The notes below the pieces were generated by a model. It was not told the origin of the DNA and made no database searches. It worked only from the letters and a program-made list of their open reading frames with translations. The translations under genes were made by a program, and so were the position numbers. DNA of 55,059 bases, counting the filler, from Dirinaria sp. TL-2023a (taxonomy: Eukaryota), in assembly GCA_051941275.1 (NCBI GenBank). It is 3 parts of 3 records of this genome, joined end to end, with 100 filler letters (N's around TTAATTAATTAA, not from the genome) between each part and the next. Parts side by side here need not be neighbours in the genome. Positions count along the whole stretch, not along the records: positions 18,449 to 36,715 come from JAVEBF010000390.1; 2 more parts are not named here. One strand, given 5' to 3'. This document shows positions 1 to 55,059 of the stretch, one piece after another. Position 1 is the stretch's first letter. Every line of letters starts with the position of its first letter.

Positions 1-279
1 CCAGAAGTTGCTCAGATCGAGGAGGCTCATCGTCCAATTAGCAAAGCTTTCGGAAGGTAGGATCGACCGGTGCATTGGCGCTTGATGCATATTCGCGCGG
101 CAGTAAAAAGTCTAACTGCTTCCTAGAGACCTGCCTTAGACGCGTCATTTGAGCCATAAGTACCGGCGCTCTCTGCTTAATGCATGAGTGACATCGGAGC
201 CAAAGCTTGTGTCGAGACATGTGACACTATTACAATGTTGCTTTAGTACGGCCGAAGTCGTTTAAAATAATAAAGTAAG

Positions 280-3010
280 TCGGTCGATCCGGACTGATGA
301 AGTCAATATTTTAGAAAACCGCGGCCTGATTGGAACCATAGGTAGCCAACTAAGGCAAAGAGGTACCGGAATGGAAATCTTCCCGGAGAACACCCCAGAA
401 ACGAATGGTCTGATGCATACGGAGTCGGTCTCCGCGCGATTATTTGGTTATCCGCTGCGTGCAGAGCCACGGCTTGCTACGGTCGTAAAGTAGATTGTTT
501 CAGCTAATAATTCTGTCCCCTGAACTCACATGCCGGTTGCTCAGCAACCAGCATTATCGATATCTTTCTTACCGGATCATTTTCCATCTGAAATATCGAT
601 GTAACTTAGAAAGTCAAAATTGTTAAAGCATTTGCGCAAGCCTCGGTGAATGCATCTCAAAGTTAGCTGGAGAGAAACTTGTCGGAGTTTTATGGTGCTT
701 TGCGACTGGTAGACTGGTACGAGTATTCCTTCATCTTTCTTTTCCGAAATGGATCGGCATGACATCAGCATCAGCGACACACACGTTCCAGGGTGATACC
801 AGGTTCATTGTTCGCCTTCCTGGTCGCATGCGGTCCTCGAGAAACTCGGAATGGCATAAATCCCCCTAGTAATTTTTAGACTTCTGGTCCGCATCTGGAG
901 TGGATTTTCTTACTTGTGAAAGGAATTCCCATTAACCATGCTTACCTTTCCCATGTTGTGCTAACGATCTCTCAAGCAACACCGTGCAGTGCGCTTATCT
1001 TATACTAAGAGGGGAAATTGTAGATTCGGGACTGGATAGGTACCCGTGAATGTCCTATGCTGCTCGCTGCTTGGGAGGCCAGTGATAGGTAGAATAATTA
1101 CACTGTGGCTCAGCGACTTGTTCTCCGAGAGCAACTCTCCTGTCTCCTTGCTGTTGGCTTTTCTTCTGAGTGCTGCGAAAGACCTTCGAACTCGCGAACG
1201 ACTCAGTCAGTCAACAGGTTATTTCTTGCCTCCTCCCTGCCCTGTAATCGAGGTTCGAGATGGAGTTGATAATACGTCATGTTTTCACCTATCTCGTGCC
1301 TAGAGCTAGCTGATGCTGTAGCGAACCTCGAATATCTTGCGATTGGCTACGACGGATACAGTTTTTGCAAGTGCCGTCTCAACGATGCCTCGGTCAGGTG
1401 CTGTACTCTCGAACCATGGTTTTGCGATCGATCGCTTCAACACGTTCCCTCGGTTCACCTTCAGCACATCAGCTTCTCGCCCAGGCTTCGAGACACAGAA
1501 GTCAGTCTCGCCTAAAACTTCGCCGCATTTCAGAATTTGCCACGATGAGCGTCTATAGATCTTCAGGACGTTTTGGTGGTCTCGCGTATCGGCGAATAGC
1601 AGAATTGTTGCGTAGGCGATCTCAGCATATCTTGAGTCAGAGCATCCCTTGAAGGGCTTCTTTGAATGTATCAGAGGCTTCTAGCTTGAGGAAGTGTCTT
1701 GCTAGCAACTTTATTAATTCGATTGAATGACTGCCGTGATCATGTCAGAATTGCCCATTGGGTGATGGGTTTACTCGAGGAATTTCTGAGGGGCGAAGAA
1801 TTCAGGTCATCGTATGAGTGATTGTTCACCTGAGGTACCAGGATGATAAAGCTTGCCGCTATGGACGATTCCCCGTAGGACCGCGAAGTCTTGCTCTCTG
1901 CTTAGCTGACTTTGGCAGCTTTCTAAACTTGAGCGCAGCCGGCCTTTCGTTGGCTTCGTGCTCGCTTTACGACCAATCCCACTTCCCCATCATCGAAACC
2001 GGAAGACATCTCGTATCAATGTAATTCTGTCAATTTTTATCAAAGCGAAACTGTTTCCCAAAAAAAGAAAAAGAAGAGTTTCGGAATTGGTCAGTTCACA
2101 AATTGAAAGAAGATCATATAGATCGACATTTATAAACTAGCAGAGGAGAATGTAAAAACGCTTCCAATGAACCAGATCGGTAGGAAGGAAAGTAGTTGTA
2201 TTTCCTAAAAAAGACTTTCAATCCAGTACACTGAAAATTGCTTTCTGTTCTGTAGACGCGGGCGCCTTCCCTAGCTGGATCCCAGAGTCCTGACTGTCTT
2301 ATAGACCAACGTCAGCAAAGTCGACTCGATCTTCATCCTCGTCCGGAGCGAGAAAAGCGACGGCCGGCCGTGGCCGACGGAACGTTTGGCGCAGCTTCGA
2401 ACTACACATATAATTTGCTGACTCTAGCGTTGAGACAGCGCCGCTGAAGTAAACAATCCCCTTTCAATAAGCGCCATCTCTCAATATTTGCGTCTTTCAC
2501 TAATTTCAAGAACGATTTTCGTACCTCGACCAAAGTAATGAAAAGGCTCAGAATCTCAAAACGATCTAGCGAGGCTGATAAATCATAAAAATTTCCAAAA
2601 CACGAAATCATTTCCCTCGGAAATGTTATCAGCGATACCGTTCACCACAGAAATACTATATAGATATCACGAGCTCAATGAAACTCTCTCTGATGCCAGT
2701 GGCAGAACATGATCCGTTTCACATTCGGATTTTAGAAATTTCCTCTGAGATCTGATTTTAGCGCTATCAATCTGTTGAACGATATCCAAGTGCATCTTTG
2801 CCCGTTGCGTCGAATTTTTGCAGGGAGCCTGAAAGGGTTACGCTCGAACGTCTAATGAGAAAAGAGGGCGAAAAGCTGCCCGCAAAACATACATACTTTA
2901 TTTGCCCAGATTACGCACCTATCCCCATATGAATTCAACTGAAACCATAGCAACCAAGATATTCAGCAAGGTAAAACTGGATTATCACAGAGAGAGAGGG
3001 GTGGGGAGGG
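280..3010 (+). mobile_element. Highly degenerate Ty1/copia-like LTR retrotransposon pol relic (integrase-RT-RNase H order) ending in a polypurine tract
   Basis: Manual translation across frameshifts and stops gives weak motif echoes in copia order and roughly copia spacing: IRTD...LRQRGTGMEIFPENTPETNGL (~285-415, cf. integrase RTD...TPEQNG), HQL (~1465), VYR...FGGL (~1550-1585), IAHWVMGLL (~1750, cf. Y/WVDDLL), FYQS (~2035), FLKKT/LSIQY (~2200-2230), VHHRN/YIDI (~2640-2670, cf. HHxRTKHIDI). Purine run at 2989-3010. No intact ORF. Each motif alone is weak. Confidence 0.45.
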
Positions 3011-4561
3011 TTTCTGAATATCATCCTCCAAACTTATCTTTTTTTTTGATCTCTTTTTTTTCTACTGCATCTTATTCTTAGATCTTGTATCCGTCCTTTT
3101 CCATTGTGACGCACATCTGGATTATATATGCATGATAGCTCGGCCAGCAGAACTTTGCGGAACGATTGTCTGGTACGAGTACAAAAGATAAGAAAAATTC
3201 GCGTTCGTCAATTGAGTTGACAGCAATGGGAAACTATGCAGCGGTTGCCGATCCGGACGAGGATGGAGATCGAAAAGTGATACTATGGAATGTATTCACG
3301 AACATTATTGCAGACAGCTTCGTCTGCATCTGGAATTGGATCTGTATTTGTTAATTAGAGATTCGTGATCTGTGATGTGTCGTCTTGATTGTATTATGAT
3401 TGCAGCCCTTAGCACCCTGACTTTAGTCCAGAAGCTTTTGTTTTTTTAACACATCACAGGGTTTGGCAAATATATATAAAATGTTCATGCGTGCTCAGTT
3501 GAATTGATCATTTGAAAGGTGCAGCCTCCAGACATGATTATTACACTGCGTTATTAGGATCGACTACCTACTTTATGAGGCACCTGGGTACATATTGACG
3601 CTGTTGGGGCCTGCGGAGCCTTTACCCGATTAGGCCTAGTTTATCTCCTGCTGGTATGCTTCTTGTCGCTCACACTTCGCCAACATTTAATGCTTTTTTT
3701 TTCTTGTAGGTGATCGACAGGATTTGAGGACATCGCTCTCATACAGTTAATATACTGCTAAGCGAAGCATGTATCGCCTGACTTTATTGGTGGCCCAGGA
3801 AAGAGTCGGCCCGAGTGACTGAACCCTGCATGAAGTAGTAGGTACCGGTACATGCTTTACCTTATGATACCCGCGCATGGCTACCATTTCCGCCAAATTC
3901 TGGGGTAGCATATGTAGCCAGTAATTAGTATGCTGCACGATCATCAACACTTGAGGAGAATCTGCACAAAAGTTGTCTTAGTAAGGGTCTAGCCTTGGGA
4001 TTCAAGTAAATTGGGAGACCCTTGCATGTCAAAAAACCGAAAGTCTCCGCATTAATATCCTACCCCTTGGAACGTGCATCATCGAGTGGCATATTTTTAC
4101 GTAAAAAACAAAAGAAAAAAACGTCTTTAGCGGGGTCCACATTTTTTCGATGCCGTCAATTTGATGGCATTGAGCTGCAGCATGGCATTTCTCTTCAGCA
4201 TTCAGGTGAAGAAGCTCCCCTCGCGTGGGGTGCCCGAGCTATCATAGGTAGCCGCAGGTCCCCCTGGGCAGGATCCCGCCGAATACCAGAGGCTGTCGGA
4301 GTTGTCAATCAAATTCGTTCAGACTACCTTGTCTTCTTATCTCAACATGAGGCAGTCAATTGAATATAGATATAGCTATGATATTTACGACAATACTTTT
4401 GTGGTTCCCGCGGTGTGGGACTGGGCGATGCTTCCCCTCGTTCCTTAATTCATTCTTTTTTGACAGAAATTTGAGCTTCATAGGAGGCCTTCGAGTATAG
4501 GACGGTCGCCACCTACCATCAAACCCGGACTTACCTTAAGAAGAGCACATAACCTGCGATA

Positions 4562-6191
4562 TCATAGGTCGTGAAGGGGTTGCAGAATCAAATTGCATCG
4601 CAACCCATGCGGCACGCTATCCATGGTCCCCGTCTGCCACATTGCCTGGGGGGTCATTGTGCTACTATCCAGCTCGATGTCGTATCGCAGACACAGACAC
4701 GCTACCAGCAGATGGATCTCCATTGTCGCGAAAGCCTTTCCCAGGCACATCCGTGCACCATAGCCGAATGGAATGAACGAGCGTTCCATGTGCTGAAGCT
4801 GGCTGGGAGAAAGATCAAGCCATCGCCGAGGACTGAACACCTCGGGGGAAGGGAAAATACTCTCGTCCTGATGAAGGGCAATCGTCGACGCTGAGGCTCG
4901 CACCTGAAAACAAACGTCAGGCGCAATGCTGAATGGTGGCGAGGAAGAGTCAAGGGAGGTCACGAGACGAAGAAAACTGGAGACGAACCCCTTGAGGGAG
5001 AAATATCCCGTTGTACTCCTTTCCTCCTTCTGGGACATACCTCTCCTGCCGTCCGCTGGCCCCTGGATTAACACGATGAACCTCACGAATGAATGCTTCA
5101 AATAGCGGAGCTGTTTCGATTGCCGCAAGTGATGGAAACCCATCTTCCTGCGTCGGTAGTGCTTGTAGCTCTTCTCGGATCATTGCCTGCCAGTCGCGAT
5201 GAACACCAAGGTGATAGGTGACATATACAAGTGCTACTGCAACGGTTTCCTGGGCCGCATTGAGATGGTCGAACAACTCTGATGCTATGTAGTTTACGTC
5301 AAGCGATTGTTCGTCCTTGCCTTTGACAGCGAGCATTCGAGCCAGTAAAGAATGATCTTTCGCTACCTCCTTGTCCGCCATTGCCTCACTCAAGGTCTTC
5401 CAATTCCACTCCGCCAGATCATGTTCCGCAGAAAGAGAGGCTCGGAAGCCATCTGGAAACACAGTTCTGGTAAGGATAGAACCACTGACGACGATAGGGA
5501 AATTAAATTTCAATGGACCCCATAGCTGCGCCTGTTTCATCTGGAGTAGTAGTCGGCGTTCTTCGCGGTCAGTCTCCAGCGTGTTTGCAGAATGTCGTGG
5601 TCCGTACAAAAGCTGAGAGATGTTGTCAAACGCGAAGCAATTGAAGATGGGATACATCATAATCGTGCTGGAATCGGCCTTCTCTTGACGTCTTATGCTA
5701 ATCTGATGCAAAAGCCGGTGCACTCGTTCACGCACAAATTGCTCGACCACAGGCTTCTGAATGGTCGTCCTATGATAGAAGTTTGATATCAACATCCGCT
5801 TCTGCTGGTGTTCCCAATATGGACCGATCGAGAATAAAGCGCGCGCTCCGTATGCCATGAAATTGTCAAAGAAGTCACTTTTGATGTATTTCCCTTTGGT
5901 GCCATAAATTTCTCTCATCAGAAGAGGACTTGCGAGGGATACTTCCCCCGGCCGTATGCAAATGACTGGGCCATATTTCTTGTGCCATTCGGCGATCTTA
6001 TCATTCCTCTTGAGCCGTACGTCGAAATAGCTAATGTAGTACCATGAGAGCTTGCACCCAACGGGGCCTGGTACGTGGGAGAGTGGAGCGAAGCGAAGCG
6101 GATGTACGATGAATACATAGATGCATAGTAGCAAAACCACGGCCACAATGCTCTGCTCGAAACCCCCCAAAAATTCGTTTACGACAGCCAT
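4562..6191 (-). CDS. Cytochrome P450 monooxygenase (~514 aa, 2 exons; intron 4904-4988)
   Basis: N-terminal membrane anchor then PLSHVPGP; I-helix DHLNAAQET; K-helix EVHR (ExxR); PERF-like FSPRRW; heme motif FGYGARMCLG. A GT...AG intron joins ORFs 4950..6212 and 4562..5143 in frame. Confidence 0.96.
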
Positions 6192-7714
6192 CTGAACAGG
6201 CTGCAAGGTCACAGAGGCGGTTGACGAACAAGACGAGACTCCAGGACACCGGGGGCAGCTGAAGACTTATACGATTGATGCTCCATGGGTCGCAAAAGGG
6301 CGGGGAAACCACGACATCGCAGTAGCTGGCGTGCATCGGGACCCACATTGTGGAGGACGACATGGCCGTTCGCTTTTAGCCGGGGAGGAAGTTGTCACCC
6401 AGCTGGGTCGTAATTTGATCAGCAGCCCAGGTGGCGATGACAAGCTTAACAACAACAACCGACACCGAAAAGGCGTGATGCAGCCATATGTGCATGCAAG
6501 GACCCATGCCATCACACATGAATCCAAAGAGGAGTGAGTAGCTTGAGGTACCGTACACAGGGCCACCCACAAATATCATCGCCGTAAGAAGCTGTGCTGG
6601 CCAAAGTGTACGGAGTACTCCGTACCTGTAATAACCTTAGTACTGTAGTCGACGACCTAGCTTTGGCGTTCCCCTCGCTACCTTAGCTAGCCAGGACCCA
6701 GGTCAGGCAGCTTAACCTTTTGAATACACATATATACGGTATGTAACTTAGGGTAATCCAGGTAATTTACCTAATGACGTGGTCCTCCGTATTGGGTCAG
6801 AATCGAGGTACATGACGAAAAACGCCAAGACCTGTGCCCTGCATCAAGTCCTTTCCCCTTGAGGATGAGGGGATGAGGGGGAGAGTGAAGTGCCTTTTGG
6901 CCTTGTGACGAGTGAATTTAATATCCATGATGGAGTAATAATAGATACCTACCTAGACCTTAGGTAAAGTACATTACTTAATGTACCTTACCTTGTTGGC
7001 TCTCCACACTGTTGCCACTGGTCGTCTTAAGGTTCCTTGGGTATTGACACCGACATAGTCCGGGGTCTAGGTCTAGATCCAAGTGTGGGGGACTCCAACG
7101 CAGGGCATGAGAATAACACTGAATTTTTTGATTTTTTTTTTGGTTCCCTCTAATGTGCTTGAGAGAGTTCTGCCACCAAGTAGCTTAGCTGACCTCCGCG
7201 GCTTTCGCAAATCTGTCGAACGGGGCCGGATGCAAGCCGCTCCAATAAGTGTGTTGAGGAGCTTGCAGAAGCCCCGATCCAAGTGTACTTCCACATTCTT
7301 ATCAGCTTCGATAATTCAACGGCATCTGCAAGTGGGGATTCCGACGTCGGACTGGGGTGTCCATCCACTCGTGAGGACCATGCCTGTGGAATAAATACCC
7401 GAGAACCATCTCTCAAGGTACATGTACCTTGGAGCTTTGAACAGCAACAGACGGCCAGATGACGTGATCCAGGTAACAAGATAACGCAACGAGGCCAGGT
7501 GCTGGCGACATCTCTTCTCATTCTTGCCCCATTGCTGGCTCATGATTGATCTCTGGGCTTCCTTTGGTCTTGGACTCTGCGGCAAAACTGACAGTGGACA
7601 CAAGCTCCATTCCAGTTCGGCTTAGTCTTCACTGGCCCCGCCGTGACACGGTGTGCATTCAAGGAAGACACAACTTCGTAGATCCTTTCTTCGCATTGGG
7701 AGTCAGAACGCCAA
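6192..7714. promoter_or_regulatory. Shared divergent promoter region of the P450 and MATE genes
   Basis: Head-to-head start codons at 6191 (-) and 7715 (+); contains the perfect 18-bp palindrome GTACGGAGTACTCCGTAC (6608-6625) and GCTAGCCAGG (6686-6695). Confidence 0.6.
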
Positions 7715-9850
7715 ATGGCTTCCCAACCTGAAATGGCTTCCCAGCCTCAAACATTCAATGGCATCGTCGGTGCTGCACCAGCTGATGACACCTGGACCTC
7801 GCCTCTGCTTCCTGGCAATACGATTGCTGCTTCGTCGTATGTCGAGCCGAACACATTCCCATCCGCATACCTAGAGACGCGAACAACTCTCTCGAGGGAA
7901 ATAAAAGCCTTGGCCAAAAGCTCGGTTCGTCTATCCCAAGTACGTGCTTAGTGCGCCTTCGACTTAGCTCATACACAGGCACCGTTGGTCTTAGCCTTCC
8001 TGCTTCAGTACTCCATGAACATCACAGCGTTGGTATGGCACCACCTCTCACCCGGCCTTGATGCTAGAAGAATAATGGTGGACATAGTTTTTCGTCGGTC
8101 ACTTAGGAAAGGAAGCACTTGCTGCGTGCTCTTTGGCAACAATGTCCGCAAATCGTTGGTTCAAACGCTCCCTGCCTCCAGACTTCGTCTAACACTTCGC
8201 TGGTAGTAACGGTAATTCAACCATCAAGGTTTCCCAAGAAGCAGAGCTGTTCTAAGTCCGACGAGTGCTCTCGGCTGACTAATCTTGGTCGCAGGGTTAT
8301 GCTTTCTATCAAGGCTTTACAACCGCACTTGATACATTATGCGCTCAAGCTTGGGGATCGGGTCGAAAGCATGATCTCGGCGTGTACCTTCAACGATGCG
8401 TTTGTCTTCTAATGCTAGCGACTTTGGGCATCGGTGTCATTTGGGGTTTCAGTCCACAAATCTTGTCACGGATAGTGCCGGAAACCGAGGTAGCGTTGAT
8501 GGCAGGACAATACCTAAGAATCCTCTTACTTGGAGCGTAGGTCGACCGATCTTCCACCATTCAAAACATGTTTGGAGAAAGACTGCCGATGAGCGCTGAC
8601 GATCAGGATGAACAGACCAGGCTATGCGCTTTTCGAAGCCGGAAAGAAATTCGTCCAATGCCAAGGCATATACCATGCTGGTACGACTATTCTTTTAGCT
8701 TTAGTACCACTGAACGCTGTGATGACATATGTTCTTGTTTGGCATAAGAGCATAGGGTACGAGATCTTCCATTGCATCAATGATCCCTTTAGTCATACAT
8801 AACATCCGATTGCTGATGCCCAGACTGAGTAGGATAGGTTTGCTTGGTGCGGCGATAAGCATAGCGATAAGTAGTCAGTCCGGCGTTCCTGACTCAGTCC
8901 TCAGTGCCGACATGGGATTTCTACCAAGAAATTAGGTCCAGAGCTAACCTTGGTTCGCAATGCATAGATTGGCTTATGCCGCTCTCCCTGGTCCTCTATA
9001 TCCGTTTCATCAGAGGAGATGAAGGATGGAATGGTTTCACGAAAAGCGCATTCCGTGATTGGCGTCCAATGCTTCGACTGGCTGTTCCTGGTATTGTCAT
9101 GATCGAGGCCGAGTTTTTCGCATTCGAACTCCTCACCCTTTTCGCCTCATACTTTGGTACACGAGCCTTAGCCGCGCAAGCTGTCCTTGCCACACTGTCA
9201 AGCTTGTTGTATCAAGTCCCATTTGCCATTGGCATTGCATCATGTATGCGTGTCGGGCATTATGCCGGAGGAGGGTTTTGTAAAAGCGCCAAGATCTCAT
9301 CAAAGGCTGCGCTGGTGCTTGGGACCATTATCGGTGTGCTGAATTGCGCAGTGTTGATACTGGCTCGAGAGCACATTGGATTCTTTTTTACCGACGACAC
9401 AGACGTTATCAGTAAGTCTTTGTCCTTGTTGTGCATGAGAATCGTTAAAACTTCGCTAAGATGCGGACATCATAGAACTCGTTGGTCGCGTTGTGCCTGT
9501 TTTGGCTCTTTTTCAGATCGCCGATGTGCTTGCTTCGGTCAGTGGCGGAATAATTCGAGGTCAAGGACGGCAATATATGTAAGTCGAGTCTGGCGATCAG
9601 TCTTCACCTAGAAATTAATGTACTCTCCAGATCTAGCTACATCCAGATCCCCGCTTATTACGTGGTCGCGATGCCCGTGAGTCTGGGCTCAGCGTTCCTG
9701 CTGCACTGGGAAGTGACGGGTCTCTGGGTGGGTGTAGCATTGGCGTTGATTCTCGTCGCGGCATCACAAAGTCTGGTAGTCTTCATGACCAGGTGGGACA
9801 GGGTGATCGAAGACGCATATATAAGGACGAGAACGGACGAAACGAACTGA
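7715..9850 (+). CDS. MATE family multidrug/toxin efflux transporter (about 10 exons, including a 5-nt micro-exon)
   Basis: Spliced translation gives MATE motifs: FVGHLGKEALAA, YQGFTTALDTLCAQAWG, LRLAVPGIVMIEAEFFAFE, LAAQ, RVGHYAGGG, GIIRGQGRQ, GLWVG. All inferred introns are GT-AG. Confidence 0.95.
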
Positions 9851-11555
9851 TAAGAAAAGGCGGATAAGCAAGATAAGGAACATAAGGTTCACATTATTGA
9901 AAGTCCGGGCCAAAGTCATGTACGCCAAGACTAGGTAAATGTCATTCAGGGTGACTACCTCCGTACAGGTAGGGTTGTGTACACAGGCTTCGCAGAGAAC
10001 AGCTGCACCCTTGGGTAGGTGGTCAGTTGGCTCGTTTGGGAGATAATATTAGGTGGTCCCTCGGGCGACTTTCGATTGATCCTACCTGTGGCATTGACCT
10101 GCTAGCCAGGTTTTATGGTGCAGGCTCTCCGTAATTCATGTATTGTCAGCTTCAACGACACCATGAATCCTGGCTAGCGCGGTCAAAAACGCTACAGGAA
10201 CTGTCAACTGAAAGTCGCCCGGCGAACCACCTGATAGTAGTAGGTACATTATCACTCGAATGCGCCCACTTGCTACCTAGGGTACAGCTGTACTCTGCAA
10301 AGCTTACCTATAGTCACCTGAACGACTGGTCTTGGAGTACCTAACGCTAGCCAGGACTCACCTTACCTTATAGCGTGGTCGTCCGTATGCACAATGATGA
10401 GATTATCGGGGTGATCAACTGGATGCAAGTCAACGTGCAAATACGGAGTGCTGTACAATCGGATGCGGAATACCCCTCATGTAGGCTAGTCTCTATTGGG
10501 ACTAACATCGTCATCCGTACTTAGTGCAGTGCTTCTTTGGGGAGTCGAAATTTTAGAGCCAATGACGCCCGTATGTAGGTACCTACCTACCGTACCTACA
10601 GCAGCTCCTCGGGACGAATGAGAGAGTCTACCTACATTTTCACTTTTAAAATGTTTCAAATCAGTCTCTGTAAAATGTCATATATATAGAATCTGGACTG
10701 GTGTAGACGATCATGCTACAATCTAGCCAGCCAGAGCGCGAAATCCCACCTACACCAGGCCTTCTACGAGCGCTCTCATGCCCTAAGAAGGCCTTTTCCT
10801 GTATAGCATCCCTTCATCATGGCAATCCCTTGAGGTGGTCTCGTGTGGCACTACTACGGCTGAATCTCACCTCTCATAGATAACATTACTGTAGTATGCA
10901 ATGACGATAATAGCTGAGCACATGACTACTTTAGGACTAGTGGTGATGTCAAAGGATTGACGTGCACGAGCCAGCCGATTTCCCCCCGATGGGCCCTAAT
11001 ATTAGCCTTCCATATTAAGGACCGAGGAACCCCTGAGGTCGTCGCTCGGATCTCAACCAATATTTCTTTCCCACTCTAATTACATATACGGAGTATTCAA
11101 CTGACTGATTCATGTATTGGCAAAAATGTAATGAAGCAAGATGATACGAGGGGGAGACAATGCTCCACAGCATGCCACAGCTCAACTCTACGAGAACCCA
11201 GACGGGAAGTCACGAAGCAGATCACGGTCGTGGCCGAGGGGCCATGATAGGCTGAATCAGGAAATTATATATGGCAATTAGACTGATACCTGATTCGTTG
11301 CATGCAGGGGCTACAGAAAGGGGAATGATCGGGGCTGATCCAAGGAGACAAGAAATACTTCAGCCTCCTGAGCCCACTTCTCAAATGTTTCCTTCGAAGT
11401 ATTTCGTGCTTTGAGCCCACATCCAGCATTTCAAGTGGTGCCTAGAGAAATGCCATTCTTTGCTTCCTACCATAATCTGTCCAGTATCGAGACCTGCGCT
11501 TAGCGCCCGTTCTATCCGTTTGCCACATAGAGAACGAGGCGAGTCTGCAGCTACG

Positions 11556-13016
11556 ATGGGCGACGTAGAATTAGGCAATGTACAAGACACTGATACAAGC
11601 GTCTACGTCGATTATTTGAAGTCCATCGAAGACCGATGGCCTGAGTATGCGGATTTCAGAAATTATCCAGAGAACAACGACTCCGAGTCGCATCGCTCCT
11701 TGACCGGTCTTGTTCAGATACACGACATCTTGTCTGACAGTAGTATATGCTCTTCGGAGAGAATTAGCCTGAACGAGGACACTTCCAGCGCTCATCTGCT
11801 GAGTGATACTCTTCGAAAGTATCCAGCAGGACTCAGATCCCGAATAGTCCTTCTAAAATTCGATAGAGAGGGAAGAATAGATCAGCGAGTCTTGAATATG
11901 CTTCGGTTGGCCTTCAATCTCGAGCCCCTATTCTTCTGGTCCTTATTCAGACTCGAACCCCCACTGCCTCGGCGTCCAAATATATTGAGAACGGAGTACA
12001 TTAGTCTAAAACTAATAAAAAATTTCCTAACCTCACATGGGAACATATCTGTTTGTGAGCGCCTCTAATGATGAGCCGATAAGATTTAATTGTCGTTCTC
12101 TTAGTTATTATCGGTTTGAACGAATCAAACATCCCAATACCTCTTGTTTTCAATCAGTATGCGTTCCAGGATCTCCTTCTCGCTCTGCGCGATTTACCCA
12201 CCGTAGGAGAAGAGGCTCATTTCGGGGATGCCCCCGGAGATCTACTCACAATCTTAGAGCGTCTATTCTTGGCTCAGCAGACCACTTCGTCTGAAGAAGA
12301 TATGTTCCAATGCTTGCACACCATGGCAAAATTTCACACTGCAACAACCTGGCAATCGGTTAATCAACATAGCTGCTTGATTCTAGATGAAGTGGATGAA
12401 ATGGACGTGGAAGCTTGGCTTCATCTTCGCCGGACTCTTGACTGCTTCCGAGACGACAGCAAAGCCTTTCTACGCTACGCGAGAAGAGGGTTTGAAAAGC
12501 CCATATTTCAAGAACGACTGGACCAGATCCAAGAGATGCAAGAGGATTTTCATGCCGAGGCGCAAGCTCTGGAAGCTCGAACGCGAGATCACTTACAAGT
12601 TAACGCCAGTATCAAATCACTAGAAGAATCTCGTAGGTCAATTGAAGAGGGAAGAAGTGTTAAGTTGAGTAAGACGACACTACGATATTCAGCGATGAGC
12701 CATAACTGACTGGGTACTCACAGTCACTATCCTAGCCTTTTTCTTCATTCCTACTAGTCTTGCTTCTTCGCTATTCGGAATGAACATCCAGGAAATCAAC
12801 AAAAGCGGAAAACACATCTCGACATTCATTGTGACGGCTGTGCTAATGACCAGCGCTGCCTTTATCGTTTGGGGCTTGTCTGTTCTTATACGAAGGGCCC
12901 AGAAACCGACCGGATCCTTACATCTTATCGTGACGAACATTACAGATCCCGCATTTGTTTTTCCGTATACATTTAATGTCCTTTTACGAAGGCTTCGGAG
13001 GTACCTGAGAAATTAA
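11556..13016 (+). CDS. CorA-like (GMN-motif) two-TM membrane protein with a long uncharacterised soluble N-terminus (3 exons)
   Basis: Joining ORFs 11460..12068, 12116..12709 and 12780..13016 over two GT-AG introns gives ...ESRRSIEEGRSVKLITILAFFFIPTSLASSLFGMNIQEIN followed by a second TM helix, the CorA/Mrs2/Alr1-type TM signature. Confidence 0.85.
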
Positions 13017-14396
13017 AGTGTTTCCGCATGGAATGAAAAACGTCAAATTTGGTGTTGATACTATTTTCCGTACGCTGAGACTCTGCGCTCTCGATCATCA
13101 TTGCCGGTGATCTTCATGATAATATGGAGGTGTATAGAATGAATTTATGGCTCATAAACATTAGTATAGACGGGATAAGGTAGCCTAAATATATAGAGGC
13201 ATTGATGGTATCTCAAGATGGGAAGGAAACAATGCCACCTCTCACAAAGATATGGATACGTAAGATAGAGACCTACGGTAGCTCAAAGCTTGTAGATAGT
13301 GAAGCAGGGCCAGGAGTTGTTGATAAAGCCTGGTTGGTTACGCAATTTCATCGAAAAGCAATACCCTTTCCATTCAATACCGTCTCTCAAACTCAGCGGC
13401 CCAGTTGCATGACCCTCATATTTCCATTATTCACAAATATTAAGAAACTCAATCGATGACAATTCTCGTCGCACTCCAACATCCGATCACGCATCATCAT
13501 TTCTGCTTAAGAGATCAATTACGAGGGTTCTGCTGCGTAACATCATGTCTTTTGTCTCAACAGCTTTATCTCGTAAGCCTAACTCTATGTCCCTTTCGCT
13601 ACTGGCATATCGAACCGATTAAACGAGCGCTACACTTGATATTGCAGTCAGAATATACTTGCCTAAGAGTATATACTTTCGAGAAAATTGGCTGTTTGGT
13701 CACTGACGATTGTTCGAGGAACGACTCCATTTAGGGTGGCAGTAAGCGGTTAGTCAGTAACATTCTTCTCTATAGGCCAACTGGCGCTTTCTTTGAAAGA
13801 TGAGTCGACGCATCGATACCTAGAATTGGTCTTCAGCTCTGTTTCGCGACAGATACATTGGCGTTGGCTAGCGCGATCCATGCCAAGAGCACAGTTATGT
13901 ACCTACAGAGGCCCGCCTGGGCCATCTAGGGAATCACCCTGGATATCCACCTAGAGGACCAAAGCTGATGCCCATAGCTCACCTAGCTCCCCCGAAACCG
14001 AATTTCACAATCACCGTCAGCTCCATCTTGGCGCAGTTCGCCCGAGCCAGCTTACAAATGTTAGAGTCTTATCGCGACCTTCCCAAGCCCAACGCATCGG
14101 TACCTGACAGCAATGCGGATTACCAACTGGGTATCCTGCAATAGTCTGCGGTACGTATGGAATCGCCTGGACCCCGGACAGACGATCAAGCCAAGCGAGC
14201 CATGATTTCATTACTCCGGACATAGGGCTCTGGTAAGTGCGAGAGCGCCGTCAAGCAGGCAGTCATGCAATGACGTGGGCAATTAATGTCTGCGAGATTG
14301 TAAATATGTCTGGCTTTCTCAGCAGATCGCTCACATCATCTTTGATTTTCGTGAACCTTCAGTACTAGCAGCTATATTCACCCCTCTATTGACGCA

Positions 14397-15517
14397 ATGG
14401 CAGGGTTATTCAAATTTCTCCACAACCAGCTCTGGGTCACTCCATCCCTTCCCCAGGCAGATCACACGGGACAGACAGTCATCGTAACAGGAGCCAATGT
14501 CGGTCTCGGCCTTGAAGCGGCGCGCCACTTCGCTCGATTCAATGCGCGCAAGGTCATCGTCGCTGTAAGAAATCTTGAGAAGGGGGAAAAGGCCAGGCAA
14601 TCTATTGAAGAAAGTACAAAGCGCTTCGGGGTGGTCGAGGTATGGCAAGTGGACCTGTCGAGCTATGAGTCGGTCAAGCAATTTGCGGCGAAAGCTCAAG
14701 GCCTCGAGAGACTTGATGCTGTGGTGGAGAATGCTGGGATCGCAACAAGAATATATCGCGTGGAGGAGGATAACGAGGCTACAATAAGTACTATACCTCT
14801 CAATTGTCACGACATCAGGCAGTCATTGACGGATGACAGCAACCAACGTCGTCAGTACTTTTCTTATGGCTTTATTGCTGCTGCCAAAATTGCGCGAAAC
14901 GGCTTCGAGATTCAACGTCACACCACATCTGTCCGTCGTCAGCTCCGAGGTGCACGGGTACATAAACTTCGCAGAAAAGGCCAGCCCAAATATATTCAAG
15001 ACGCTGAACGATAAAGAGACGGCAAATATGACAGAAAGGTAGTATACACGTGTGCGCGATGCACGGTGTCGCTGAAGATGCACAGGTATCCAATGTCCAA
15101 GCTTCTTGAGGTTTTCTACTGTCGAGAACTTGCCGCTCGCCACAGCAAAAGCAACACTCCGCACGTCATCATCAACTATCTCACTCCGGGTCTTTGCCAC
15201 TCCGAGTTGACTCGCGAGTCTGCCCTTGGGATAACGCTCCTTAAATTCTTCTTTGCACGGACTACAGAAGTCGGAAGCCGGACGCTTGTGCACGCAGCCA
15301 GCGCTGGGCCAAACTCTCACGGCCAGTATTTGCGCAATTGCGAGATATCCGAGTAAGTTCTTATGAAAACTATGTGCTACGGTCATCACTGATCTCCGTC
15401 AAAAGGCCTGCGCCCGTGGTCCTTGGTGAAGAAGGCGAGAAAGCACAAGCGAGGGTTTGGGAAGAGCTGTCTCAGAAACTTGAAAAGATTCAGCCTGGCA
15501 TCGTGAGCAATGTCTAA
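14397..15517 (+). CDS. Short-chain dehydrogenase/reductase (retinol-dehydrogenase-like SDR, 4 exons)
   Basis: TGANVGLG Rossmann motif, ENAG, catalytic YPMSK (YxxxK), PGLCHSEL, ARTTEVGSRTLV; three GT-AG introns restore the frame. Confidence 0.95.
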
Positions 15518-15819
15518 CCGTACTCGAATCCCCTCCCCTTGTCCCACTTCTAACAAAATCGATATACGTATAACTCTTGTTGGAATATATGCAAAACAAA
15601 TTTTCCTGCTTCGGTCCAACCTTTTGCATGGATTTGCATCATACTTGAGGTCTCATAAGTCTCAGCTCTCTCATCAAATCATTGGAACTCCCAAGGCTGC
15701 AGGTAAAGGATGCGCAGGTATAAGTTTAATGACCCGGGTATTTGAAGTAACCCCCTGAAACGAACTAACTGTTTCGCACCAACATACGAAACTCACAAGC
15801 ACATAGAAGCAAACGCTGT

Positions 15820-17163
15820 TCAAGATTGTGGACTCAAGACGCTCTCAACATCAAAATGCCTCTCAATCCAAATCTCCCCTTTCTCGTCTCCATTCGCGCT
15901 CTCAGACCCTACAGACTTGCTTCTTGGGCTCTTCTGCTGTTCATATTCCTCTTTACTGCCAGACGAAAACCAGGTCCAACTCCTCGAGCCATGGCTGAAA
16001 GAAGATAGACTTAGCCATGCGACTTTAGAGCCCATTGTAGTCGTTATGCTCGTAATCTTACTCCTACAGGGAGGGGATAAAGATATCCAACATCTGCTGG
16101 CAACGGGTCGTGCCATTGGCAGGCACGCAGTAATGATTCCCAGCAGCGCTTCCAAAGTGGTCAACACACCCAGATCACAATCTGCGCGGTTTGCGCGGCT
16201 TGGGATTGTGATAATGGAGGCAACATAGACCCGATAGCTTGTGACGGCACAAATCCTGTGATTGCAACGAGTTGATTAGAACAAGATTCTCTTCCAACGG
16301 AGCTCGATTAGGAAAGGAGCGAAAACCATACACAATACCAAGTCCGAATATACAGGCCACACCGAGTTTCTTCAGAGGTGCCATCTGTAAGCCCCACAAC
16401 ATCGGCATGGGAATGAAGACGACGATGATATCTTGCAGCAGGTTTAACCCGGCGGTGTACATTGTCAATGCTTGTTCATCACCGCATGAGGCACCTTTGA
16501 TAGCCAGATCCCAGCGATACGATAAAGGTTGGCAGATGAGACACTCGGCAAGGACGGTTGCCAACAGGAACGCAACATTAAAGGCTATGGCGCCAGAACA
16601 GATAAGGCGAAAGTTGCGGGAGGGGAATATGTGGATATAGAGAAGTATAACTGCCACCCGAATCGTGGTGACCGCGAGTACCCAAACAATCGGGCTCACG
16701 AATTGAAACTGGAGTCGTCTTGATTAATTTATCTTAAGCAGCTAGCTAATGAAGGACACACCTTGAAGCTTAAAGTCTTCGACGGGAGCGATCCGTGGTC
16801 GCCATACTTCCATGCGGTGGGAAGGCAGCACGCTACCGGTGACGACATAAGCCAATTGCAAAAGTAAAACACAATGCCAGAAGACCACGTACCGTAGAGA
16901 GTGATGCCAGCATCGGCCAAAGCGAAGATCTATTTGCGTTCAGTATCTGCCAAAGTCGATTCCCTAGGGTTTCAACCTACCAGACCTAGGATCGTAACAT
17001 AATCGCTATGAGTCAATGCGAGATGCTGTAGCCTGCGAGACCACAACCTTAGTGCAAGTGCAGCGCATGCGATGAAGGCGAAGATGATGATCAGCACAGA
17101 GTGGAGAATCGAGTAGCCAGTGGTAACCGTTGATTGCTCTGCCACATGTGCGGTATGAAACAT
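15820..17163 (-). CDS. Pth11-like / fungal rhodopsin-domain integral membrane protein (no CFEM domain visible; multi-exon)
   Basis: LALRLWSRR...SDY, ILLYIHIF, CQPLSYRWD...C, DIIVVFIPMPMLWGLQM..KKLGV..IFGLG, LEALLGIITACLPMARP: the 7-TM pattern of this family. Confidence 0.9.
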
Positions 17164-18348
17164 TTTCCTACAGAGGCTGACCCGCTTTCACTCCAAAAAC
17201 AACAGTTTGGAGAGTGTGGGAGTTCACACGACGGATGTGAGGCTCTTATAAGCCCGTCCAAAGCTCATGGCAGGGTCGATTCACTGTCACGGAAACCCTG
17301 GATGCCTCGACGCCTGGGTATTCCGGGCATCCTCGCGCAGCCGTAACCACTTTAGATGAGCATTTGTGGCTCGGTTTTCTTCGCAGAAACCATACGGGTT
17401 GCTGCTAATAGGGCCATACTGGGCTACCCAAAAATCAATAGATGCCATTAATGTCACCAAAGTAATGGTCCGCGAACGCGTTTCAACATTTTCGTTATGC
17501 ATAACAGGGTGAGTGCTAATGCAGACGGCGAAGAATTGAGAAGGCACAGTGCAACCCCCTCGAATCATATCTCTTCAACTTCACCGCATACTGTAAGTTG
17601 GACAAAGGTGGGTGGTTAGCGAAGGAAAATCAGCATTAAGGTGCTGTGCCACACTTGTTCTGCATCTCTTGCATATCACATGAGCTACAGTATGTAGAGT
17701 ATCTGCAGGTCGACATGCGCCCTGGGGCTGTAAAGAACACCGTCTCAAATGCATGTCACAGCATAGCGGCCGCCAATCCTGCGCCTCGGCATGTCTCCCC
17801 TCGAATGGAAGGCCACTTGAGACAGGTGCACCTGGTGTGAAGAACCCTAAGGTGCCTTCTGAACGAGAATCCAGCCGCCAGCTGCATGAGCCATGAAAAT
17901 GAAGATGAAAGCGAAAGGCAGGAGAGAAGAGGTAAGAGGAAATGGCTAGGTTGAGGAAGACAGGAGTGATTGCTCGAGATTAATATAGGTGTAGGATGGC
18001 ACGTGACCTCGCTTTTTACAGGTCGATAGGTCACAGTAATCCTCTGGCAACGTACACATATCGCACCAACCTGAAATTTCATCGATGGTCTTTTCATCCA
18101 TGTAGGTAAAATAATTCAGTCAGTACTTTGTCCCTGGCTCTGCACAACCTTTACCCCGCCTGGACGGACGTCCCGTGCCAGGCGACCACCCTAAATTTAC
18201 TGTCACCGCTCAACCCCCAGCAGGAGCAGACTGAGGTAGGATTTAATCTTCTTGAAAAGAAACGAAGGCAGAAATCTGCTCTCCGCTCAATTAGAAGCTC
18301 TCTCTCGGAATGATCACTTTGAGCGAGTCGACTGAGTGAGCAGAGATG

Positions 18349-18448
18349 NNNNNNNNNNNNNNNNNNNNNNNNNNNNNNNNNNNNNNNNNNNNTTAATTAA
18401 TTAANNNNNNNNNNNNNNNNNNNNNNNNNNNNNNNNNNNNNNNNNNNN
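18349..18448. other. Artificial assembly spacer N44-TTAATTAATTAA-N44
   Basis: Exactly 100 nt; the central 12-mer (18393-18404) places stop codons in all six frames; same layout as the second gap. Confidence 0.97.
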
Positions 18449-18732
18449 GTCTAGCACGGAAAAAAAAAGGAGCACAGTCTCCCTCCGTCATACATATTTT
18501 ATTCTAATCGCTAGCTTTGGTTTGGTTTTCCTTGATTACTTTAGAGAAATCTCACTCGCTGAATATCGCGGCTTTTTCCCGGAAGTGATCAAATATCCCT
18601 TGCTTCGAATACACCTTTTTCTTTCTGCTGCGGCGGAGAGAGGAAAGGAACGGGATCGAAATATGGTTAAGGTACATTATGCGGTGATGACTCAATCTAT
18701 CTCCACTGAGAGAAAAATAATAAATACATGTA

Positions 18733-20912
18733 TCAACCACCACCAGCGCCAGCAGCATCCCTGCCCGCCTCCGCCCTCTCCCTCATCACACCCGCCAGCC
18801 TGCCCCCCGTCTCCCCGATAATCGTAACCACCAGACTCCAATTACTACTCAAAAACCTCTCTTTCTTCCCCGCCGGCATGTTCCTCGCCACTTTCCCCAA
18901 AAACGCCTCGGCCTCGCTCATCAACCGTGCGAGACTGCTGCCCACGGGCTCACTCTCCTCCGAGGCCGCGTCGGGCGAGAGCTGGAGGATGGCGGCGAGG
19001 AAGAGGGCGAAGCGTTGGGTCAGGGGATGCGGGGCGGTGGACTGTGCGGAGGAGGAGGAGGTGAGCGAGATGGCGCGGGAGGAAAGGGAGGAGGAGGTGG
19101 TGGCGCGCTTGAGGGACTCGATGTGGTTGTCCATTGCGAGCTGGAAGCGGGGCCAGAGGAGCATGTTCGTCCCGTTGATGTAGCTCTCCGCCACGGGCAC
19201 CTTTTGGCGCTGGAGTTCGAAGGCGAAAGACTGGTTCAGCCGGACGCAGAGCAGCAGGCCCAGACAGTCGTAGGTTGTTTCTGTGAGGGAGCGTGTGTAC
19301 GATGTGCCGAGGGAGAAGGTGGGGGCGAAGATCGAGGAGAAGGAAGACGAGATCCGCTGGTAGCTGTGGGAGGGAGAGAAGAAGGATGTTAGGAAGGTGT
19401 ACTCGGTGCTGGCGTTGGAGATCAGAGCAAGGTTGAAATTGTAGAACGGGATTTCGAGGTAGCTGGTTGCTTTGGTATCGCTGGCGAGATATGCTGTGAT
19501 CGCAGATGGATCAGGCCGCTTGAGCACGTCAATCCGGCGACCTAGCGATAGCGTGTCGTGAGCTGGTTGGGAAGATTTTGAGGCGCTTGACGGATCCGTT
19601 GCTAGGCCTTCAGATTTTTCAATGGTAAAAAGGGGCATCTTGGCGAGGCTGTCTCGGTACGAGGTGAAATGGCTAAGATAATACCAGCGCATGGTGTAAA
19701 TGTAAGCTTGCGCGATTTCGTCGGCCAGCTGGCCATGGTGGCGAGCGAGGAAGGTATAGAGACCCTTGAACTTCAGAAAGCTCTGTTGTTGAATGATTTG
19801 AGCATTTATATTAGGTGAGCGAAGGCTTTTGATTTGGGCTACAAGGTAGTCTCGTATTCGCTCTATTGCCTGGAGTAGCTCGTCAATAGAATGTTTCAAC
19901 CTAGTAGACGTGAGTATCATACTTTATTCGTCAAGTCTTCTAATAGCGGCTTGATGTCCGTCACGGCAAGAACCTGATCAGGTCCTTTCAGTTTCTCATC
20001 AATGATTCTTGACCGCTTCTCTAAGTCTTCAAGGGCCTTGATCCAAATTTGATCGATCGGTTCATCAGTGATAGTCCTAACGACAGCTGGCGAAATCGAA
20101 ATCTCCTCTACTGCTGGACCCAAAAGTTTTTCAACTACTTTGCGGTTTTCAAGCCTTCTGTTCAAAGCAGTCGAGCGTGATTGAAGAGTCTCGATCTCTG
20201 CAGAGACGGCACCCAGGTCCCGCTGAAAGCTCGCTAAAGAAAGTTCGACTGATTTTAGAACATCGTCACAAGCCTGAAATTTCATGAGCATGTTTGGCGA
20301 TGGGACATATGTGGACGGCTGCAGCCTACTAGGATTGACCTATGCAGATCCTCAAATCTAGCCTTTTCTCCCTCATCTGTACTCTTTATCAGGTTTGCCT
20401 TGGGTATTCGGGTACAGGCATACATACTCACATTCCTCTACCGTTTGAGCCGCTTTCTGGACCTCGGCACCTCTTTCCCCAGCTTCGTAGACGCCGTTGC
20501 GAGCGAAATCCTGAAGGCTGAGTCCACCAAAGTCCACTTCCTTGACTAACTGGGAAGGTCTCTCCAGCACCTCATCGGCATTCAGTTCACCATTTTGCGT
20601 CTTTTCCTCCGATAGTGACTTGCCGATGACCGCCTCTAACACCTTCAGAGGATCTGCAAAATCGGGAGGAGGTGAGACCTGCCCTCTCAGTATGGAGCCA
20701 TTGGGCACTCTCTGGGAGCTTAACGACGTTGTAGAGAGGTTGGACTTGGAACTGACGTTTAGCGATGATGTACGTGGGCCGTAAGGTGGCCGGACTGGTC
20801 TTCCTGGTCCAAGCCCGCTAGGACGCTGGGGAGCCGGTGAGTATGACCGATTTTGAGGTGGAGGAGGTGATTGTGAGGGTGTCGAATGTCCGGAGAAGCG
20901 ATCAAGCCACAT
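18733..20912 (-). CDS. VPS52: GARP complex subunit Vps52/Sac2 (multi-exon)
   Basis: MWLDRFSGHSTPS N-terminus; ACDDVLKSVE..L.SFQ.DLGAVSAEIETLQSRS; LRSPNINAQIIQQ; AYIYTMRWYY; LLWPRFQ; PHPLTQRF. Confidence 0.93.
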
Positions 20913-21096
20913 CGTGCAAGGTGGGGCAATGTTTCCACTCCCATCTATCCTTGAGCCTTTAAGAGTTTCAGTAGCATTGAACCAACATTGATGAAAACGA
21001 AGGGCTTAGGGTCTTGTAGCGGCCTTAGCGCGCTAAGCGCCGAACCCTTTACAGGTAGGGCTGGGAAAGCGCTGTCGTCTCTCGCTTTCCCTATCA

Positions 21097-22951
21097 ATGC
21101 CCACAGTGCAATTGGACGGGCTATGGCATTGTTTATGCCCCTTAATCACAAGGGGAACATCGGTTCCACGCATCCGGAATCTAGTGATATCCACAGCAAG
21201 AGGCCAAGCTCCGACTCACCGCCGCTGCTATTCGCATTGCCTTCAACGAGGACCCCAATACCAGTATGGAACGCTTAACCTGGCCATAGGCTATCGCTCT
21301 TTTCAATCGACTCAGAAAAGCAGAAGTTGGAAACCGTGCATCGACCCAGATCTGAGCGCGCGGGATGCTTATGAAGAGCTTCGATCTGCAGCCAGGGCAG
21401 CAGATTATCAGACAGTGCAGGGACTGGTGAAGCTTCTAGTCAATGATCACCACGAGAAACCAAATCCGCGATTGTACCATGCTTTAATCCTGGCGAATGC
21501 GGACTCGCAACATGGGAATCCGCAGGCTGTGGACCGCCTGTTGCGGGAGATGGAGGAGCAGGATATCACTCCTGACTCAGCGACATACCACGCAGCATTA
21601 AAGGTAAATTACCTTTGAAGCATGTTGGACGGGGTACTGATTGTTGATGGGTTAGGTACTGGCAATACATCCCGATTACGTACTCCGCCAGCAAATCCTC
21701 GAAGGGCTTAACCAGCGATGGTTCTCTTTGACAACCGAGGGCTGGCACGATTTTCTACTGGGACTGATCAGAGATCGCCAATTAGAAGTTGCAATGAACC
21801 AGCTCGAAACCATTCGCAACCAAGGCGTTCCAATCCGATCATGGCTTTCCGATATACTTGTATATGCCTTCTGCGAAATTGGCGAGCTGGACGAAGCTCT
21901 GAAGCTCATAAAATACCGAATGTCCTCCAGCGAGACATGGATATCCCCCAACTTATGGGCACACTTCTTAGACACCTGCAGCCGCTCTCTGCACTACAGA
22001 GGCACCCAGCTTGCCTGGCGCACTCGAGTCGAAACAGGCTACTTCAATCCCTCCTCGGGCATGTGCATAAACATTCTCAACACCGCTGCCCGCCATGGCG
22101 ATGCTGGCCTAGCATCTGACGTTTTCCGTGTCCTCGAAAAACGGAACCACACTTTCGAGCTTCACCACTACGAAGCCCTCCTCGAGTCCTGGCTTGCCTC
22201 GCGCGATCTCAAGTCCGCTTTCCTGGTACTCTGTGAAATGGCCCTCGCGGGAACGCCGCCATCCAAAGCTTCTACCAGAGCCATCTTTCTCCACTTGGCA
22301 GAGAAGCACGAGCGCCCTGCGGAAGCACTCGACATCCTACGCTCGTTGGTGGATTCTGGCCACCAAGTCCCTCACGCAGCAATCAATTGCATCATCGATG
22401 TTTACGTCTACCATTCGGACCTCGCGTCCGCGATTGAGGTTTATCACGTGCTTCACACCATCGTTCCGTCTGGGCCGAATACGTCCACCTTCAACGCGCT
22501 GTTCCGCGGCTGCTCGTACGCCAGCAGGAAAGATTTGGCCATGTTCCTCGCTTCGGAGATGCTGGCTCTGAAAGTGCCCCCCAACGCATTAACTTACGAC
22601 CGCTTGGTCGCGACCTGTCTGAACGCGGACCCTGTAGGTTACGAAGGGTTCGACGACGCGTGGAAGTATTTCGAGGAGATGAAGAGTATGGGCTGGTGGC
22701 CGAGGGTGGGGACTTTGAGGACCTTGGCCATCCGAGGATGTCTTCTGGCGGATGAACGAGTAGTGCAAGCGGTGGTAGATGAAGAGAGAGGGCTGACTCA
22801 GAAGAGGATGACTTATTACATGCTCATGTATTGGCGCAAGGTGAGTCCGAATGTTGAAAGTGGCGATGCAAAAGGTGATACTGCTATACATGGAACCGAC
22901 GGCCTGCATCGAACAGAAGGCGGACGAGAGAGCGAGGCATACCGCGACTAG
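21097..22951 (+). CDS. Pentatricopeptide-repeat (PPR) protein, probably mitochondrial (intron 21604-21655)
   Basis: PPR-like helical repeats (PNPRLYHALI, PDSATYHAAL, PNTSTFNALFRGC, PNALTYDRLVATC); Arg/Ser-rich N-terminus resembling a presequence. Confidence 0.88.
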
Positions 22952-23124
22952 TCGACGTTTGCGAGCTGAGATATGTTTCTTTTCCCCCTTTGTACATATA
23001 TCCAGCCGCTACGCTATGCAGCAACTTGGTTAATATGTGATGGATGCGTAATGTACATAAGTATCTACCACAATGCATCGCCTATAACGTATCTTTTGGA
23101 CCAGCAATCCCCCCATCCCACCAT

Positions 23125-24475
23125 CTACCGTCTCCTCAAATACCAGTTAAAAGCCAACGTATTCGTTTCAATCCCATACGGCGTAGGAACTTCGGCCCAC
23201 CCAGGCCTGGCAACCGGATGCCGCAAGTACACCGCACTGCAGATCCGATGATGCACCTCCAAATACCTCGGCACGAAGGCAAACGCCGACATATACTCCC
23301 TCGGCCGCCAGGGGGTCGCATACGGCTTCGAAGGATCCACGGGATTCGCCCTCAAATTCGCGATCGCCTGTTTCAGGAGCGACTTTTCGGCATCCGAGAT
23401 CGCGAGTTCCTTGGCGTCGACGGGTCCGGAGGGGGAGTCGTGGGCGTCGGGCTCGATACCGGCTCCAGCGGGGGCTGAGATGTTCAGTTCCTGGGCCACG
23501 TTCTGGAATTGCCGTTCGACGTCGTCGGTTACGGCGTTTATGCGAGAGAGCGTGCGTTTGATCGTTTGCTGGAAAGCGCGGATGTCGCGTTTTCGACTCG
23601 CGGTCAGGTCTGCTGAGGGGGTTAAGACGGCGGATTTCGCTTGCTTGAGAAGATTTGTGAGCATTTTTCGTGAATTGTCGAGAGAAGGGGATGGGGCTGG
23701 TTCCTGGGCTTTTTCTTCGGGCGGGGAATCTGCTTCTGCACTGGTTTCTGATGCATTCTCCTCGCTGGAAGAGATGCTTTTGCGGAACCTACGGGTGGCA
23801 CGGCGTTCGAACGCATCTTTGGTCGCGCCAGTGGCGTAGAGCACACGCTCGGGCTCGACTTGGAACATGTCGCCCGGGTTGAGTTGGTAGCCTGGGTACT
23901 GCATCTATCGGCCTTGGTTAGAGAGCTATCTTCATGTTCGTGTGGGGTACGAACTTTCTTCCCGTTGACCATCACCCATCCATGAACGCAGAATTGTCTA
24001 GCCTGTCTCGTGCTGCTCGCAAAGAGCGCTCGGAAGATGGCAGTATCCAGTCTCCGCTCGAGGGGTGCGTAGACCATGTTCATATGCGGCGTTTTTGGTG
24101 GCTTTGATGGCTTCCCTTCGATAATGATATCCTTGCCCGAGCCTCTACCAGCAGCCTCAATTGATCCGTCTGTGAGCGCGAGGTATGTAGGATCAATAGG
24201 TACAACGGAGTTGATCTTTCGACGGAATAATCTCTGCCATTTCTTCTCCCTTACAGTCTCGCCATGATAGGCTCTTGATACTGATTTGGCGGTCCATTTC
24301 GCCTGGAAGTGCGTCCGACGATCTGTTTGAGGGGCAGTTGCACGCGAGAGGTTGTAGAGATTGTATTTGTTCCATGATTGACGAAGTTTCTGACCTTCAT
24401 AAGCTCGTGTGTGGATGAGGTCTTGTGGGAAGCATGATTTACCAGACGTTTGAGACCATGAAAACGTTTCCGCAT
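23125..24475 (-). CDS. NAM9: Mitochondrial small-subunit ribosomal protein uS4m (Nam9), 3 exons
   Basis: [26 protein letters not shown]4 domain [46 protein letters not shown]-terminal PRYLEV...[16 protein letters not shown]. Confidence 0.95.
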
Positions 24476-24915
24476 ACTTGAAACTTTCGATTAATAGGTA
24501 AAGGAGAATTTTTAAATCATTCTCTTAAATAGAATCCCCTGCTCTGTTTCTTCGAAAACCAAGATTCTACCTATCTCAACCAATACCTGAGGTACCTAGA
24601 AGAGCTACTCTCACTACTCTTGGCAAAGCCGGAGTTTAGCCGCTCGGTTGCAGATCCACCGAGCTTGGCATGTTGAGCTCTATGAAGTCAAAGTCGAAGT
24701 CAGTTTTGCTGCCGTTATCACAAACCACAACATCTGCAAGTGGGCCAATTCAGTATCAGTTCCAATTTCTCTTCTTTCTTTGCAATCGGTCCAGCAATTG
24801 ATCAGCTCAATCGGCTGTCTCAATAAGTGATTTCCTCCTACATAGTTGCAAGGAGATCTCCATGCTTGACTCACCCCGCATTACAGCTCGGTGATCACGA
24901 CTGAGGCTTCCTACG

Positions 24916-26378
24916 ATGGCTGAAACAGAGACAAAAACCCCGGAGAAGCTGGACACAGCTCCAACTGCTATAACAGAGACCGATGACGCCTCACAGGATG
25001 CCAAGGAGCAACTAAAATCTGCAGAGCAAGAGCCTGCTAATAAGGACCAAGACGATACGAAATCAGAGTCGGCCACAGCTAAAGAAACCGAGACGAAAGT
25101 GCCTTCAGAAAAGGTACAACAAGCTATAAAGTACAACAATCGAGATCGGAATCGAAACAATGACCGCCCTTACTACAAGAGGGATTATCGGAAGAATGTC
25201 AAGTCCGATCTAACTTCTCAAGCGGAGAGTAGCGATCCTGTCGAAATCCGTAAACAGGTATATTTTATATTCCAATTCAAAGCCTCCACCTTTTTGACAT
25301 GCGATTTAGGTCGAATTCTACTTCTCCGACTCCAATCTACTGAACGACAAATTCCTCTTCTTGAAAGTCGACGGCCCTACGAATCTCCCAGTACCAATTA
25401 GCGTCATCCACTCATTCAAGCGTATGCGCCACTTCCAGCCCCTTTCCGCCGTCATTGCCGCCCTCAAAAATAGCTCCACTCTCGATGTTGTCGAAGTCGA
25501 CGAGGACACCTGCGTTCAGCGCAAGGTCCCCCTATCCTCGGATCTCAAAGACATGCCTCTGGTCGATATCCAGAAAGTGCACGAAGACGCCGCGATGGCG
25601 CGAAGCGTGTACGCGAAAGGATTCGGAAACGAAGAGCCGGGGACGCAATTCGACATCGAGGCCTTCTTCGCCGAATTCGGCTCGACTAATAGCGTGCGTC
25701 TGCGGCGGACGCCCGAGAAGACCTTCAAAGGCAGTGTCTTCGTCGAATTCGACACGGATGAGACGCAGAAGAAATTCCTCTCGCTCGACCCGCAGCCGAA
25801 ATGGCGCGGCAAAGACTTGCTGATCAAGAGCAAGAAGCAATACTGCGATGACAAAGTGGACGATATCGCAGCTGGGCGGATCCGACGCAAGGAGACTTCT
25901 CCCTTTGAGCCTCGTGGCGGGCACAAGAACAATGACAAGGACTGGCGCGTGCGGCGTGACGAAGACCGTGCTGGCGGATTCAAAGATCGGAATCAGCGTC
26001 ATAAGGGGTTTGGAAGCGCCGGGCGAGGCCGTGGTGGACGTGGTGGACGAGGCGGACGAGGTGGGCATAGAGGAGGTAGATATGATCGAGACGCCAAGAA
26101 GGAGGAGAAGAAGGACGAGCAGTATGTACCTCTCTACCTCACTCCCTTTGCTGTTTTCCTCTATCTCTATGAGCAAGCAGCTAATTCGCCTGTACAGCAA
26201 CACATCTGCCCCATCGGTCCAGGCATCCACCCCATCTTCACCCCATTCCCCGCAACCATCAACGAAAGATAAGTCCCCTCCACCATCGAAGAAGCGTGCC
26301 CGCGAGGACGAAGGAGAAGCTGAAGCGGCTCCCGAGGCGAAGAAAGTAGATGTGAAAGCTGATGCGGAGGATGCATGA
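24916..26378 (+). CDS. LHP1: La autoantigen homologue (La motif + RRM + RGG tail), 3 exons
   Basis: EIRKQ|VEFYFSDSNL.NDKFL across intron 1; RRM with SVYAKGFG and FKGSVFVEF; RGG repeats; basic C-terminal KKRAR...KK. Confidence 0.93.
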
Positions 26379-26516
26379 CGCTTTTATCACATAAAAGCGG
26401 AGTCAAGCAAGCGAGAGCTCCCCCCTTAAAAAAAGATGTGATGGATTCATGAACAGGACTTCTGCTCGGAGAGAGCCGTCCGCAGTGTCTGTACCCATAA
26501 CAAACCGCATTTAGGA

Positions 26517-26548
26517 TGACGACGATGACGACGACGACAACGACGACG
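26517..26548 (+). repeat. Imperfect (GAC)n microsatellite
   Basis: tgacgacgatgacgacgacgacaacgacgacg read directly. Confidence 0.8.
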
Positions 26549-27250
26549 AAACAATAGGAGAAAAAACTCTCCCAGCCCGTATCAATTAAGGTCCCGCGAT
26601 GGCCCTGCTACTATGTATAGATGGATGGATCTGCATGTCTTATAGGAGGACTCCTTCTCACTCGGCAACCCAAAAAAAAAAAAAGAAAAAAAAAGAAAAA
26701 AAAGGGGGGGAGACCTGCAAACCCAAAGCTGAGACGTGCATGCATTAATTAATTAAAAAAAGCTGTACATAGAAAGACCGAGACTACCTGGGTATGTAGG
26801 TAGCTTATGTATTGCCTTGATTCCAAGGTACTTGATGCCGTACAAAACTCTCTTCTTCTCTAGAGAAGAACCCTTCAAAAAAATAATCTACCTACATACA
26901 TACAATCAGAAGAAGAAAGAGCGAAAAACAATTATGTAATCTATTGAAAACCATCCTCCTCCTCCCCCCACACGCTAAAGGATGTGCGCTCTCGAGGAGG
27001 AGGAGGAGGATATTGGGCTATATAAGCTAAGGTACAAATTCCTACCTAAGGTACCTACTTACGTCCTTCGTACATTTTATCGTCCCGAGAATAGGAAGAG
27101 GATAATAATTGTACAATAAAAACCGGACCGCCCAGCTCTTGAGATGTATATTTTTTCTTTTATCCAGTAAGCTCCGCTCACACTTCACATATTGTTTCTC
27201 TATTTCGTCGCAACGAAAGAAAAAGAAAAAAGAAAGTCCAGCTGTAAAAA

Positions 27251-29114
27251 TCAGCCGGCATGCTCCACAATCTCGCTAACCAACTGCCCATTCCTAATCA
27301 CGCTCTTCATCTGCTCGGGCAAGGGTTTCTCGACGAAATCATCGTCGTCGGTGCGCCCGGGCACGACGATATTGATGCCCGTGCAAAGGCTCGTGAAGAC
27401 CTCCGTCCCCAGACTGTCTCGACTGAGATAGACGGCCGCGCCATCGACCTGGTCGAGCATGATGGTGGGTAAGGAGCCCAGGACCTGCATTTCGAATTTG
27501 GGGCTCTTGATGACATCGACTGAGGAGACGAGGGAGTCGACGACGAGGGAGACGGCGGTGCAGTTGTCGAGCGTGATGGCGTTTCCCTTGCCGTGGACGC
27601 GGATCGTGGTCTTGGCGCAGCGGGATATGAGGATGGATTGGGTGATCGAGGCGGTCAGCTCGATTACCTCGGAGGGGTGGTCGAAGTTCTCGACGATCCA
27701 TTTGTTGCCGTCGAGGTCTTTGCGCGCCGGTTTTTTCGTCCGCATGCTCTCCGGTTTCGGCTTTTTCCCCGGTAGAGGCGATTTGCCTCGATTTGATGTT
27801 TGGGAGGAGGAGCGGGACGGTGCGGACGGGACGGCGGATGTGGTTCGTAGAGAAGGGTTTTTGTGGGTTTGAGATGACGGATCGACTTTTCGTAGGTGCG
27901 AGGTCACGGATTCGCCTTGGGAGATCTGGTCGAAGACGGCGCCCATGTCAGAGGCGCCACCTTTTGAGGCGCCGCCTGAGGGCATTGGCGGTGGAGGGGG
28001 CGCATTGTCGAAATTAGGAAGTGGTGGAGGTGGAGGCGCACCCGGACCCGCCGAGGGTGAGGAGATTGAGGGTTTGGCGCTGGTTTGGCCTGATTGAACT
28101 TCTTTGAGGGCGTCTACAGCATCAATGCCATCTTTGTTCCAAGTAACGCCTGAAGGGTAGTGTTGCTTTACATATGCTGACAATGATTTGAAGATCTGGT
28201 AGAACGCTTGTGCCCATTCGACGTGTGCTCGATCTCTGCGGGCTATTAGCCAGCTCCAAATGACGCCAGTGAAGGGAGACTGACTTTTCCTTGTATTCTT
28301 TGATAACACGGTTCCCATAGAATTGAGTGCTACCCAGTATTTCTGTAACATAGTCCGCGGGCTTCGGCTCCACGGTTATCCAGCCAAGGACACTGACACC
28401 CTCAGATACAGCACTTAAATGGTTAAATAAGGATGAGCCACGATTCGTCTCCCGGATGTCGTTTACACTGCCCATCATCTCTTGCAGCTCCTTCAGAATC
28501 TCTCGATATGATGGCGATTGAATATCCGGCTTCCTAGCTTTGGTCGTCACGATGAGAAATTTCCTCTGTGCAGCGAATGCTCGGAGCAGGGCAGCAGACT
28601 GAAAAGTCACGAAAGTCAGCCTCAATATGGTACGATCATTGTGTTGAAATTCCTGGGACGCGGTTTCATCACCTGTTCTGCAAGCAGACCGCCGATCTGT
28701 TCGCTCATAGCGACGAAAGTTGTCACTTCTCCATTAATCAATGCGTCAAAATCGTCGATGGATGCTGGTAAAGGTGCCGCTGCTGGGGGAGGTGAAGCTA
28801 GGGTGCGTTCCGGTTGCTGAGCTCCACCACCAGAAGATGGCCCTTTGTCAGTTGAAGAGACACCATTGGTAACACTGGACTCGGGGAACTGCGGCACCAT
28901 GTCCTCGAGGCGAGAGGTTGCGGCCTCGAGCCTGCGGAGTACGTTTAGTGAGATGTCCGAAGAAATTTCGACCGCCATGGTTGGAGAACAAGATGAGAAC
29001 GAGGGCAAAAAAGTCCCATGCGTGCAGACTTGAAAGATCGGAAGATGTAGAATCCAAGGATTATGCAGCTTACCGCTTGATCAAGGTAGCCAGATTGTTC
29101 ATATTGTTTGCCAT
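27251..29114 (-). CDS. SRV2: Adenylyl cyclase-associated protein (CAP/Srv2), 4 exons
   Basis: MANNMNNLATLIKR|LEAATSRLEDM (RLE motif), NHLSAVSEG..LGW, QFYGNRVIKEYKEK, poly-Pro, LRKVD....HKNPSLR, C-terminal CARP domain ending EIVEHAG. Confidence 0.96.
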
Positions 29115-29715
29115 CTTCGCAGGGCTCTGATGCTTCAGAGTGTTGTTGAGATGTTTGCTTTACGCCGTGGGAGTTGGGGAATCCAGAGAAGGGAGGGGAT
29201 GATTGCACCAATTGCAAGGCTGTGTGTTCTGCACTTTCGAAGAACGAGTGAAAGCTTCCACGCAACAATAATACTGTACCAGAGAAGCGAAATAATCCGA
29301 AATACTCGTAAATATTAATGACCGAGGGGACCCTTGACTACAGCTCAAGGGGTCCTCGGCCCGACGCTACCGCTTTCCAGGAGTCATCAGAGTACATGAT
29401 GTAGGTAGATACTTTAGACTAATGCAACTTCTACAGGAAGTAAGTAAAGTTTACCTAGATCAGCTCTTTCTCGCGATCTACTACTTTAAATTCAGTTGCC
29501 ATTGATGTCGCTCCTTGGTCAATAGGCATGATCATTTTTGGAAGAAACTATGGAGCAGACGAGTCATGACGATGTAGCTTCGGCGTCCACACATCTCTGC
29601 TCGAACGTTAGAAAATAGTCCGCGATATCTCGAATCTAAAAATCCTTATTGTGAGGGACACTAGATCAATTACTGGTTGAGGTGCATACCTGACGGCCAC
29701 TGAGCCAAATCCAGC

Positions 29716-30886
29716 ATGGCACAACCAAGCCTTGAAGTAGTCACATTGGGGATGTTCATCATCGATGATATCTACTATCCAACACCAAGAGCACCAGTAA
29801 CTGATATCACTGGTGGAGCTGGATCGTTCGCTGTCCTCGGAGCTCGCCTTATGCGAGGGTCCGGCAGTACTGTGGGCTGGAATGTCCACACTGGCTCAGA
29901 CTTTCCAGAAACTATATTTAAGGAGATCCAGTCATGGGGCACGAGATGTAATTTTATACATACTCCTGAGCGCTTGACTACGCGCGGTTTGAATATCTAC
30001 GGCCAGAACGAACGCCGAGGTAAGGCACGTATCGGGCAACCGTCTACAACGATCTCGCGTAAAGCTAAAAGGCTGACACTCTGGTTCAACAGATTTCGAA
30101 TACGCCACTGGAAAAATGCGCATTGACCAGACGACATTAACGACTGAGCAACTGGGAGCCAAGGTGTTTCATTTGATCTGTAGCCCTCAGAGATGTATCG
30201 ATCTCGTGAAGGGCATTATTGAGAGGCGTGTCCAGATGGTCGAGGAGGGAAAATTACCTGAACAGGCCAAAGGTCGCCCAATATTTATCTGGGAGCCTGT
30301 GCCTGCTCTTTGCATACCGTCGGAGTTTGCAAACTCCTTAGAAGCCATAAAACACGTAGATGTCTTGAGTCCTAACATTGAGGAGTTGCAATCGCTTATA
30401 GGTACCAGGAGGATCATACATACTTCTGGCGTGCCTATTATGCAAGAGCTGGACGATGAATGTCACGAGCTTCTTGATGCAGGATCATCTGGCACACTGC
30501 AAGCCGTGATTGTACGCCTGGGCGAGTTAGGAGCACGGGTGGTCACGTCAGATCGTGAAACCAGCATCGGTGCCTATTATCGGCCATATACAGATATGAA
30601 GATCACCGAAGAGAAGAGAACTGGGGAAAACAAAGTCGTGGATCCCACTGGCGCTGGAAATGCGTTCTTAGGTGGATGTGCCATTGGCCTTCTAACCGAA
30701 AAACCTTCAATGAACATGACCACCTTCGAGAGAGCCGCTGTGTACGGAAGCGTAGCGGCCAGCTTTGCAGTTGAGCAAATTGGCATGCCAGTGCTCAGGC
30801 CAGCGAGTGGTCTAACAGGCGACGAGGAGCAATGGAACGGGGAGAGTGTTGGCGAGAGACTTAAATCTTATCTGAATCTCTCATGA
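29716..30886 (+). CDS. pfkB/ribokinase-family protein, Mak32-like (1 intron)
   Basis: TLGMFIIDDI, GGAGSFAVLGARL, RLTTRGLNIY, FHLICSPQRC, IWEPVP, VLSPN, VVDPTGAGNAFLGG, SFAVEQIGMP. Confidence 0.9.
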
Positions 30887-31144
30887 GCTTCTTTACCCCC
30901 GGAGTATTTAAAGGATGATAAGCATGAGGCTGAAGATGGAAGTTCCATTCGGCCCACATAGGAGCTTGAGGGTGCGGCTTGGGCTCGTGATTAATCTTCG
31001 TGGCATTAAGGACGAAAGATCTGAGCGTCGGTTAAGGGTATTTGTAAATCCATTTGAACCTATACATATACTAGTGACTGCCCTTTTCAGAGTTGAAATA
31101 TAGCAACCGCCCAACGCCGGTAATGCAATGCTGCAAATGGGAAT

Positions 31145-31594
31145 CTATTGCTGCCGTTCCTTCGCTTTCATCGCCCGCTCGTGCTCAATGATTTGCTTAC
31201 TCCAGCTGCAGCAACTGATCAGCATTCCGATTCCGAATGAAAGGTGTGTTGCGCTGGACTTACTACCGGCTGGGGAAGAACCTGTCTGGGTCTGGCATCT
31301 TGTACCTAACTTCCCGCTCCGCGCTCACACTCCACGCTATTGCAGTGATTCCCACAACTACAGCCGCCATTACTGCCGTATTCGACTTCCAGTTCGCTGG
31401 CTGAGCATACCAGCCTCCCGCAGGCGACCAGACGTGTTTGGGGTAGCTGCAACAGATCAGCAAGCCTGTCGTCCAAGCCGCCGAGGCCTGACCTACGGTA
31501 TCTTTCCTCCGCTTGATTGCGAGACCGCAGCACCCTTTTTCTGTACCGTGTTCAACGAGTGATCAGGCTCCGGGACCTTATCGCTCTCAACCAT
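31145..31594 (-). CDS. Small single-TM protein, probable respiratory complex I accessory subunit (NUUM-like)
   Basis: Spliced GGKIP|YPKHVWSPAGGWYAQPANWKSNT-TM-SAERE...RFFPSRY|WSKQ, a conserved fungal small-protein pattern. The start region is uncertain (possible in-frame 51-nt intron 31541-31591). The complex I assignment is from memory of the family. Confidence 0.75.
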
Positions 31595-31912
31595 GATTGC
31601 GACAAAAAGTGCGGGATATTGTGAACAGTACCTACCGCAAGCTTGAAGTGGGAATGTGAAGAGGTACTCGGTAGTGTCTTGGCACTCCATGCCTAGCGCG
31701 ATGAGGCTCCTTCGGTTCCTTGTCGGGACAGCAAAGTACACTAGTAGCTTGGCATCAATCTCGAAGATCTCGCCTGGCACCTCACGACACACGACACGAC
31801 CTTTTTTTGGACGGAGGCACTTTTTGCAAATCATGGACTCTGAGCGCTCGAATTGAAAGCTCCCACCTCATATCCCACAAGGCGCACCGCTGCGAAATCC
31901 TTCTCCTCCCTT

Positions 31913-33190
31913 ATGAAGCCGCTCCGCCTCCTAAGATGGAGCGGCGCTGTGCTATCTCCCCGGACAAGGCCATATCCACTAGGATCATGCTGCCTCCGCC
32001 AATATCACGTCTCTCCCATCCAACATCAATCGACCGCCTCGTCGCCACTTCAAGAACCTTGGTCCACCGATGACCCTTCAGAGTCTCATGAACAATCGCC
32101 CTCGCAACTTACTCCAGAGACCCAATCAGATCCTACAGGAAGAGAAAGCGATCTCCACAAGTTCCCATCACCATCCCCCTCGCAAGCTCTCAAATCCGCC
32201 AAGCTCGCAGCTCTACACGCCCGTCTCTCCCTTTCGCCTCGCCTCCCTCTGGAAACCTTAGCGCGGTGTCTTATAGATTCGACCGCAGACCCGAACCCAG
32301 CGTTCAATAACTCCTCCCTTGCTCTCCTCGGCTCTTCCCTCATAGGGTACTACACCTCCGAAGCCATCCTCTGCCGCTACCCACGCCTCCCTACCGAAGT
32401 CGTCTTCGCCGCAATGTGGGCCTACTCCGGGCCCAAAACCCTAGGAATCATATGTCGAGAATGGGGTGTGGAAGTGGTAGCCGAGCCCGGAAGCGAAGTG
32501 GACCCAGGGCTCCTACAATGCCGGCGGCTCGAAACCAATGACTTGAGCGGGGAAACTCTCCTCCCCGTCAAAGAAGTAGAGACAGTACGCCCGAACGCGG
32601 GGAAAGGGTGGCGAGTCGGCATCAACAGCCGGACAATGTATGACAACGCCTTCGGGGAAGAAATCCCGCGCACAGATCCCTCATTATCGGACGAAAAAAA
32701 GGCTCTGGCCGAGGATCTGAAGGCCGGGCGCGTCATCTCACTCATAGACGCCTGCTCCAAATTCATCCACGCCCTGCTCGCCGGCATATACCTGCACCAG
32801 GGGCGGCGGGCCGCAAAATTCTTCTTCAACGAACACATCCTCAGCCGGCACCTGGACGTCCCTCGACTCTTCGAATTCACCGTGCCCACGCGCGATCTCG
32901 CCAAGCTCTGCGTCCGAGAAGGGTTCCCCCAGCCCGTGGCACGCATCCTGTCCGAAACCGGCCGGCTGAGCCGGTCCCCTGTCTTCGTGGTGGGAGTGTT
33001 CGCAGGGAAAGAGAAACTGGGCGAGGGCCAGGGAGCGAGTTTGAACGAGGCCCGCACCAGGGCCGCGGTCGCTGCGCTGAAAGGATGGTATTTGTATAGT
33101 CCTATCGAGGTGCGGGTGCCGAGTGATGCGGAGGGCGGGGGGAAGAGGTGGGAACCGGTCTTGGTTGATATGGGCGAGGTTGTCATCTGA
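31913..33190 (+). CDS. MRPL3: Mitochondrial large-subunit ribosomal protein mL44 (MrpL3; RNase III-like + dsRBD)
   Basis: SAKLAALHARL.L, YPRLP, EWGVE....PG.EVDPGLLQ, PTRDL.KLC.REGF..P.ARILSETGRLSRSPVFVVGVFAG.EKLGEG.GASL.EAR.RAA..ALK.WYLYSP. Confidence 0.93.
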   Translation: MKPLRLLRWSGAVLSPRTRPYPLGSCCLRQYHVSPIQHQSTASSPLQEPWSTDDPSESHEQSPSQLTPETQSDPTGRESDLHKFPSPSPSQALKSAKLAALHARLSLSPRLPLETLARCLIDSTADPNPAFNNSSLALLGSSLIGYYTSEAILCRYPRLPTEVVFAAMWAYSGPKTLGIICREWGVEVVAEPGSEVDPGLLQCRRLETNDLSGETLLPVKEVETVRPNAGKGWRVGINSRTMYDNAFGEEIPRTDPSLSDEKKALAEDLKAGRVISLIDACSKFIHALLAGIYLHQGRRAAKFFFNEHILSRHLDVPRLFEFTVPTRDLAKLCVREGFPQPVARILSETGRLSRSPVFVVGVFAGKEKLGEGQGASLNEARTRAAVAALKGWYLYSPIEVRVPSDAEGGGKRWEPVLVDMGEVVI

Positions 33191-33914
33191 GCCCGCAATT
33201 TGTACTCTCACATCTTATTCCTTCCCCCCCCACAACAAAATAAAATAAGATGGGTGCGAAATATTATAGATATCCCATAGGTACCTATGTTGTATGTAAG
33301 ATCACTAACTATATGGGATGTAACAAAGGATAAGAATAGCGCGATGCATGTGTATACTTTATTTCCTCTCTCCCTCTCTCCATCCACATTTATCAATCTA
33401 TGCTTTCAAAAAACCTCCTTGGGCAACATTTCCCCCCTCTTATGCCTCCCCTGATCCCTAATCGAAAACCCTAAAATTTTAGCCTTAACGTAATGCATCA
33501 AACCTCAGAACCTTGCACAAAAGCGGTGGAAACCTCATTTCTTCCTCCTTACTTTATCCTCCGAAGCCGAGCAAGCGCCGAAACAGGTACAGATGTTTCT
33601 CGCCATAGATTACACGAGCTAAAGGCAGGCAAGATAAGCGAAAGTAAACTTCTTTTTGGAAGGGGGGGGAAAAAGAAAAGAAAAGAAAAGACGTCGGGTA
33701 TCTTTGCTATCTAAGGTACTTAAGTATTCATGCGATGCGATCCTCCCGATTCACTCTTCTGACCCGCACTCCTGCAAGAACCTGTATCTCTTCATCTGAA
33801 ACAAACTACTTTTCTCAACTCCACAGATTCCATTTGGGATTTGATTCTGAGGGGGGGGTTTAACTTCCCCATCCTCTGCTCCCCTCCGACCTCTGGAGTG
33901 TGGTGTGTAATGCT

Positions 33915-35480
33915 TCATCTCTTATGAGCAATATGCTCTTCCCCCGCTGGTCCATGCGTCTTCACGCCCTTCATACTGTCCTCGCTCCCCTCCTCCACGG
34001 AAGCAGGCGCTTCACCCTTGACACTGCTCGCGCGACTCACGTCCGCGCTGGCAGGGCTCTCGGTCCTTAACCCGAGATTTTTACCGCCCAAGCCTGATTT
34101 CTCCTCGTCTGCACCTTTCCAATCCGCCGCAGCTGTCTCCGGGACGTTCTGCCCTTCCCGGGGCTCGGAAACCACCACCCCCTTCCCATCGCCGACCGCG
34201 CGCCATACCACTGCCAAGCGGTCTAAAGCCTTGGTGCCTTTCCGTGCGCTGCCTTTGATGCCGTCCATGGCGTCCCAGTCGATCTCGAAGACACCTTGGC
34301 TCGTCGGGTCGCCGTGGTTTTGCGGACCGTGGCCTTCGAAAAACGTATTGAACCAGACGTGCGCGACGGAGGTGACCATCGTCCATCCGTAAGTGGCTTT
34401 GTTACGCCGTTCGAAGTCGATGTTTATGTCTGAGGTGGGGAGGATGAGAGGTTTTGAGGGCCGGAATTTGACGGCGTGGGCGCCGGGAACGTGTTCATCT
34501 GAGCTGGTCTTGATTATGGGTTGAGTAGGGACGTGATTCATAGAAGGTAGCTCGGGCGTGGAGAGGGAGTTGGGAGGTTGTTTGTCGTTTGATACAGAAA
34601 GGCTCTCGGGGAGAGAGGGCTCGCTAGGAGTACTTTCGTCCGTGAGATGTCGTTCGTGTTTGTGAAATATATGGAAGGTTTTGATGGTGCGGCCTTCTTC
34701 GACATAGCCCTCCACGGCGACTCTCACTCCATCTCGGAGACCCCAGACCTGCACTTCGAGGATCTCAATCGATCGCTCGACATAGAGCTTTTGATGCTTT
34801 GACCATTCGTCGACATATCCTATCCACCGCATTTGACTTGGTATACTGACTCCAGCACCGAATCCGGATCGCATGCGTCTTTGGGTAAATCTGGCTAGCG
34901 CATCCTTGGCTGTCCAGTTCTCCTCGCTGATGAGATAGCTGCACGCTACAGTCCCACTTCTGCCTTTCCCCGCCTTGCAGTGCACTACAACCACGCGATC
35001 CTTGGGTACGTCTAAGCCTTTGAGCCAGTCACGCATGCTGGCCATAATGTTGGGTATCAACGCAAAAGGCGGAGGATGGTGATCCGGCCACGGGTAGTGT
35101 CGTATGCGACCGTACACCTCAGAGTCAGGATAACCTGTGCCCTCGGCACGGAACTCCCATATTGCCCAGTTGGCGCCGTGTTTGTAGTCCAGGAATTTGA
35201 CTAGAGCATCGGTAGGGTTACGGTATGCGCGCTGAGGATAGGTCGAAGATGGGCCAGAGGTTGCGATGACTAGGTCAGACAAAAATTTTAATATGAAACC
35301 TACGATACAGGAGACAGCATATTTGTACCCACTATTGTCTGTCACGTAACATAGATCGAGCCCGGCTTCAGGATGCCGGGAACGCGGACCTGCCACGATC
35401 TGGCGAAGTAGCGAAGCCTGAACGAGCATCAATTCAGTCTATATTACTCCATACTAATGTAGGCCTCAGGTCATTACCAT
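33915..35480 (-). CDS. TEP1: PTEN-like phosphoinositide 3-phosphatase (Tep1); the first coding exon is only the ATG
   Basis: LDLCYVTD, YRNP, WPDHHPPPF, catalytic HCKAGKGRSG, GVSIPSQ.RW..Y, C2-like HVWFNTFFE. Confidence 0.94.
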
Positions 35481-36203
35481 GATCCTGGCCACTTCCTATA
35501 ATGTATGGCAATAGTTGCTCAGAGATGAGGAGCAGGCCGGGTGACCGTGAAGGATGATGGGGCGAAAGACGAGGACAGCATCATGATTTTCTCATAACTT
35601 ATGCTGCAGCTGAGGTCGCGCCTTGACGCTATTTGCAAACCTTGAAATGAGACTGATCAGCCCTGATTCCGACCACCACTGGTGCGAAGGTACTTCAGAG
35701 TCCGTGAAGGAACCGAAAGCAAGCTTTGGGTTGGTCGTCATCTCGCATAAGCGTGGTAATGTAGGCGATTAAGCGTCTACCGCGCTTAAAAGCCTTGGCA
35801 GACTACACTTTACCTGGACCGCAGTCCTCTGGTATTGTAGTATGCTGCTGGATAGCTCACCAAAATGTACCATGAATGTTCAGTGTCCTTTTGATAGGAT
35901 TTCTAGTTTTGGAGTAATGGCCTGTTGTAGCGGTATAAGCCTTGACGATGGGTTTTTCCCTCCAAGTCCCGATCTTTCGTGGCTGCGCAGAAGCTTTCTG
36001 ACCAGGTTCCGGAGTAATAGATAGACTGGAACGGATCTCACATGAAGAAAATCACCTGCAGATCCAGATGAATTAATGGAAAATGGCAAGCTTTTCATGA
36101 GATGATTATTAGAGGCATGAGAGGCTTGAATGCTAATGAAAATTTGGTTGTGGATGTACTAATTTAAAGGTTATGTAAATAAAAGCGCCGGGTTTCTTCA
36201 AGC

Positions 36204-36354
36204 GGGTGGCATGGTCTAGTGGTAAACACTGCGGCCACCCAAAAATCCCAATGAAGCCGAAATCTGGTCCATGTCCTTATAGTACAGGGGAAAACCAGGA
36301 GGGATTTGGTAAGGAGCAGCCTGCAAAGGCGGCCCTGAGCTTTTGCCATTTTTT
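36204..36354 (+). ncRNA. Candidate Pol III-transcribed structured non-coding RNA (~150 nt), family unassigned
   Basis: TAAATAAAA at 36176-36184; A box TGGTCTAGTGG at 36212-36222; stems GGGTGGC/GCCACCC, AAATCCC/GGGATTT, CTGGT/ACCAG, GCCT-GCAA-AGGC; T6 at 36349-36354; GC-rich island in AT-rich flanks. Confidence 0.55.
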
Positions 36355-36598
36355 ACTAAATATCATTTACTTGATCTATAATAGACTTTAAGATTTCAAA
36401 AAAATGTTTGACCTCAGGCCGATTCGAATCGGTGTCCTGGCGGACTTTTGGCCCCTGATCTGCTTTTCAGCCCTGCCAAGAGCCCGGGGCGCGAACGCGT
36501 ACCTTACATATCTTCAGCAGGGGAAAGTTTCTAAGACATCGACTGGCCAAAGGCAATACCAACAACGCTGCATCATAAATTAGATCTATTCTGTTCCC

Positions 36599-36992
36599 AT
36601 GACGAAGAATCCTCCTCAATCCTCAAAGCTTCTCCCCGTGCCTCTTGCAATGAGCACCACATCGGAGCCTACCGCCTCCCCTGTACCGCTCCGCCCCTCG
36701 TCCCCCACAAAGCACNNNNNNNNNNNNNNNNNNNNNNNNNNNNNNNNNNNNNNNNNNNNTTAATTAATTAANNNNNNNNNNNNNNNNNNNNNNNNNNNNN
36801 NNNNNNNNNNNNNNNGAAGGGGGGGTTGGTGGTTGTGGCGGGCAGGGTGGTGATACAGCAGCAGCAGCAGTAGTAGCGGATGATCTCAAACGGATATCGC
36901 GCGAAACGAGAGAGTTCGTGAGGAAATACGACTGGAAAGGCGAAAGCATCGACTGGTTTCTAAATGCATTGGATCATCATCGGCTTAGATGA
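36599..36992 (+). CDS. Probable protein-coding gene interrupted by the assembly gap (only the N- and C-terminal ends visible)
   Basis: An ATG-initiated frame MTKNPP...MSTTSEPTASPVPLRPSSPTKH runs into the gap. After the gap a 58-codon frame EGGVGGCGGQGGDTAAAAVVADDLKRISRETREFVRKYDWKGESIDWFLNALDHHRLR ends at TGA 36990-36992. Confidence 0.45.
36716..36815. other. Artificial assembly spacer N44-TTAATTAATTAA-N44
   Basis: Same 100-nt layout as 18349-18448; linker at 36760-36771. Confidence 0.97.
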
Positions 36993-37037
36993 GATCATCA
37001 GAACAGGAAAATATCTCTCTCCGAATCCGTCGCTGTG

Positions 37038-37059
37038 AGAGAGAGAGAGAGAGAGAGAG
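37038..37059 (+). repeat. (GA)n microsatellite
   Basis: About 11 perfect GA units read directly. Confidence 0.9.
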
Positions 37060-37448
37060 AAAAGCGCCCCGTTAAAGCCTTCATCTCGCTAACCCTTTCT
37101 CTCTGTATTCTAAGGAGCTTGCTTGCTTGTTGAATTGATACAATACACGCTTTTTTCATTGGGTGGGGGGGTGTTATGATATGTAAAGTACAAGCCATTC
37201 CTACAACTACATTTGATTTTCGCAATACCCCATCTTGATGATCATCTCATGATATGTTTGTTTTGCACACAGCAGCCAGATCGTGTCCACCGTAGGGTGT
37301 CTGCTCCTCTCTCTCTCTCGCCTCCGTCCCAGTTCGGATCCCAAGGGGGGATCAGGCCAAGGTACCCAAAGGATGTGCGACTTCCGTGCTCCTCGTCGTG
37401 GATTGGTGATTTGAGAAGAGAAGAAGGGGGTTTCTATTTTCTTTCTTT

Positions 37449-40400
37449 TCAAGGAGGTGACTGCGCCAGACCGTTCATCCTCGCATTCGCATTCGGCCCC
37501 AGCATGCTGGGTATGGGCTTTCTCGTGGCTCGGGCGGTGTTGATTCGAGGCACGCCTTGGAAGACGCGGGGCTCTTTCATGAGTGTGGGGTCGAGTTTTG
37601 CGGGAGCTGTTTATGTATCTCGCGTTAGCCACACAAGTAGTAGAAGGGAGGGATTAGTACGCTCTCTGGATGGATGGATGGATGGATGGATGACTGACTT
37701 CGAGTTACTATCGACCTGTAGTCTCCGGGAATCTTGCCCTTCGGTGGGTTGGCAGCTGCAGTCCGCCAGAGGTGATCGGTCGTGTCCGACAAGAACTCCG
37801 TCTTCGACTTGCTGAATATTGAGGTCCGGCCGCGGTTCCGCTTTGACAGTATGACCTGGTCGAACAATGCAATGTTTGGATCACTGGGGCTCTTGGTTTC
37901 ACGCTCGTGAATGAACTCGTTAAAACCTGTCACCCCGACCATCAGTCATTGCGGTTTTTCTGGGGGAGGTCCAGGCAACATACCTTGAGTTTGTCGCAAC
38001 ACCTGCATGTAATCAGCGTTTTCATGGGGCAAGCTGCGGAGAAAGCCATCCAAGTTGAAGCGGTACAGCATTCCCGACTTCTTCTGTTCATTCGTCGGAG
38101 GGCCCATAAACTTTCGGTAAGTGTAAAATAGACTTGCAAAGCACCGGACAAACGCTGCCCGTACTTGCTCCGGATGAAACGCTGCTGGGCATGGGAGACA
38201 GACTTGCGGTGCGCATCGTCCGTGCGCACTGACTGGGCATCCCGAACATTTGTAAATACCGCTCTCAGCTTTTTCTTCACAAATCGAGCACACAGACCGC
38301 TCATCGCGAGCCCGCCATTGGAGGCAATGGCCTTCAATCCACTGCGTGGTCTCGTTGTTCCGGACTGGTTGCATTAACAGATTAGGCATTATAGTAGAAG
38401 CAGCTAAAGTCGACTGCGCGTATGTAGAAGGCGCATAGTTGGAAAAGCCATGACTGTCGGTAGATATCGTGGCCATGGAAAAGCTTGAGGAATGGCTGGA
38501 GGAGTGGCCACTGAGGGGTATGCTTGGACGACGAGCGTTAGGGTGTCTATCTACAGCATAGGTAGAACTTCGTTTCGAGAGACCATCGAACTGGCCCGAG
38601 CGCTTCTCTCGTAATGTGCTCTGTATAGCAAACCCAGAATCGCTACGAGATACAGGTGTAATGGGCAAAGGTGGGAAGGACTGGGACAAAGGCGATTGGG
38701 TGGGAGACGGCGGCGAGCTAGGCTTGGTAGATCTGCTTGTGGAAGGTCTCTCAATCGTCGTGCGAATGATGTTTGACGGTAAGAAGGCATTGAATATAGG
38801 AGGCTGCAGAGAAGAGCCCGGAGAATTCTCCCCGAACGAAGCCGAATTCAGGTTGACGAACTTGGCAAGCGAGGTTGGCGATGGGAAGCCGTTGAAGATT
38901 GATGCGCTCTCGGACGAAAACGCATCGTGCGGGTAAGATTCGACAGCATAAGCAGGAGGCCCTTTAGGCACACCAAAGCGGTTGTGGTGAGGTGCAGCTA
39001 CTTGCAGAAGAGATGTAAGTTTTCTCCTCTGTTGCCTTGGCATCGGGGTTGGACGCGTCGTAGATTCGATTTCATCTTGGTCTAGATCCACGAGGACGAA
39101 ATCATCTTCTGGAAGCTCGACCTTCTCGTATCGCCGCTCAATGCCGACGATGTAGGGACAGGGCGCCTCAAGTGCTTGTATTAACCGTGCAGGGAGAACC
39201 GGGATAAAGACGCCAGCCCAGGTCATCGGATACAGCAGCTCAATGAGTGCCTTGCTGGCTAGATGGAGCATTGACGTGTGCGACGACAGAAGGATGATTC
39301 GTGACTCCGCAAGAGCGAACTGTCCAAAATGTCAGTGGATGAGATTGGGGAGTTGCTTTGTGCGTCCACACACCTCTAATAGCACGACAATATTCGGGAT
39401 CGACAGCGCTCTAAATAGAGCATAGAGATCGGTCTGAACACATTATATCAGCTCACCTAAAGTCAAACCTGCTGGAAAATGCCACTTACATTACGAGAGC
39501 CTGGTAATTCATTGGGTGCTTCCTTTCGAGCAAATAGTCTCAGTTCTCGAATTGCTACCTCCACCTGAGTCTTCGATGATATGGGGCTTAGAGCCTCTGC
39601 GCATAGATTTACAACGTAACGCTCCAAAGGCTGCCACATGCCGGTTTTCGGCGAACTCGGTGGCACTCTGAGGATATTGCCATCGGTCATGGGCACGACC
39701 ACCGCTCGTAGCCATTCTTTCCAAAAGCTGGTAAGTGAAGGATCGCGACCAAGTATGCCATATGACCTAGGTATCCATAGTCCTGTTTCTCCATTCGTAA
39801 GCCCATCAATCTTTGCTGCAGCGCCATGCCTGACTGGACGCAGCAGGTCCGCCATCAGGCCTATTTTCTCTTCTACTGCGCTGATCTCGTCTTCCAATGT
39901 CTCCCGTTCGATCGACTCCGAGGCCACAGTAGGCAATCTTGCGAGCAAGCGAGATAGCTTGACCCTTTCGAGAGCAAGCCGTTCCCCCAAGCTACTAGCG
40001 AGCTCTCGCTCCTCATCTGTCATGTTGTCCCTTCTCCATTCTTCGCACCTGTGCTCCAACTCCTCCGAAGCTCGCGGGTTCAATGGTATCCATACAATGA
40101 TGCATATGCCATAAAGCCTAGAATTATCACCGGCGGTCATTGCAAAGCCATGCCATGTAGATCGTGGCCTTTCATCTGAAGAGACAATGTTGATATCGTT
40201 GGGAAATGCAAACATAGGCACATAATCTGGAAAGGCGCCCCTTCGTTTGGTTTCCTCGACCATGCTCTTTGGCGGATATCGATCCAACAACACCGGTTCA
40301 AGCCTCCGCTTCAGAGGATGTGTGTTGGCTTCAGCATTCAGAGGCTGCGGACTCGGTATGACTGAGTTGTAGTTGCTCAATCTCTTCGAAGTCCGGACTG

Positions 40401-41170
40401 AAGCTATATTACACGTTCTGTTAGCTGGCACATCCACATTCGAATGGTTGAGCAGAAAGCATTATCTTCAAATTGATCGTGTACTATGCGTCTCGGAAAG
40501 GGGAAAGCGTACATTGTCTATTTACCGACGACTGCCTCTTCATACTGCTCATATCCCGAAACGAGATCCGCCGCCTTATACTGCCAACACCGGACTTGAG
40601 TGCTGGGGCATCTTCATTGACAATCCTTTGAGTCTTCGGGCGAGGTCTCGGTCTGTTCGGAACCACCGCCCCAGCGCTCAGCGTCAGGTCAGTGAGGAAG
40701 GAATCCCTTTCCGAGGCAAACTTCTTCAGTGCCCTGTCGAAGTCCACGTCACTGAGACCTCCCGTGCCGTTTATCTGAATGCCCTTGATCGTGACACTGC
40801 TCCGATTGCTTTCCGTGCCCTTCTTCTCTGGTGTGGAAAATATTGAGGTGATGGACAATCGAGCCTCATCTGAAAGCCGCGACAAACGCTGGTAGGAGTT
40901 CCGCTTGGCCTTTCGGTTGGTTGGTGAAGGGAAATCCTGCGGCAGCCCCTCGTCCTCGGCTGCCGTATCTTCCTGAATTGTGGGTTCAGGAGGCAGGGCG
41001 TTCTCGTCTGAGACAGCGCCATCTCGGATCCAGTTCAATTGCTCACTATCGACGCCTTCGCAATCATTAGTTTAGTCCGACAACTAAAAGTGAAGGGGCG
41101 TCTTACCGGATACGAAGAACCAGTCGGCCAGCGGCGCAGATGAAGTCTCCGACTTGGTCACCGGAGCCAT
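37449..41170 (-). CDS. DENN-domain protein (putative Rab GEF) with an inserted C1-type zinc finger; multi-exon
   Basis: PLADWFFVSG, LLDRYP, PDYVPMFAFP, YGIC (uDENN); LLYPMTWAGVFIPVLPARLIQALEAPCPYIVGI..VLVDLD (cDENN); H-x12-C-x2-C-x10-C-x2-C-x4-H-x2-C-x7-C C1 motif; F.RCFASLFYTYRKF, F.EFI.ER (dDENN). Confidence 0.92.
37669..37692 (+). repeat. (GATG)n tetranucleotide microsatellite in the last DENN intron
   Basis: gatggatggatggatggatggatg read directly. Confidence 0.85.
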
Positions 41171-42811
41171 TAGCTACTCGAGTTGAAAGCAAAAGGGCTC
41201 ACATAGGAAATGCAGAACGGCAACAGTATTAGAAGCTCGTGTGCAAACAGCAACCACATCAAAACATTAACTAGTGCGAAATTCTCCTTCGCCTGTCATA
41301 CATGACGTTGAGCTAGGAGATCTCCTTTACTTTGCATGTGTACGAAGCCGGTATTATTAGTGTGAGGCTCACATGCAAGAGTGTTGAACACATGTATGCA
41401 TGATAAGTAGCCGCAGATAATGCGGTTTGACAGTGACGAAAGGCAAGGAAATGGAGGCAGATGCGACCAGCAGCGCCGCGAACGTCTGCAGGAAGAATCA
41501 AATGGCATACATGTCCAGTCGAAGACCAGATAAAACCCGTGGCAGTGGATGAGCTGCTTTGTTTTGAAATAACGCCAAATCGAATTGAACTGGGCACAGT
41601 CCGATGTTAGCTACAGCGGTTAACAATAATAAGGTAATAATAATACTTTAATGTTTGAGCACAAGCGAAGACGACATTAAAGTAAGGTAAAGCACTACAG
41701 TACTTCCTAGGTAAGGTACGAGTACGAGTACTCTTCTCACTTTCCCCCACATGAAGAATCTCAGGGTCAGAAAGGGTTGAGACCACTAAGAGTCTAGGTA
41801 AGAGGGGTGAAGGGATAGTCCCGAGGCCCCCGCCGACACCAAAGATTGTTGGCTGGCGCGCCATTGGACACGGCGCCGATCTACATTATGATTATCACCA
41901 GGAGCAGGAGGTCAAACCGCACTGGTGGACGCTCATTTCGCGTTTATACATAGTAGTGGTTGTCTGCAGGAGTACGAAACTAGGTACGAATGATACTGAA
42001 TTCTGCCCAGATCTCGGAAGTCAGGGGTCGGGAACGTGTTTGGGGATCTGGTTCACTGGTTGCTGCGGTCTGCACAATCCTCCACCTCCTCTTTTCTTAA
42101 GCGCGGGAATAATCGAGCTAAAACTCTTTTCCTCCTTTATCTAATAATAATAACGTGAGGCAAGACGGTGGAGGACGAGAACGGGAAAGGCTTGCCACTC
42201 CCAGCTTCTACCGTTCACCAAAGCCCGCCCGGCCTCGCAAGAGACGGGCCCAGACAACGCTAATCCCAGGGGCTCCAATGAAGGCGTGCGCTTCCAGTTC
42301 AGGGTCTACCGAGTGGACGCTTTGCGAGCCAGAAGAGAAACGAGAGTGGACAACTGGCCATCGGAGATTTAAGCACTTGCAGATCCTGGTGCACATCACA
42401 TCGATAGCGCAACTGTCTTACCAGTCAAACGGGAAAATGGTGTCGAGGGTGTGTTTGAAAGAGGCGCAATAACAGCTTTTCGGGCACAGTGTGCATCAAC
42501 GACTGCAGCATAAGCCTTTAAGCGAGCGGCTGTAATTTCAATGTGGGTGTCGAGGGTGTCGACTGTCGAGGTTGTAGAGCGTGTCGGGTATGCCGTATGC
42601 CTCTCCGCTGTACATTAAATTGCAGTAAGGAGGTAGTCAAGTAATCGTGCCTATAAATGGCTGCTCCGTGGTCGAATGTAGGACATTCTAAGAGTCCTCA
42701 TCAAACTACTTTTCACCACAGCCAGAGACTGAGTGACACGATCACTGCTCCGTTGGAATGACCCGACTGGTCGCACTACCGCTCCCCTGTTTTCTCACGA
42801 GCCGGAAACGA

Positions 42812-43935
42812 TCATGTTTTCTTGGTCATGAGCCAGCCAGTGTTCAGAATGCCCTCGTCTCCCATCGCCGTTCTCCACCGCATACTTAATTGGCCCAACA
42901 CGATCCGTCCATCTCTCATCTCTTTCTGGGCGTTTCCACTACCTCCAGCTTCCTGTTCGATCATGAAAGCGACTTGCACCACATCCCGAGGAACAAGGAC
43001 TGGTGCTTCAACCGCGGTCAGGTCTGATTTTCCGAAGTCCCAATTGAGCGATGTGGAACGGAAAGGTCGTTTGGGATTGAATTGCACCTGTTCAAGGGTG
43101 ATTGATCCGTCGGCCACGTTTTCCAGTTGGGCTTCGAGAGCGTAACAAGAGGCCGCCGTACCAACTGCAGGCGTGGGAGGGAAGTCTGATATCTTCGTTC
43201 GAACGCTCAGGCAGGGCTGCGAAACGAATTGATAGAGCTTCCTAAAGGTTCGCACACGACCGCTAGAAGCCGAGTTGTCCTTCGACATCGTGTTCTCCGA
43301 ATAACTGAGGCTGACGGCCAACACGTGGGTGCCTTCTTCCCGGAGGTCAAAACGGACAATCTTTTGCAAAGATCCTCCTAGCGCCGTCTGCTTCTCCGCA
43401 ATATCTTCGTCGGGGGGCGCAATGTCAAGAGGGACTGTGCCAGAGGGCGCTTGCATCTCTGCTGCCATCTTTACCCGGGTAATGACTCGTTCCGAGCCCG
43501 GTAAAAGCTCATTGTTGGCGCACAATGTGCACGAAAATGTCTCTCCCACATAAGCAGATCCGAATGCTGGTGGAAGAGTGAGCTTTAGCCGAATGAAAAC
43601 TGGTCAGCGTTTGACGTATATGGCTTGTGTAGGGCTTACGATAGGTTTTAGGAACGAATTTTCAGGGATCACATTTGGCAGATCTAGTGCTCGCTTTTCA
43701 TCGAATTGTGATGTGGACGAGGGCGGCGGGAGTGGGAAGTGCTGAGCAAGAGAGGGACGAGACAGGCTTCATAATGGTCAAGGTTATTTTATGGTTTATT
43801 ACTGTACTTGCTTGCTTACCGGAGGACTGCTGCTATTTTAGCCATATGACATGGTGTGAAGTAGGGAAGTGCGTTAGTCTGAATGGTACACGTACCTTTC
43901 AGGGACAGAGAGTGTGGCTCTTTAGGAACCTCCAT
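42812..43935 (-). CDS. TRAPPC13-like (DUF974) protein; 4 exons including a 7-nt micro-exon
   Basis: MEVPKEPHSLSLK|VLR|LSRPSL, LTLPPAFGSAYVGETFSCTLCANNE, FDLREEGTHVLAV, RTFRKLYQF, LEAQLEN, LGQL...WR..MG..G.L.TG.L. Confidence 0.9.
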
Positions 43936-44419
43936 ATAGTACACTATTATCCTAGATCTGTCGGCAGTTTGCAATTCGAACGCGTGGCAATGCTCAACAT
44001 CCTACAGGCCTACCTTGTAAGCTAATATCAGAAATCTGTAGTGGTTGTCTTGTTGTTCATAGAAGTCCACTAACCTCGTGGCTAATCCTCAACGACAAAT
44101 GTTAGTAAGGTATCCATTTAGCATTGGCAGTGCAGGTAAATCATTATTATGTGTCTTGAACCTAGATTGGCTCTGCGTCACCTACCAAAAGCATCGAAAA
44201 GCCCAAAGCTCGGTTGTTTCTTCGGGTTTGACTGCGATATCAACCTTAGCTACCTTATCGCACGAGGGGTACCTCTGAGACGGGATGGCTAGTGTCTTCT
44301 AGGGCCAAATTAGGGCCAGTATTAGCCCCGCTCCCGTCAGGCTTTCGTTCAGTCAGTCAGTGACTACCTTAAGGTAAGGTACATTAGGTAGATTGCGAAA
44401 CTAAACCTCCACAAACAGA

Positions 44420-44896
44420 ATGTCAGAAATGGGTGATCCAGCTCTTAGAGGTAGCTGCCTCTGTGGCGAAACTTCATACATCATGTCTTCCCTTCCCACA
44501 GCTCTGTCGCTCTGCCATTGCAAAAATTGTCGCCGCCACTCGGGCTCCGCCTTCTCTGCATGGCTCGACCTACCCACATCATCTTTGACCATCCGAACAA
44601 AACATGCAATGCTGGAACAGACATCTGATCTGGCTAAGCGATCGTCCTGTAGTCAATGTGGAACTCCATTATTCATGCAGTATCATTGTTTCCCGGAGAT
44701 TGTGAGCGTTGGGGCAGGAACCGTTGAAGACGACAGCCTTACCGAAAAGCTAATAAGTGGTCGATCCAACCACATATTTCTTGCCGAGAAGGCGTCTTGG
44801 TTTACTGTACCAAATGATGGATTGCCAAGGTACGAGGCCTTTCCTCCAGAGTTCACGAAAATGCTCGGTGCACGGAGGAATGGCCCCAGGGCTTAG
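44420..44896 (+). CDS. GFA / CENP-V / Mss4-like zinc-binding protein
   Basis: GSCLCG, CHCKNCRRHSGSAF, CSQCGTPLF, HIFLAEKASWF..P.DGLPRY. Confidence 0.93.
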   Translation: MSEMGDPALRGSCLCGETSYIMSSLPTALSLCHCKNCRRHSGSAFSAWLDLPTSSLTIRTKHAMLEQTSDLAKRSSCSQCGTPLFMQYHCFPEIVSVGAGTVEDDSLTEKLISGRSNHIFLAEKASWFTVPNDGLPRYEAFPPEFTKMLGARRNGPRA

Positions 44897-45097
44897 GCCA
44901 AAATCATATCATTCGAATAAACAAACCTTTCTTAGTATTTATGGAATCTGATTTCAGCCCTCTACCTACGCTTGATCAATATAGATCCTAGTGCCAAAGG
45001 CTCGTTGATTTCGTCTTGTTGGCACACTGAAGCCATACATATCCAATGGAATCGTAATCGTTGAGTGTGACAGCGTCTGACTCTGCAAACCGGTCAC

Positions 45098-48000
45098 TCA
45101 CCCACGGCTGTCTTTCCATTTTGTCCAAGCCTGCTGGAAACTGGGTTCCTCATCCGCTCTAGTTGCAGCTGCTCGTCTTGTCTCAAAGGCTTTCGATGCT
45201 CCCTCTGGAAGCGTGGCCGTAGCCAAGTCGGCGAGAGGAATCATGCTCGGCCTGCCGTGTGCACATTGGAAAGGAAAAGCACAACTAGCAAGCGTCTTGA
45301 CTAGCATGCTGCATTCTTCTCTACTCAAATGATCATTAAACATGATGGCGCTACGACAAGCTCTTGAATTCACCATCTCAATGATGCCTTGAGGACAGTC
45401 ATGAATGCGAGCGAGCCAGCTCTCTTGGGAGGTTTTGAAGAAAGCTGCGCCCTCCGCAGTTGTGTTACTGAGCATGTGCTTTTGACATCCATCAGAATCA
45501 TCCCTTTTCCATAGCTCGCTTCTGATCAACTGAATCAGCAACTTCGGGTCCAGCCTGCATCTTTCAGCAATGGCCTCAGGCAAAGCTTTCACGAAGATTC
45601 GACATTGACCTTTTGCCGGTTCTCGAGAAGATGGTTCGATGGGTTTTAGATCGAATAGGATGCCCCAATTCGCCAAATATTTAGCATGAACCAGGAATAA
45701 CCTTTGCTCACGAGCCGGGATCTCAAACATGATAGGCTGCGGAAGCCTTGTGGTGGCGACTGCTGATTGTAGGCTTTGGGCACCGACCTTGGAGCTTACT
45801 AGCTCATGACTGGATGAAACTGGCTTACATAGCTCTGCTAAAAGGCATTCAACCCGAATCCGTTCATCGGCTGCGTGCTGGTCAATCAATACAAGAAGCC
45901 GCTCGCCAGGCTCAACGCCCTGTTCGACGGTTTGACTTAATGTATTGGCGCTCATGCTTACAAATATGAACTTCTTCTCAATTTGAGCTAAGACATTGGC
46001 GGCCTGTAATTTCTCCTTCGAAAGCTTGGTAAAGGAAGACGAGGATGACTGCGTAAAGGCGCTCTGGATGTCCATCTGCGGGCAGTGGTGACCCTTTGCA
46101 GCTGCGTCCAAAGTTGGTCCTGGAAAACACAGCCGAGGCACAGGCTCTTCTGCACTACAAAAGATAGGGTTCACCCAAGCTTTGAGGAGATCACTCGCCC
46201 ATGAGCCTGTTTCTAGAAAGGTGACGGGGTCTGAAGAGCTGCGAATTTTCCTATTAAGGGTTGAAGGGCGCTTTACTCGAGCGTGTGATTGGAATTTTGG
46301 GACATTGTCGAGAGATCTTGAATAAGGCCGCTTTAATGGGCGCATCGTCGCTAGGCCCGTGCGGGAATTGATATGCACAGTGGCCTTGGAGAGTGGGTTT
46401 GTCCATGAGATGGTCCCGTCGCAGGAGAGATTAGTAGCAGCGTAATTCGCCGGAGATTCGGGCTGAAATTCTCGGGCGGGATTTGCATCGATAAACTCAA
46501 TACCATCAGTACCCTCAGCAACTCGTTCACTCTGCGCCGATCTTGTACCAACATCATTACATGGCTCAGCTTGATCACACGTCAACGGAAGTGGGCTTGG
46601 TATCGACAGGAGCTCTTCTAGAGCGTTTCGTTTCCCACTTTTGATACGACTCCAACTGCTGAAGGCGTCATTCATGGATATAGCCCTTTGAAGCAGCCTT
46701 TCTGGCATTATAACATGGCTCCCCAAAGTGTCTGGCGTTGAGACGCAGCCAGTGATAGAAATGTCTGTGCTAGAAGTCGCAGGTCTTGAAGAATATTGCC
46801 CGTACTGAGCGTTGCCCCAAACTCCAACATTAGTATTTCGCAGATGCAAAGAATGCCCGCCGGTACGCTTTTCATCCCGTGGCATCTTCAAGCGGGACAA
46901 GGTCTTGGCGGGATCTGATGTAGACTCATATTCTGCTTCTTGAGGTTTGGTATATGATCTCCGGCGGTGCTGAAAATGATGATCTTCTAGAAACTTATTA
47001 ACTGTTACCGTGATAAGTTTGCTGGCTGCTGAAAGTGTATTCTGTTTCTTCGCTAGGGGCTCTCTCTCCTCGAGAGGTGGTACTTGGTCCTCCTGAAAGC
47101 AGATACGAATGTAGAACATGGGCCACCGATCTACGCCTTTAAATCTACCCTGTTTTTGATTAGATATTAGGGCGTGATCCTCTTGTACGCTGGATACCTT
47201 TTCCTGCCTACCGAAATTCGAAGAAGCAAACAAACTATTGATTTCATCGAGAAGGATATTGGCGTCGCTACCATGATCAATTGGTTTGATGCCCAAAGAC
47301 ATAAATTGAACACGTTTTGATGGAGCCGGTTGCAGCGAGATGGCACCCTCCACGGTGACTGAAGAAGTGCGAGCGGATACTTCGACCCACGAATCCCAGT
47401 CGCACGGGTCGATATAGTTAGATTGAGACAACATAGATCGAACGAAATGAATATTGAAGGCTGGTATCTGGTCTGAAACCTCGATGGGTGGATCGACAAG
47501 AGCGTTTTTGATGTTCACGTGGATTCTGCGTCTATTTCCAGGAACCCAGACGCTAATTTTAACCGGCCTGCTCCATGCCAGGAGGAGTGCGACAACTCCT
47601 CTTCTTAGAAATTCAATTTGCCTCTCAATTTCCTTTGGATCTGCGCACTCTAGAGAGCGCTGCTTGACCCGAACTGGCATGCTACTGAAGAGATTCTGAA
47701 TACCAACTTTGGTACCATGTTCACGGCACAAAAGCTGATGATAAGCTGGAGCTGGGACTAGTCTCGCAGCCGGCCGAGAATTATGCATCACGAGGGTTGC
47801 GTGGACGCGGCTGGTATGATGGTGAGAGGTAACGGTAAGAATTGACAAGGCAGCAATAGAAGACAGAAAGGTGCCATTAAGCCCATAAGTGATATTCGAA
47901 CTACTCGATCGTGAAGTATCTGGAAATGTTAGTACCTATAGAGAAAGAGCCGAAAGCAATCACCTTACGGTACGGTTTTGCAAGACCTCCTCCCTCAAGA

Positions 48001-48215
48001 AACTCGAACGCCAGAATCCCTTGTCCATCATCTTCCACAGTGCATGCGCCACGACGATAATCCACTTCGACGTCAATCTTGCGCGCTCCGGCGTCCAAGG
48101 AGTTTTTGACAAGACCTATGATCACATGGTCAAGAGAAGTTATGGTGACCGAGGAGCTGATCTGCTTCGCAACCTCTGTGGGCAAAGGAGCAATTGATTG
48201 ATTGCTAGAGAGCAT
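45098..48215 (-). CDS. MLH3: MutL homologue Mlh3 (intron 47920-47968)
   Basis: GHKL N-terminus (NSLDAGA, VEDDGQGI, GTKV...LF...PVR); endonuclease motif DQHAADERIRVE; SRACRSAIMFND; FPFQCAHGRPSM. Confidence 0.93.
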
Positions 48216-48984
48216 TTTTTGGCATGTTGAGAAGACGAGTCGACGAACAGCGTTCGCCCCGGATCAAGCGGGACTTCCACACACTCTCGCCATAGCTTGC
48301 TTCCCGAGTGGAAGGGTCTGAAGATGGGTGCCATTGCCCATTGCAGAATCAGTAAAAAGAAGGCAGTAGCGTAAAACCGCTTTCCTTTACATACTGCAGG
48401 TACGAGACGTGCGTGGGGACTGATAACGTTGCGCCCCAGAGCATATACCTCTATCTCAGATACTATTCCTCAGGCGCTGTTCCGGTACCAAGTCCTTCGT
48501 GAACTCGTTGGCAAGAAATTGTACCTTTTTTCTGTAATTGATACCGTTGAGGTGCATCTAAGGTGCTAAAGTAAGGTAGACGTTGTCACGAAATTGACTG
48601 GCTTCTCACTCTGGCTACATTAGCGTGATCAATGTTCACTAACAATCCACAGATCTTTGGAGGGATTTGCCGAAGCGGCCTCCGCTTTCCGCCTTCCGAA
48701 GCCTGTTGGTTCAACATTTCCAACCTCCTTCTTGAACTCCAAAGTACCTGAGTACCGTACTCATCTTAAGTTCCCTAGCCGTTTGTCGCTAGGGAAATGG
48801 AAAACGTCTTGTCATACCGCTATTCAAAAAGCAACCGATGGTCTGTGGCTTGAAACCATCGATTTGCCTGCACCAACTACCTGCTATCACTATCGAACTG
48901 CACCAGTCTAAATTACTGTTGTGACCATCGGCTACCACTAAGTGTCCGCTCGACTATAATTTCTACCATTACTTAGCCTCGAAC

Positions 48985-50383
48985 ATGGCGACCGTGGAGC
49001 CGGCACAGCGGCCGCATGGTAAGTCTATCGAAACCATCGATGCTAGCATCCTTGATCTCGAGGCTGCCACTTCTCCTCGCGCTGAACAGAGACTTATTTG
49101 TTGTAGATAGGCATTCTCGTCGGAGACCGTTCTCGAATTGGATGAAACGTCTCGCGAATCTCAAGAGCTCCTCCTCTGACTCAACGACCAATGGCACCAG
49201 CAAACGAGGTCAGCAGCCACCCTATTCAAAATCAAAGAAGGACCAACCTCTGAAGAACAATCCCTATCCCATTTCTGGAAAGCCCAAAACGAACGTTACC
49301 AATGGCCCAAACCATCTCTCCTTCAGCACACCTCCGTCCGGTCGAAGCGTGAGCAATGTGTCGCGTTCACAAAGCAAGGTATCTCTGCCAGTCTCAAGTG
49401 ATGACCAGCAAGCACCCACCATCAGCAACAAGTCAGCTGCACCAACGTTATCCACGAACCCTGACACGGTCAACTCGGACACAGCCCCTTCAAAGACCGG
49501 CACAACAGGTACTGTTGGAGGCGCGTTGAGCGCCGGCGGTAAAGGCGGTGGCGAGGGAAGCACATTCTCTTCACCTGCGCCGTCTGTACGGTCCTTGACT
49601 ACCACCCTGACAACAATACAATCGTCAGCGCCATCGAACATGCTAGCTGGCAGTCAAGCTCATCATCAAGGAAGCCAGCACGCAGTCTCTTCGTCGAATC
49701 ATCAGAGCCAGAATCAGTCTACACATTTCACTCATCAATTTCCATCCTCACCGCCAGCTTCTGCTATACCTTCGCACCTGGTAAACCAGACAAGCGGAGG
49801 TGGTCATCCTGCCACCTATACTACAGCTACAGCGAACAACGTCCTGACCGACAATGCATCTATCATGACCCTCGCTTCGTCATCCAAGAGACGGCGCCGG
49901 AACTCACTCGACACCAATGCGTCAGTGAGAGCGCTTGCACCATCTTCTTTGTTTGGCGGGAGCAGGGAATCGCTTCCGCTGAGCGTCCTCAGCGCTAACG
50001 TCACTGATCAACCTGGGTCTACTAACCTGCATCAAGCTCGCCACCCAAGCACAGGTTTGCCAAACACTGAACGAGCAAGTGTGTATTCGTCGTCCGGCAT
50101 TGCTCCAGCACTCAGCAGTGAGCGGAATAGCTACTACGCGGGGAAACAGAATATCGGCGGAGACAATGGAAGTATGAGAAGCGGTCTGCTTGGACATGGT
50201 AGAAATGATAGCATCACCGGTAGCATTGGAGGCCACGCCACTACAGGCAGTCCACTGGCTAGTCCTCGGGACGTGCCTGTCCAGGGTAAGGTGAGCCGGC
50301 GGAACTCGGGATGGGGAGAAGTCAACGAGGAGGATATCGCATCTGATGATGAGGAGACCGATGCAGACAAGAAAGCATCCTGA
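48985..50383 (+). CDS. Ser/Thr/Gly-rich, largely disordered protein of unknown function (1 intron near the 5' end)
   Basis: ATG at 48985, GTAAGT...TAG intron, then a long ORF with compact motif-like islands WMKRLANLK, SPAPSVRSLTTTLTT, TDNASIMTLASSSKRRRRNSLDTNASVRALAPSSLFGGSRESLPLSVLS, SRRNSGW. Confidence 0.85.
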
Positions 50384-50709
50384 GGGCTCCCCGTCGAATC
50401 CGAAGGGGATACGACTCCGGAACGGTGGTTGGGCCAATTCCCCACAGAAAGGCGGTGACGGGGCCGCAGACAGGATGATTTGGCTTGTTGGCTACTGGAG
50501 ATGATGGCATGTTTGTAACTATACCCAACTCGCTAAGGTGTATGCATTCCAAAGTCGCTAGAAATCGAACTTTCATCTGTCAGGCCTTCGTTCGATCCGC
50601 GTACCTCATTTCATTTCAAATTTGTTCTTTTTTTTTTCATCGTGGATCGTGGGGTTATTAAATTGTGATCGGTAATGATGCCTGAGGACGTGCCTCGTGC
50701 CTCCGTGCG

Positions 50710-50802
50710 TACTGCGTACTTACCTAAGGTAGGTACCTAGGTAAGGTGGTAGGTATCTTACCTACCTTACCTAAGGTACCTTACCTTACGAGCTTACCTT
50801 AT
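50710..50802. repeat. TAGGTA/TACCTA/TAAGGTA low-complexity inverted-repeat array
   Basis: tacttacctaaggtaggtacctaggtaaggtggtaggtatcttacctaccttacctaaggtaccttaccttac read directly. Confidence 0.8.
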
Positions 50803-51064
50803 TAGTCCATCACATGTTTAGCGCGATACCTTAAGCAAAGTGACTTGCATCGAAGCCTCTAAGAAGTACCTCAACGGACTTTTTGGTACCGGAGTCCTGG
50901 TCATAAGGTACGAGTACAGTACTTCTGCAGCGAGAACCATCAACAGGGCCAGAAACCCTTGGAAGCAGTGCGCGTAAATTAATTATGTAGGAACTGTGTG
51001 ATCCCTGCCCGCCGCTTGCCATCAAATTGTTAGAGGGGAACACACCGCATCTGGCTTCATGAGC

Positions 51065-52790
51065 ATGAAACGGAGTACTAGTGCAAGGGAGGGATTGGTG
51101 TCTCCTCCGCCGACCAAGCGGAGAGTTGACCCGAACATAACAGGTAATAGACTTCTGATCACGATCCAGCATCCATAATGAAAGAGTGAGCAGGCAAAGC
51201 AATCGCAAGCTTCTTCACCCCCGCATCAAAGAAGCAGCCAAGCCAACTGATATGGCGGGTCATCAACAGCAGCCTTCTTCTTGGTAGCTATGATCCAAGG
51301 TCTGGCAACAATCCCCCCGAGAGGCGAAAGATTGCGGCTTTCGATCTCGTGAGATCCGATTTCATCCTCTTCTCGTCCTCGTTGTTTACCCTTGGTAGGA
51401 TTCGACATTGATTAAGACCTCATCAGGCACTGTCTTCGGAAAAGATGCTGAAGACTGGACTTGGTGGAATCCTATAGTGCCTTCCACATTAAAGAAAGTC
51501 TACGAAGACGGGTAAGCGCCATCAAATGTTAAGATGGACTTGCAATCATTCTGATCCACATGTGCTGGAGAGCTGAGTTGTGTTTAGATTCGCAATTGCG
51601 ATACTCACAAATCAAGGGAGACTCAGTCTCAAGAACGACACGAAGACAGTCAAGACCGATCAGAAGAGTCTAGCTACGTTCAAAACAAAGGTTGATGCCA
51701 TCTTGTCGCATTTCGACTATCCGATCATTTTGCTTGCAGCGACTGCTCGAGATCAATATCGCAAGCCGCGGCTTGGAATGTGGAATGAGCTTTTGGACGA
51801 ACTTGATCTTGAGGTTGGCGATGGACCAGATTTGTCTGCTTCGTTCTTCGTTGGCGATGCAGCTGGTCGTCCAGCCCGAGATAGTGCAAAGGCAGATCAT
51901 TCCTGTTCGGATAGGGATTTTGCAGAGAATGTTGGTATTCGTTTCCAGACGCCAGAGGAGTACTTTCTCCACAAAGCACCAGAGCCCTATATTCGCCACT
52001 TCGTTCCAACCGAATACATCAAACCAAGCCTCAGCGATGCTCCAAATGCTAGTAAGCCGGCCATCCGCAACCCACGGTATGAACTCGCTCTAAAGCCATC
52101 TCAGTCCCAAGCGATATCACCAAAAAGAACGACCTTGATTTAGTTCTTTTATGTGGCAGTCCTGCTGCTGGTAAATCAACTTTCTATTGGACTCATCTAA
52201 GGCCTCTAGGCTACGAGCGCGTCAATCAGGACTTACTAAAAACCGTAAGTTGCTCGTGATTATAAACAGGCGCTCAATGCTAAGAGTCAAGTCCGGCAGA
52301 GGGACAAATGTGTCAAAGTAGCTTTCAACTTCCTGTCCGAGGGAAAGTCAGTAACGATCGGTAAGGGTTATCCGGGACCGGTACAATGCTCTCCTTGAAG
52401 GCTGATGATGGGGCTAGACAACACCAATGCCGACATCGCCACTCGAGCTATCTGGATTGATCTTGCCAGCAAATTCAAGGTTCCAATCAGATGCGTCTAT
52501 TTTACAGCTTCGGCTAAGCTTTGCGAGCACAACGACACCGTCAGGGCTCTAACCATAGGTTCTTTCAACCCAGAGAAGCGTTCCATCCTCCCGCATTCAG
52601 CATTCACAGGGTTTGCTGCAAGATTTAAAGAACCAAGCGAACATGAGGGGTTTCAGGACCTTACACACATTGACTTTCAGGTAAGCTCCCGTTTTAACGC
52701 TTGCTGCACATTTGACAGGAGCTTATCGAAGAATCCAAGTTCAGTGGAGGCCTAGATGAAAGCCGGCTTTGGAGCCAATACTGGTTATGA
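51065..52790 (+). CDS. PNK1: Bifunctional polynucleotide kinase 3'-phosphatase (multi-exon)
   Basis: HAD motif AAFDL|DSTL, TNQG, RKPRLGMW, FFVGDAAGRP...DHS.SDR.FA.N.G..F.TPEE.F; kinase P-loop GSPAAGKST, VNQD.LK, DNTNAD..TR. Confidence 0.95.
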
Positions 52791-55059
52791 AGGGATTGAT
52801 CTCGACCACAAGACTGCATATTCAAAGACGATCCTATACAAGGTTCTCTAGCTGCATGCCAACACTACTACATACAACATACGCCTCTCGCCCTACGTGG
52901 CGGCTTCGCTAAAATTCAGCCCGCTGTCAATGTCAGTATAGCAGAGTGCTTCTTTTAGTAACATGAGGTTTTGGGATATGTCATCAACGCCTGAAAGAGT
53001 TGTGGCTAGACAGCTTGTGAAGTACTCCTTAAACTGAAAATTTCCTGATCAACCGGTGCATGTTCGCGGTAGATTGCCGACAAGTCTCGGCTACTTCACT
53101 GGCTCCACAGGTAACAACTCATGTTCGACATCTCCAGCTGTACTTCCAATGCTGCAACCCCCATTACTGCCAGCGTGGCTCTGCATCACTCAAAATTTGC
53201 AGTGCTACATGCACCAGACCCTTGCACGTGTGGATCGACGGCTATCTGTGAGGAAAAGGCCTCTTAGTAAGGCTCTTAGTACCAGGATGCACTCCACAAT
53301 GCACCTAAGAAGGACGCTTCGAAACGGCCTAGTATGGACTTGTTGACGGTTCTTGGCATGTAGTCACTCAAGGCTTGCTCCAGGCTTTTTCTACAACGAT
53401 AGCGAAGTTTTCTTATCGAGTATCCACGCTGTGCTTCCCACCCACATCGTCTCGTGCCGTGAAACACGACCGTAATTGGGCCACTCACACAACGATTTCT
53501 CGGTTGACAGGGTGGGAAGTGTTGTTCTGATGTTGTAACTACAGTAAATGCTGTGCAAACTGCAAACAGTGCATTCGCAGAGAGCGTGTGGAAGCACGAG
53601 CTGGTTCTGAGAAGGCCTTTCTCGTTGCGGATCGAGACAAATGGAAGAGGATCTCCCGCTACGACCTGCTCCGTCCACCGGGCCCCCCTGTCAGACGGGT
53701 AAGGACCAAAGGGGCAGCAGGCAGGGTGTGCACTGTGCAGCTTCTGAAGCCACCACAGCGGCCGAAGCTGCAATCGCCCGGTTTACCCGCTGCGTTGAGC
53801 GATTGTCGATCCCCCTGCGAGTGCCGGCGCTCGAACCATCTGTCGTGTCCAAGCTTTTTGCTCTTTTGAGGACTTTGGACATGCAGGTAGCTGTCGCCGT
53901 CCCTTACAGCTGGGACCGAGGATTCTGAAGGTACTCGTAATTCTCATTATGTCAACCGTCCTGGTGGTGGTCGTGCCAATGCAAGCCGTTTGGTATCTGC
54001 TCATGACTACATTTTGCATGCAGTATTGTACGCTGGCAATTGGAGGTCCATGCGCAGGCGGTTTGGTTCGAACGCGCCAACCGACCGTGGTTCAGTGGTT
54101 TACTGGTTCCCCTGCTTGGTGCGCTTCTGTTTCGCCTGGTGGGATCATGTGACTGGGTGAGGGGATACGCATTTCTGATTGGCAGCATTCCTTATTCGTC
54201 ATGTTGCTCTGGTGTATTATTATTTGTTGTCCAGATGAAGTGCGTTCTGCCTTACCTTAGGTTATTTCGGGCTGCTTCTCTCTCTGTTCGAGATCTGGTA
54301 TTCGGGAACGTTCGGTGTTTTTGTGTTGCTACCAAATGCGCCATAGAGCGAAAGCATCTTCTTGCTCCCTCGGTACCGAGCGACCAGGTGCCTTCACCTT
54401 TGCCCGCCTCCCCGGCCGCTGTTTGGTTTCGGGGGAGGGAAGGTGTGGTGGATTTATGGTTCCAAGCTAATGAGTGGTTCTGGTTCTAGCTGTTTGACCA
54501 GGATTATCTTTAGCATTGCTTAGCACTCGTACCACTCTCTACCTTACTCGTACTCTTGTGTACTTGTACTGTACTCGCGAAAGCGCCGGTAGAACCTTCT
54601 ACCGCATCCTCTTCAGGAGGCGATCCTCCAATTCGGCCCCTCCCACTGCCCAGGCTCCCAGGCTGCCACCCCAGCCATTATTTTTTTTTTTTTTTCTCTT
54701 CCCACTACCAGGATGGCACAGGATTGGGAGGGAAAAGCAAGTCTGGCAGCTGCAGAGATGCCAGATACCCTAGAGATGGCCAACTCACCATGGCTCCATT
54801 GAGTAAGCGTCTGGAGCCCAGAAGTGCCAACTACGCAAGCCTTCCTAGTGCTACTCATCTCTGTGATTACTTTATTGTTATTATGTACAGTGTACTCCGT
54901 ACAGTATTGCCTTACTGTACCTTGAGGTGTATATACTTTTCATCGCGTGCGCGGACGCATCCCGGCCCCATCCCGGCCCCTACATTAGTACTGCAGCGCC
55001 GGCACTCCGTACAGGGCAAACTGTAAAAGAGAGAACCTTTTCTTCGCGGCCTTTGATAC

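Follow-up and report, generated by a model that had tools for sequence, protein, structure and literature searches.

We describe here a stretch of about 145 nt between two genes of the lichen-type fungus Dirinaria sp. TL-2023a, which, with a probability that we put at about 0.5, encodes a small structured non-coding RNA in a gene of its own, outside all known families and most likely transcribed by Pol III. Judged from its sequence and that of its relatives, it probably represents a new Pol III small RNA family. The candidate lies in a 1.16-kb divergent intergenic region between a TEP1-like gene and a downstream plus-strand gene, and it is present as a single copy in the window, that is, in the whole 55,059-nt stretch of DNA that was analysed. 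All features described below from the TATA-like element to the T-run are on the plus strand. Copies of the element recur in relatives, one of them in a different gene context, and this recurrence, together with retained pairing and a T-run that follows an invariant tail, fits a Pol III small RNA gene.

The initial annotation had taken the element to stand alone and to belong to no known family, and the searches bear this out. ARAGORN found no tRNA genes in the window, and none of the Rfam 15 covariance models, which include 5S, U1-U6, U3, SRP, RNase P/MRP, snoRNAs and riboswitches, matched the window at gathering score. Over 36196-36358 there was no Rfam match at E≤10, tRNA models included; over 36000-36600 only seven weak and unrelated matches with E values of 2-10 were returned, and the metagenome contig L001, which is introduced below, likewise gave only weak, unrelated ones. 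The confident family match for which Rfam was to be searched was therefore not found, and a tRNA cloverleaf with D, anticodon and T arms was detected neither by ARAGORN nor by Rfam. SRP RNA helix 8, U5 loop 1 or an Sm site, 5S and U3 were considered and rejected, as were Y RNA, ciliate-type telomerase RNA, SECIS elements and a 5' splice site; the features that mark them are missing or are not preserved in L001, and Rfam gave nothing. In the accessible text of the literature on lichen-forming and filamentous fungi we found no description of such an RNA. Each motif listed in the initial annotation is indeed present in its place in the sequence; taken singly, most of them do not rise above chance, and only the 5' hairpin stands out.

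The locus is credible because it is conserved in relatives. A contig from the RNA libraries of one lichen metatranscriptome study is an ortholog that covers 36266-36449 with six differences, five of which could be located. The initial annotation had held that a lack of conservation would speak against the gene; the ortholog differs at only 1 of 89 located positions in the RNA part (36266-36354), compared with 20/182 and 33/354 in the neighbouring PTEN/TEP1 exon and 22/123 at 36593-36715 (RNA part versus exon, Fisher p=0.003; 0.016 in the worst case), the ortholog and the expression-type data coming from this one study, in which the contig has a depth of about 3 and the RNA libraries may contain DNA. 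These counts indicate that the RNA part is under purifying selection and is more conserved than the adjoining coding exon. Contig cover is absent from 35464-36217 in three runs and also from the 5' hairpin at 36204-36236, a stretch in which divergent intergenic DNA would not align at 80%.

Two further copies add to this conservation. A second, more divergent lichen copy from the same study aligns over 36237-36314 with seven mismatches and two indels, both of which (36258 and 36290) fall within stretches predicted to be unpaired, and it keeps the tail and a T5 run. A metagenome search matched only one contig, L001, in which the element adjoins a different gene; this search demanded 23 nt, and the 5' end of the L001 copy is cut off. 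Beyond the required 23 nt, L001 carries GTAAGG, spaced as in the window, a T5 run and, where hairpin B would lie, a perfect hairpin; its positions 1-75 fold with a z of -3.62 (1 of 200 shuffles as good).

What these copies have in common is the 3' module. It begins with the linker (G)GUAAGG(AG) at 36308-36315, whose GTAAGG is shared by the window and L001; the alignment of the second lichen copy extends as far as 36314. The linker is followed by hairpin B (36316-36333), with a GCCU-GCAA-AGGC core, whose position is kept and whose sequence is free, and by the 3' tail CCTGAGCTTTTGCCA (36334-36348), which contains CTGA at 36335-38 and does not differ between the window, L001 and the ortholog (X1 contig). 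The tail of the second lichen copy reads CCTGAGCTTTTGCTA; this copy and L001 both keep CCUGAGCUUUUGC, along with GUAAGG, a hairpin of free sequence and the T-run; CUGA is present in all four copies. The L001 counterpart of hairpin B is a perfect CCCCCC-UAAAAU-GGGGGG hairpin, and in the second lichen copy the hairpin B region is 10 nt shorter. RNAalifold, run on the window and L001, predicts seven pairs for hairpin B, and two of the 7-9 predicted pairs have changed on both sides (G-C to C-G), in a comparison of two sequences whose alignment is ambiguous upstream of GUAAGG. The sole located change of the ortholog within the RNA, C>A at 36324, turns the GCAA loop into GAAA; the GNRA loop pointed out in the initial annotation is thus retained in the close ortholog, but it is shared neither by L001, with UAAAAU, nor by the shortened second lichen copy. 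The linker itself can pair, its GUA with a UGC in the tail and its AGG with the closing CCU of hairpin B, and the local MFE structure of the window contains both GGUA/UGCC and AGG/CCU. We also observed that the tail could pair with 36181-92 (10 of 12 pairs) or with CAAAA at 36240-44.

Wider scans with the tail pattern gave no homologs. There were 28 matches among genome contigs, all in bacterial genomes or MAGs and all explained by a gene start on the other strand (ATG GCA AAA GCT CAG), and none among viral contigs; in one of the 28, GTAAGG lies upstream by coincidence. Within the window, a convergent minus-strand paralog from 36399 to about 36555 was considered and rejected as unproven. The idea had come from a mirror-image hairpin followed by CCTGAG, 8 nt, CA and T7, from CCTGAG-N5-14-T5 occurring only twice in the window, 65 nt apart, and from a GTAAGG-hairpin-CCYGRGC match at 36507-36482. 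The local alignment score of 19 compares with a window background mean of 18.4 and is reached by 1065 of 2686 segments, the score of the 3' module is 19 against a 99th percentile of 21, the fold of the putative paralog strand has a z of -0.48, and the covariance model R1, run over the window at E≤10 with filters off, found only its own training site.

One alternative explanation is that the element is a tRNA-derived, SINE-like retroposon or the decaying relic of a tRNA gene, in which case the copies elsewhere would be transposed and not orthologous. The A box is part of a tRNA-like head that has ceased to be a tRNA, the genes around L001 are unrelated, the one lichen study yielded two different copies, and tRNA-related SINEs with target-site duplications are known in Aspergillus fumigatus, as stated in the accessible text of PMC5063351. 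The candidate resembles AfuSINE2 of that filamentous ascomycete in its tRNA-related head with Pol III boxes, as far as that text describes it (PMC5063351); unlike AfuSINE2, it is single-copy in the 55-kb window, shows no target-site duplication, is under constraint above coding level and has undergone compensatory change. No direct repeat was seen to flank the element, which ends in a T-run and not in an A-rich tail, and the ortholog shows stronger conservation than the adjacent exon, which does not hold for the adjoining spacer. Neutral decay would give neither this constraint on the ortholog, nor a hairpin B whose pairing is kept through changes on both sides, nor an invariant tail of 13-15 nt common to otherwise very different copies, and we therefore regard a retroposon or relic as unlikely. 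BC1 is a lineage-specific tRNA-derived Pol III RNA. Rodent 4.5SI is another, according to the accessible text of PMC10137851. Our candidate resembles both in its tRNA-derived head, which has refolded into a hairpin, in its A and B boxes, in a TATA-like element near -30, in ending with a U-run and in its narrow taxonomic range; it differs in that it is fungal and unrelated in sequence and that its conserved part is the 3' module and not the tRNA-like head.

The T6 at 36349-36354 is likely a Pol III terminator, T5-T6 following the tail in all four copies. After it comes a less constrained spacer (36355-36398, no strand assigned), in which the ortholog has four differences in 44 nt (36363, 36376, 36389 and 36396), the same rate as the 20/182 of the TEP1 exon (Fisher p=1.0). 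It could be argued that the T-run is no terminator but, for example, an Sm-like U-rich site, and that the RNA is made by Pol II or is a piece of a longer transcript that goes on downstream. Both RNA-library contigs that cover the locus do continue for about 95-100 nt beyond the T-run, and the 9 nt past it are alike in the window (TAAATATCA) and L001 (TAATTATCA). However, four of the five located ortholog differences fall right after the T-run, at 36363-36396 (4/44 there versus 1/89 before it; p=0.04), and the ortholog's 36363 T>C breaks one pair of a possible hairpin past the T-run, with no compensating change. In the Sm consensus the U-run is followed by G; here it is followed by A, and no known Sm-class snRNA model matches. 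We judge a Pol II origin rather improbable and continue with the reading of a Pol III gene that ends at the T-run.

For such a gene, the 5' end and the region downstream of the T-run offer candidate promoter signals. A TATA-like TAAATAAAA at 36176-36184 lies about 20-28 bp upstream of the 5' hairpin, which is formed by GGGTGGC (36204-10) and GCCACCC (36234-40) with an inner AGTG/CACT (36204-36240 as a whole), has an MFE of -19.5 and a z of -2.90 (1 of 200 shuffles as good) and encloses a tRNA-type A box, TGGTCTAGTGG, at 36212-36222. An alternative pairing of GTGGCA in the 5' part with TGCCAT in the 3' part is also possible. Beyond the spacer is a conserved block (36399-36449, the latter being the contig end), in which the ortholog has no located difference in 51 nt (block versus exon, p=0.009; 0.05 if the sole unlocated difference falls here). 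It contains a palindrome, CCGATTCGAATCGG, at 36418-36431; neither the block nor the palindrome is assigned to a strand. The B-box consensus is GGTTCGANTCC, and GATTCGAATCG (36420-30) agrees with it at 9 of 11 positions, which leads us to infer that the palindrome may act as a B box. The A-box variant TGG-YYY-AGTGG occurs three times in the window on both strands together, and the B-box-like GRTTCGANYC is rarer still, with two loci, yet one of these is found 197 bp downstream of the A box, and we have counted this in favour of a Pol III layout.

This arrangement is reminiscent of SNR6, the U6 gene of Saccharomyces cerevisiae, which, in the accessible text of PMC9136082, has a TATA box at -30 and an extragenic B box that is 202 bp from box A, compared with 197 bp here, and beyond the terminator. 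At the level of sequence, the candidate has the same order of upstream TATA-like element, intragenic A box, T-run (T6) and B-like box (9/11) past the terminator, and it is by analogy with SNR6 that a promoter role can be proposed for TAAATAAAA. Unlike SNR6, the gene does not encode U6, as it has no Rfam match, its B-like box is imperfect, and L001 shows no B-box-like motif within 125 nt past its T-run. Alternatively, the block at 36399-36449 could belong to the promoter of the downstream plus-strand gene.

These same signals would serve an explanation in which the selected object is the DNA, namely an element bound by TFIIIC or Pol III that acts as a boundary or promoter between the two divergent genes, any transcript being a by-product. 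ETC sites and the tDNA insulators of yeast are parallels, the position in a 1.16-kb divergent intergenic region would be a suitable one, the B-box-like block is conserved although it is outside the RNA, and the RNA-library contigs disregard the T-run. On the other hand, DNA that binds a protein needs no hairpin that is kept by compensatory change, the 15-nt tail and T-run are kept in another gene context that has no B-like box, and the constraint spans all of 36266-36354 and not the boxes alone. A DNA element is thus quite improbable, and we return to an RNA as the product under selection.

The initial annotation had named a folding energy no better than that of shuffled controls as a result that would count against it, and this is what was found for the whole RNA, since its 155 nt have an MFE of -50.4 and a z of -0.76, with 45 of 200 shuffles folding as well. 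For 36181-36354 z is -1.03, for domain 2 alone -0.13 (84 of 200 shuffles as good) and for domain 3 alone -0.42 (66 of 200). Domain 2 is the variable arm (36243-36307), in which a 7-bp stem, AAATCCC 36243-49 with GGGATTT 36301-07, encloses an inner CTGGT/ACCAG hairpin, and it includes a kink-turn-like motif with an AAT bulge and GA at 36253-54 opposite GA at 36299-300. Over 36266-36307 the arm, with the 3' strand of this motif, is identical in the close ortholog. With a C-stem, a 3-nt bulge and GA/GA in tandem, 36243-54 and 36299-307 resemble the kink-turns bound by Snu13/L7Ae in the U4 5' stem-loop, box C/D RNAs and U3 B/C; unlike those RNAs, the element matches no family model. The pattern, searched as at least seven Watson-Crick pairs, a 3-nt bulge and GA...GA, occurs five times on the two strands of the window compared with 3.55 ± 1.7 in 20 first-order Markov shuffles, and L001 has a short plain hairpin at the equivalent place. 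The kink-turn of the initial annotation is present as a sequence motif, but it is probably not a feature of the family; as the compared sequences suggest, the arm upstream of the 3' core, which carries it here, differs among lineages.

The initial annotation had also considered an atypical snoRNA. In such a divergent, snR52-like box C/D snoRNA, made by Pol III with a leader, AUGAAGC (36251-57) would be box C and the CUGA of the tail box D. SNR52 and RPR1 of budding yeast are leader-type Pol III genes with A and B boxes in a cleaved leader, the leader of SNR52, which encodes a snoRNA, being tRNA-like. The candidate shares with these two genes a tRNA-like A box within a 5' element that precedes the body of a small RNA other than a tRNA; it differs in having its B-like box beyond the terminator. 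In favour of a box C/D RNA, the GA of AAUGA and that of CUGA can be placed opposite each other, with adjoining A-U and G-C pairs, and, as noted, CUGA is in all copies. AUGAAGC agrees with the box C consensus RUGAUGA at five of seven positions. Against this, the nucleotides beside the boxes (AUCCC and GCUUU) do not pair, only CAAAA/UUUUG doing so, set off by a 4-nt/1-nt loop, and in the perfect 7-bp stem the partner of the AAUGA side is an internal GA. Ahead of box D the RNA forms a hairpin, a point against a D guide; L001, which is cut at its 5' end, shows no UGA-type box C past the 5' strand of its stem, and none of the Rfam snoRNA models gives a match at E≤10. In addition, the Neurospora snR52 homolog CD42 is intron-encoded according to the accessible text of PMC2780460. 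With no stem beside the boxes and no free guide region, the snoRNA reading is very improbable. Units in which a tRNA-type promoter drives a second small RNA behind it are known from plant dicistronic tRNA-snoRNA genes (PMC2566860) and the tRNA-5S genes of Yarrowia lipolytica (PMC2780460), as described in the accessible text of both papers; unlike in those, the head of our candidate is no tRNA and its body is neither 5S nor a recognisable snoRNA.

Hardly credible, finally, is a coding sequence for a 61-residue peptide on the minus strand (36349-36164) or a mere chance assembly of motifs: an ATG-started ORF of 61 codons does span the candidate exactly and most single motifs are at chance level, but L001 has TTG in place of ATG and a translation that is dissimilar after the first residues, the second lichen copy has no ATG and is shifted in frame by being 10 nt shorter, the sole change of the ortholog would be Cys to Phe, and chance leaves conservation and L001 unexplained.

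Under the preferred reading of a Pol III small RNA gene, the primary transcript would be about 145-150 nt long, from about 36204 to the T6 at 36349-54. Its promoter would be split as in the yeast U6 gene, with the TATA-like element about 25 bp upstream, the A box in the 5' hairpin and the B-like palindrome about 200 bp further on, beyond the terminator. The conserved core would be the 3' module, that is, the linker GUAAGG and the tail CCUGAGCUUUUGCCA around a hairpin of free sequence and kept pairing. If GUA/UGC and AGG/CCU pair, an invariant bulge of about 7 nt (GAGCUUU) would be left just before the U-tail, and our bet is that, in a small RNP, bulge and U-tail may form either a platform for a La-type or La-related protein or a site for base pairing. 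As a further bet, the tRNA-like 5' hairpin may be mainly a promoter and possibly a processing signal. More tentatively, we propose as a possible though less probable extension that the gene is the first member with comparative support of an undescribed fungal Pol III small RNA family, defined by an invariant 3' module of GUAAGG, free-sequence hairpin, CCUGAGCUUUUGCCA and U-run on which an RNP of its own would assemble, a La-related protein being one conceivable partner, and that it is one of a set of tRNA-headed, U6-style genes which would enlarge the Pol III transcriptome of lichen-forming ascomycetes.

To our knowledge, the known fungal Pol III transcriptome is short, comprising tRNAs, 5S, U6, SRP RNA, RNase P RNA, snR52 and a few relics, and it has been defined almost wholly in yeasts. 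If our reading is correct, a conserved, structured, non-tRNA Pol III RNA in filamentous or lichen-forming ascomycetes would add a new RNP to this list, and a split promoter of the SNR6 type would be used beyond U6. The Pol III signals of such a gene could double as guide-RNA promoters for the genetics of lichen fungi.

In a window of eukaryotic, fungal character, the candidate is flanked by two divergent genes that stand 1.16 kb apart. The minus-strand neighbour encodes a PTEN/TEP1-like phosphatase (ORF 33915-35432, DSPc and Y_phosphatase domains), and the reading frame of the plus-strand gene downstream opens near 36599. Within this latter gene falls one (36716-36815) of two pairs of 44-N runs, the four runs being at 18349-18392, 18405-18448, 36716-36759 and 36772-36815, with 12 bases splitting each pair. 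The region also holds a direct repeat (36362-36379 and 36572-36589; ATCATTTACTTGATCTAT and ATCATAAATTAGATCTAT, 78%) and an inverted repeat (36181-36192 and 36333-36344; AAAAGCGCCGGG and CCCTGAGCTTTT, 10 of 12 pairs), which would pair the invariant tail of the candidate with sequence 5' of its presumed start.

All the elements named in the initial annotation were found on the plus strand where it had placed them: a TATA-like box (36176-84), a 5' hairpin (36204-40) carrying the tRNA-type A box TGGTCTAGTGG at 36212-22, a 7-bp stem (36243-49/36301-07) with an AAT bulge and GA opposite GA, a GCAA hairpin, a CTGA (36335-38) and a T6 run (36349-54). Judged one by one, they mostly do not exceed chance level. 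The whole 155-nt fold has a z of -0.76 (45 of 200 shuffles were equally good), the kink-turn arm (36243-36307) and the domain enclosing the GCAA hairpin have z values of -0.13 and -0.42, and the 5' hairpin is the sole element above background (z -2.90, equalled by 1 of 200 shuffles). Sites with the kink-turn sequence pattern (at least seven Watson-Crick pairs, a 3-nt bulge and GA...GA) number five on both window strands against 3.55 +/- 1.7 in twenty Markov shuffles; any reader of 55 kb should expect several. The A-box variant is rare (three sites on both window strands), and the B-box-like GRTTCGANYC occurs at two loci only in the window, one of them 197 bp 3' of the candidate's A box.

That the candidate lies outside known families, as had been proposed, was borne out. 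ARAGORN found no tRNA in the window, and Rfam 15 gave zero matches at gathering score over the whole window, zero at E<=10 over 36196-36358 and only seven unrelated ones (E 2-10) over 36000-36600. The literature searched held no description of such an RNA. The candidate fits none of the library families; lineage-restricted, tRNA-headed small RNAs that Pol III makes from SNR6-like promoters are, as a type of gene, already known.

The search for public runs yielded just three, all of them RNA libraries from one lichen metatranscriptome sample of one study, and their contigs of at least 80% likeness to the window were aligned to it. A close relative of the window's fungus is present in them, with TEP1 exon contigs 89-91% identical, and two runs have contigs from which a 63-nt GT..AG intron of the phosphatase gene (35270-35332, minus) has been spliced out, which confirms the intron and indicates that real RNA is present. 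The ortholog contig X1 (185 nt, depth 3.4) spans 36266-36449 with six differences. Of the five that could be located, one lies in the RNA, four (36363, 36376, 36389, 36396) in the 44 nt just past T6 and none in 36399-36449. The RNA part thus differs at 1 of 89 positions as compared with 20 of 182 in the TEP1 exon (p=0.003, rising to 0.016 should the unlocated difference also fall within the RNA), and the spacer after T6 differs at a rate like that of the exon. A more divergent copy, X2 (217 nt, depth 3.0), shows seven mismatches and two single-base indels against 36237-36314, both indels in predicted unpaired stretches; beyond 36314 it has a segment 10 nt shorter, after which the tail recurs (CCTGAGCTTTTGCTA) with a T5 run behind it. 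This contig comparison takes in neither the 5' hairpin nor the TATA-like box.

A tail-derived pattern, requiring 23 nt for a match, hit exactly one contig of a metagenome collection, the 1089-nt L001, whose neighbour gene differs from the window's and is eukaryotic-looking, with an apparent short intron and no Pfam match. The 28 matches in prokaryotic genomes were all bacterial and included no homologs, the opposite strand spelling a gene start, and viral contigs gave none. Beyond the required 23 nt, L001, which the contig end truncates on the 5' side, has GTAAGG at the same distance 5' of the tail. Where the window has its GCAA hairpin, L001 has a perfect CCCCCC-UAAAAU-GGGGGG hairpin, and where the window has a 65-nt arm, a short hairpin. 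Its first 75 nt fold far better than shuffles (z -3.62), and RNAalifold on the two 3' modules, window and L001, gave nine pairs, two with both sides changed. The first 9 nt past the T-run resemble the window's (TAATTATCA vs TAAATATCA), and at L001 76-110, right after the T-run, there are two copies of the self-complementary AUAAUUAU, spaced 14 nt apart, which may form an AU hairpin of 8 bp.

These comparisons support the 3' module as the conserved core. It consists, from 5' to 3', of (G)GUA, which can pair with the tail UGC(C); AGG, which pairs with the CCU closing a hairpin whose sequence varies freely; an invariant GAGCUUU of about 7 nt, unpaired on the 3' side; and A plus the U-run. The arm 5' of it is 65 nt with a kink-turn-like motif in the window and X2 and a short hairpin in L001. 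As the arm differs greatly in size across the sampled lineages, neither the kink-turn nor the GNRA loop counts as a family feature; both would be, at best, lineage features. The kink-turn, among the most striking features put forward initially, does not extend to the family, its pattern being near shuffle frequency (5 vs 3.55) and the arm so reduced in L001; the GNRA loop, another of these, is kept in X1, where the change at 36324 turns GCAA into GAAA, and is absent from X2 and replaced by a UAAAAU loop in L001. A SINE or its relic, suggested by the tRNA-like head and by copies sitting in other contexts, is unlikely, since the element is single-copy within the window, lacks flanking repeats, ends in a T-run and shows selection stronger than on the exon plus a compensatory change.

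A T5-T6 run directly follows the tail in all four copies, and a conserved block begins 45 nt 3' of T6 and contains the palindrome CCGATTCGAATCGG, the core of which is B-box-like and agrees at 9 of 11 positions with the B-box consensus. L001 has no B-like box within 125 nt after its T-run, and the block may just as well serve the downstream gene as a promoter element. According to PMC9136082, the yeast U6 gene SNR6 carries its TATA box at position -30 and a B box outside the gene, past the terminator and 202 bp away from box A; the candidate, with 197 bp, matches this layout at the level of sequence. From the T-runs, the differences falling after the T-run, the tRNA-type A box and the conserved B-like block, we infer that the candidate is transcribed by Pol III. 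Against Pol III, too, are the two RNA-library contigs over the candidate, both of which read on for about 100 nt beyond the T-run; their depth is only about 3, RNA libraries can contain DNA, and contigs cannot reveal RNA ends or strand. This read-through favours a Pol II RNA in which the U-run does not terminate transcription, a reading that we consider rather unlikely, as conservation falls at the T-run. That the locus acts at the DNA level, as a TFIIIC or insulator element, we hold to be improbable.

A divergent box C/D snoRNA is quite improbable. The CUGA is kept among the copies, and AAUGA could lie opposite to it, but an adjacent terminal stem is missing, a hairpin occupies the place of the D guide, box C was not seen in L001, Rfam snoRNA matches were zero and, according to PMC2780460, the Neurospora snR52 homolog is intronic. 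Pure chance, or a 61-codon ATG ORF exactly antisense to the whole candidate (36349..36164, minus), is scarcely credible, the ORF being conserved in neither L001 nor X2, which both lack the ATG, with a 10-nt difference breaking the frame and Cys to Phe as the only change in X1.

The minus strand of 36399-36449 (to about 36555) resembles a convergent Pol III-type 3' end, with the hairpin CCGAU-UCGA-AUCGG, CCUGAGGUCAAACA and T7; CCTGAG-N5-14-T5 occurs in the window only here and at the candidate, and X1 conservation resumes by 36397, two bases ahead of the T7/A7 run at 36399. A convergent paralog ending in T7 (36405-36399), suspected from this mirror-image hairpin-CCTGAG-T-run, was unsupported by alignment statistics and a covariance model. 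Also on the minus strand, 36507-36470 (GUAAGG-UA-(CGCG-UUCG-CGCG-like hairpin)-CCCCGGGCUCUUGGCA, no T-run) resembles the candidate's 3' module, matching the tail at 12 of 16 positions by eye; in local alignment it scores 19, where the 99th percentile among segments of the window is 21.

We favour, with a probability of roughly 0.52, a stand-alone new RNA gene. In such a Pol III small RNA, a tRNA-derived 5' hairpin would supply the A box and possibly a processing signal as well; X2 starts 8 nt before the position matching 36237, though a contig end proves nothing about processing. The invariant bulge and U-tail may form a functional site that either pairs with a target RNA or binds protein; on a U-tailed Pol III RNA with a 3' hairpin, La or La-related proteins are what one would first expect. 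Any named function would be a guess; the candidate stands as a credible, conserved orphan RNA.
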